Made by a program: the position numbers and the translations under genes. This document shows, one piece after another, positions 1 to 64,000 of a stretch of DNA of 64,000 nucleotides. Source of the stretch: Mobula hypostoma (taxonomy: Eukaryota). The stretch lies in NCBI RefSeq assembly GCF_963921235.1, contig NC_086112.1, positions 39,928,001 through 39,992,000 on the forward strand, written 5' to 3'. Under the pieces are notes generated by a model, which saw only the letters and a list, made by a program, of their open reading frames with translations, was not told where the DNA came from and made no database searches. The stretch's first letter is position 1. Each line of letters begins with the position of its first letter.

Positions 1-3000
1 GGAAACCATTCCTTGCACGCAGCAGAGGTATGCTTGATCTGATGGAACATCAATGTCTGAGATGGCTTCGGGTATCATTTCAAGACATGACAGATCTTTG
101 CAGCCTCAGAGAAATCTGTTGCCTCCCAGATCTGATGGGTGTACTCAGAAGAAAATACAGTAAACACCGCTAGTGATTGTTTCAAGCTCTGGCAGAGAAG
201 CATGTAAGTTGTTGTAATCAACAGCTCAAAAATGCTTCAAGCAAGTGTCAGATCTCGTATTTGCAAGGGTCAAATATTGCTTCAATTTTGCCAGCAGTGA
301 AGCCTGTCAGTATGTGTAGATGCTGTGCTCCGTGCTACTGACTGCCTTGCCAAAGTGCAAATGTGATCAACTCCCCTCATGACAGATGCCCAAATGATAC
401 AGGAAAGAAAAGAATGAGCAACTTTTGTAATTGGGAAGCCCTCCACTTTATTAATGTACAGGTGGCCAGTAATCAGAAACGGATCTTTCTCCAGGTATGC
501 AGCAGATACCATTAGTTACTGCCTTAAATCCTTCATGCTGATGCATTCTATCCTCCCTGATAGATTAACACTTCCAAGTCAGCAGTGTCCAGTGACAACA
601 TGGCAGATGACTGCATTGAGGAGCAGAAAAGAGAACTAAAGCTATCTGTTCACTAGAAAAGTAATTGAGCAAGCTGTCAGAATGCTAAAGGCCCTTGTGT
701 AAATTTGTTGAAGCTTTTCTGGAGGGTTTAAATGAGCTTGGCAGGGGATGGAAATGTGAGCATACATTCAAAAATTTGAAAGGCAGAACTGGAAGTAGAA
801 GGTAGAAAATTACCAACATCGACATCATCCCCTTCTTGTGTAGACAGTCATAAAATATTTATTAACTATTATTTAGCTGTCTCCTTCACTTTCACATTCG
901 AGTTACTTTGTTTGGTCCGAACATTTCCTTAATCATTCCATTGCTCTTTGTATGCTCATCTTTGATTTTTATTTGACAGCCTATTTTTCATGCCTTTTCC
1001 CTCCTTCATTTTTTTTTTGTGTTCTGGTAGGCTTTCCACACAATGAGTGAAATAAGTTTGCTTTTTATTTGCCTTATTTCTTGCTCTATGAATCTTGTCA
1101 TCCAGAGACCCTACATTTGGCAATCCACTCTTTCTTATTCGCTTTAGTGGCCCTGTGTAAATGCAGAATCTTGAGTGAACTCCTTGAATCAGATTTGCCT
1201 TCAGATAGCTGTTTCTAGTCCATTTCTGCTAAGTAACTTACCAGCTCAGCGAAAGTAGCTTCACAATATACAAAATCTTCATTTCTATTTTTTTTCCTCA
1301 CAATTGTGCTAAATGTAATGGACTTGCTGCCAAGCAATTAGAATTGCTGCTCCTAGTGTGCTCTCTCAACTGTCCAGTTTCGTTCCATGAAGTTAATCAT
1401 CTACAAATGCAGATACAGGCGACAGTAGATGCTGGAATCAGGAGCAAAAACGAACTGCAGGGGGAACTCAACAGGTCAGGCAGCATCTGTGGGGGAGAAA
1501 GTAATTGTTGGTGTTTCATATCAAAAACTGTGCATCAGGATGTCCTACAGGACATCAAGTGCATGGGAGCACCACTTACCACCTTGTGCAATGTCCTCCT
1601 GATTGGAGCTGAAGGATATCACCTTTTATTATTTCTTGTCTGATCTAAATACTGGAACTCACGCCATTATGGGAAGACCCTCTTCACGAAGTCTGTAACA
1701 GTTAAGTAAATAGTTTGCCAGTATCTCTGGGGGGAAATTGGGAATGTGCATCAAATACTGTCCTTGCCAATAGTGCCTACATTCTTAAAATTGAACAGTT
1801 AAAAAAAACCTAATTAGCCAGAAACAAGAAAGTTGTTATACTGTGATTGAATTAAAGCCTTACCAAAAAATACATTTAAGAATATGTTGGCTCTTCCACT
1901 GAGTGGAATGTACCATCTCTTTCCAGTAAGTCAGAAGTTTCAAATGTAGTTCTATACTTCTGTTTTTGATAATGTACCTTATGAATGCAGTGATTGATTT
2001 CTGACTTTTGAAGGCTTACATAACTGTAATGGATAATTTGTGGTATTTTAATTTGGAAACTCAGCAGAGAACTTATAGAGTATTGTATGACATAACTATG
2101 AAAGAACTTAATTTGTATATGTTGTTAGGTAGAACGTTTCAGCCTTATTATAACAAAAATGAACTATAGAGTGAAAGTTGAGAGGCACTGCTTAAAGGCT
2201 ACAGTATTAATGTTTGAATTTACAGTGCATACATTCTTGACCTATTTGAATTTGAGTGAATGTAATATTTTTGTCAACTTTTGCTACTTCCAGTTAAATT
2301 GAAGCATTTACTGTTATAATGAATTACCTCTGACTATAATGTTTAATTGTGGCTTTTGATCTGATTGCAGAGTTTTGTTTCTAATCCTCTAAATTATAAA
2401 AAGTTCCAAACTGTTAAAATAAGTATTGCATAGATAAGAATGACTGGTGCTACCTCAACAGTTTCCATGTGATACTAGAGTACTTGTGAAAACTTGCATC
2501 ACTTTACAGTAGATTATCTGAGATAGAAACTATGTATAGGAGTATATCTATTTTATATTATGTTTCGAAATATCTTTGGGCCTATGAAATTCTTTAAATT
2601 CTCTGATGTAATTTACTTGTTGCCTAATTGTCAATATGTTTTTTTTTTAAAAAGGACACCTAGTTTTTTCAAAAATACAGCTGAGGAAAAAGAAAACATG
2701 AAAGTTTCTGCAGGTGCTGGAAATCTTGAGTAGCACACACAAAGGGGGATAAACAGTTGATATGATTAATGATGGGCCCCCTCATCGGAACCCTTCATCT
2801 ATGGAAAGGTTTTTTGCCTGAAACTTCAACTGTTTATTCCCCTCTTACTGCTGCTTGACTTGGTAAGTTCCTCCAGCATTTTAGTACCAGGAAAGAGAAG
2901 TTGCTGAACAAAACATCATGAGATCTATATTAATAACATTTAAATATGTCCATTACGCAGGTCGGATTCATGATCTTGTGGTTCTAATTAATGTAGCATT

Positions 3001-4205
3001 TAGACCATTGGGCTGAACTGCCTTTTAACTTCCACTTATCATTGCAAATTACTGTATGAAAGAAACTGGCAGAGTTCAATGTGACTCATTTTTATAAAAT
3101 GTAAGCTTCTGCCAAGGAATTTGGAAGTCATTTCTTTGAAGTTAGGGGAAGAGGAAGAGAAAGCAAAAGAAACATTGACCCTGTTAACACACACACAATG
3201 CTGGAGGAACTTAGCAGGTCAGACAGCATCTATGGAAAAAGAGTACAGTTGACCCTTCATCAGGAGTTTTGTGAGTGTTGCTTGGATTTTCAGCATCTGC
3301 AGATTTTTCTTTTGTTTGTGATTGACCCTGATAATTTACTTGGGTGTAGGAAAGCGCTTGGGCATTTGCAGGATCAGTAGCAAGGGAATCTGAAGGAATT
3401 GCACTTGACCTATAGCTATATTGCATTTATACTGCAACCAACTTTTTCCAGCTAGGTTTCCTGAGGTGTAGTAAGCATGGTTCCATGTGTTGAATTTAAA
3501 AGTCATATTAAAATGGAGCCACACAGGCTCTTATTTGTTAACCCTGTGAGTGGAATGGTTGACTGCCTTTGTGAAAATGAAACATTGACCTGTGTTGTGC
3601 TTTGGGTCTAACCATCTGTTCTTAAACTTATAAGTTCACCCTAGCTTTGCCGAATTTTAGATTATTGTGGAGAAAAATGAATCACGTGGCATTTACTCAA
3701 TGGAAAGAAATGCTCAATCCAAGCAAGTTTTAAGAATATACAGGGTCCAGCATGCCCAGAGGTGCCAAGAGTGCCCAACTTGAAAATGAGTTCTTTAGTT
3801 CTCTGGATATGAGGAGCAGCTGTTAAGATAAGTGTTTAGCCTCTACTCCTTCTAATTTAGGTCTGTAGTAGGACACAATGAGATATGTTCTTCCTGAGGG
3901 GAGCAGGAGTTGGGCCTGCTTCGCATGGATCTTCCAGGTATGCATGTGGCTGGTACAAAAAGTGTGTTTGAGTTTACATTTGTTTTTCAGTTCATGCTGA
4001 TGAAGCAAGTGCAAAATTGTTCTTCTCTGGTCTCGAGCACTTTGTCAGGTATAAGCAGCTCCTTCCACTTGCCTCCTTTTGAAGCCTCTGTTCCTTTTGA
4101 TATCTTGATAAATCTTGCACTTTGTTCCTATTATTATTTAAATAGCGTCAAATCCCATATTGAGTTTGACACCCAATCACTCCTTTGATGTGCCATCGTG
4201 ATTTC

Positions 4206-4435
4206 TGTTATGTTTTGTAACTCTAAAACATTGAAGGCAAAAACATGAATCTGGGAATAACATATCTTAGTTTTGTTTTCACTTGCGCGCACAGATGATG
4301 TGGTAGTGCCATGACATAAACAAATCGTTTATTTTTACATATAACCCATAATGAATTTAAACATACAAGAATGCTTAATCTAACAATATATTTACAATAT
4401 TGTTCAGGTACTACTGAAATATTAAATACACAACA
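4206..4435 (-). repeat. 3' LTR of Gypsy element
   Basis: TG...CA termini; adjacent ctcttccctgctt (4436-4448) reads as a polypurine tract on the minus strand. Confidence 0.85.
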
Positions 4436-6792
4436 CTCTTCCCTGCTTAGCTTTAAACTCCAACTCAATATAGAATGTGTCTCAACTATATACAACTACT
4501 GTACAGATATTGACAGCATAGTAAATTTTAAATTGTCCCATTCGCTGTGGAGGCTTTTTACTCTTGATGGATAACTTTTTTCCTGACAAATGGGATCACT
4601 GTGCTTGGCAGGAGAGGCTTATGGTTGTGAAACTATCAGGTTCAGGGGCCTCCTCTGTGGTGGCTGTAGAGGTTGTCTCTGAGGTTGCAGAAAGTGGTTC
4701 TGATAACTCTGGTCACCTTTCTTTCTCTAACTCTGCTCTCCTCAACTGATCGATGTGTAATCTCCAGATGATATCAGACAGTGATATAATGCTGTCCTTA
4801 ATCTTTCAATGCTCCCGCTTTTAATCACCTGTGTAGACCCTGTCCAGGACTGCTTATCCAGCAATGAAACATCGAACCTCCTTGTTTGAGGACTCTTCAA
4901 TTTGTCTCAGCTGTTTGTCCTGCATATTCCTTCTGAGACTGGGTTTGAGGAGATCTAAGCATGAGTGCAAGGGTTGACCCAGGAACAGCATAGCTGGTGA
5001 GTTGTTAGTTGTGGAATGTACTGTATTCCAATACACAAGGAGGAAATTGGTGAGTTTCTAATGCGGTGCTGGTGCAGTATGTTCTACCGACATTGCTCAC
5101 AGTGCGTTCTTTAGACTCTGGACAGAATTTACTGCCAAGCCGTTTCTAGCTGGGTGGTATGGTGCAGGTGTAATATGTCTTATACCATTCATTTTTAGGA
5201 ATTTCTGAGACGGTTCTATAACAAACTGTGGATTGAAAATGGACACTAGTGGTTGATGATCAGGAACAAGGGTAAACTCACTCCCATACTAGTACTGGTT
5301 TAAACATTTTACACCCCAAACTAGACTCAAGGTCTCTCTGTCAATCTGTGCGTAATTTTTCTCTGCAGCATTAAGGGAACATGATGCAAAGGCTGTGGGG
5401 CATTCACTTCATCACTCATGACATGTGATATGACTGCACCTACAGCATAAGGCGAGACATCACAGACGAGCTTCACTGGACAGTGTAGATCATAATATGT
5501 GATTACATCATCTGACATCACCATTTCCTTTACCTTCTTGAAAAACACTTCACATACTTCATCTGTTTCCATTTCTTCCTGATCTGCGGTAATGAGTTCA
5601 AGGGTGGAGCACAGTAGCAGGTCTGGCAGGAACTTGTTATAGTAATTGACAAACCCTGAAAAGGACCACAACTATGACACATCCTTTGGCCTTGGGCATC
5701 CACCACTGCTTGAATTTTCTCAGCACTCTTGTGCGTTGATGGTGTGACCACCATAAGTGATGCTTGGTTTAAAGAATTCATACTTTTCGTGCTCTGAGCC
5801 TATAATCTTCAAATCTTTTTATCACTGCCTTGAGATTTTCCTTGTCATTCCTACCAGTAACAATGATATCATCCAGGTAACACTGAGTGCATGGGTAGCC
5901 TTATAGCACCTGGTCCATAGCTTTCTGATAGAGTGCAGGTGCTGACACTACTCCAAAATAAGCCTATTGTAGTGAAAAAGCCCTTTGTGAGTGTTTATGG
6001 TGAGAAACAGTTTGGATTCTTCTTCCATCTTCTTCCATCACCATTTGTAGGTAGGCCTCAGCTGTCCACTTTTCTGAACTGTTTCCCTCTACAAAGATTT
6101 ACAAAGATTGCAAATGCCCTGGGCAGAGGGGATTGATCTACATTCAGTACTGGGTTGCTGGTAGCTTTAAACTCATGACAGATCCTGAAAAACCCATTCT
6201 TCTTGGCTACCTAGACCACAGGCGTTGCCCATGGGCTCCCTTCAATGTTAAAAAGAATTCCTTCATTCTCCATACTGTCTAGCTCACTTTATTGTGCATG
6301 GTACAGTATAAGGAGCTGGATAGACTTTGCAAAACTTGGGTGTGTCAGTTTCATTTAACACTATTTTAACCTTGATACTGTATGTTTTAGTTTTCCAATG
6401 CTATCCCTGAACACCTCTGTGGATCATCCATTACCTTTCGGTTGACCCTATTACGGTAGATAAGTGATGCAAATCGTGAATGGATCGCCAATCAAGTTGT
6501 AGTTGTCTCAGCCAATCACATTCCATAAGGCTGGCCCTCCTATTTTTACCACACACAATCCTAATGTGACTTGTTGGTTGCTTCATTCCACTGCTGTGAA
6601 TATCATTGCCACAGGAATTATCTTTACTCCAGTATTTTTTTAGTTGTATTTTCTTAGCAGGCTTCAGTTAAGTATCTTTGAAATGCCTTTCAAGCTCATT
6701 TTGAGGACTGGCTAAAACAACCGAGCCAGTGTCCAATCCTATTTTAATCAATTTGCCACTCACCATATTGCTTGTCTCATACAACAGGAATC

Positions 6793-6922
6793 TTTCAAAT
6801 CTCTTACTAACTCTTCCTTCAGTTAGTCCTGACGAACGGTCTCGGCCTGAAACATCGACTGTACCTCTTCCTAGAGATGCTGCCTGGCCTGCTGCGTTCA
6901 CCAGCAACTTTGATGTGTGTTA
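6793..6922 (+). mobile_element. Penelope-like terminal repeat fragment inserted in Gypsy
   Basis: Near identical to ~26716-26845; contains a hammerhead-like motif at 6825-6860. Confidence 0.8.
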
Positions 6923-7334
6923 CTTGTCTCATGTTAGTTTTCACATTTTAAATCTTAAGGCTACACAGTCTTGTGTCAGTCTCATCAGTATCAGACTTTT
7001 CATCAACAGCATGCGGATTAGTGCTCTTTTTGAAACTGCAACTTGTCTTTTTTTTAATCTTGTTCTCTTCCCTGTGCAGTCCATTTATTTTTGTCGTATC
7101 TGTCCTACTTTGTTGCATTTTCTTTAAATTTTGCCTTTAAACCTGCATTGGTCTGGTGCATGTGAGCTCCTGCCACAACAAAACAAAATTTGTTCAGATG
7201 TTGCAATTTTGTTCATACTCATTTTCATTGCTGACTGCAACTCAGTCTCTGTCTGCAGTGCCCATTGATACAGCTGGACCCAAAGTAATGATGCCACTCC
7301 AAAGAAGGCACAACAGTGGCTATTTTTCATTGAG

Positions 7335-7881
7335 TTAGCGGAGATTTAGTATATCACCAAAGACACTCACAGATTTCTACAGATGTACCATGGAGAGCAT
7401 TCTGATTGGCTGCATCACCATCTGGTATAGGAGAGGCTGCAGCACAGGATCTGTATAAGCTGAAGAGAGTGGTAAACTTAGTTAGCTCCATCATGGGCAC
7501 TAGGCTCCATAGTATCCAGGGCCTCTTCAAAGAGCGATGACTCACAAAATGGCAGCATACATCATGAAGGACCCCATTCACCCAAGCAATACCTTGTTCT
7601 CATTGCTACTGTCAGGAAGGAGATACAGAAGCCTAAAGGCACACACTCAGTGATTCAGGATCATCTCTTTTCCCTCTGTCATCGGATTTCTGAATGGGCA
7701 CTGAACTCATGAACATTACCTCATACTTTTTAACTTCCATTTTTGCACTATTTAATTTAACTAATGTATATAAACTTACTGCAATTTACTTATTTTTCTT
7801 TTATTGTGTATTACATTGCACTACTGCCGCAAAGACATCAAATTTCACAATGTGTGGTGATATTAAATCTGACTCTGATTC
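7335..7881 (+). mobile_element. Rex1/Babar-type LINE 3' fragment inserted in Gypsy gag
   Basis: FYRCTMESILIGCITIWY motif; tail ...tctgactctgattc. Confidence 0.75.
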
Positions 7882-8694
7882 AAATCTTTTAACTGTATGT
7901 TGTGCTTCAGTTTAGAGCCATTTTTGAATGCTTTCTTATCAGATTCCACAAACTAAATAATCTCTCAGTGCATCATTAAGCTGCCACACTGACCAAATTC
8001 AGACAATCTCTTCTACTCGGCCACATTCGCTGCAGTGGACTGCTCTTCCTTTTGATTCCACTTATGAAACATAAAGCATTCTGCAATCAACATTGGTTCT
8101 GATTATAAATGTTCCTGCATTACTTTCACCATTATCAGCAAAGCTCATTTCAGCTGGTTTGATTGGAGTAGTCAAACCTCTGAGCAAACTGTATGCCTTT
8201 AAACCCAATGCACTGAGCAAAACTGGTACTTGTTCCTCATTCACTATTTCATTTGCTTCAAAATACAACTGGATTTGCTCAGAATACAAATTCTAGTTAT
8301 CCCTTGTGCAATCAAATATGTCTATCTTTCTAATGTAGCCAGCCATTTTTGCTTTTTAAAAGTATTAATTATTATTATCACCTCCTACTCACTGCTTATC
8401 AACCCATAAATTTGTCTGTTCTCTGACTGTTATTTTTAACTCGAATGTCTCTTTTTCTGAAGCATGTGCTGCACTGATTTAGTTTTTATTCAACTGTTTC
8501 TCGCTGCGCTTTTTTAAAACTTGAACATCTTGCTGAACTTCAACAGGTTGGTATTCATCTGGGGTTTGTTTAAAACTTCTTCATCACCACTTATGTTTTA
8601 AACTCCAGAACGTTAAATGGATTGAAAGCAAAAACACAAAGCAGGGTATAGCATACCTCAGTTACATTTTTACTTTAAGCAGAAATGTCATGAC

Positions 8695-9074
8695 AGAAAT
8701 GCAGCGTCCATTATTAAAGACCTCTAGCACCCAGGGCATGCACTTTTCTCACTGTTACCATCAGGTAGGAGATAGAGAAACCTGAAGGCACACACTCAGC
8801 AATTCAGGAACAGCTTCTTCCTGTCTGCCATCCGATTCCTGAATGGACTTTGAAGCTTTGGACAGTACTGTACCTCACTTTTTTAATATACAGTATTTCT
8901 GTTTTTGCACATTTTTAAATAATCTATCCAATATACGTAATTGATTTACTTTTTTTTATTATGTTTTGTTTTATTTATTTTTTTTCTCTCTCTCTGCTAG
9001 ATTATGTATTGCATTGCTGCTAAGTTAACAAATTTCACGTCACATGCCGGTGATAATAAACCTGATTCTGATTC
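8695..9074 (+). mobile_element. Rex1/Babar-type LINE 3' fragment inserted in LTR
   Basis: Homologous to 7545-7881; (tctgat)n tail. Confidence 0.75.
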
Positions 9075-9172
9075 ATATGGAATTTACTTATTTTTACATA
9101 TAACTTTTAATGAATTATTTCAACAAACAAGAATGCTTAATCAAATGGTATATTTGCAATATTTCTTAAATA

Positions 9173-9372
9173 GCCAGCCAGTGGGGTAGTGGCATCTGCG
9201 CAGGATTTCGAGGTGAATGGTCCCGGATTTGAATCTGACTGGGTCCTTGCATGCTTTCCTTCTGTGCTGGATTGAGCATTGAGCTAGCAATTTGGCCTCA
9301 TCAAAAACAGACAAAATGCTTCAATTGCAAGGTTTGCCACCAATGCACCACAGGGCATGGAAAGGAACAACC
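9173..9372 (+). mobile_element. tRNA-derived SINE inserted in LTR
   Basis: Degenerate A-box (tggggtagtgg) and B-box-like (gatttgaatct) head; interrupts the LTR alignment. Confidence 0.5.
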
Positions 9373-9467
9373 AATTAACTACTATTACTCAAAACTACTG
9401 AAATATTAAATACACAACAATTCCAGTCAAAATTTTATTTTGCCATGATATGCTTTTGCATCCTATT

Positions 9468-10342
9468 ATTTTTTTTAATATAATTTTTATTAAATTTTCA
9501 AAAAGAATACATGAAAAGATAAAATCTACCCCCCTCCCCTTAACCCTCCCCCCCCCCATATATAGTCCTACCTAAAAGAAAGAAAGAAAAAAAAAAGAAC
9601 CGCCTGGGTGTTGGAAGGTTTCCACATGCTCCATGGGATTCAAAATAAATTTGGTATAATTATTCGTTACTTTCCCCAAGTAACCAAATTCTTTGTCGGA
9701 GCACTTAAATATGACATCCTATCTTTTGTAAATAAGGGCGCCAAAAATTCAAGAATGTTACATAATTATCTCTTAAATTATAAGTAATTTTTTCAAGTGG
9801 AATAGAACTAGCCATTTCATTATTCCAACGATCCATACTTAAATACGAATCAGATTTCCAAGTAACTGCTATAGTCTTCTTAGCTACTGCCAATGCAATT
9901 TTTATAAATTCTTTCTGATATTTATTCAATTTAAGTTTCGGTTTTATCCCTTCAATATCACCTAATAGAAATAATACAGGGTTATGTGGAAGTTGAATTC
10001 CAGTAATTTGTTCCAATAAGATTCTTAAATGTATCCAAAAAGGTTGAATTTTAAAACAAGACCAAGTAGAATGTAAAAAAGTACCAATTTCTTGATTACA
10101 CCGAAAACATTTATCAGATAGATTTGAGTTTAATCTATTTATTTTTTGTGGTGTAATATATAATTGGTGTAAAAAATTATATTGTACTAAGCTAAGTCGA
10201 ACATTTATTGTATTTGTCATACTGTCCAGACAAAGTCTTGACCAATTTATTTCATCAATATTAATATTCAGATCTGTTTCCCATTTTTGCTTTGACTTAT
10301 GGGTTCCTTGTTTAATTGTCTGTTCTTGAATCAATTGTTAAG
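9468..10342 (-). mobile_element. 5'-truncated L1/Tx1-clade LINE (ORF2 C-terminus, 3' UTR, A-rich tail)
   Basis: Uninterrupted 209-aa ORF 9705-10334 with CFRC...HSTWSC zinc knuckle; T-run at left end; TSD atcctatt (9460-9467, 10343-10350). Confidence 0.9.
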
Positions 10343-10929
10343 ATCCTATTGTTAAGATTTTGTCATCCTGAATATATCTGGCAATCTTTTACTATTTCAA
10401 ATTCTTCCTCGCCTGCTCTGTCATACAGTCTTTCATTTGTGTATCCAGTTTGTTTTCAAGCTTCTCTTTTATTTTGCCTGCTCCAGCTTTCTTACTTTTA
10501 ATTGTTACAAAAATGGTTAATTAGAGCTCCCTTGAGTTGGAGAGCAAAGAAAGTAATGTACTTTTGTAGGAATATACTCAAAATTGAAATGATTAAGCAA
10601 GCATCTTTGTTTCTTATGACTATAAGAAGCACCTCTTTTTGTTGTGCGTATGTTAGGAAAAAGTACGAGTAGTCAAACTGAGCAGTCACATTCTAACTAA
10701 ACTTACGAATTTCATAAAAATAGCACCTGCCTTGTCTGGAGTACCTTAATGCAGATGTTTATCTGCACGTTCTTGCAACACTATAAAAAGTATATACTGT
10801 TCTAATCATCTGAATTTATGGTATCTAAAATTGTTAAAATCTAAAAATATATCAGTTGTAAAGCAATAATCCTTTCAGCTTATTAGAGAAACTGCCACAT
10901 GGTGAACATTTCTCTGAGATGTTTCCGCT

Positions 10930-12163
10930 GATGTCCGGGTCAGAGGCATTCAACTTCAGTGAACAAGGAAGTTACAAGAGGTCCAGGTACTACCTCCAGA
11001 AAGCTATCACATGGGCGGAGTGACAGTTCTGGACTAAACTTGAATTAAGTGGCATAGGTGATAACAGGGTTTCGCTTCCAGTGCCCTGATAGCTTGCTTT
11101 AACTGTCAAAGCATGGAGCAATCATCATGAACTCCCACAGTCCCCGGTGATTCTATGATTTCAGTCTCTGAGGCTGACAAGTGAGCAACCTTCAGGAGGG
11201 GGAACCAATGAGAAGCGTCCGGCCCAGATGGGGTCCTTGGCCAAGTACTAAAGACCTGTGCTGTACAATTGGCTGAAGTGTTCATTGTGATCTTTAACCT
11301 CTTGCTTTGGCAGCCTGAGGTACCCATCTGCTTCAAGCAGACTTCTCTATGCCAGTGCCTAAGAAGAGCGTGGTAATCTGCTTCAATTACTGTTGTCCAT
11401 TAACACTTACATCCACAGTGATGAAGTGTTTTGGGAGGTTGGAGATGAAACATGTCAATTTCTGCCTGAGAAATGATTTGGATCATCTCCAGTATGCCTA
11501 CTGGAGCAACAGGTCCACAGTCAATGTCATCTCACTCAACCCTGGAACATCTGGACAGTGAAGCTGCATACATCAGGATGCTCTTCATTGACTACAGCTC
11601 AGCATTCAAATGCATCATCTCCTCCAAACTAATCAATAAGCTGCAAGTCCTAGGCCTCAATATCACCTTGGACACAGCCCAGCCTGTCACAGTTAAAGCT
11701 CTCCCCACACCATTCAGCATATTTACATGGAGTGCTATTGCAGGAAAGTAGTATCATCATCAAGGAGCCCTGCCATCAAGGCCATGCTGTCTTCTCACTG
11801 CTGCCATCAGGAAGGAAATACAGGAAATTCAGAACACCAATTTCAGGAGCAGTTATTACCCCTCAACCAACAGGCTCTTGAACCAAAGGGGATACTTCAC
11901 TCAATTTCACTTGCCCCATCATTGAAACGTTCCCACAACTCACTTTCACTATTTATTGCTTATTTATTTATTTATTTATTATTATTTCTTTCTTTTCGAA
12001 TTTGCACACTGGCTGAATGCCCAAGTTGTTGTGGTCTTTCATTGATTCTACTATAGTTATTATTCTGTTATAAATTTATTGAGTATTACCACGAGAAAAT
12101 GAATCTCAGGGTTGTATATGGTGATGTGTGTGTACTTTGATAGTAATTTTACTTGGGAACTTT
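10930..12163 (+). mobile_element. Rex1/Babar LINE, internally deleted RT and 3' end
   Basis: PVPKKS...LTSTVMKCF and LEHLD...RMLFIDYSSAF RT motifs, with frameshifts and stops. Confidence 0.85.
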
Positions 12164-12389
12164 GTTTCTGGATGTTTGTGCACACAGATATGTTTCCTGT
12201 GTTTCATTTATTCACCACTCCACAGTAAGCCTATGAGAACGTAATACACAACCCTGGTGACTAGGATGACATGGATACTGTGTGAGTCCATACTGTGAAA
12301 AGTGAGACTGGGTAAGTCAGTAATTTAGAAGGAATTTATAGCCAATGTCAGGATAGATTCTTTTGTACAATATTGGAAAGCAGCACTTA

Positions 12390-13085
12390 TGATCAGAATC
12401 AGATTTATCACCACTGTCATATGTTGTTAAGTTTGTTATTTTTTGGCAGTAGTATAGTGCAAGGTATAAAAAAAACATAAATTACAAAAATAAATAAATA
12501 ATCGAAAAGGCGAGTAATGAGGTCATGTTCGTGGACCATTCAGAAATCTGATGGTGGAGGGGACAAAGCTGTTTTTGGAACATTGAGAGTGGATCTTCAG
12601 GCTCCTGTACCAGCTTACCAATGGTAGTAACACAAAGAAAGCATGTGAGGGTCTTTAATGATGGATGCCACCGTCTTGAGGTACTGCTTCTTGAAGATGA
12701 CCTCATTGGCGGGGACGGTTTTGCCAATAGAGCTGGCTGAGTCTATAGCCCCTCCAGTCTCTTGCAATCCTGTAAATTGGAGGCGCCATAGCAGACTGTG
12801 ATGCCACCAGTCTGAATGCTCTCTACCATCATCTGTAGAAATTGCTCGGCTTTGCTTACGTACCAAATCTTCTCAACTGCCTAATAGAACTGCTGGCATG
12901 TTGCCTTTGTGATTGCATTAATGTGTTGAGCCCAGGACAGATTCTCTGAGATGTTGACATTGAGGCCCAGGAGCTTGAAGATGAGAATTGGTGTGTGTGT
13001 TCTCCTGACTTCCTCTTCTTGAAGACATTGATCAACTTCTTGGTCTTGAGTGTAAGGTTGTTGTTGCGATGCCTCTCAACCATTG
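12390..13085 (-). mobile_element. Rex1/Babar LINE 3' fragment
   Basis: atcagaatcaga tail at left; NNLTLKTKKLINVFKK and ASIIKDPH motifs. Confidence 0.75.
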
Positions 13086-13739
13086 AGTTGAAGAATTGCA
13101 GACTAGACACATATTTGGGGAAAAAACATGGTCGTTGTGATAGGTTGCTTAAGGTGTTCAGCACATACTTTGAAAAATGTATATATTATTTACATGCAAT
13201 GATGTCACATGAGAAAATTCTGAGGAACACAGTGCTGTAATCCATGAGTGTATGAAATCCATTTTCTAGGTTATTTTAATGCCACCAAGCGGTAGAGTTG
13301 ATATCCTGTTTGATAATACAGTGGAATTCTAAAGCCTAGTCTGCCACTCACTGAAGTACCTCAGTCGTATGTTAAGCATGTTTAACTAATGTGCAGGGAG
13401 AAGCAATTGCCAGTTGTATTGTAGATCTGAAGAACCTATCAAGACATAATTGGACCATGTTTTGTAGTGTACTGTATTTGTGTACAGGCTAGCGGACGAC
13501 TGTATCCAAACAATACGCTTTGATAACAACGCTTTGCCTTCAGATAGGTAAGTAAGATGGCAATGGTGATAGAGATAGTACTGGAAAACCATAATGTCTG
13601 TGTCATCTTCTTCAGACATCAGTTTTGTCTCAACAAAATAATGCTTGGCAGAATAATTATGGGCCATGTGTAAGGTCAAAAATCTTGCTATTGGTGTCAG
13701 TAAATTGTGTAATTTCAGTAGATTCATCTGGATTCACAG

Positions 13740-14055
13740 CCAGAATACTGGAGTATTTTAATCCAGATTTTAAATTCCACTCTGGTAGCTGAGGATTTAA
13801 CTGTAACTAAATAAATCTGGATATTGTTTCTTTTTTTAATACTGAGTTAGCCTCACTAACAGTACTCGTAAAACTACCAGGTTGTCATTAAAAACCCACT
13901 TGGGTTGGAGAAAGAAAATTGTCTTGTACGATGTGTAACACCAAATCACCAATCTCGTTAACTCTTAAATGCCTCCCAGGTTCTGGTGGCATTTAATGAG
14001 CAATAAATGCCACTTTTGACTGGTGACATTTTGCAACATCAAATAAAATTAAAAA
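13740..14055 (+). mobile_element. Old SINE remnant (related copies ~50630-50830 and ~58560-58870)
   Basis: Shared blocks aaatctgga, aaaaaccca...ggtt and gcaataaatg between copies; family not certain. Confidence 0.45.
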
Positions 14056-14348
14056 AAAACATATCTGCAGGGGCAGAGACAATATCAGAATACAAATTGG
14101 TTATGTTGCAGTTATTCTGGATAAAAGTGAAATTAATGAGGAACGTGTGTTTTTAAATGTTACAGACTAGGACGTGGATGAAGATGAGTTTAAGGGCCCT
14201 ATCAGGGTAAATGCTTGGAGTATTATTAAAATGCATATTGATATGACCACAATTTGCACAGTGAGGTCCAAGATACTACAGACATGTCATCACGCTCTGC
14301 TGACCAAGAGCAATGATCTATTGTGTATGCATGTATTTAGGGGAAGTC

Positions 14349-14570
14349 ACAAACACGAGAAAGTCTGCAGATGCTGGAAATCCAAGGCAAAGCACACAAT
14401 GTGCTGGAGGAACTCAGCAGGTCAGGCACCATCTCTGAAAATGAAAGTACCAGATTGTCGTTAACTACCATTTCCGATGAAGGATCTCGGCCCGAAACAT
14501 TGCCTGTTTATTCATTTCCATGGATGTCGCCTGACCTGCTGAGTTCCTCCAATACTTGGTGTGTTTTGCC
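14349..14570. mobile_element. Penelope-like terminal repeat, inverted pair
   Basis: gctggaggaactcagcaggtcaggc paired with gcctgacctgctgagttcctcca; degenerate hammerhead at ~14470-14505. Confidence 0.75.
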
Positions 14571-14854
14571 CTTATTTAAGGGGGAGTGCTGGTTTTCTCA
14601 GAATGACAAGAAAATTGATGTGCCAGTAATTGTGGCAGATGATACCTCAAGGCTAACAATGTAAGGCTGACAAAGATGTTCTGTTTAAACACACTTCTGC
14701 TGTTGCAGAAGCAGTGGTAACAGGTAGTCCAAAAGAAAAATCTTGCAGATATTTCAAATTCAATATGTAAAAAAAATAGCATGCTCGAAATGCTCTGACT
14801 GGGCAGTATCTGTGGAAAGAGAAACAAGTTTGTGTTTTTGGGCCAATGTTTCAG

Positions 14855-15180
14855 TAGGGAGTGGCATAGTAGTACAGCATTAGTGCAATGCTTTACGGTG
14901 CCAGCAAACACTAACTGTGGTTCAATTCCCGCCGCTGTCTGTAATGAGTTTGTACATTCTCCCTGTGACCCTGTGGGTTTCTTCCTGATGCTCCAGTTTC
15001 CTCCCACATTCCAGAGATGTAGGGTTAGGGTTAGTGAGTTGTGGGCACACTATGTTGGTGCCAGGATTCTGGTGACACTTGCTCTCAGCACAATTCTTGG
15101 AGTGTGTAGGTCGCTGATGTAAGCAATGCAATTCATTGACTGTTTTAATGTCTATGTAACGAATAAAGCTAATCTTTAAA
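14855..15180 (+). mobile_element. V-SINE-type tRNA-derived SINE
   Basis: B-box ggttcaattcc followed by the V-core gagtttgtacattctccctgtg...tttcctcccaca. Confidence 0.8.
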
Positions 15181-18012
15181 AATCTTGGTTTCTGTCACCA
15201 CTGACACTGACTTGCCATCTGAATATTTTCCATCGTACTGTGTGGATTTTAGTGCTAACTGGTGAGTTCATGTTAACCTCCAGGGTTACCTACTCCAGCT
15301 CCGATAAGTGGTGGAGAAGGAGAGCAGGGAGTTGGGTAATCTGCTGCTTGTTGGAGAAATGAAGGGAGAACTCCAAAGTAGAAGGAGCTGGGGAAGAGGT
15401 TGTTAACGTGCATTCAAGTGGAAGAAAAAGTGATGCTGAGGTGAAACACAATGTAAGACAAGAAGAAAAGCATCTGGAAACTTCACGGGAAAGGGGTATT
15501 TCTGGAGCCTGCAGTTACAGATCTGCATATTGGATCCGGCAGAAAGCTTGGGTATATAGATTTTGAAAATGAATAACTTGCAGAATTCTGGTATGTATGT
15601 TCACAAGTTTACTTGACACCATATTGTGGAAATAAAACAGGACGACCTGAATGTTAGCTTTTTTTATTCTTAATAGTTGGGAGTATTTTTGGAAAAATCT
15701 GACTTGGATAGTTTCACATTGAGTATTTCTATATTAGAAAGACAAGAACAATCAATTAAAAGCCCAGTGTAAAGTTAGTAGAAGGGTATCACTGCAGTAC
15801 ACTGTATACTGCAGTCTAAGGCAATGTGAAACTTTACATGGGAGATTAAATAGGGCGTCTGCCACATACAGATTCACGAGTCAAAATTTTGTATCTGCCA
15901 GATTGCTGGTAACCTTAGAACTCCCATATAAAGTCTGATAGGTACAGCTTGAATTGGTTAAGTAGTGAGAGCTGTCTGGTGACTTCAAGACCAAACAAAG
16001 TACAGGAGTTGTGATACCATCTGTATTTCCCTCTCTGTTTTCTGTAGCTTCCACATTTCAGGACTGCAGTGGAACACGTTAGTCATTGCAGCTTCAATAA
16101 AGTATTCATCAGAGGACAAACACAGTGAGAAAGAAAACCAAAAGCCAGAATTCCAAGAGTTAGCTTGGGCTATGTCTACAGTACCTTGGTGCTACTTTGA
16201 AGGGATCAACATTGTAAGCAGCACAAGAGGTTTGATTTTTACATGAAGAGATCCATTCTTTATGGGGAGAATAGAGATTAGATTGCAGAGTTGATTCCTC
16301 TCAATTCCAAGAAGGTGCAAAGAATGATGCATTAGGCACATCTATTTATTTGAAGGAGACCCACTGAACAAGGTGACTGCTGACAAAAATTAATGTGCGT
16401 CAGTGCTCTTGGTACCTTCATCTTTTTCTTGCAGGGTTCATTTCCTTGTTCTTATTTTTAGAATTAAATGCTCTGTCAGATATAATATACAAGTATAAAC
16501 ATTTACATTGATGTTGTTACTGCTTCAAGGAAGAGTCTCATCGTTCACTGCTCTTTGAACTGAAGTGTTTAAAGAAGCTTGCAAAATTGGTTTAAAGTTG
16601 GCTAATGCAACGTGCCAAGCAGATCCACAGACTGAGAGTTTATTCAACAATCCAGAGCATTGCCCACTGAGAATCTAATGCACAGCAGACATGAACACTT
16701 ACAACCTAGCAGGAAAACATTTGGATTTATGTTGTGATTTAAAAAAAAAGTTCCCCAGAATAGAATTAACATTTCCTTTCCCCATTTTCTCTTCTATTGT
16801 GTATTTGGCAAATAATTCATTAACACAAATATAGTTCTGTATATTAGTGCAGTATGTTAACTTTTTATTCCCATGGATATTTCTGCTTCCTCCTAATTGC
16901 CAATCTCTTACTTTGTTCATCACCTTGCTATAGTTTTTGGTTTGATCAGAATTCCTTAGCAATTGCATCACAGAAATAAGATATTTTATCTGATACATCT
17001 GTGGTGTCCATCCTCAATAATTTGACACTAATCCTAATCATTTATGCTTACCTCTTTCTATTTCCTTTCAGCCACTGTCCTGACCTGTTTCATGAATATT
17101 GACATGGATTGATTCGTATGTTCAGCTTCATAAAACTGGTGTATAGAAATATTTTTCCTACTCTCATACTAAATCCCATTTTGGTGTACCTTGTTCCTTT
17201 CTTATTCACTCGTGGGATATAAACATTGTTGGCTAGGACAGAGTTTAATGCCGATAGCCTCTTGTGCAATAAAGTAAACCTTTCTACTCACCCTGCCCTA
17301 ACTTTGATAACGTTAAGCATCTCCACCAAATCACTTCTTAATGAAAACACCCAGTTTTTCAAAATGTCATTGTTTGTTTCCTCATTTAGGGCATTGTATT
17401 AGTGAATCTGTGTTGAACACTTCAAGGGCTGAATATCTTTGAGGCCATGCTTAATAGAATATTCCAGGTGGAATCTAAGTGAAGTTTTATATTGATTTAT
17501 TGTTTACTTTTTATATCTATATCTCCTGCTATTCACCTCAGTATTGAATTATCCTTTTTGATCCTACCTCTTAAGGAATTAATTTTAATATATTATGAAC
17601 TCTGATTTTCTGCAAGTATTCATTCAGTCATTAGTAGGTACCAATCAGAGCTACCAACTTCCAGAGAATTAATTACCCAGGTTAGTTTATCTGTTTTGAA
17701 ATGAGTGTTATATGGATCATTTCCAGCACTCCTACCTCTATTCCATTCATTCCTCATTATCTGGATGAAAATTGGATTATTAAAAATGCTGCAATTGATG
17801 TGTTTTGTGCAAATACCATCTGTTTACAGGCTGGCTAGTTGTATCACAAATCCACGTAATGTTTTTTTTCTAGAAGCTTACTTCACAAATTTTTGCTTAA
17901 TTCTCCTCCTTCAGTCATAACAACTTAACATCTGCAGATTATCATATGTTATTTACACCTTTGACTTCATCAGAGTTCAAATCTGCCAAGAATAAGAGCT
18001 TGCTTGCTACAA

Positions 18013-18299
18013 GAGCTGCCACAGTGTCATAGTGGTTAGTGAGACATTATAATAGCTTGGTGTGTCAGAGATCGGAGTTTAATTCTGGCATTGCCTCTCA
18101 GGAGTTTGTACCTTCTCTCCATAACCACATGGATTTTTTTCAGGTTCCCCGGTTTCCTCCCATAGTCCAAAGACATACTGGTTAGTAGTTCACTGGTCAT
18201 TGTCTTGTGATTAGGCCAGTGTTAAGTTCAAAGTTGTATATGGGTTGCAGGGTGTGGGTCTTTGGGTCAAAAGGGCCTCTTCTGGGCTGTATCTCTAAA
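18013..18299 (+). mobile_element. HE1/V-SINE-type SINE with CR1-like tail
   Basis: tRNA-like head, V-core ccggtttcctcccatagtccaaagac, tail aagggcct...gctgtatctctaaa. Confidence 0.75.
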
Positions 18300-18301
18300 T
18301 A

Positions 18302-18782
18302 CGAGGGGTGATTGATAAGTGCGTGGCCTAAGGTAGAAGGAGTCAATTTTAGAAAACCTAGCACGTTTATTTTTCCTACGTTTACACACTTAGTCCAGCG
18401 GCTGTGGAGCATACGGATCCCTTCTTTGTAGAAGTTGGCATCTTGGAAGTTGTGCATGTAAGGAGAGCTGTATAACTCATCTCCTTCTTCCTTAGGCCAT
18501 GAACTTATCAATTACCCCTGCTGTGGACCACCTGGAGGTCCAAGACATTCTCGTTACATGCATGTGCAGTTCAACTCTTTGAGTGATAATGCAGAAAGTT
18601 TGAAGTTAATAACTCATCTCCTTCTACCCTAGGCCACGAACTTATGAATCACCCCTGTTGTGGACCACTTCTACAAAGAAGGGATCCGCATGCTCCACAA
18701 CCGCTGGACTAAGTGTGTACATGTAGGAGGGGACTATGTTGAAAAATAAATGTGCTAGGTTTTCTAACAAATGTGCTAGGTT
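18302..18782. mobile_element. Non-autonomous mariner-derived fold-back element
   Basis: TA + CGAGGGG TIR. Both arms encode a mariner transposase C-terminus (FYKEGIRMLHxRWTKCV..G) in opposite orientations. The right TIR is missing at a CR1 junction. Confidence 0.8.
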
Positions 18783-19740
18783 AAGACTATAAGACATGGG
18801 AGCAGAATTAGACCATTTGGCCCATCGAGTCTGCTCCATCATTCAATTGTGGCAGATGCTTTTCTCCCCTCCTCAGCCCCACTCCCCAGCATTCTGTCCG
18901 TAACCTTTGATGCCGTGTTCAATCAAGAACCTATCAAGCTCTGCCTTAAATACACCCTGCGAACTAGCCTCCACAGCTGCCTCTGGTAATAAATTCCACA
19001 AATTCACCACCTTCTGACTCAAGAAATTTCTCCACATCTGTTTTAAATAGACGCCTCTCTATCCTGAGGTTGTGGCCTCTTGTCCTACCATGGGAAACAT
19101 GCTTTTCACATTTACTCTTGTTTAGGTCTTTCAACATTCAAAAGGTTTCAGTGAGATCCCCCCCCCCCATCCTTCTAAATTCCAGCAAGTACAGACCCAG
19201 AGCTATCATATGCTCCTCATAGAATAACCCTTTCATTGCTGGAATCATCCTTGTGAACCCTCTCCAATGCCAGCACATCTTTTCTTCGATGAGGAGCCCA
19301 AAACTGTTCACAGTACTCAAGGTGAGGCCTTACCAATGCCTTATAAAGCCTAATAAATCCTCAGCATCACATCTCTACTCCTGAATTCTAGACCTCTTGA
19401 AATAAATGCTTACATTGCATTTGCCTTTCTCACCACACTCTACCTACAAGTTCACCTTTAGGGTGTTCTGCACATGGACTCCCAAGTCCCTTTGAATCTC
19501 AGATTTTTGGATTTTCTCCCCATTTAGAAAATAGTCTGCACATTTATTTCTACTACCAAATTGCATGACCATGCATCTTCGAACAATGTATTTCATTTGC
19601 CACTCTCTTGCCCATTCTCCTAATCTGTCTTAAGCCCTTCTGCACCCTACTTATTTCCTCAACACTACCTACCCTCCACCAATCCTCATATCATCTGCAA
19701 ACTTGACAACAAAGCCATCATCTAAATTATTGATATGCAG
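18783..19740 (-). mobile_element. CR1 LINE 3' fragment
   Basis: MEQTRWAKWSNSAPMSY 3' [14 protein letters not shown], and FADD near 19690-19705. Confidence 0.85.
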
Positions 19741-19744
19741 ACAG

Positions 19745-20447
19745 GATTATTAGCAGTGTGGATAAACAGAAGAATCTTGGTGTTCATAACTATAGATCCT
19801 TCAGAGTTGCCATGCAAGTTGATAGAATGGTGGTTAGGGAGGAGTATGGTATGATAACCTTCATTAGTTGGGGGATTGAGTTTAAGAGCCATGAGGTATT
19901 ATTCAGCTCTATAAAACTCTGGTTAGACCATGCGGAATGTTGTATTCTGTTCTAGTTGCCCCATTATTGGAAAGATTTGGAAGGTTTAGAGAGAGTGCAG
20001 AGGAGATGATCCTGCTGCCAGGATTAGGGAAAAATGGCTTCTCTCTTGGTGTGAAGGATGATGAAAGGCATCTGGATAGATGTGTGGAAGTTTGAGAGAT
20101 ATAGATAGGGTGGACAGACAGCATCCTTTTCCTAGTCTGGCTGTTGGCAATAATAGAAGATGTCTGTTTAATGTGATTGGAGGAGGATTTAGGGGAGATA
20201 TCAGAAGTTTTTGTTTTACACAGAGTGGTAGGTTCCTTGAATGTAGTGCTGGGGGTGGGCGTGGAGACCAATGCAAAAGGGACATTTTAAGAGACTCTTA
20301 GATAGGCACATGTATGTAAGAAAAAATGGAGGTTTATGGGATGTGTAGGAGGAAAGGGTTAGATTGATCATGCAGTAGGTTTATATAGGCCGGTACAGCA
20401 TTGCGGGCCGAGAGGCCCGTATGTTGTTTTATAGTTCTTAGTTCCGT
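19745..20447 (+). mobile_element. CR1 LINE 3' fragment
   Basis: QKNLGVH...SWGIEFKSHEV motif and CR1 3' hairpin gggccgagaggccc. Confidence 0.8.
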
Positions 20448-20714
20448 GACTCACCAAGAAGAATCAAATAACAAAAATATCATCAGATTCAGTACTCTTA
20501 TTTGCAGGGAAACTTGAAGCGAGACAGGATGTTGATACTTGATTTTCTTCCTATTTGATTAGTAAATATGCAATTGTTTACTGTAAATGCAAAGATGTTA
20601 ACAATATGATCAGGAGAATCTGAATCTATCAAATATTTTGCTCTATTTTATGTGGAGTATTTCCTAATCCCCAGTCCCCATCCCATCATTTGTCTTTTTT
20701 CCACAAATTAAGCC

Positions 20715-21160
20715 ATCTGGTTTGGAGGGGCTTCTGCACAGGATCAGAAGAGGTGCAGTAAGTCGCATCATGGACACCATCCTCCCAGGAATCGAGGACA
20801 ACTTCAAAACATGAAGCCGCAGAAAGTTGGCATCCATTATTAAGGACCTCCATTACCCAGGACATGCCCTCTTCTCATTGTTAGGAGGAAGTACAAGAGC
20901 CTGAAGAGGCACGCTCACCCTTTTAGGAGCAGCTTCTTCCCCTCCGCCATCAGATTTCTGAGTGGACAGTGAACCCATGTACACTGCCTCTCTTCTTTCC
21001 TCTTGCTTTGCTCTCTTTTTGCACAACTTATTTAATTATACAGAACAATGTGTGTATATACAGTATATGTGTGTGTACAATATATAGTTTTTTATTATTT
21101 TGCTGCTACAAAACAATACATTTTACAATGTATGCCAGTGATGTTAAATCTGATTCTTTC
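20715..21160 (+). mobile_element. Rex1/Babar LINE 3' fragment
   Basis: Homologous to 7430-7881. Confidence 0.7.
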
Positions 21161-23513
21161 TTGTTATAAGTTAACTGCTTAGAAATATATTCCTTATGTT
21201 CAATTATTGCTCATTAATATTAAGCAGCTTTAGACTGGATATTGGAATGGGGGCATCGAGAGTGATATAAAAGTACACTTTAATCCTGGACTCTAATATT
21301 AAGTTCGAGGGATGGTGATAGCTGGATGGAGTGTGGAAGGAGGGATAGTTAGCTCATGGAGGGTAAATGCATGGAAAGGTGGGAGGATAAAGTGCAGAAA
21401 GGGACTTGGGTCAAGTGGGGATTGGTAGCCGAGGGAAGCCTTCAAGTCAGTAAGTCTTCAACAAATGATTGAGGCTGCAGAGAGGAGGACTGACAGAAGG
21501 TATGTCCGTTGGGTTGGAATTGAGGTAGAATATATAAATTGTAATAAAATAGGAGCAGAAGTAGGATATCCGGCCCTTTAGGTTTGCTCCACCATCATTC
21601 AAAATCTTGGCTGATCTATCTCAGTGCCACTCTCTAGCACTATCCTCCTACTCCATGAACACAATGACCAAGCTTCCACAAACATTTGTGGTAAAGAATT
21701 TCAATGGTTCATGATCTACTGACTGAAGAAATTTCTCCTGTCAGAGGAAATGTATCCCCTAGAGATAGCTTGCTGAGGCTGTCTAAATATTTTGTATTTT
21801 TGGATGCCCTTCTACAGAATACAGTCCAATTCCACTCGATTTTTCTGCTCTGTCCCTGGAACCAGAACATTAAAAAGTTATGCTGAACTGCTCCTGTGTT
21901 GCCTATACCCACTCTTGATCCCATTAGTAACTGAATCCTGCCATTCATACTTTCTGTGGCTAAAGGTTAAATCATTCTTTTGCAACAAGATTAAACCTGA
22001 GGCAGAGGCTGCATTTGTGATATTTGTATGAACTATCGGTTAATGAGAGAATTTATTGCCTGAAACCAAAGATGAGATTTATTGGTGGGTCTCTTAACTG
22101 AGTTAGAGTTACAGATTTATTATGTGCTCAAAATAGACATTGTTTATACAATATATGGAGAGTTGCTTCCTTAGACAATATGTTCAAAGCTCAAGAAGAA
22201 TGGTTCTGTTGGATAAACAAATATATTGAAGGTTGAAGCACATTTCGAAAAGTAAGTTCCAAAACAGTAACTAGGAGAAGTAGCAAGTTTGAAGAAACTA
22301 TTGAGAACATTTGTCAAATAACTGGTCACTTTTAAGTGGGATCACTTAAAGTTGAATGACGAAACATAGGAAATTAATATTCTGGGTTCATTTATCTCCT
22401 AGGCAGTGCATGTCAATTGTGAATTAAGAGTGAACGAATAGCAAGTTCCATTTTGTACTCAGATGTTTTTGCATTTGATATTTGCATGGCTGCGGATCCA
22501 TATTCAAAAGTAAGTTATTAGTAAGATTGATGATAGTAAAATTAGAAGAATAATTTGTCATTGTTTCCTAGAATGTTAAAGGAGGTTTTGCAGAAGTCTT
22601 AAGTTGTGTCAAGTAAAAGTAAATATTAAATGCCTGAAGTAAGGAGGTCATTGCCCTGGAGTGCTGATCAGTCCATCTGATCTTGTGTGCTAGCTTCTAT
22701 TCGTAACAATTTAGATAAAATTAGTAAGCACTTTGAACCATAGGCCAAAGTAGAAATTGGCAGCAGAAATTGATCTTAAAAATAGTTCTTGCTAATTTAG
22801 TTACAGTACTGGGATTGTTATTACAGTTAATATATACAATCTAGATGCTCAATAATATGCTGTTTAAAAGGATCATTGCAAAAGTTATTAGATAGAAGTA
22901 TTGATGTTGAAGTAACTGCTTCTATTTGAGAGGAGGTAAATAAGATAAACCTACTCTGTGTGTGATGCAAACAATTTGGGCAGTAGTTTCAGAGTGACAA
23001 ATGTTTTAATGAACTGCTCATAGATTCGGAATAGCTCATTGATCTGAGGTGGGTCAAGCAAGTTATTCAATTCTATAAATCTTAGGAAAATCTTTTGAGT
23101 TCTGATGAAGAGTTACCGGTCTGAAAGATTGACCGCTTTACTTTCCACAGATGCGGCTGAATTTGCCTTTATCCAGCATTTTCTGTTTTTAATCATATAA
23201 ATCTTCTGTTCATATGAGTAATGGATTTTAACTCTAAAGTTAAATGTCTGCAGTTTGGGCAACCGGACATTACATTGCTTGTAATACAGGTCGACATTCA
23301 CTAATCCGACTACCTGTAATCCTGTTCCTTCGATAATCCGCACTGATTTCAAATTTTCCGCGCAACTGTAATTTCAAATTTTTCGAGCCGCTGTACCAAT
23401 CTGCTGCGCAATGTGTTTTGGTTGCGCTAGATCTGTTCATGTGTTGGCGCACTCTTGTAAGCACCAGACAGGCGATTCCTGCTTGTTTTCCTGCATTTAT
23501 TGATATTATTTGC

Positions 23514-23679
23514 GTGAGGCGCGGCTGCCCGGCCCCCGCCAGCGGCGGGGGAGTTGGCGCGCGCTGGGTCGGTCTACTTCCTCGCCCGCCTGCGGGCATT
23601 CGCGCACTGCCCTCCGGCATCACCCGGCCGACGCTCCGTTCTCTTCTGCCTACGACCTCAGATCAGACATGGTGACCCA

Positions 23680-23721
<42 letters not shown>

Positions 23722-23747
23722 GAGGATTCCCTCAGTAACTGCGAGTG
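23514..23747 (+). pseudogene. Dispersed rDNA fragment: putative ITS2 3' part (23514-~23652) plus first ~95 nt of 28S rRNA (~23653-23747)
   Basis: CGACCTCAGATCAGAC...TGAATTTAAGCATAT...AGCGGAGGAAAAGAAACTAAC...GATTCCCTCAGTAAC is the conserved LSU 5' end. The upstream block is very GC/CpG-rich. Three CpG-type transitions relative to the recalled vertebrate 28S. Confidence 0.93.
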
Positions 23748-24020
23748 CAGTGTAGTCTTTGGGGTAACTGCAAGTCTGTGTCTTTGCTATTGTTTAGCTC
23801 ATGCTTGAGTGCTGGTAGTGGGTGCGCTTTATTTTTTGCCGGTGGGCAGGGGGGATTGTTGCTCGCTGCCGTGTACGTGGCAGGGGGGTGTAGCTTAGGG
23901 GTTCTAACTGTCGTTCACTCTTTGGGGCACTCCTCTGTTTTTATAGATGTTTGCGAAGAAAAAGCACTTCAGGATGTATATTGTATACATTTCTCTGACA
24001 TTAAATGAACCTTTGAATCC
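23748..24020 (+). mobile_element. 3' end of a retroelement with (ctttgaa)-type tail
   Basis: Aligns to the reverse complement of ~53150-53445. Confidence 0.85.
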
Positions 24021-24860
24021 TTTGCTATTTTAAAGGTATGATGAGGCAGTTAGCTATTGCTTAATGTGTTCTTTCTGTAATTCGGCATTTTCACTAATCC
24101 GGCACTCCTCAGGTCCCAATGGTGCCAGATTATAGAAGGTCGACCTGTACATACAAGCCATACTTGTCAACACTTTGGTAAATCAGACCACTAGGCTGTG
24201 CTCCCACTCTCTGCATACAAACAGAAGCTGAAATGGAAGAATTTAGAACAAATGAGCTTCTACGTTACTGCTTTGAGTCAGTAGACTAGTCTATGGTCAG
24301 AGACTCAGCTGCTGTCTAAGTGTGTGTGTCACTACCATCACAGACTTTATCGGCAGGTGTGTTGGGGACTGTGTAGCAAAGAGGACAATCTGGGTGGTTT
24401 CAGACTGGAAACCATGGATGAACTGGACCATTCACTCTCTTCTGAAGTTTAGAAGCAACCCTCAAATTTTATGTAAGACGTTTATAAGAAATCAAGAGGT
24501 CCAGTTGTCAGCTGTGGCAGGGTTTACATACTATAATGTGCTATGAAATGAAGTTGGGTGGCATTACTGACAACAGCACATCCCTTCCCGATGAGCACAA
24601 CACATTGTATGCATGTTTTGAGCAGAAGGGAATGGATATGTCGCAACACATCCTGACAGCCTCCATTGCACCTGAATCTACAGTCACCATCACAGACATA
24701 AGATTAGTCATCTGGAAGTGGTGTCGCTGGTCATGTCCTTGGATCCTGTGTGGATCAGCTGGCAGGAGTGTCTGCAGACATTTTTAACCTCTGCCTACTT
24801 CAGGCTGTGGTTCCCTCCTGATTTAAGAAAACCACTATCATCCCAGTACCCAAGAAGAAC

Positions 24861-25486
24861 AAGATTAGGTCATGAAGACACGCAGTCCTCTTTTATTGTC
24901 ATTTAGTAATGCATGCATTAAGAAATGATACAATATTTCCTCCGGTGTGATATCACAAAACACAGGACAGACCAAGACTGAAAAAAACTAACAAAACCAC
25001 ATAATTATAACATATAGTTACAACAGTGCAACAATACCATAACTTGATGAAGAAGTCCATGAGCACGGTAAAAGTTCAAAGTCTCTCAGATGTCCCACAT
25101 CTCACGCCAACGGGAGAAGGAAGAAAAACTCTCCCTGCCATACCCGACCACGGTCCGACTCTGAATCATCTGAAAACTTCAAGCGCTGATCAGCTCGCCG
25201 ACACTGAGTACTGAGCGCCACCTCTATCCGAACGATTCGACCTCCATCTCGGTCGCCAACAGCAGGCAAAGCCGGGGATTTTGAGGCCTTCCCTCCGAAA
25301 GATTCCCGACCGCGCAGTAACGACAGCAGCGAACGAGCTTTTCAGAAATTTTTCCAGATATTCCTCTGTGCTTTCACGTCCATCTCCATCAAATCAGAAT
25401 TGTCCAGGGCGCCTATTTAACGGATACGATATCATTTTTCACCGGAGGGCTGCGCACGCGCGGCGTGCTGCTCTCTCTCCTCCCGC
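24861..25486 (-). mobile_element. Young CpG-rich non-autonomous retroelement nested in Rex1
   Basis: Interrupts the PVPKKNK|..CL RT region; AATAAAA and aatctt-type tail on the minus strand; GC-rich 5' end. Confidence 0.6.
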
Positions 25487-26107
25487 TGACATGCCTTACT
25501 ACCATTCAATGGCGCTTACATTTACCATCATGAAATTCTTCGAGAGGCTGGACATAGCCACTCCAGCTTTCCATCAGCCATCTACCCTACCCTCTGTACA
25601 CTTGTGACTTCATGAACAAATTATGCTGGAACTATATTTACAAATTTGCAGATGATACCACTGTAATGGCCTGCATTTCAAATGGTGATGAGCCGGAATG
25701 CAGGAAGAAGATAGAGAGGTTAGAGATGTGGTTTCATGACAACAATCTTTCCCTCAATTCTTCAAAACAAAAAAGCTGGTCATTGATTTCAGGAATGGTG
25801 GGGTGGGGAGATGGAGGGTGGTGATCCTGACTATGTCAGCGTGTTGAGGCTGAGAGCTTCACCTGTCCTGGTTTAAACATTTTGATGTCACGGCCAGCAA
25901 AGCTCACCAACGTCTCTATTTCCTCAGGAGGCTAAAGAAATACAGTATGACCCCATCAACTCTTACCAGTTTTTGTTGATGCACCATAGAGCATTCTGTC
26001 TGGATGCATTGTAGCTGGTATGAAGATTGTTCTATGTGTGACTGCAAGACACTGCAGAGGTGTAGATACAGCTCAGCACATCATAGGAACCAACTTCCTC
26101 TCTATGC

Positions 26108-26843
26108 TAACACGAGGAAATCTGCAGATGCTGGAACTTCAAGCAACACACATAAAAGTTGCTGGTGAACGCAGCAGGTCAGGCAGCATCTCTAGGAAGA
26201 GGTACAGTCGACTTTCAAGCCGAGACCCTTCGTCAGGACTAACTGAAAGAAGAGTTAGTAAGAGATTTGAAAGTAGGAGGGGGAGAGGGAGATCCGAAAT
26301 GATAGGAGAAGACAGGAGGGGGAGGAATGGAGCCAAGAGCTGGACAATTTATTTGGCAAAAGGGAGAGGAAAGGGATATGCAGGTTGTTGGAGGAACAAC
26401 ACCTTATATTCCGTCAGCCTCCAACCTGATGGCATGAACATTGACTTCTCTAACTTCTGCTGATGCCCCACCTCCCCCTCGTACCCCATCTGTTATTTAT
26501 TTATTTACTTACATACACACTTCCTTTTTCTCGCTCTGTCCCTCTCACTATATCCCTTGCCCATCCTCTGGGCCTCCCCCCCTCCCCCTTTTCTTTCTCC
26601 CTAGGCCTCCCGTCCCATGATCCTCTCATATCCCTTTTGCCAACCACCTGTCCAGCTCTTGGCTCCATCCCTCCCCCTCCTGTCTTCTCCTATCATTTTG
26701 GATCTCCCCCTCCCACTTTCAAATCTCTTACTAGCTCTTCTTTCAGTTAGTCCTGACGAAGGGTCTCTGCCCGCAACGTCAACTGGACCTCTTCCTATAG
26801 ATGCTGCCTGGCCTGCTGTGTTCACCAGCAACTTTGATGCGTG
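26108..26843 (+). mobile_element. Penelope-like element: truncated 3' end with inverted terminal repeat
   Basis: 13-bp TSD ttcctctctatgc (26095-26107, 26844-26856); ~220-bp inverted arms; centre encodes the GIY-YIG C-terminus LEEQHLIFR..SLQPDGMNIDFSNFC*. Confidence 0.9.
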
Positions 26844-27756
26844 TTCCTCTCTATGCATTCCGTTTATATTTAATTGCTGCCTCATTATATAAGGAACTCC
26901 ACCTACTCCGGACATTCTGTCTTCTCCCACTTTTTCAAAGATAGTATAGCCTGAAAGCGTATGCCATCAAGTTCAAAGACAGCTTCTATTCCACTGATAT
27001 CAAACTCCTGAATGGACCGCTTGTATGATGAGATGGATTCTTGTCTACCTCGTTATGATCTTGCACTTTATCATTTACCTGCATTGAACTCTTTCAGTAA
27101 CTTTTACATTTTATTCTTCACTGTTGTTGTTTTACCTTATTCTAGCTCAGTGCACTGTGTAATGATTTGATCTACATATATAAGCAGTATGCAAGACAAC
27201 CTTTTCACTGTATTCTTGGTACCAATAGTTTCTTTTTTGTTGTAGATAATGGAAAAATTATATACCCAGAATAACGGTTTCAACAAAATAGTGGAACATC
27301 CATATATTGCGTAACTTACAGCAATGCAATTAACTGTACATCCTTTCTTAACTTCTTTTTATAGTTTTATTTGAAAGTTGAAGCCCCTCTCTAAAATCCA
27401 GCATTGGATTGTAATTATTTGACCATAATTGTGACATTGTGAGCTAAATCTGGATTCTATTTAGGGATGATCCAGTGAATTGTGGTTAATTGGGCAGCCA
27501 CTTATTTGGGACAGCTCTTAAAGAACAAAAACTAATCAAGAAATAGCTGGTATACGCTTTGTTTATTCGGGACATTATGCCACTTAATTGGGACAGAGAC
27601 TGTTGCTGAGCATTTCAAACTAGCATCAGTCGTGGGGCATTAGACATTACACCGTACTTAGCATGGATTGGTTTTAAATAATATAAACTGCACGCATTTA
27701 TGTTTAGAAATCAGTGATTTTTGTCACTGATAGTTGGTAAGAAATAGGGAGTAAGA

Positions 27757-27995
27757 CAATTCCCCTCGTCCTTGCCTACCACCGTATGAGCCTCCACATC
27801 CAACATTTCATTCTCCGCAACTTCTGTCGTCTCCAAAGGGATCCTACCATCAAACATATCTTTACCTCCCCCCCCCACCCCCGTGCTTTCCGTAGGGATT
27901 CCCTGACCCATTCATCCATCCTCACAAATCTCCTTCCCAGCGCTTATCCCTGCATGCTACCTGAATGCTCCGAATGCCCATTCACCCTCTCCCAT
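27757..27995 (+). mobile_element. Penelope-like (Neptune-type) ORF fragment, RT-EN linker
   Basis: PLVLAYH...ILRNF..LQRDP..KHIF...AFRRDSL...C-x4-C-x2-C motif. Confidence 0.75.
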
Positions 27996-28933
27996 CACGA
28001 TGTGGGGATCAGGCCTGCACTTTTGTTGATGAGGTGAGTGTTGACGTTGCTGTCGAGACTGCTTCATGTGTTGACAGACTACATTGATCTTGCGGTCTTA
28101 CTCATTCCCTCCGTTTGGATGTGATGAAGCCACTGCCATGGTAGTAAACTCCACTGAGTTTGTTGGCCAGGGATGGAATCAGTGCCATGTTCCCAGCACA
28201 GCAACACATTTATAATGCTTCTTTTTAGTACTGATTCCATTTGCACTTTCATCCCAAGTGCTTCAGATCAGTGTAAGCAGATATTTAAATGCTTTGCTTA
28301 AATAATAAAAATAGTGTTTGTGATTGAGGAACAAATTGCATAACAATTATACAAATACTTTTGCATTTTCAGGAGAGTATTATGCTGATCATTTGAAGGA
28401 GCAATTTATTCTTCATTTCATGTTAGTTCAAGCAAGTAAAGACTCTTTAGTTCAGGCAAGTTAAACTTTTGAAGGAAATAGGTAGGAATAAAGTAATCGT
28501 AAAATAGCTCACAATGAGAGCAGGTTTTATCTCTGAAGTGGTAGCAAATTAATGGAGGATTAAAAGTGATGAGTGATGGTGGAAAGGAGACATTAAGACA
28601 TAGGTATCGAGTGGATAGTACTGAAGAGTGAGGTAATGATGGCTGGACAAGCATGTAAGAAGGGATGGTGCAGAAGTATAACAAGCAAGGATTATTTTGT
28701 TCTGACAAAATGGGAGGTACTCTGAGTTACAATTTTCTTGTAACCCTCACCAAGCCCCTCCCCACCAAGCCAAGACTGCCACCCTATCTGGTAGGAAAAA
28801 AAAACAGAAGTAGAAATGCATTGAAGGAGAAAAATGGGAGACTGGTTTGGGAGAGAAAATGCACCATAGACTCACCAGAGGCTAAGGATAGAAACTCAGT
28901 CTCTGTATATTCTACACCCACGATATATTTGCT

Positions 28934-29585
28934 CAAAGACGAGAAAATCTGCAGATCCTCAAAATCCAAGCAACACACTCAAAATGCTGGAGGAACTCAG
29001 CTGGCCAGGCAGCATCTATGGAAAAGAGTACAGTCAACGTTTCGGGCTGAGGCACCTTCATCAGGATTGGGAAAAAACATGAGAAGTTAGAGCAAGACGA
29101 TGGGAGGAGGGGAGGAAGAAGCACAAGGTGATAGGTGAAACTGGGGGAGGGAAAGGGATGAAGTAAAGAGCTGGGAAGCTGATGGGTGAAAGAGATAAAG
29201 GGCTGGAGAAAGGGAATCTGATTGGAGAGGGTGAAAGTCTATGGAAGAAAGGGAAGGGGGAGGAGCACCAGAGAGAGTTGATGGACAGGTAAGGAGATAA
29301 GGTGAGAGTGGGAAATGGGAATGGTGAAAGGGCGGTGGGGGGGGAGCGGGCAATTACTGGAAGTTCTGGAAATCGATGTTCATGCCATTAGGTTGGAGGC
29401 TACCCAGATGGAATATAAGGTGTTGCTCCTTCTACCTGAATGTGGCCTCATTGCAGCAGTAGAGGAGTCTATGGACTGACCGGTCCTGATGGAGTGTCTC
29501 AGCCCAAAACGTCAACTGTTTACTCTTTTCCATAGATCCTGCTTGGCCTGCTGAGTTCCTCCAGTATTTTGTGTGTGTTGCAAAT
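28934..29585 (-). mobile_element. Penelope-like element 3' end with inverted terminal repeat
   Basis: 11-bp TSD atatatttgct (28923-28933, 29586-29596); minus-strand EQHLIFHLGSLQPNGMNIDF; inverted arms. Confidence 0.9.
29031..29069 (-). ncRNA. Minimal type I hammerhead ribozyme motif (best-preserved copy)
   Basis: Reverse complement reads CAAUC-CUGAUGA-A-GGUGCCUCAGCCC-GAAAC-GUU-GACUG. Core is intact; helix I has one mismatch. Confidence 0.65.
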
Positions 29586-29753
29586 ATATATTTGCTTTCA
29601 TCTGTGCTTGAAGTTTTGTTCCTCTAAAGTATGCATTACTAAATTGTACATTATCATTACTACTGTCACTGTAATCTTGTATTGAGTATTCAATGACTAG
29701 TTAGTGCAATATAGTATTTAAAATTTTACATAAAACAAGATGCTGATTTGAAG

Positions 29754-30595
29754 TGTTACGTACCCCATAACTGGGTTGCCAAACCAGCAGAAATGGATCA
29801 CTCAGTTGGAGTCTGGATTACTAGAACTAAGAAAGTTTTATTAAAGAAACAAGCAACACAGTACTCTAATCAAAAGGATAATGAATGCAACAGTTCAGCA
29901 ATGATAAACATACATGTACACAGAATTCAGATAACAGGATTAATCAAGCTCTATCGTTGTCTAGGAGTAAATGACCAGTTTCAAAGTGACGCAAAGTTCA
30001 GTTCAGTTCACAGTAATCGCTGCCGTGGGAGATGGACAGTGTGGGGGAAGGAGAGAGAGAGAAAAACCAATGAATATTCAAAACGACTTCCACACAGACC
30101 TTCGCAGTCAGCTTTCGGGCGAGTCCTTTGTGATGTCATCTGAGGTCACCGACCGTGACCCCTCTGTTTCCAGATACAAATCGTTTCCCTGCGGTGAACC
30201 TGGCACCCAGGCAAGGGTGGACACACACCAGATTCCCGCCGATCGTGCCTTTCAAAACTTCCCACCGACTTGTGAGAGACGCACCGCTTCCAGGGTCTCG
30301 TTACCTCAGGTGTCGTGTGTGTGTCCTGCCTTAGCGAACCTGTCCCTTTTTATCCCCCTGCTGGGGTATCGCCTGTCCATCACTTCAAACAGTTCAGGGT
30401 TCAAAGGGGGAGCCGCTCTTGACAGCTCTCTCCTTCTGTTACTCTCTCTCCCGTCCCTTCGTTAACATCTCCAAATGCTGCTCCATTGTTTTCCTTATCT
30501 CTCTCTCTCCTGAAGACAGGTGGCAGACCAACTGCTGATTCCACCGGTGCCAGCCCAGGCCAGCTACATCTTAATCTATGTGTATTCTTGTCACA
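29754..30595. mobile_element. Probable solo LTR (842 bp)
   Basis: TGTTAC...GTCACA termini, flanks gaag/aaag, CpG-richer than flanks, AATAAA on the minus strand near 29837-29842, no recognisable coding motif. Confidence 0.65.
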
Positions 30596-31921
30596 AAAGT
30601 GATATTAAGTTATACTTGTAAAGGTTTGTCTAAATTTTATGGCCGCTAATTCCTTGCAGTAGTGGTAAAAGAGGATTGTATGAAAATTTTAACATTTGTA
30701 TATTGGCTAGCAGAAATGTGAGTAAATTGAATAAGTCGCCAGGAGGGTGACAGATGGGAGAAATAGAGAGGCAGTTATGCCTAAGGTACAGGACATGGGT
30801 GACAGTCAGGAAGGGGAAAAGGGCTAGACAGCCAGTACAGAATACCCCTGTGGCCATCCCCCCTCAACAACACTTTGGGTATTGTTATTGGGTGGGGGGG
30901 TGGGGGGGAGATGACCGAGCAGAGGAAGATCACAGCAGTCACATGGTTACATTTCTGGAATTGAAGCTGCCTCTGTGACTCCAGGGAAAGGGGGAGAAAA
31001 GGCAAGCTGTGGTGATAGGGAATTTGAGGAATTGAAAGGAGGTCTGTGGAAGAGAACGAGATCACCAAGATGATATCTTCCTTCCTGAGTGTCAAGGTCA
31101 TGGACGTCTCAGATTGAGTCCTCAGCATTCATAAGTGGGAGGATGAGCAGCCAGAGGTAGTGGTCCACATAGGTACCAATGACAAAGTGATGAAGTGCTG
31201 CAAAGTGAGTTCGGGGAGTTAGGTGCCAAGTTAAAGGACAGGACATCCAGGGGTTGTGAGCACAGGATTGCTGCTCATGCCACCTGCTAGTGAGGGCAGA
31301 AATAGGAACACGTGGCTAACGAGTTAGTGTAAGAGTGAGGGCGTCAGATTTTTTGATCATTGGGCTCTCTTCCAAGGAAGGTAAAGAAGAGATGGTTTGC
31401 ATCTGAACTGGAAAGTGATCAATTTCCCAACGGGAAGGTTCGTTGGTGCTGCTCGTGGAGTTTAAACTAGAGTTGCAGGGGGATGGGAACCAGAGTGCCA
31501 AAACAGATAGTAGAGAGGTTGTGGAGACAAATGTTGCTAGGACCTCAGGGAAAGTCAGTAATCAAAAGGTTGATCATGGTGCGACTAATCTCCTGAACTT
31601 TGTATATTTCAATGCAAGAAGTACCTTAGGAAAAGCAGATGAGCTTAGGGCATGGATCAGCACATGAAATTATGACATTGTAGCCATTAGTGGACTTGGT
31701 TGGGGGAGAGTCAGGACTAGCAGCTCAATATTCTGGGTTCCATTGCTTTAGATGCGACAGAGTGGGAGTGTTTAAACAGGACAGGGCGGTGTTACTAGTC
31801 AGGGAACATGTCAGGGCACTGCTCAGTCAGGACAGTCTGGAGAATTTGTCTAGTGAGGCTTTATGGGTGGAACTGAAGAATAAGAAAGGTATGACCATGT
31901 TAATGGGGCTATATTATAGAC

Positions 31922-32690
31922 CAGGGGTCCCCAACCCTTTTTGCACTGCGGATCGGTTTAATATTGACAATATTCTTGCGGACTGGCTGACCGGGGGGGT
32001 GGGGGGGGGTGTTCAAGTAGGGTTAAACTCACCTCAACATGTTTTTTACAGTTAGGGTTTCCAACTTTCTCACTTCCAAATAAGGGACAAAGGTAGCAGT
32101 CAAATCCCGGGACACTTGTGTTACCCCAAGAAAGACTGCCATGACCGTGAAGTCTTGCGTGGGCACCTGTGTGCGCATGCGTGACGTGCGCATGTGCATA
32201 CGTGCCGATTTTTTTTCCCCACAAATCAGTTTTGGCTTAATCTTCCCGACTATACTGTACATACATTATTTCTACTTCATATAGGCTCAGTATTTATCAT
32301 ATCATTCCTGCTTTTACTATATGTTAGTGTTATTTTCGGTTTTATGTGTTATTTGGTATGATTTGGTAGGTTATTTTTTGGGTCTGGGAACGCTCAAAAA
32401 ATTTTCCCATAAAATTAATGGTAATTGCTTCTTCGCTTTACGCCATTTCGGCACGAAAGGTTTCGTAGAAATGCTTTACCTTAGCGGGGGAAATACGGGA
32501 CAAGGGCAGTCCCGTATGGGACAAAGCAACTTAACCCAATATACGGGATGTCCCGGAAAATATGGGACAGTTGGCAACCCTATGTTCAAGTTCAACAGTG
32601 CGTGACAGGAAATGAGGAAAGGTGCAGCTGACTCGTATCGTTTCCTCACGGCCCGGTACCGGTCCATGGCTCAGTGGTTGGGGACCACTG
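31922..32690. mobile_element. hAT (Charlie-like) MITE inserted in CR1
   Basis: TIRs caggggtccccaacc / ggttggggaccactg; perfect 8-bp TSD ttatagac (31914-31921, 32691-32698). Confidence 0.92.
32018..32582. mobile_element. Second hAT (Blackjack-like) MITE nested in the first
   Basis: tagggtt...aacccta termini; 8-bp TSD tgttcaag (32010-32017, 32583-32590); subterminal gggaca repeats. Confidence 0.8.
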
Positions 32691-35600
32691 TTATAGACTA
32701 CCCAGTAGTCCGTGGGATTGAGAGGAACAAACCTATAGAGAGACTGCAGACTCCTGCAAGAAACATAATGTTCTTTTAGTAGGTGATTTTAACTTTCCAC
32801 ATATTGGTTAGCCCTAGAAAAGGACTAGATGGGATAAAGTTTGTCAAATGTGTCCAGGAAAGTTTCCTTAGTAAGTCCGGAGAAGTCCGAATGAGAGAGA
32901 GTGTGTGATACTTGATCTCCTATTAGGGAATGAGATCGGGCAGGTAACAGTAGTTTGTGTAGGGGAACCATGATGTCATTGGCTTCAAATAAATATGGAA
33001 AAGAATTGGTCTGGTCTGCAGTCTGAGACTCTTAACTGGAGTGTGGACTGGGACAGGCTGTTTTCTGACAAAGGTGTACTTGGCAAGCGGAAGGCCTTCA
33101 AACGTGAAATTTTTGTGAGTACAAAGCTTGTATGTGCCTGTCTGCATAAAAGGTAAAGATAACAGGTTTAGAGAACCTTAGTTTTTGAGAGATATTGAGA
33201 CCCTGGTTAAGAAAGAAGAGGAGATATAGACAGGTGGGAGCAAGTTGGGTACTTGAGTATAAGAAATGAAAGAGAACTCTTAAATCAGGGCTAAAATCAG
33301 GGTGCTATAGCAGGCAAAGTGAAGGAGAATCCTAAGGGATTCTACAGATGTTACAAGCAGAAGGATTGTAAGGCACAAAATTGGTTCTCTGGAAGATCAG
33401 AATGGTCATCTGTGCCTGGAGCCAAAAGAGATGGGGGAAATCTTAAATGGATTTTTTGCATCTGTATTTACTTGGGAGTCCATAGAATTGAGGCAAAGCA
33501 GCAGTGAAGTCATGGATCCTATGCAGATTACAGAGGAGAAGGTGTTTGCTGTCTTGAGGCAAATTCAGGTGGATAAATCCCGAGGTCCTGACAATGTGCT
33601 CCCTTGGACCCTGTGGGAGGCAAATGCAGATATTGCAGGGGCCCTAGCAGATGTATTTAAATCATCCTTAGCGAGAGATGAGATGCCAGAGAATTACAGT
33701 ATAGCTAACGTTGCTCCACTATTTAAGAAAGTCTCTAACAGTAAACCAGGAAATTACAGGCTGGTGAGCCTGATGTCAATAGTGGGAAAGTTATTGGAAC
33801 GTATTCTAAGGGATTGTGGATATATGAGTATTTGGTTGGACATGGATTGATTAGGGAATTTCAGCATGGTTTTGTGCATGGTAGGTCTTATCCACGCAAT
33901 CTTAAAGTTTTTTTTTGAGTAAGTTACCAGGAAAGTTGATGAAGGCAAGGCAGTGGATGTTGTCTACATGGACTTTTTAGTAAGGTACTTGACAAGGCCC
34001 TGCATGGGAGGATGGTCAAAAAGGTTCAGTCACTTGGCATTCAAGATGAGCTGGTAACTTGGATTAGATATTAGCTTTGTCAGAGAGCCAGAGTGTTAGT
34101 AGGTGGTTGCCTCTCTGACTGGAGGCCTGTGACTAGTAGAGTGCCACAGGGATTGGTGCTGGGTCTGTTGTTGTTTGTCATTTATATCAATGACCTGGAT
34201 GCTGATGTGGTTACCTGGATCTTCAAAATTTGTGGATGACACCAAAATTGGGGGTGTAGTGGATAACAAAGGAGACAATCAGAGCTTGCAGTGGGATCAG
34301 GACCCGCTGGAAAAACGGGCTGCAAAATGGCATTTGGAATTTAATGCAGACTACTGTGAGGTGTTGCACTTTGGTAGAACCAGACAGTCCTTAATCAGTC
34401 CATAGAAGCTCAAACGAGATAATATGCGATACATAATAAATGGTAGGGCACTGGGGAATGCGATCTGGAAATACAGGTCCATAATCCATTGCATTTGACG
34501 GTGCACGTAGATGGGGTCATAAAGAAAGCTTTTGGCACATTGACCTTCATAAATGAATGTATTGAGTACAGAAGATGGGATGTTATGTTGAAGTTGTAAA
34601 AGACGTTAGCAAGACCTAATTTGGGGTATTGAGTGCAGTTTTGGTCACCTAACTCCAGGAAAGATGTAAATAAAGTTGAAAAGATACAGAGGAAATTTAC
34701 AAGGATGTTGCCCGGACTGGAGGACATGAGTTGTAAGGAAAGATTTCCATGTAGGTTGGGTGGGACTACAACCAGAGGTTATGGATTAAGGGTTAAAGGT
34801 GAAATGTTTAAGAGGAACATGAGGGGAATCTTCATCATTCAGAGGGTGGTGAGGGTGTGGAATGAGCTTCCAATGCAAGTGGTGCATACGAGCTCGATTT
34901 CAACACTTAAGAGAAGTTTGATTAGATACGTGGATGACAGGGGTATGGAGGGCTCTGTTCCTGGGTGCAGGTTGATGAGACTAGGCAGTTTAGATGGTTT
35001 GGTATGGACCAGATGGCTGAAGGGCCTGTTTCTGTGTTGTACTTTTCTATGACTCCGACTTTGTGACACTGAGGAATATGGATTGATGGAGTTTACAAGC
35101 TGGCTTCAGTGAATTGGTGGGATAGTTGGACTGCTTTAGAGAAGGAAATGGCCAAATAATATAGTTAAGATTAGGGGAGTATGACAACTTGGTGAAATGA
35201 AAATATGAATTGATGGGCTGTATTTTTTGATACATTTTGGGGGGGGGGAATACAGGATTGATTGCGGGAAATAAATGTAGTGGGTAGTGTTGGCTTAGTC
35301 TGCTGTATCGTAGAAAACAAAGAAGCCAGGAGGAACCAAGAAGGAAGAATCTGAGGAGTTGAGGCAACCAAGGAATGAGCAGCACAAAAGATGGCAGAAC
35401 ACAAATGAGGAAAAGGCGTCACTGATGTACTATGAGTTAGGGAGTAGTTTAAAAGGGACGAATTTCATATTTGATCTGGGGACTGGAGGGTGGAATGAGT
35501 GAATTTAGATTTGAAAATTTTCCATTGATGTATGCATTAATACCTGAGATATTAAGTGCATGAACAAGGAGCAGATTATAGTTTCCATATTCTGAATTGT

Positions 35601-38103
35601 TTTATGAATTATCACAGGTCAACTAGATATAATATTAGGGGCCGGTGATAGGGCAGTAAAGCCTATGTGCCTTTTGCCATTTACTCTTATTAGAAGTTTC
35701 CCCCCCCCCCACCCCCACATGTTGCATTGATAATAGACATATCGGCACTCCTTTATAGGGAATACTTGATGAAAAACCTGGCATGCAGATTTATTGGAAT
35801 GTTCTTAATATGGAAAGATAAATTAGGAAGAGTTTTAGAATTAGGAGCTTTTTAACTGGAACAGGGAAGATTTAGAAGTATGTAGTAGCTTTCAAGATAA
35901 AAAGTTTTGAAGATCAAAAATAATCAAGGCATTAACTCAATGCTACTCTTTATTACCAAACAGAAAAGTTTATTGGAGTATCTTTTCATCCAGTAGGTTG
36001 ATAGATTTCTTAACCACACACATGACACAAAATCATTGAAAAGGAAATGAGTTAAGTAATTACAAAGGTTGGGGCAACAACAGGAGAAGTGAGATGAAAG
36101 TAGATACAGTAGTTCCATCTTAAGATTCAATGCAGGCGTGATTGGCCAACTGGCACCATTTTATTCCCAATAATTTTTAGAATTCAGTGAATGCAAAGGT
36201 GTAACTTAATTGAGGTTCTGATGACTAACAACAAGAAACTCATTTCAAAGGATAACATATTGTTCCCAAACTTTGATATTGGTTTACAGATTTGAAATCA
36301 CTGCAGGATGCTTTCTTCTTTCAGAATTTGTGTGGCAAACCTTTGGAAAATAAATCTCAAACTGAATGTCTAATTTTAAGACTAGCACTGTGACAGTTAC
36401 AGAATTCTTCTGTATTTGACTTTAATAATTATCATATTGTAAACTGTTTAGAGTTCTCCAATTGAAGAATTAATGATTGCAGGCAGTTCCTGAATTTCAG
36501 AAGGGTTACGTTCCTGAGAACTGTTTAATACTTGAATTTTTTGTGAATCTGTAATGACCAAAATTCAGTGTGTAGGAAGGGTTACAGAAACATATCTGAT
36601 GGGATCTTAAGCAGGTGCAGGAAGTGAGTAAGTGAGTCTTTTCAGTGTTCTGTTCCAATTTGTTTGACCCAGTGCCCAGATGTTGCAGCTCCTGGAGCTG
36701 CAACCATTTTAGTTAGCTGAAATGAAAAGAAAAGCAATTTCTAGAAGAAAAAATGTACACCAGTGAATTTCCTACTGCATTAATATAAACGAACAAAACA
36801 AAAACTTAACTTTTAACTGTTTTTGCACCTATGAGGTCTGCCTTAACTTTTAGAGCCTCCATAAGGGATTGAAAATAAGTGTGGTGCTCAGTATTGAATC
36901 GTTTATCCTTGGGTTATTGTAAACTTTATTAGTAGGAGGACCTTGGAGAAACGTTTTAAAAACTAACACAAAATATTGCAAACGCTGGAGTTGGTTTGTA
37001 CATAATTTGTACTTAAAATGCAATGATCTTTTGCAGTAGCTCAAATGTACTGAATAAAACATTGCAACCTACTGGAAACAGCAGGCACAGATGTTTGTAG
37101 TGACATGTTGAAATGGGATTTATGATCTTGTGAATTTTGATTCTTTTCTGCGGTAGCATTTTTTATACTAGGTTAGCCATTTTAGACTACTTCAAACTTG
37201 TAGACTGTTGCATTTTCTATTTTTCTAACCACAATTCTTCTAAATTTTATGACATTCATCCGAAATCTCTGATCTTCTGTGATATAGTGAGATAAATAAT
37301 TTAAACTGTAGCTTTTGTATTTCAGTCTAAAATCTGATCTTTAAGAAATAATTCAAGGACAAAGCAGGTTGCCAGCATTTATAATTCCTTTTGGAGTTGC
37401 TTCCAGTCCCAAATACTCTACTTCCATGGTTAGCCTAATAGGATTGAACTATGCACAGGCTCCTGGTTAAAATACCAGTCATACAGTGATGATACCATTA
37501 TTGGGATTTGAAACACCTTGGTGGTTTTGAACAAATGGCCTTCTCACCTCCACAGCTGCTCCAAGGTGCAGACTAAAATGTTTGTCTACATGCTCACAGA
37601 AGGACATTGACAAGTGCAATCTGCATCTTATTTTGAATGCTCAGCTGCAATGCTGACAGTCAATAATACTTGTCCCATTAATTCTTCAATATAATCATAA
37701 TTATGTGCTATAATTTTGTCCCAATATTATGTGGTAAATATATTTTAAAGTTTGTGTATCTAAACTGCAGGTTCAAGATTATTTAATTTTTTTCGCAGAT
37801 GTGATATTCTCAGTTATATGCAAGTAAACATATTTATTCAATTATTGATACAAGGGTTAGAAATTGTATAGCTTTCAGGATGGGTTAATTAATAATTTAT
37901 GTTCGTTATATATGTGTGTATAGACCTCAAATTATTTTTGCTGATTTGACTATCTATCCTTGTTTATTCCATTTTAATCCCACACCTCAGGAAGGTGTGT
38001 GATCCATTCTGTTTTCAGTTGTAGTTGGAGATTAGCTACAATAGAAAATAAAGTAGATTTAAAAGTTAAATAGCTTCCTGGGGGTAAGTAATAAGGCAAT
38101 ATA

Positions 38104-38135
<32 letters not shown>

Positions 38136-38166
38136 ACACACACACACAGACACAGACACAGACACA
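38104..38166 (+). repeat. Imperfect (CA)n/(CAGACA)n microsatellite
   Basis: Directly visible; ends 50 nt upstream of the exon at 38217. Confidence 0.97.
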
Positions 38167-38216
38167 TGCATAGATGCACTAATGACCAAAGACATACTTG
38201 TTCTTTTGTCTTTCAG

Positions 38217-38279
38217 GCTGAAATTGTCAAGAGACTTAATGCCATTTGTGCTCAGGTCATTCCTTTCTTGTCTCAGGAG
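38217..38279 (+). CDS. TLE4: Groucho/TLE corepressor Q-domain exon (63 nt, AEIVKRLNAICAQVIPFLSQE)
   Basis: Pyrimidine tract ttcttttgtctttcag acceptor, gtaagt donor, phase 0/0. The peptide matches recalled TLE4; TLE1 and TLE3 have TEIAKRLNT and AES has NGICAQVLPY. Confidence 0.95.
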
Positions 38280-39715
38280 GTAAGTTCTGCTTTATGCTGC
38301 AATTTTATTTTGATGCTGAGATTGCGGTTGGCACTTGATTTTGAGGGAGTATTTTTGTTTTTTTCAGGCAATTTCCTTGTTTAGCTCTGGACTACTGAAG
38401 AGTGCTAAAGATTTGACTTGCAAATTGATTTCCTCCCACTTGCTTTAAAATCTTAATAATAAAAATGTAGTTCTGTAGTGGAACTTTAGGCCAACATGAA
38501 ACTATTTATTTTAAAATATCAATTGCTTTCAATGTTGCAACTATATAGGTGGTGGAACAGTGTACATTTATGAAATATATGGAAAGACCTTGCATGTACA
38601 TTCCTTAATCTTTTCTGAAAGTGGTAACTTCTGATGGAATGGGTGCTTAAAAAGTATCTATTTGGTTTTAGGTCACATATAACCCTGGACAATTGTGTCA
38701 AGTGGGCAATTTGCACAATATCTTTGAGTCCAGTCTTTGTAACTTAAATACTCACCTCCATTCATGCAAAATTTACGAGCAGGGATTGGATTGCTCTATA
38801 GCTGAGCAAAGTGTTGATGATTAAGTGGCCACTTGATACCAAAATTCCAAAACGAAAACTTAAATATGATTTATAATATAGTTTATATTGAAAGATAACA
38901 TGAAAATGAACTAGAAGTTTAAAGGTGCAGCATTATTATAATTTGTATTTTTTGTTCTTGGTTCCTTGCACTTCATAATTCGATTTGTTCACTGTATCTT
39001 GCCATTTATGGAGCAGGCTGAGGATGAGAGTACTTGTATTTTCATGGATGCTTCAGCGAAGTATTCTCAATACTATGTACCACTGAGTCTGATGTTTTAG
39101 TTGGAAGTCTGAATTTAAATACTTAGATCTACTGTATATACTTACCAGACTTCTTTAAACCATGAAGACTAGTAGATGTTTTTGTTCGGGTGCTACACTG
39201 TATTTTCTTACCAGTCTTTGTGAATTTATAGAAAGTACATTGTTGAGAAGGTATTATACACAATCTATCAGTTGCTTCTTAAAAAAAACTGCTCAGCAAT
39301 CATAGATTTGGGTACAGTTTTGCAAAGTTTCAGAAATTTATTTTTTACCATGGTTTTCATAACATAATATTGCATTTCTTGCCTATATTTACTGTTATTT
39401 GTAGATTAATTTCAGCTTTTTAAGATGTATTAAAAGTGATAAAATTGCAGGTTTTAGTTGTCAATTTGCAACCAATTTGTAATGTTTCCTTTCAGTTACA
39501 GTTTGTCTTTTGAGTTAGAGTTGAAAAGATTAGTTTATCAAAACTTTTTGTTAGTGAACCCTTCAAAGGGATTGGATTGAGCAGTTAAATATGCTCTGTG
39601 AATAGTACATATGGCACTGACCAGTGAGGTTTTTCACTCTTGTGTTTAAGGAGGATGTAATTCTACAGAATGCAAATGAAACTGACATTATTTGCTTTCT
39701 GAAATTCACTTTCAG

Positions 39716-39790
39716 CACCAACAGCAAGTGGTGCAGGCAGTGGAACGGGCCAAGCAAGTGACCATGGCTGAGCTAAACGCCATCATCGGG
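39716..39790 (+). CDS. TLE4: Groucho/TLE Q-domain exon (75 nt, [25 protein letters not shown])
   Basis: Acceptor actttcag, donor gtacgt, in frame with the previous exon. [11 protein letters not shown] is the TLE4-type variant. Not present in the ORF track. Confidence 0.95.
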
Positions 39791-39820
39791 GTACGTGGTC
39801 TTCAAAGTCTGCCCCTTACA
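39791..39820 (+). CDS. TLE4: Putative alternative 5' splice-site extension ([10 protein letters not shown])
   Basis: 30 nt in frame, followed by gtgtgt. Resembles the VRGLP...T 10-aa inserts recalled from TLE1/TLE3 isoforms. Confidence 0.7.
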
Positions 39821-42800
39821 GTGTGTATATCCATTTTATTACTCTCCTCACCACTGCTGGAGCCAGTTTAACATTTAAAATGAGGGAGATCGGGTGTAAA
39901 GGGATCCACTATTTTGAATTCAAACTTTTAATTTGAAAGTACAGGCATAAATTATTGCTCAATTCAATCTAGCTATTGCGGTTGAATATTGCGTGTGGAT
40001 TCATCTCTGTCCACATTAAGATGGAAAAAAACAATAAAATGTGAATAATTAGAGGGTGCACCTGCTTACTACTTTTACAAAATATTGTCATTCTCACGAA
40101 TATTTAAATTGCGAGTTTCTCTGATGTCAAATGTAACTATTGAAATATCGTGTGCTTTAAGCAAATCATTATATTGTTTAGCAGAGGAATTAAAGACCTC
40201 AGTTTGGTTTGGTTTCCCTAAAGAGCAAAATAATTGTTTGGATTATTATTTACCATTATGATTTCTGTATATGATATACTAAAAGAAGACTGCAAGTAAA
40301 GGAGTTCTTACCTAAAATGTAATCTTTCCTGGTATAATGTGTGCAAATCTGGTAGGATTTAGGTCATTGTGATTTATACACTTAGAATGTGTATTTATTC
40401 CATGATTGGATTTTATAGTCACCAAAAGTATTAACCATAAAAAATAAAAAGCTTGAGCTAATTTAATAAAAGCTATTTTTGCACCGCTCCAGATGTAGTA
40501 AATAATCTTGGTCCCTCTAGCAAAGTACACAACTTACTTGCTCATCATTATTTGCTCTGTTGAAGATGTTTGCATCTGTATCATTGCTTTAATTGCTCAT
40601 GAGTGATCATTGAAAGCATTACCTTAAAATTTGGTGCTGGTTATCATTACATCAGACTTGCACACCTTGTGGTAATACTGTAAACTTTTGAAGTGCAGGA
40701 ACTTAAATGATTGAGGGTGATTGCAATTTCTGAGGTGATTATTATGAATGTGCTAGAATCTGCTAAAAGGGTTCCTAAAGTCACTAAAAAGAAAAACCTT
40801 GTTCCATGAAATAATTGCAAGAAAACAATAAATGATTATCATCCAACACTGAATCTTCGAATTTCAACATTTTATTATTGGTTTAAAACTAAGAAATATT
40901 GTCTTGTGTATTTCAATTGCCTATTTGCTTTTAAGTGTTTTTTCACCTGCAGGGATCTTGTGTAAACAGCTCTGAGCCAAATGGCTACTGCTGCTTCTAT
41001 TTCTAGTTCTTATGTTTAGTTATAGCAGGGACATTGGCCAGCAACTCTTTCATGAATTCTCTGGAGTACTTTAGTGAGGAATCAACAAATAGCAGTCAAT
41101 GATTTACACCACTTTACTAAGAATTCAGTTAGGGTTAGAGTTAGGTTATAGATCTGGAGAGCCCTGTGTATTTTTCAGTCTTTTTTTTTGAAATAGGATT
41201 GAGGTTTTTATCGAGTGGTTATTTTCTTAACCAGTAATCATTGAAACATAATAATTTTAAAGGGGTTGGGGTTGACTCCTGATTCAAAGGATAAATTATT
41301 GTTCAGTATATGATGAGTAAATTTGATTTTGATTTTTTTTCATTGAAGCACTAATTTGTTAACCGCACACAAATAACTCCTTTCAAATACTGCTGACTAA
41401 CGTGACTTTAAATGCAATTATGGTGTAAATATCTGTCTTTTCACCTCTGTAGGTTTGATGCTGTTAGTAAATGGTCTGTCATACTAAAGAGCTGCTATAC
41501 ACCCTGTTAAAGATCAAACTGAGAAATAACTTCATCTCTGTAGCATCTCCTTCGTTTATAACTGTAGCTGGTTCTGGCAAATATATTTTTAAAAATGTTA
41601 ATTAACTTGTCATGTAGCGTTTTTTTAGTGTTCTTTGTGTATGAAGTCTTATTGTTTTGTTAATTTTATCAGAAATACTTTGAAATGCTAATTATTCTAA
41701 ATGCTTTGATTAAAATTCGAATTGCCAAGTGAAGGGTCACTGAATAATCAATCTGAAATGCAGATAGTGCTTCATTTTTCTTGTCTTTTATAAAGGAGGA
41801 AATTGAAACCCACTGATCACTAGTGATAGTAGCATTAGACATGGCTTGATTGTTAGTTGTTTTTTAATGGGCTGTTTTAAGCACTGTTTGGAGCTTGGAT
41901 GACCACATGGAAGATATTGGCAGTTAATTAGATGAGATAGAATAGAAGAGTGACCTTCATTTCTTGCTAATGACCTTTCACAAAGTAGGATGAATCTAAA
42001 CCAGTCATGGAGAATTGTGAATTATGTTTGTTCTGTGCCTTTCACGCTTCATTTCTTCGTATGGTAGATGAATATACTATGCAGTTACATTTTATGATCC
42101 CTCAGGAATGGGGCATTTTGTATGTCAAACTCTACTTTATATATCGACATTGAGGACTTGTGTAGGCAAGTTTAATAGCTGCAGATTAATAATAAGAATT
42201 CATATTTCATCCATTTATGATACCATAGAAGCCTTTTAAATGGAGAAAACTTTAGGCAAAGCTAAAATTGAACCGTTGGTAATTGAATGCTTGTTCTTAG
42301 ACACAAGACTGATTATGGAATCTTGTATGCTGACCTAAGGCTATATCCCATGAAATGGATATAGATCATATGCTCCTGTTATGCACCTTTGAATATATCA
42401 AATAGCAGAACAACAGCCAATGACAACTATGAAGACCAAGAGTGACTATGTGCAAAAACGGAAATAGAATCTTTTGCTGCTCTAATGGTATCTAACATAA
42501 TTCAGAAAAGACAACATAGTCTATTAAAAATATTCTTAGTGCATTGGGAAAGCACAGTGCTTGAATTAAGGTCATATCATCTATGTCATTTAAGAATCCT
42601 TATAACAACTCCTTCAACAATCAAAATCCTGGTTGCTGGGACTGAGCTAATTTGGGGATTAAATTCCGAGCAGCGTTCCCAATGATATAACCAAGGTGCT
42701 GCTGGTACTCTTTCTTAATTTTGAAGACATGTCTACCTCACAACTGGGTGGATGCTGAATGTCCTATTGAATGGCAGTGCCAAAGATTAGTGAAAGGGTG

Positions 42801-44029
42801 TGGCTAGGTAGAATAGAGAATATTAATGTGTTGATTACGCCCAGTCGCACTAGCATCACTGATATGCTTTGAGAAGAAGTGCCCACAAATCTTTATGACA
42901 ACTAGACCTGAGCCCAATTTGGGGAGCTTGACCATGCATCAGGTTTGGTATAAAATGGATTTGAAAAAAAAACAGGTTTAACTCCTCAGACTGGGGAAGA
43001 GTTCAGATTGGCTGTGGTCAAATTGGATTTTTAACTTTGTACTTGAGCATATTTCCAGTCTTTCAGCTTAAACCAGCTAGATTGCACCATAATCCTTTCA
43101 GATGTTCAATGATGAAATCACTACAAAGAGATGGTTTATGTTTTCTTGGATTTATGCTAATTAATTATTGGTTCAGAAGTGACTCTGCATACCATGACCA
43201 TCATGGATGCTGATTTGCTCCCCATTTGGAGTGCATATTTTTGATGCAACTTGTACTGACCTCCATCTTGAGGTGATCATCAACACGTGTTAGACTTGCA
43301 TACTGGAAATTTGCACCATATGTGGATTATGATGCCAGCCACAGTGCTCATTCCATGCCATTCTTCACTAATTAGCCGCAACTTCAGGAGTTAATTTGTG
43401 TTCAAATCGTTTGTAGTCTAATCTGATAAGAAGAAAGACACCTAGTCACCACCTCTGTTCCTTTTCTCAACTTTTCTGCCTTCTAGAATATTTCAGTAAA
43501 TCATTTGTTAAGTACGTCGCAATGAGATTGATGTAGCAGCTAATTCAGCTGTAGTGAGGACATCCTGTCAAAAATGTACCATGTGATGTAGCCAGAATTG
43601 TTACTGCGAGCAGAACCAGTTTTATTAACGTAATCATCTCCGTTAAAATTTATGGCTCTGGATTTTTTTTTGTCCCTCTCCTATATATGTAGAATTCATT
43701 TGCCTCTCCTAAATAGGCAGCCCTGGGCTGCTTAGGCCTGTAGCCTTGCCAGAATGGTGAACACCACCGTGGAGCAGAGCAATGTGGATTGTACTTGTAC
43801 TGCAATGTGGTTAACTCTTAACTGCACCAGGACTGGAAGAGGCTCCATTCACCCAAGGTACATTTCAGTTGGAAGGAAGAGGACGGGCAACATAGCCTTT
43901 AAAGGAATATAGGAATGGAGAAATTGGCTGATCATGTTTTCCTCCGTAGATGCTGCCTGATTTGATGAGTTTCTCCAGTGCTTTATGCTTTGCTTCAGAT
44001 TCCAGCATCTTGGTCTCATGAGTCTCTAT

Positions 44030-44620
44030 AACGATGGAGAGATTTGGGTACATGTGCACAATCATGGAAAGTGGGAGGTTGTGCAAGTAGTCATATGCAT
44101 GTAAGATCTTGGGCTTTATTAATGAAGGCAATGCAAACACAAGGAAGTAATGATGAGTTGTTAGATACTGTAACTCCTGATTCAGCCACAGTGGATGTTG
44201 TGACCAGACTTGTCACCACATTTAGCAAGTCGGGCCTTTCAGAGTTATTCAAGGGATTTACTAGGGTGGTACCAGAGAAGAGTGGTTATATTGTATTATT
44301 CCCTAGAGAACCCAGGATTGTACTCCGTTGGATACAGGAAATTGCAAAGGGATCTCTACGAGAGAGATTTAAAATCAGTACGGGCATGGATAGTGTAAAT
44401 GGAGAGAAATTGTTCCCACTGGAAGGGGATCAAGAGAGAAGCAGAGTGAAGGTGATTAGCAAAAGTACATAAGGAAAGATTTTTACATGCAGTGAATAGT
44501 TATAATCTGTAGTGGAGGCAAATTCAGTCGCAATGCTCAAAAGGGAAGTAAAAAGTACTTTAAGGGAGCAAAATCTTGTGGGGTTATGGAGTGAGTCATC
44601 AACTGGATTACTTTTACAAG
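44030..44620 (+). mobile_element. Old CR1 3' fragment
   Basis: RDLGTC..., FTRVVP and FKISTGMDSVNGEKLFPL motifs. Confidence 0.6.
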
Positions 44621-47600
44621 TGCTTCAAATGGCAAGTGGTCTTCAGTCTGACCATACTCAGAGCTTCATGATTGTTACTCCCTGGTATCCAGGAGGTAGT
44701 CAAGATACATTTTATTCAAATTTGAGCTGCTGCTACTCCCATTGCCAAGTTAAGGTGTAATTTAGATACAGGATGCTTCTATTCCTCCTCATTGCCTGTG
44801 ACACTTAAGGCATCAGTCCTGCACTGAAAAATGGATAAATCTTCTCTCACCCATGTTCTCTGGTCTCTTCTCACAATCTTCTGGAATGACTTCATCATTT
44901 ACTGCAGCTATAATGCATCTTAATATTTTTAAGCACCACTTTGAAGCCTTGAATTGGGGTTAGCCACTGACAAAATTTGCCTTTCTGGAGACATATTAAA
45001 GCAATCAACAGCTGGTTGGTTTAATGTCCTTCTGTGGTTGTTGATACATTTCTAGGTCCAGCTAGGCTCTCTTGATTATAAACATTGCATCAAAATTGGT
45101 TATCTCTCAGTTTCATTAATTAAAAACTATAAGGTATAAATTAATACCATACCTTGTTATGTGGAAGTCTTTGATTTCAAAATAATGTGATCTATAGGTT
45201 GATACAAATGTAGTAATAAAGTCCAAAAGTGCTTCCTAGGCATTGAAGTGTTTTTTTAAAGAATGTAGTTGTTATAATGTGGCAGACAATTTACACACAC
45301 AGCAGGTTATTCACACACAGCAGTTTCCCATAAACAGCAATGAAACATTGAGTAGAAAATGTGTTTCTTTTTACAATGGCATTAGTCATTATTAATGGTT
45401 GTTTCACTTCACCTTTTGGTACAACAGTAAAACTTAGGCACCCATTTTAACCTTGCACTGTTGTGATCTAGCTGCAGATAGAAGATTTTAGGAAAACTAT
45501 AATTTTGTTTCAGAATTTACTTTTTAAGTAATCTTTTTCAGTGAATTGTTCCCTGTAAAGCAATAATTTTATTGGGTAATGACTGTATGTCTGATTGCAT
45601 TGTGATTGGGAATGTCAAATTTGACAGCTTGAACTGTAATACTAAAAGTTATGGAAGGAAATTGATTAAAATGATGAGGCTTTGATGCTGACGAAGCAAT
45701 TCAATTGGACCATGTCTCTCCTGCAGGTTAAGTAAGATACAGAATTAAACTTGAATGCTCTGAACCATCCTTTCTATTGATTTGAGGTAGACTGCAATGA
45801 GGTGATTTCATTTTGTAAACATTGTTGGTAGTACCTGCTTGCTGGTATAAAAATTGCATGAACTTTACCTTCTGAATATTACAAAGTGAATTCATTAAGA
45901 TGAATTATACATTTCAAAATGCTTTATTTCGCATTACATTTTGGAGGTTCTGAGGCTATGCTTTAATCTTGAGTGCTCATGTAAAGATATTAATATAGGA
46001 AGTCATTTTAAAGTTTGATGTGCTTTCATATTAATGCATATTAATTATTTATATCTGTTGGAATTATTTGATTTAAACCTTAATTTTTGCTAGTCCGTTA
46101 TGTGATCCACTTTAGAGGCTCGTTTGAATATATTTTTGGAAGTGCTGAGATTGCAAGTCAGGAGAAATAATTAACAAATAAAAATTGTAGGACGAAACCC
46201 TACCTGTTTATTTGTATGTAAAACACAAAAGCATAAGTGAAAACCCATTCTAATGCTAATTTCACTAAGTTTATTGGCAAGAATTTATGACTCTAAAATT
46301 AACTACTTTGTCCCAGTTATAGACTTATCCATCATTTATCCAATGGTATGATAAGTTGGGTAGTTCTTGGTTTTGGTGCATCAACAAACAGGGATTAGGG
46401 AGGCCGGGTTGGAGAAATTTAAATTAAAATATACTATTCTTCCAGTGCAAAGTTTCAAAATGATTCCGTTAGAAATCATCAACCTTAATATCAGGTTTCA
46501 AGATTTCAATGTCTGGCCCAGAAATAGTAACTACTTTTGTGATCTGAGCTGTATTTTCCTGAGCCTGCTGTATATGAACTCGGCTGTTGAAGGTGATTGC
46601 CTCCCGGGATGCATACTCAGCAGGTTTTGTGTTTGATATCCTATCAGTGTTCATTTCTCAGAGCTGCTGTTTGATGCCTCAGTCACACGTTGACGTTCTT
46701 AACTTGGGTCTCGGCAGTAATGCGATAAATGTTTGTAACTTAGAAATCTGGAACGTGCTGCTTTTAGCTTTTTTTCTCTACATCAGATGGTGTGATTTTC
46801 AAAATGAAAATATGGGACATATGCCATCTTCTTCTTAAAAATTAGGGGTGTGACCTAGCCAGCTATTTTTTTAAATACAACCTGTTATGGTCAACCCACT
46901 TGAAGACTTAAAGTAGTGGATGCCCATTTTGTTGTAGGGATTAAGAATGCTGTATAGAAATTTCAGTTCCATTATATACAAATTAATTTTTATTATGTGC
47001 TTTCTCCATTAACTCTAATCTGGTGATGCAGTGGTCAATAACCAGATTGCAGAGTTGGTAAGAGTGTGCCCCCTTGGCTTTCCTCGGCCCAGTGCTGTCA
47101 GTTGGAACCATGACATATTCAGTACTGGTGGGGAGGGTTTGTTGTGGGCCCACCCGTAAGTTCAGATGTGGATGGCCCATACTGTGGCAGATGAAGCTGA
47201 CTCTAGACTGAAAGCTTGTAACAGAGAAACTGCTCAGTGTTCTTCTGAGATAATCCATAAGCATAGGCAGCTTGACACCGACTACAAGTACAGTCCAAAA
47301 GTGGCTCTGGTACAAATGCTATCACCAGCTCATTTGACAATGAAATGGAGCCTGGATTGTTGCATTAAGATTGTGTGGTATAAATAGGGATGGGTGGGAA
47401 CCCAAGGAACAAAGCAGAACCATTACATGCCATCAAAAACCGGGTACACTCACATCCTCTGTATCTGGACATCATCCGAAATTATGATTGGCATCAATGA
47501 TATATCACCTTTATTGGCATACTGTTTTAATATAGAAGGTTATTTTAGCCCAATTGTTATAGAGTAAAACACACTCTGCCTCTGTTCAAACAGGGCTAAG

Positions 47601-48108
47601 TATCAGCTTTCAAAATTGTTTTTCTGACTGGCTTTGAAACCTGGGTAAGAGGATCGAATCCTACTTATGTTTGTGTACCTTGTCAGAGCTTATTGAATCA
47701 GAGCTCTTGGTGTCTTTTTTCATTTAGCCAAGCAAGAAATCACCAGCAAGCTTCTCCATATGGAGGTGGTCAGCAAGGTAACCAAAGAAACTGGACCTCA
47801 AGAAGGTAGAGGTCCCTAGATCATACCTGCTGCTCAGATGAATAGGACCTTGATACCGCTGAATATGGATTACTCACAGGAAAAGCTAAATAAATTTATA
47901 CCTTAATATACAGGTTTCTTTCATCTCATTCTCCAATGTGTGTGTGTGTGTGTTGCTTCTTCAAATTTCGTGAATGTTGTAGCTTCCCAGATTTCTGCCC
48001 ATCCTAATCAGGACACCTTGTTTGTTTAAATTAAGCCATCTCTATCAGCAAATGCCTTCTTTTCCTGTATTGTTTCCTGTGCTTGTCACCTCTAATCTTG
48101 GCCTTTCT

Positions 48109-49668
48109 TTTTTTTTAAATTTTATTTTTATTTGGATAAGGAATTCACAAATATCATGTACATTTTTCACACGTATAACCTTTTCCATTTTTTTATATGT
48201 ATAAAACTATAATTATTTATACATTCTTAAGTACACATTGAGATGATATAAAAGGAAATTAGACACTTAAATAGATAATTATGTACTGTGGTAATTCTAA
48301 TCTATTAGGCTAAGTAATGGTATTAGTTGTTAAGAAAAATAGTAATAATAGTTTCCATGTAACTCTTCTGGACCATTTCCACTGGTCCAAAATGTTGTAT
48401 CTAAGCCCATGTAACAACCATTGTAGGTGTTTATATCCTAATTTGTTCATGCTTGCTCCTGCCCGCAGACATAATTATCCAATCCCTATGTACTTATTTA
48501 CTTAATTTTTTCATTTTTTATCCCTTTCCCAAATCTTTCCCTTTACTTGTGTTAATTCTCTGTTTTCCAAAAGAAAACAAAAAAAAAGACATTTAGACTA
48601 GGAGTGCTTACGTTAGCAATATTACTGTGTTGATGAGAAGAGCAGTATAAATCATTAGGAGAGTCATCTAAAGTCTGCTCGCATTGAGGTTATATATTCA
48701 ATCCATTTATTCCAGATTTGATAAAATTTTTCTTTTTGAACTCTCAGGGAGTAAGTCAACTTTTCCATTTTAAATATTTCCAAGATAATTTCGTGCCAAT
48801 CTTCTAATGTAGGTGGTATTGGATTTAGCCACTTTCTAGTGATTGATTTCTTACTTGCCGCTAAGAGGGCCTGCAGCAACTTTAGATCTTCCTTCTGTTC
48901 AAGAAACAATACATGCCCCAAATAGAGCGTCTCAAAGTTCAGAGGTATCTGGGACCTAAGTACCTTAACTAATGTTCTATGAATACCTTCCCAATATAGA
49001 CTTAATTTAGGGCAATCCCAGAAAATATGAAAATGATTTGCCTCCTTGGAGCCGCACCTTCTCCAACATGTCACGTTTGTATCTTTATATTTTTCCTGAT
49101 ATGGGGTCTTGAAGTATCTTATAATGTTTTTCCAACAATGTTCTCTCCAAGTCAAAGAATTAGTCGAGGACCATTGAAAGCTGCAGATTTTCCCCCAAGC
49201 CTCCTCTGAAAGTACCAACCCCGCTTCTTTCTCCCACTTCTCTTTAATATACAGTGTATTTACATTTTTAGCATGGGAGAGTGCATTATATAATCGAGAA
49301 ACTGATTTACTAGGTATTGAACTGCAAGCCGAATTCAGAATCTTGAAAAATTCTAATTCTACTGTTGATAGGTCTATATATCTACAACTCTGGTTAACAT
49401 AGTTTCGTACTTGAAGGTACCTAAAAAAAGTTGTTGTGTTCTAGGCCATGTTTGTCCTGCAGGATTTGGAAACTTTGTAATACTCTTTTATCTATAAATG
49501 AGAGGTAGGTTGTAAGACCTTTCTTTATCCATAGCTCAAATCTTTTATCTCCTCTGTTGGGAAGGAATTCGGTATCATATGCACACCATCTAAAGAGTTT
49601 TAACATGTTATTAATTCCACATGAATTAACCACCTTCTGCCATACTTTTAATGTAAGATTTATCCAAC
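48109..49668 (-). mobile_element. 5'-truncated L1/Tx1-clade LINE
   Basis: ORF2 C-terminal frames (49421-49668, 48664-49218) with CWRRC...HFHIFWDC; poly-T at left; similar flanks tggcctttct / tggccctttct. Confidence 0.9.
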
Positions 49669-52600
49669 TGGCCCTTTCTTTTCTTATTTGCAAGCTTCTG
49701 TCACCAACGTTATCACAAATCACTGTATCAGTTTCTATATGTATGCTGATGTTGCCCCATCTTTACCTTTTCTTCTTGGCACCTCCACTTGGTCTAACGT
49801 GTCAGACAGTAAGGATCGGGTAGACTGAAACCACCGGATTGAGTTCCAATCATAAACACCATTCCCTCCACTAATTCTGATTAGCACCCTGGCTGTTATC
49901 TGAAATTGAACCGACTGTTTGCAGTCTTCATTGTTTTAAAAAAAAACCTTAAGGACTCACATTGTCAATTTAAAATTTAAGCCAAGTTGTTCAATTCTTA
50001 ATATTCAAGTTTTGGAGGAGTTATTGCTGCCTATTTCTGTCTTGGGAACATTTACTAACTGTGTTCAATACTGAAATCCTCACCCACACCTTTGATAGCT
50101 CTGGCCACTGAATAAAGTCCTCTAAAACTCTTGCTTTTCTGCTTACTCTTACCAGATCCCATTAGCTTTCTCCTCTTGTACTCAGTCACTTGTACCAGCC
50201 CTCAGAACATCAATGCCTTCTGATGGATATTTCCAGACCATTTCTGAGGTCCAATTCTGTAGCCGCCTATGTTTTTGTATTTCTCTGCCACTGGCCCTTG
50301 AGTAGCTGTGCCTTCAGCTGCCAAGGTCTTTTGTGATGAATGGTCTCTCTAAACATCAATGCTCACTGATCTTTCCTACATCAATATCTTCCTCAGAACA
50401 AGCTCCTGGCTCATATCTGTCCTAAAATTTATGGAGCATTGACCTCTTAAGACTGATCAAAGTTGTTAACCCTATAAATGATAAATGTAATCGAGTAATG
50501 TAATATTTTCACTGCAAGTTATCCCAAGATCTTGTGATATCAAAGAAATTATAAATTGTGAAACATGAGCACGTTATTCTAAAATTGATGTTGTCTTTTT
50601 TCAAATGGGACTTCAGACATATATTCTTGCACGATTTGAAGCTGCGGTGTGTAGTGCAATGGGTTAAGTGGACTAATGATCTTGTAAGATGACTTTAAAA
50701 ATTGCACAGTGTTATCTAGGGAAATTAAAATCCATTAATAAAATGATTCGGGAATATCAAAAAGTTAGCTGCAGAACTGGTGACTGTTTTAAAAGCTCAT
50801 CTAATTTAGCAACGTCCTTTAGGAAAGTAAGTCCTCAATCAGATTGGGGAAAAAATGGTTCAGATTAATTACCTTTTCTATTTCCTTCAAATTAATTTTG
50901 TTGTAAGATTACCAAAAAACATTAACTATTTTTTAGTATAAATACTGATTTAGTCATTGTATGAGAAGACGGTTATTATCTGAAAATTGACAGTATCTTA
51001 AATAATATAGATCATAAACTACAGATTAAGTGTGGTTTCCTACTAACTCAAGTGGAAGCCATTTTAATGGAAGGTTTTTACAAAGTAAATTGCTTCTGTC
51101 CTGTCTGAGAATGCTTATTTACAATTCTCTGAAAAGGATTGTAGTTAAGATTGTTACAGTCAATCCTGAAAATTGATACTGTGGCCCTGCACTCCAAAGG
51201 GAGCCACTATTTTCGGCTGTTAGAACAGAAATGACGTGAAACCTAGTATGTATGTCTGGGATGTGCTAAGTGTCAGGGGGAGTTGTTGCATTTGCAACTG
51301 GACTCCAAAGGGTCCTCAATTGGGGTGCACCCCCAACTTCAGTGGCGGATGACAGCCAGCTGTAAATGGTAGGCCCTCTATCCAGCTCAGGATCGTGCGG
51401 AGAAAACAGGAGGAAATGCTGAGCAGTGGTCTGGGCACAGAACGATGTGACTCAATGCTCTTTTTTTGATATAACGGCTATTAGTTTAAATTAATTTTGA
51501 TTTTTGACCAGAAGAGAAATGTTCACTGTCACTAATAATCACAGATCATACCTCACAATATCAGTCACTTTGGATTCCTTTATTTTTTCCAATTTTCAAA
51601 AACTCCAGGAGATTGGAGCTGATCTGATGCATGATATCCAATGTTGCCTTGTCGTTTGCTATAATGGCAAGATTGATCTGTATTTCTTATCTCTATTTTA
51701 AAAGTTAATATATTTGCAAAGGGATGATTAAAGTTTTATATGTTTGAGGTTTTAATGTAGGCTGCATATCTAAATCAAACTTTTTTTACTTTTCTAAACA
51801 TTGAGTAAAATTAGTGTTTTGCCAAGCCAATCATTCACATTAATTGCATAATCACTGAGCAAGTCAGGAAGAGACTAATTTGACTAGTGCCTAGACATTA
51901 GAATGTATATTGCTTCTAATCTGTTTAATATGTCCTGTCCAAATGAGAAATATCGTCCATATTAAAATGTTATGGAAGTGGAAACTCCAGGCATGAGCTA
52001 CTGATCCTAGGCATTATACAGTTAAAGCAGTCTGAAGTAGTGGGGGAAATCCTGCTCAGTTGTACAAAGTGGCTGTGGAAAGCATGAAGAGAGCTGTTAT
52101 AGCATCTTGTGTTGACATGGTTCTGACATTACACATGCACTTGGTGTAAGAATAAGGTATTAACCATTGGAATCAAACCAGCTGTTTGACTAAATGGAAT
52201 TCCAGTCATGAAAGTTCTATAAAGCTGGCAGCTTCAAAGTTTGAAACAGCTTGCAGGAATGGTTATTGACTATATTTTCCTTTACATTTTTTAAGCTTGA
52301 AAGTTTTCATATAATATAGGTGTAAGTACATTAAAAGTTAGGGTTTTTCATTCAATATTATTACACTTAATCTTGATAACATTTTCTATTAGCTTTTGAA
52401 TGTTTCTCTAAGCAGTACATGCTCATATGCCGTGTTTTCCTCTTGTACTAGGATTTGTATTCTTGACCAGATAGCTGGTAACATGAGGTCACAAATTTTA
52501 GAAAACGTTGGCTGCAGCAAAGAGGAATAAGAAAGTCCTTTTACGTAATGAAGCTATAATGATCTGGATTGCATCTTTTGAAAGGGAACACAATACTTAA

Positions 52601-53146
52601 AGCTGTTGTTTTATAAAGGGTAGGGCAGTAGGGAGAGGGCACTAGGGAATCTCTTTCAATAGTTTAGTCTTTGATATAGGATCATATCATATGAATCGAA
52701 AAACTTTGTATACATAAGAATTTTTTTTGGTTTACTTCCTTTGGTTATGTGTGGCTTTTATCAGTTGTCATTCACTGAAGTCCTTTTAAATAAGGTATTC
52801 TTCAAGCCCTGCAGGAATAGAGATGACCCTTTCATTACTGTATAGGTCATGGAAGTACTTTCATAGTTGTAATGAGTAAAAAGGGAATTATTATATCATA
52901 AATTACTCTGGATCTACTTTGCTTTAAGTGGATTGAGTCAACTTGAAATCTCAGGCTAGTTTATTAATATTAATAAATTAGCTGATTTTGCTTTGGTCAT
53001 TATAATTGGCCTCTGTCTCTTATGAATAGTGTAGCGAAAGAAATTGGGGTTGATGGTTCCATTTTGCATTTGTGAACTCTGCTAGAAGAATCGGGGGCGG
53101 GGGAGGTGTCCTCTTCTATCAAGGGCAACTTGTGATCTGTTCAATC

Positions 53147-53962
53147 TTCAAAAGTTTCAAAGGTACATTTAATGTCAGAGAAATGTATACAATATACATC
53201 CTGAAATTCTTTTTCTTCACAAATATCCACGAAAACAGAGTGCCCCAAAGAATGAATGACGGTTAAGTGTTAGAAACCCAAAGTCCCCCCCCCAGTTCTC
53301 TCCATCCACACGTAAGCAGCAGCAAAGCAATGACCCCCCCTCCCTCATCAGCAAAAAATCATTGGCACCCCCCCCAACCGAGCACTCAAGCGTGTAGCAA
53401 AGCATCCATATAGGCACAGACTTGCAGTACCCCAAAGACTACTCGTTCACCCAGTAATTCGACATACCAGCAAGAGAAAAAGGGTTGTCCCTGTTTCACA
53501 GCGAGAGGGGAGACATAACAAACAGCTCGCTGATTTATGATGTTAAAAGTCTGTTGTGTCACTTCTTCCCAGTTCTGTGCCCAAAGAACTCAGGTCTCTG
53601 GACACACAGCCAGCAGCCAGCTTGCTGCTTTCGATCTTCCGTCTCCCACAACACCAGTTTCCTGCAGCGGCGCCGACCTTGATTCTGCCCACCTCCAGAG
53701 CCCCAAAATCCCAGAACCTCGAAGGCACGCTAGTCTTCTAGGCTGCGTCCTTGGCATATCGAATAGCGGCCAGTCGTGAGACCCGGAGAGGGTCCCATTC
53801 CAGCAAAGAACCGAAGTCAGCATGTAACTCTGGGTCAGGGTCTTCAAAAAAAGCCCTGAAAGGGAAAAATAGAGATATTAAAGTTAGAAATATAGCTGTT
53901 TCTGAAAATGCAAGCAAAGGAGTTGCCATAAGGTGCCCTCGTTCTCCTAAGCTCCTCCTCCT
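53147..53962 (-). mobile_element. Non-autonomous retroelement with (tttgaa)-type tail; same family as 23748-24020
   Basis: Internal homology within this window; CpG-rich 5' half; no recognisable protein. Confidence 0.7.
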
Positions 53963-55079
53963 TTTTCAAAGTTTGAATATACTTACTATATCATGGAGTC
54001 ATGCCAGCCTTTAAAAATGTGTTCTTTTTTTCTAACTTGCATCAACTCTTCAGCTGCTGATATCCTATTACATTCAGATTGTAACGGTATTACATTCAGA
54101 TTGAACTTTTCTAATGCTTTTTTTAACTGACCTTTCTCCTGCAGTCTTCACAAATTTAATCCAATTTTAACTATTCTATCTGAATTCTAATATGTGCAAA
54201 TCCCATTAAACTTTATACTCAGTCATCTCTGCTGGCTCACAGTTCAACAACAACTTGCTTTTTAAAATTCACTTCCTTTTGTTCTAGTTTGTTAATAACC
54301 CCACTCTTCCTCAATCTCTGAAATATCATCAGTTCTTCACGGCTGTAATCTTTCTAATTCTCTAACAAGCCCTCCTTCCATTCCAACATTTGTGGGTGAG
54401 CATCTGTCAACCAGATTCTTAGCTCCAGAACTCCATAGATACGGCTATACTTAAGGCATCATGTGAACTAATGTGTGTCTTGCTGCCAATTGTTGGACTG
54501 GTAATGTTTCTAAAATGTTGGGAAGGAGGTCCACTATGTTGAAGGCAAAAATGGAAGCTGTAATTGAGATTAACCCATGCGGCATCTTCTGTGAAGTTTA
54601 GGAAAATGTGCTGAAATAAGCAAAATACTTAGTTTAGAAGTATTTGCAGGACAATTATAAGAAAAAATTATTTTACTTTGTATTATTTTTTTTAATCTTT
54701 GCCATAGCACACGGAGAAGAGAAGGTTTCAATGCTGGCTGTTGGTGAGTTGAGAAATGTTAATGTAAAAAAATAATAACAGACCATGATCTTTTCAAAAT
54801 TGGATACTTACACCGTCAAACTCAGAGCAAGAAAAGCTACTATAAGAACCGTTTCTTTCAATTCCTCTGCTTTGTTGTTATGTCTGTCCATTTCTGGCCA
54901 TTTTTACTCTTGTTTTCTTTTTCATGCTTTTTATTCTATCAAGAAATATGAAGAATTATTATTCGTACATTTTCAGAAATATTAAAGGAATAATTATAGA
55001 TGATAATTTCCCAACAATAGTTATATCTTTGCTGGGTAACTTTGTTGGAATTGCATCAGGCAGAATGTTAACAGTAAAC

Positions 55080-55213
55080 CATAAAGAGATTTCTGCAGAT
55101 GCCGAAAATCTAGCGTAACACACACAAAATGCTGGTTGAACTCAGCAGGTTGGACAGCATCTATGGAGAGGAATAAAGAGCCGACATTTTGGGCTGAGAC
55201 CCTTCATCGGGAA
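55080..55213 (-). mobile_element. Penelope-like terminal repeat fragment
   Basis: Same family as 28934-29070; degenerate hammerhead core. Similar fragments at ~1410-1540, 2700-2885, 3186-3315, 23100-23180 and 43935-44015. Confidence 0.75.
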
Positions 55214-56160
55214 CAATAATAGCAGTGGAGTGTGTGCAGAGTCTGGTAAATTGCTCAGCTATCTCATATGTGAAGGGTTATATGTATTTGTGAATGAAAA
55301 ACAAAGAAGTGTAGAGAGTTTTGCATGTGTATATCATAGGAAAACATGAGTGAAATGGAACTAATTGAATGCTTTTGATTCGTTTTGCTTTCCTTCATTA
55401 CTTAAATGAATCTCCTGATTGTGGCATTTAATTTCTGAATCTCATTCTTCAATGGCTCTTCTGTCCGTAATGAATTTCTAGATTCTGTCATTGTAACAGG
55501 TGCTCCCTTTCTATCACATCCCATCTTTTCGCAAGCAAAGTATTAATAATGATTGATAATGGCCCATGATCAACAAAAAACAGGTTGTAGGGATAGCACC
55601 AGAACACACAAGCTCTAACAGTGGTTGGAAAACAGGACGTGTTTAGCTTTGCGAAGGAACAGAGCATTCATGAGAGTTTGGATTGAAGAAAATGGAAATT
55701 GGGCATTCCTCTGTAGAATTGGGTGTTGGTAGTTTTTGCAGACAGTATGATAAAGAAATTTCAGAAAAAAACTTTGGTGTACTCTTGACCTGGACAAAAA
55801 TGATGTGTTGAATTCTGAGGGAATCTTGCACTGCTATGAGACAGCTATATTTAAGCCTAGAGCAAGGGAGAGCTAGGATCTGAGCAGGGTGTTTTGGGAT
55901 TAGGAAGAGATTTTGTTCTGAGCCTCATGTGTCACTTAAATTCTTGAAGAATATCAGTGGATTTCAGGGTGTTGTAAGTTCTACCCAGAGAGTTTAAACT
56001 AGGTGCATTATCTCAAGGCCATTTAGGACAGATGTTAAGTGAGTTAATACTCTTTAAAATCCCCTTCCCTAGAAGGTTGTGGATGTAAATCAGTGACTAT
56101 TTTCAAGATTGAGACTGGTGTGTTTTAGAATGAAATAGAGAGATGAGGAAATTGAGCATA

Positions 56161-57750
56161 CAGTGTATTCATTCCCTCCCCCCTTGGATATTTTCATCTT
56201 TTATTGGTTTCACAGTGGATTCAATTTGGCTTTTTTGACACTGATCAACAGGAAAAAGACTGTAGTGTCAAAGTGAAAACATCTGTACAAAGTGATCTAA
56301 GTTAATTACAACTGTAAAACACAAAATAATTGATTGCGTAAGTATTCACCTCCTTCAAATCTGTATTTAGTAGATACACCTTTGGCAGCAATAACAGACT
56401 TAATTCTGTGTGGATTCTGCTTTGCACATCTGGACACTGCAATTTTTCCCCATTCTTCTTTACAAAACTGCTGAAGCTCTGTCAGATTTCATGGGGATCA
56501 TGAGAGAACAGTCCTCTTCAAGTCCAGCCACAAATTCTCAATTGGATTGAAGTCTAGACTCTGACTTGACCACCCCAGGACATTAACTTTGTTTCTAAGC
56601 CATTCCTGTGTAGCTTTGGCTATATGCTTGGGGTCATTGTCTTGCTAGAAAACAATTCATTTCCCAAGTCGCAGTTCTCTTGCAGAGTGCACCAGGTTTT
56701 CCTCTAGGATTTCCCTGTATTTTACTGCATTTGTTTTACCCTCTACCTTCACAAGCCTTCCAGGACCTGTTGCAGTGAAGCATCCCCACAGCATGATGCA
56801 GCCACCACAATGCTTCATGGTAGAGATGGTTTGTTTTTGATGATGTGCGGTGTTGGGCTTATGCCAAAGATAGCATTTAGTCTGATGGCCAAAAAGCTCA
56901 ATTTTGGTTTCATCAGGTCATAGAACATTCTTCTCGTAGACTTCAGAGTTGTCCACATGCCTTTGGATAAACTCCATTCAAGACTTCGTGAGCTTTTTGC
57001 AACAGCAGCTTTCTTTTTGCCACTCTGTCATAAAGCTGTTGACTGGTGAAGTAACCGGGCAGCAGTTGTTGTATGCACAGTCTCTCCCATCTCAGCCACT
57101 GAATCTTGTAACTCATCTTGGTGGCCTCTCTCACTAGTTCCCTTCTTGCATGGTCACTCAGTTTTTGAGGACAGCCTGCTCAAGGCAGAGTTATAGCTGT
57201 GCCATATTATTTTCATTTCTTGACTGATTTAACTGTACCCCAAGGGATATTCAGTGACTTGGAAATTTTCTTGTCTCCATCTCCTGACTTGTGCTTTTCA
57301 ATAACTTTTTTGTGGAGTTGGTTGGAGTATTCTTTTGTCTTCATGGTGTAGTTTTTGCCAGAATACTGACTCACCAGCAGTTGGACCTTCCAGATACAGG
57401 TGTATTTTTACTACAATCAGTTAAAACATCTTGACTGCACACAGGTCTCAAAAAACAGATCTCCATTTAACTAATTATGTGATTTTGAAAACTAATTGGC
57501 TGCACCAGTGATGATTTGGTGTATCATATTAAAGGGGATGAATACTTAAGCAATCAATTAATTTCTGTTTTATTTTTGTAATTAATTTAGATCACTTTGT
57601 AGTAAAGTGATCTGTTTTCATTTTGACACGAGTCTTTTTCAGTTGATCAGTGTCAAAAAAGCCAAATTAAATCCACAGTAATTAAATGTTGTAAAATAAT
57701 AAAACTTGAAAACTTCCAAGGGGGGCTGAATACTTTTGTTATAGGCACTG
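56161..57750 (-). mobile_element. Full-length degenerate Tc1-family IR/DR transposon, Passport-like
   Basis: TA|CAGTG...CACTG|TA; ~200-bp inverted repeats; 1590 bp long. Confidence 0.93.
56360..57344 (-). pseudogene. Tc1 DD34E-type transposase pseudogene
   Basis: MKTKEYSNQLHKKVIEKHKSG...; DETKIELFG; SIMLWGCF; QDNDPKH; LQSN*EFV in place of the usual LNPIENLW owing to a frameshift; ...GVSTKY. Contains stops and frameshifts. Confidence 0.9.
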
Positions 57751-59537
57751 TAAATGCTGCCAGTGGAAGATGCTTGAAGGACTGTACAATTTCCACCTAT
57801 GCTTGTTCCTTATGTTACATCAAATACTTTGCAGTTCATATGTAAATCTTGGATTATGTTAGAGTTCAAAGTGGCATTGTGTGGACTGAAATACAGATAT
57901 GGTTAACTTGGCAGTATGCCTTCAACAAATGGACAAATGATGAGCAGCTATGGAGCTGAATCCATGACCTTTGGACTGGAGGTCAGAAAGCACTGTATGC
58001 ACTAATAGTCATTTCTCAGCACATGAACAGAAACTTGATACTGTAGGGGAGAATCTTTATGATTAATAAAAAGGAATCACAAGTTGTTTGTCTTTGGCAT
58101 GATACTGGATGGATTTCCATTGGGCTTGACAGCTTTATAGTTACATTTGACTATTATTTTGGTTTATTAATTGACTATTAATCTGGGTGTGTGTTATTCT
58201 TAAGTGAGGCAGTCTATTTTTATGGGCATATATATGAATTGTTTTGTAGCTTCTGCGGATTTTTTTGGTGACGATATTAGAATGTTGCTCTCTTTGGGAG
58301 TTCAGGAATGATGATGAATCAATACTATCTCTGCCTCATGATCTCTGAAAATGATCTTTTCTCAGTTGAGGGAATAAACTAGCTTTGGAGAATGAAAATA
58401 TAGAAAGATATTGTCACCCCCTGCTGTGCCTGCTTTTTCTTTTCTAGCATGTGCTTTTGGTTTTGTTTTCAACCCGTCCCATGACTCTAAATTCCCTAAT
58501 GTGGATATAAATTGCAAAGTTATTGACAGGTATAGACTAATAATACAAGCTCTGACAGTTTGAGAATTCAAATTCATTTTTGCTTTAAATCTGGAAATAA
58601 GATGGCATCAGCTGAGAAAATAGATTATAAGATAGAAGATTGATACAGGAAAAACCCATCTGGTTGATTGAGATACTTAGAAGAGATCACTTGCCATTTT
58701 TGTCTATTCTGTTCTCTGTGTGACTTCAGTGCCACATAAATATGATTTGTAATTTTAAGTGTTCTCCGGTGGCTTGGTAATCCACTCAGTCACATTAAGT
58801 TGTATATCCATCCTCTCAGGGCAACTGGAGATGGGCAATAAATGACAAACTGGCCACATCCTAAAATGTGGGATGGCTGCAGAATTGATTGCTTAAAAAT
58901 TAGATCACATCATGCCACATCATATTTTTCTGCAGAAAGTGACCTCATTTTGAAAGCCAAACCCGAATGAAAGTCACATTGTGGAATATCATATCTGTAA
59001 GCATGATTCTCGGCTGTCCTGTCTGCCTCCTATTGTAATGTGGCATCAGTTATATATAATAAACATTCAGCTATCTCTTCGAAGATTTTTGTTTTGTTTT
59101 GGAGTTTCCAGGCCATTCCTAGAGAATCTAGGTTTTCTATCATGAGTAGAAATGAAGGGTCTCAACCCAAAACGTCGACTTCCTATTCCCCTCCACAAAT
59201 GTTGTCGGAGGCACAAAGTTCTCCTCCTTCACTTTCTTGTGCTTTCTATTATAAGGCCTGCTCTTGCATTGCAAAAGATAAATTTTTCCAGTTCAGTCTT
59301 GGTTCAGCAACGTGGAGTTTCCTTTAAGGCTTTTTAAGTGTCTGCTCTCTTGATCTTCCCCCTCGCCCTCCCCTCTTGATCCCTTTCTGTTCCACCTATT
59401 AATGTAGTCACAATCTTTAACACTGGGCTTATCTCCCCGCCTTCAGTTTTGACAGACAAGATTCCACAATGAAGGGAGTCATTGTCATGTTGTACAGCTG
59501 GTGTTAGATATGCCTGTATAACTGCCAATGAATTTCT

Positions 59538-59935
59538 AGACAACACACACAAAATGCTGCAGGAGCTCAGCAGATCAGATAGCATCTGTGGAAGTGAATC
59601 ACCATTTGAGGTTTTGGGCTGAGATGTTTCATTAGGGATGGAAAGGGAGGGGAAATACACTAGAATAAAAGGGTGGGGGAGTGGAAGAGGGTCAAGCGAG
59701 AAGGTGATAGGTGATGCCAAGTGGATAGAAAGGCAAGGGGCTAGAGAAGAAGGAATCTAATAGGAGAGAAGACTGGACCATGGGAGAAAAAGAAGGAAGG
59801 GTACCAAAGGGAGGTGATAGGCACCTCCAGGTGTTTATTGGTTTCCACAGATGCTGCCTGACCTGCTGAGTTTCTCCAACATTTTGTGTGTGTTGCTCTG
59901 GGTTATCAGCATCTGCAGAATCTCTTGTGTTTGTG
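59538..59935. mobile_element. Penelope-like inverted terminal-repeat element
   Basis: caacacacacaaaatgctg arm paired with cattttgtgtgtgttg arm around a purine-rich core; another fragment at ~59145-59240. Confidence 0.75.
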
Positions 59936-60882
59936 AATTTGTAGACAAACTGAAAAGAGCTCAAGTCAGAAAATACCTTCATTGGTATTTTTCATTTTAG
60001 CTAAGGGCCATGAATAGAAAGCTGGGATGGATGAAGCTATACTTACATCAAGTAACTAGAAGAATTTGGGTTCTAAAAGTACTTGCTTAATAGACTTGAA
60101 TAGAAAGAAAGTTATAATAAATGTTCGAGACTTTCATTCACAGCTGGAGTATATTGTCTAAGTTTAGTAACTGTATTACATCAAGTCAATGTCAAATTAT
60201 TTATTTTCTGCAAATATTCAGTCAATGATCATCAAGGTAACATATGTGCAGATTTTCTTAACTTTTGTGATGTCCTGATTTGCAAGCGTATGTCAGTTAT
60301 ACTCAGACCTTCCATTCTGGTTAATTTCATGTTTTGTGGTACCGCTTGCCCAATGTTCTGCCCACCAGTGGTTGTGTCTGAGAACTTCTAGCCACTATGA
60401 GTTACTGTCAGCTAGCTAGAAGCAAATGGTCCAATTCCAGATTAAAGAAGTCACCACTTAAGGGACAAACTGTGAACCGCCCCTAGCATATCCTTGAGTG
60501 TGTTAGTTGAAGCAATATATTTCATTAGATGTTTCCATGTACATGTGATAAATAAGTCTGAATTTTGAACTTTGAAATGGAGTAACTGCACATTTGGACC
60601 AGAGCTGTAAGCATCTGTGAACAGCAGTCCTCATGCACTGAGCAGGACTTCATAAGCTCCTTAGTATCTTGGTCAATTCCCAAGTCAAGCAAGTCACTGC
60701 CAGTCCCTGTAACTACAGCCATGGTATGAAGAATTCCGCATGGGCATCCTTGTGTATGCACATGCGGGATACTTTAGAATTCGTCACTTTATGACCCCCA
60801 TTTCAAGCACCCAACCCCAAACATCAGCTCATGATATCTTTTCTAGAACATATGAAAGTTTCAATATCCCTGTCTGCTGCAT

Positions 60883-62450
60883 TCAAGTCAAGTCACTTTT
60901 TATTGTCATTTCGACCATAACTGCTGGTACAGAGTTCACAGTAAAAACAAGATGTTTTTCAAGACCATAGTGCTACATGAACAATACAAAAAAACTACAC
61001 TGAACTACGTAAAACAACACAAACCTACACTAGATTACAGACCTACCCAGGACTGCATAAAGTGCGCAGAACAGTGCAGGCATTGCAATAAATAATAAAC
61101 AAGACAATAGGCACGGTAGAAGGCAGTAGGTTGGTGTCAGTCCAGGCTCTGGGTACTGAGGAGTCTGATGGCTTAGGGGAAGAAACTGTTACATAGTCTG
61201 GTCGTGAGAGCCTGAATGCTTCAGTGCCTTTTTCCAGATGGCAGGAGGGAGGAGAGTTTGTATGATGGGTGCGTGGGGACCTTCATAATGCTGTTTGCTT
61301 TACGGATGCAGCGCGTGCTGTAAATGTGTAATGGCGGGAAGAGAGACCCCGATGATCTTCTCAGCTGACTTCACTATCCGCTGCAGGGTCTTGCGATCCG
61401 AGATGGTGCAATTTCCGAACCAGGCAGTGATGCAGCTGCTCAGGATGCTCTCAATACAACCTCTGTAGAATGTAGTGAACATGGTGGGTGGGAGATGGAC
61501 TTTTCTCAGCCTTCGCAGAAAGTAGAGACGCTGCTGGGCTTTCTTTGCTATGGAGCTGGTGTTGAGGGACCAGGTGAGATTCTCCGCCAGGTGAACACCA
61601 AGAAATTTAGTGCTCTTAACGATCTCTACGGAGGAGTCGTTGATGTTCAGTGGAGAGTGGTCGTTCCGTACCTCCTGAAGTCAACAACCATCTCTGTTCA
61701 CGTTCAGAGACAGGTTGTTGGCTCTGCACCAGTCTGTTAGCCGCTGCACCTCCTCTCTGTATGCTGACTCATCGTTCTTACTGATGAGACCCACTATAGT
61801 CGTGTCATCGGCGAACTTGATGATGTGGTTCGAGCTGTGTGTTACAGCACAGTCGTGGGTCAGCAGAGTGAACAGCAGTGGACTGAGCACACAGCCCTGG
61901 GGGGCCCTGTGATCAATGTGATGGTGTTGGAGATGCTGCTTCCAATCCAGACTGACTGAGGTCTCCCAGTCAGGAAGTCTAGGATCCAGTTGCAGAGGGA
62001 GGTGTTCAGGCCCAGTAGGCTCAGCTTTCCAATCAGTTTTTGAGGAATGATTGTGTTGAATGCTGAACTTAAGTCTATGAACAGCATTCGAACGTACGTG
62101 TCTTTTTTTATCCAGGTGGGTTAGGGCCAGGTGGAGGGTGATGGCAATGGTGTTGTCTGTTGAGCGGTTGGGATGTTACACGAACTGCAGGGGGTCCAGT
62201 GAGAGGGGCAGCAGGGTCTTGATGTGCCTCATGACGAGCCTCTTGAAACACTTCATGATGATGGATGCGAGTGCAACAGGATGGTAGTTGTTGAGGCAGG
62301 ACACCGAAGACTTCTTCAGCACGGGGATGATGGTGGCGGCCTTGAAGCATGTAGGAATGACGGCGCTGCTCAGGGAGATTCCACTCCTGTCTCAGGGCAA
62401 CAGCTGCCACAAGTGGTCTGGAACTCACGTAGGCTGAGGATGGAAAATCA
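60883..62450 (-). mobile_element. Rex1/Babar LINE RT and 3' end
   Basis: [53 protein letters not shown] motifs; (cttga)n tail. Confidence 0.92.
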
Positions 62451-64000
62451 TCTCACGTGGCTTGCAGATGAACATATTCCACTTCAAATTAGCTGTTGCC
62501 TTGCATCCAATTTGGCTCAAACATCACCATCAGCAGTTTATGGTCCTTACCAGAGTACAAAGCCTGTCAGCTATAAACTTTTGAAATCAAAGTGATAGCT
62601 AGAGTTTCTTTTTCAGTTTGTGTTTTTTTTTTCTCTTTTCTCGCTGAGAGGAGTATATGCAATTATCACTACATGTCCCACTTTGGTAACATAGATGATA
62701 ACCAACTTTCCCCATAGCTAGAAGCATCACGCATTGCCATTAACATGGTAAGTTGTAATGAGCCAAGAAAGATTAACTACTAAGCTTTGCATTGCATGAC
62801 TTGAGTCCATCATTACCCCTTGCCCTAGAGCCAGAGTCCCCCTTTGCGTAAGGTCTTGTAAAAAACACGCTTTTGAGTAACGCTTGAAGCATTCCCTGGA
62901 AATAGTGGTACTGAATAGCATTAGTTAGCTCGCCATCATTCTAACTGCTGCAGCTTTCTGCTTGATGGGTCTCTTCCTATACTGATCAATTTTAAAAGCA
63001 TAATAATTGACCTGGCTGCAAAACTGCAGACTTGATCTGTTTTAACCATACAGTGTGGTTGCCACTATTGACCCAACAAGCAGAATCCTCTCGTCTTCTA
63101 GTGCTCTTGCTTAGTCTCTGACCTCAAGGAGATCCGACAATGGGATGCTGTTGTTGTCTTGTACACTGATGTAGCGTTTTGTGAATAAAACATGCAAGAG
63201 TCATTTTATGTGCTTCATAAAAGCCACAGCTGTACTTCCATTATGAACAAACCAAATGCAGTCATCTTACGCTGATGTCATTGCATCAGATACTATCTCT
63301 TAAAGTGAACATAACAACTTAATGACGATGTTTGTGAATTGTGTAGAGCAGTTTCTATTATGAACAATATGTGGCATTTTCCACCCATTGCATTAACCTG
63401 TAGAGCCACCCCCACCCGTCCCCCCACAGAATTCCTTGAAGCTCATACGAACCGCCTGGCTTGGGTGCTATGTGCCTTGGTTGGAGTAACAGCAGGTGCC
63501 TCTGGCTCATCAGGGGGCGTGCTGATAAGCACGTGGTCATATCGTGATGCAGGGAATATGGTAGTGGAACCATCCAGGTCTTGCTGGAGCAGTTTAAGGC
63601 GATCTACAAAAAAAATTCAGGTTTAACCTTCCTATCTACAATAAAAGTCGTTTCACCCCATTCCGAAATGCAGAACAGGCCATTTTAAAGGAGCTTAAGG
63701 GGGTGTTGATGTGCATCAAGGCAGACAAAAATGAACGAGGTAGAACCTAGGTCAACAGAAACCCCAGAGTGCTGTACACCACGATGGGAGGTGTAAACAA
63801 ATTGATTTTATTGAGGAGGGCAGAATGCCGCTGAGACACTGACCAGGCAGTCATGGTGTCAGGAATAAGGTCACCCAACACCCGTAGTGGCTGCCTGTAC
63901 ACTAACTCAGCTGCAGGGGACTGCAGGTCCTGTTTTGGAGCTGTTTTGAGCCCTGGCAAGACCCAAGGGAGACGATTGTGTCAACTCTCATCCATCAGGG

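What the first reader, a model, noticed from the sequence alone, without database searches (positions are those of the whole stretch)
23514..24020. Chimeric retrocopy: pre-rRNA (putative ITS2 + 28S 5' end) fused to a retroelement 3' tail
Seen: ~140 nt of GC-rich sequence runs directly into the 28S 5' end, which stops after ~95 nt (GCGAGTG). It then joins the 3' ~270 nt of a retroelement whose longer, rRNA-free copy sits at 53147-53962. That copy reads GTGAACGAGTAGTC at the junction position, similar to the recalled 28S continuation GTGAA, so there is possible microhomology. The unit is bracketed by tttgc (23509-23513, 24021-24025), a weak TSD. Known: LINE template switching onto cellular RNAs makes U6- and rRNA-LINE chimeras in mammals. 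Inference: the RT switched onto a precursor rRNA still carrying ITS2, so position 23514 might record an ITS2 processing intermediate. If multi-copy, this would be an rDNA-headed SINE-like family distinct from 5S-derived SINE3 and 28S-3'-derived SINE28.
Basis: partly seen in the sequence, partly recalled or inferred. Interest (0 to 1): 0.78.

Follow-up and report, generated by a model that had tools for sequence, protein, structure and literature searches.

The report
Pre-rRNA piece fused to retroposon tail
A 0.5-kb insert in a ray genome joins a piece of ribosomal RNA precursor (spacer plus the start of 28S) to the tail of a repeated element; it is most likely a one-off, dead by-product of reverse transcription, which is a known kind of accident.

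Summary
Window 23652-23747 is the exact 5' end of eukaryotic 28S rRNA (Rfam LSU, 63.5 bits, E 4e-14). It is preceded without a break by 138 nt of 75% G+C, CpG-rich spacer-like sequence. From about 23748-23755 it continues as about 275 nt that align only to 53149-53442(-), at 76% identity.

- **Junction:** it lies in a 5-8 nt microhomology (28S GTGAAGAG, tail GTGAACGAG).
- **Host element:** the unit sits inside a TA-flanked inverted-repeat element, and nothing like the second copy's upstream sequence lies 5' of the head. The head therefore replaces the missing part of the tail element and did not insert into it.

- The 'tttgc' duplication is at chance level.
- The tail's retroelement identity is inferred (no poly(A), conserved terminal hairpin, uneven conservation). 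No RT-bearing parent was found.
- ITS2 identity could not be tested, because no ray rDNA was reachable.

The head has no Pol III promoter boxes, and T-runs lie inside the unit, which argues against a classical SINE.

Best reading: a single chimeric retrocopy made by template switching onto pre-rRNA. This scan holds four unread first-reader notes with near-identical titles on other pieces of this genome, so copy number stays open. Interest is modest.

The parts
23285..24149 (.). Host TIR element (Tc1/mariner-like MITE) that carries the chimera: TA|CAGGTCGAC... at the left end, ...GTCGACCTG|TA at the right end
   Evidence: The inverted repeat 23274-23306 / 24128-24161 is 82% over 34 nt. The TA dinucleotides and CAGGTCGAC termini were read directly. 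No other copy lies in the window, so no empty site is available.
23514..23651 (+). ITS2-like spacer, directly contiguous with the 28S 5' terminus
   Evidence: 75.4% G+C, 20 CpG, o/e 1.03. It is contiguous with the 28S start. No 5.8S match at E<=1. Identity with the species' ITS2 was not testable.
23652..23747 (+). 28S rRNA 5' end (about positions 1-96; Rfam alignment runs on to 23755)
   Evidence: LSU_rRNA_eukarya model 24-103 on 23676-23755, 63.5 bits, E 3.7e-14. Agrees with rDNA contig L001. There are three CpG-to-TpG/CpA changes against the conserved sequence.
23745..23755 (+). Junction zone with microhomology between 28S (GTGAAGAG) and tail (GTGAACGAG)
   Evidence: Direct comparison. The exact crossover cannot be placed within these 8-11 nt.
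23748..24024 (+). 3' tail of a repeated, poly(A)-less element (retroposon-like)
   Evidence: Aligns to 53442-53149(-), E 3e-48. Identity is about 94% in the first 35 nt, 40-70% in the middle and 85-95% in the last 120 nt. There is no A-run at the 3' end.
23972..24005 (+). Conserved terminal hairpin (ATGTATA-ttg-TATACAT) followed by ATTAAA, inside a 44-nt block identical in both copies
   Evidence: Alignments. The hairpin is predicted in both copies, although the whole 85-nt fold is not better than shuffles.
53149..53442 (-). Second, rRNA-free copy of the tail
   Evidence: blastn, nhmmer E 5e-102.
53443..53962 (-). Sequence upstream of the second tail copy. Its nature and 5' limit are unknown.
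   Evidence: No similarity to the rRNA head. No Pfam or Rfam match. The 63-aa ORF has only 3 weak repetitive hits among 1.8 billion representatives. G+C falls at about 53855, next to a polypyrimidine-AG motif.

Best explanation
The unit 23514-24024 is a genuine one-piece chimeric insertion. It was most likely made in a single target-primed reverse transcription event and was dead on arrival.

Proposed steps (all inferred):
1. A reverse transcriptase of a poly(A)-less, 'stringent' non-LTR retrotransposon recognises the 3' hairpin and tail of its own RNA. It started at the tail's 3' end, inside a TA-flanked TIR element.
2. It copied about 275 nt.
3. At a short microhomology (GTGAA..GAG) it switched onto a nucleolar precursor rRNA, at about position 96-103 of 28S.
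4. It copied back through the 28S 5' end and 138 nt into ITS2, then stopped.

Shown here: the anatomy, the orientation, the microhomology, the absence of any upstream tail-element sequence 5' of the head, and the absence of poly(A). Inferred: that the tail is a retroelement tail, that the template was RNA and not rDNA, and that the GC-rich stretch is this species' ITS2.
For: - The exact 28S 5' end sits at 23652-23747/55 (E 3.7e-14).
- A GC-rich, CpG-intact stretch is contiguous with it.
- The tail is homologous to a second copy up to the same 3' terminus, with no poly(A).
- Conservation is strongly uneven. A 44-nt block at the 3' end, including a hairpin, is identical while the middle is 40-70% identical. 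At a uniform 25% divergence, the chance of that identical run at a given position is about 3e-6 (my arithmetic). This is what constrained 3' ends of diverged retroposon subfamilies look like, and not what neutral decay of a parent-daughter pair gives.
- The junction shows microhomology.
- The host element's left arm does not resemble the sequence upstream of copy 2, so the head replaces the missing 5' part.
- Both arms of one TIR element flank the unit, which argues for a real insertion and against misassembly.
- Sense-oriented 28S/LINE-1 chimeras are documented in mammals and are attributed to template switching or RNA ligation (PMC13174262).
- Notes from this scan report other RNA-retroelement chimeras in the same genome (unchecked).
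Against: - No RT-bearing parent of the tail was found, and there are only two tail copies in 64 kb.
- The TSDs are at chance level.
- ITS2 identity is untested.
- The switch enters 28S at an internal position, not at an RNA 3' end as in U6/L1 chimeras.
- Mature 28S vastly outnumbers pre-rRNA (background knowledge). The ITS2 part therefore fits an rDNA (DNA) template or a Pol I co-transcript equally well.
- The first 35 nt of the tail are about 94% conserved. This hints that the tail may be a discrete unit whose 5' end coincides with the junction, and not an arbitrary truncation point.
- Four similar first-reader notes on other pieces of this genome may mean that it is not a one-off.
Confidence: 0.5

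Rival explanations
1. It is one member of a multi-copy set. This could be (a) an rDNA-headed SINE-like retroposon family, or (b) a single ancient chimera later multiplied as cargo of its TIR host element or by segmental duplication.
For: This scan holds four first-reader notes with near-identical titles on other pieces of the same genome (s1-143868, s1-143635, s1-144044, s1-144516), with lengths of 528, 843, 507 and 536 letters. Two of them describe the same nesting seen here ('inside a DNA-transposon shell'; 'nested in a MITE, nested in a LINE'). That favours (b), or a duplicated or re-read locus, over independent retrotransposition.
Against: - The notes are unchecked and their sequences could not be read. 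One has exactly this finding's length (507).
- There is only one head and no second host-element copy in this window.
- The head has no A box, B box or 5S box C, even allowing 2 mismatches. T6 and T5 runs inside the unit would stop Pol III.
- ORFs spanning the junction or the tail have no relatives in the protein collection. This is weak evidence, because ray non-coding ORFs are probably not in that collection.
Confidence: 0.2
2. It is a 5' transduction, not template switching. In this reading the ~275-nt tail is a complete short non-autonomous element. A source copy sits inside a 28S gene at about position 96-103, is co-transcribed by Pol I with the pre-rRNA, and was retro-copied with a 5'-truncated stretch of upstream ITS2-28S.
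For: - Homology between the two tail copies starts at the same point in both, and its first 35 nt are about 94% identical while the middle is 40-70%. This is as expected if that point is a functional 5' end.
- A Pol I co-transcript explains the ITS2 part naturally.
- The sequence upstream of copy 2 is unrelated and unidentifiable, so it could be another transduced flank.
Against: - With two copies, the shared start of homology follows simply from the chimera's truncation point.
- No rDNA-resident copy is known.
- To my knowledge, no site-specific element is described at this 28S position. The rDNA-TE review was searched by keyword only.
Confidence: 0.1
3. It is a DNA-level patchwork. A 235-bp rDNA fragment (ITS2-28S) was captured as filler at the 5' junction of a 5'-truncated retroposon insertion, or at a later break there, by microhomology-mediated end joining or templated repair. 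No pre-rRNA was involved.
For: Spacer plus gene is exactly what rDNA itself contains. The junction shows microhomology. No TSD can be demonstrated.
Against: The head is in sense orientation, and its join falls exactly at the tail's truncation point. This is the pattern of RT-made chimeras (PMC13174262). One locus cannot separate an RNA template from a DNA template.
Confidence: 0.1
4. The 'tail' is not a retroelement. In this reading 53147-53855(-) is the terminal exon and 3' UTR of a host gene, and the chimera is rRNA joined to a copy of that mRNA's 3' end.
For: - A polypyrimidine tract plus CAG lies at 53856-53870(-).
- G+C steps up exactly there.
- A short open frame ends at 53741.
- ATTAAA lies about 20 nt before the end of homology in both copies.
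Against: - Neither copy has poly(A).
- The 63-aa frame has no credible homologue among 1.8 billion representatives and no Pfam match.
- 25% divergence with large indels and a perfectly conserved 3' block does not fit a parent-daughter pair, given that the head is only about 3-4% diverged from conserved 28S.
Confidence: 0.07
5. It is an assembly chimera: rDNA reads were mis-joined to a repeat.
For: rDNA and repeats are classic sources of misassembly. No read data are available here.
Against: The unit is neatly nested between the two arms of one TIR element. The 28S part carries CpG-decay substitutions, which are not expected in active rDNA reads.
Confidence: 0.03

Closest known systems
28S rRNA/LINE-1 and U6/LINE-1 chimeric insertions of mammals (template switching or RNA ligation during TPRT; PMC13174262 and the earlier work of Buzdin and colleagues, the latter from my own knowledge)
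   Same: A cellular non-coding RNA segment is fused in sense orientation to the 5' end of a 5'-truncated retroelement 3' part. The result is a single insert that is non-functional on arrival.
   Different: The tail here has no poly(A), so it is not L1-type. The RNA part includes 138 nt of apparent ITS2, so it is a precursor and not mature rRNA; that paper does not mention ITS2 or pre-rRNA. The join lies at an internal 28S position near the 5' end, whereas the mammalian 28S segments mostly start near position 3636. The host is a ray.
SINE28 (mammalian SINE derived from 28S rRNA; PMC4994717) and 5S-derived SINE3
   Same: An rRNA-derived 5' part is joined to a retroelement-related 3' part.
   Different: Those are multi-copy families. 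Here only one copy was seen, no promoter boxes were found, internal T-runs are present, and the head is the 28S 5' end plus spacer.
R2-type rDNA-resident elements co-transcribed with pre-rRNA, and their short internally deleted derivatives (from my own knowledge)
   Same: They would give RNA molecules in which 28S sequence is directly followed by element sequence.
   Different: R2 inserts far downstream in 28S and removes the upstream rRNA with a ribozyme. No ribozyme or any other Rfam family was found in the tail. This copy lies outside rDNA.
Pre-tRNA-Tyr/Penelope-tail chimera reported by this scan in the same genome (s1-142370)
   Same: An unprocessed nuclear RNA precursor is joined head-to-tail to a retroelement 3' tail. 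It was judged a one-off by-product.
   Different: The RNA, the tail and the locus are all different. That report was not checked here.

Membership tests
RT-made bipartite chimeric retrocopy (cellular RNA + retroelement 3' part) | Two unrelated transcribed sequences are joined in the same orientation, with the cellular RNA on the 5' side | tested here: met
   28S sense strand at 23652-23755, directly followed by the tail in the orientation of its 3' terminus.
RT-made bipartite chimeric retrocopy (cellular RNA + retroelement 3' part) | The 3' part is the 5'-truncated 3' end of a retrotransposon, reaching that element's own 3' terminus | tested here: inconclusive
   Both copies end at the same point, with a conserved hairpin and no poly(A). 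No RT-encoding parent and no third copy were found.
RT-made bipartite chimeric retrocopy (cellular RNA + retroelement 3' part) | One pair of target-site duplications flanks the whole chimera | tested here: inconclusive
   The best flanking repeat is 8 nt with 1 mismatch, and 115/300 shuffles do as well. No empty host-element copy is available in the window.
RT-made bipartite chimeric retrocopy (cellular RNA + retroelement 3' part) | No sequence of the element's missing 5' part lies on the far side of the cellular RNA (so this is not an insertion into an element) | tested here: met
   23240-23513 has no similarity to 53443-53962. The head has none either.
L1-type chimera (U6/L1, 28S/L1) | Poly(A) tail at the 3' end | tested here: not met
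   No run of five or more A between 23990 and 24080. The sequence after the tail is ctttgctattttaaagg.
SINE (rRNA-headed: SINE3 or SINE28 type) | Many dispersed copies with independent flanks | not testable with these tools
   There is one head in 64 kb and the genome cannot be searched. Four unread scan notes with the same title lie on other pieces.
SINE (rRNA-headed: SINE3 or SINE28 type) | Internal Pol III promoter in the head, and no internal terminator | tested here: not met
   No A box, B box or 5S box C at up to 2 mismatches in 23514-23800. T6 at 23832 and T5 at 23938.
Pre-rRNA origin of the head (ITS2 + 28S) | 23514-23651 is colinear with the species' own ITS2 3' end | not testable with these tools
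   No ray rDNA was reachable. Metagenome scans found nothing, and protein-level hits were rDNA of other eukaryotes with unrelated spacers. The only support is contiguity with the exact 28S 5' end and the composition.

The most novel reading that the evidence does not exclude
The locus is one of several (five or more already noted by this scan) copies of a previously undescribed repeat in a ray. Its head is unprocessed pre-rRNA (ITS2 3' end plus the first ~100 nt of 28S) and its body is a ~275-nt retroposon tail. It would have spread either by retrotransposition, perhaps from an rDNA-resident, Pol I co-transcribed source, or as cargo of a Tc1/mariner-type MITE. If its copies share a 5' end, that end would mark an ITS2 processing site.
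Probability: 0.17. Interest if true: 0.62.

Novelty: new member of a known kind. Interest (0 to 1): 0.3.

Why it matters
If it is a one-off, it adds a non-mammalian, non-L1 example to the catalogue of rRNA-retroelement chimeras. It would also show that a poly(A)-less retroposon machinery in a cartilaginous fish can pick up a nucleolar precursor RNA. That hints that reverse transcription, or its RNP, meets pre-rRNA in or near the nucleolus. This is a small point about mechanism and has no consequence for the host.

It would matter more if the other similar loci noted in this genome prove to be independent copies. That would be a new way of building a mobile element, with a Pol I transcript as head, and a natural record of an ITS2 processing intermediate.

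Tried and rejected
**Searches that found nothing or were uninformative**
- Rfam at gathering threshold on the whole window found nothing. The 28S piece appears only in the E-value mode.
- No other Rfam family (hammerhead, HDV, 5.8S) is present in the unit or in copy 2.
- The frame ending at 53741 was tested as a host terminal exon or a LINE ORF2 C-terminus. phmmer against 1.84 billion representatives gave 3 weak multi-stretch hits. Pfam gave none.
- Exact 26-mers of the tail hairpin and of the spacer/28S boundary were scanned in metagenome contigs: 0 hits each.
- An exact look-up of four ORFs spanning the junctions found none in the collection. My references omitted the start codon and kept the stop, so this result is uninformative. 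I did not retype the sequences.
- A word-based protein search with the junction-spanning ORF hit only rDNA-derived ORFs of other eukaryotes, covering the 28S part alone.
- The same search with the tail ORF gave no hit.
- The search of earlier findings by sequence or by relatives was blank.

**Ideas rejected**
- The sequence upstream of copy 2 is not a decayed 28S head. Local alignment scored no better than shuffles (134/500 and 364/500).
- Neither copy has a demonstrable TSD.

**Other**
- No stretch of N occurs in the window.
- Nothing here was taken for human sequence.

Full report
**What is there**

Reading 23300-24250 shows a sharp change at 23514, from AT-rich sequence to a GC-rich block. 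That block runs without a break into ...ctacgacctcagatcagac..., the canonical start of 28S rRNA.

Rfam at gathering threshold reports nothing in the window. In E-value mode on 23000-24500 it gives one hit: LSU_rRNA_eukarya, model positions 24-103, on 23676-23755, plus strand, 63.5 bits, E 3.7e-14. Model position 1 then falls at about 23653. No 5.8S or any other family appears.

An independent eukaryotic rDNA contig, fetched by way of a protein hit (L001), has the same boundary (..TACGA|CCTCAGATCAG..). It reads on as GCGAGCGAAGAGGGAAGAGCCC, where the window reads GCGAGTGCAGTGTAGTCTTTGGGG. The 28S homology therefore stops after about 96-103 nt.

The 28S part carries three CpG-to-TpG/CpA changes at otherwise conserved positions (ACGTGGCG to ACATGGTG, CCCGCT to CCCACT). 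It is thus a decaying copy and not active rDNA.

The 138 nt before it (23514-23651) are 75.4% G+C with CpG o/e 1.03, against 0.29 for the window.

**The tail**

From 23752 to 24024 the sequence aligns to 53442-53149 on the minus strand: 75.7% identity over 300 columns, E 3e-48. blastn and an nhmmer profile of the pair find no third copy in the 64 kb.

The similarity is very uneven:
- about 94% in the first 35 nt;
- 40-70%, with indels of 11 and 7 nt, in the middle;
- 85-95% in the last 120 nt.

The last 120 nt include a 44-nt identical block. It holds a small hairpin (ATGTATA-ttg-TATACAT, predicted in both copies) followed by ATTAAA.

Under uniform 25% divergence, a run of 44 identities at a given position has a probability of about 3e-6 (my arithmetic). 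The two copies are therefore not a parent-daughter pair that decayed neutrally. They are members of diverged lineages with constrained ends.

Neither copy has poly(A). Both end at the same point (..CCTTTGAA[T/A]C[C/T]TTTG). This is the look of the 3' tail of a 'stringent' non-LTR retroposon (L2/CR1/RTE-like, in which the RT recognises a 3' hairpin). That statement is inference: no RT-bearing parent was found.

**The junction**

Conserved 28S continues GTGAAGAG. Tail copy 2 reads GTGAACGAG at the corresponding place. The chimera reads GTGCAGTG. The crossover can be anywhere in 23745-23755, so there is a 5-8 nt microhomology.

**The context**

The unit lies inside an element with 33-34 nt terminal inverted repeats (23274-23306 against 24161-24128, 82%). 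Its inner termini read TA|CAGGTCGAC... and ...GTCGACCTG|TA. That is Tc1/mariner-like (classification from my own knowledge).

The left arm of this element (23240-23513) has no similarity to the 520 nt that precede the second tail copy, and the head has none either. The rRNA head therefore sits exactly where the missing 5' part of the tail element would be. It did not insert into a longer tail copy. This favours a single joining event. The nesting between two arms of one element also argues against an assembly chimera.

**What does not hold**

- The proposed TSD (tttgc) is not distinguishable from chance. The best flanking direct repeat is 8 nt with one mismatch, matched or beaten in 115 of 300 shuffles.
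- For the second copy the best is 10 nt with one mismatch, 36 of 300.
G+C drops at about 53855, next to a polypyrimidine-CAG motif.

That motif, a short open frame ending at 53741, and the ATTAAA about 20 nt before the end made me test whether 'copy 2' is really a host gene's terminal exon. The 63-aa frame has only three weak, multi-stretch hits among 1.84 billion representative proteins. It has no Pfam match and the region has no Rfam match. Together with the missing poly(A) and the uneven divergence, this makes the host-exon reading unlikely, though it is not excluded.

**Is it a SINE-like family?**

The head has no A box, B box or 5S box C, even with two mismatches. The unit contains T6 and T5 runs that would stop Pol III. 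Only one head is in this window.

Protein-space searches with ORFs spanning the junction or the tail found no other copy. These collections probably do not hold non-coding ORFs of a ray genome, so the blank says little. One search was also uninformative because of how I framed the references.

On the other side, this scan's notebook lists four first-reader notes with almost the same title on other pieces of the same genome (s1-143868, s1-143635, s1-144044, s1-144516). I could not read their sequences. One has exactly this finding's length (507). Two describe the same nesting (DNA-transposon shell; MITE within a LINE).

A LINE does lie just downstream of the host element here. One search printed RT-like frames at 24277-25976; I recognised them by eye and ran no family search on them.

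If those loci are truly distinct, the shared nesting points to amplification of one old chimera, as cargo of the TIR element or by segmental duplication or duplicated assembly. It does not point to repeated retrotransposition. This remains open and is the main uncertainty in the novelty score.

**Mechanism**

My best reading (about 0.5):
1. Target-primed reverse transcription begins on the tail RNA.
2. After about 275 nt the nascent cDNA pairs through GTGAA..GAG with 28S sequence in a precursor rRNA that still carries ITS2.
3. The RT copies through the 28S 5' end and 138 nt of spacer, then stops. It stops either because the RNA ends there or because of the very GC-rich template. The stretch is predicted to fold at -63.7 kcal/mol, which is no better than shuffles of the same composition.

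Rivals:
- a multi-copy set (0.2);
- 5' transduction from a short element resident in a 28S gene and co-transcribed by Pol I (0.1; the conserved first 35 nt of the tail are the hint);
- capture of an rDNA DNA fragment during repair of the 5' junction (0.1);
- a host mRNA 3' UTR as the tail (0.07);
- misassembly (0.03).

**Comparison with what is known**

Sense-oriented 28S rRNA/LINE-1 chimeras were recently catalogued in mammals: n = 18, median 269 nt, mostly from around position 3636 of 28S, attributed to template switching or RNA ligation (PMC13174262). That paper does not mention ITS2 or pre-rRNA.

SINE28 and the 5S-derived SINEs are rRNA-headed families. A literature search for ITS2-containing chimeric retrocopies found no precedent.

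The present case is therefore the same kind of accident, with three differences: a poly(A)-less tail, a precursor (spacer-containing) template, and a cartilaginous-fish host. The genome is a ray according to an earlier follow-up note (not checked by me).

**Verdict**

I class it as a new member of a known kind, with interest about 0.3. Interest would rise if the other noted loci prove to be independent copies.

Noticed in passing
window 3175-3241, 14378-14578, 26135-26848, 28961-29590, 55091-55212, 59531-59939: An abundant foldback or hairpin repeat with the core ..ACACAAAATGCTGGAGGAACTCAGCAGGTCAGGCAGCATCTATGGA.. It has at least six copies, several of them as close inverted pairs. It looks like a very common MITE- or SINE-like family of this genome.
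   Followed up: no
window 53741-53870 (-): A polypyrimidine tract plus CAG, a G+C step, a 38-codon open frame ending in a stop, then about 590 nt ending in ATTAAA. It mimics a terminal exon with a 3' UTR, yet has no detectable protein relatives.
   Followed up: partly
window 9705-10334 (-) and 48664-49218 (-): Two ORFs of 209 and 184 aa that resemble each other and look like the cysteine-rich C-terminal part of L1/Tx1-type ORF2. This was judged by eye only.
   Followed up: no
window 24277-25976 (+) and 33431-35052 (+): Decayed CR1/L2-like LINE reverse-transcriptase frames (FADDTTV motif at about 25600-25650). The first lies directly downstream of the host TIR element and is itself interrupted at about 24880-25200. 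Judged by eye only.
   Followed up: no
window 56657-57374 (-): Tc1-type transposase remnants (..CIMLWGCF.. and an N-terminal HTH-like frame), flanked by the inverted repeat 56286-56358 / 57529-57601.
   Followed up: no
window 23346-23395: Two tandem 25-nt units (ATTTCAAATTTTCCGCGCAACTGTA, 84% alike) in the left arm of the host TIR element. That arm also keeps an unusually high CpG o/e of 1.11.
   Followed up: no
L001 (marine metagenome contig, ENA ERZ908015): A 7.6-kb eukaryotic rDNA contig on which gene callers placed several ORFs. 'Proteins' such as P0008 are translations of ITS2/28S. Many hits are likely the same artefact.
   Followed up: partly
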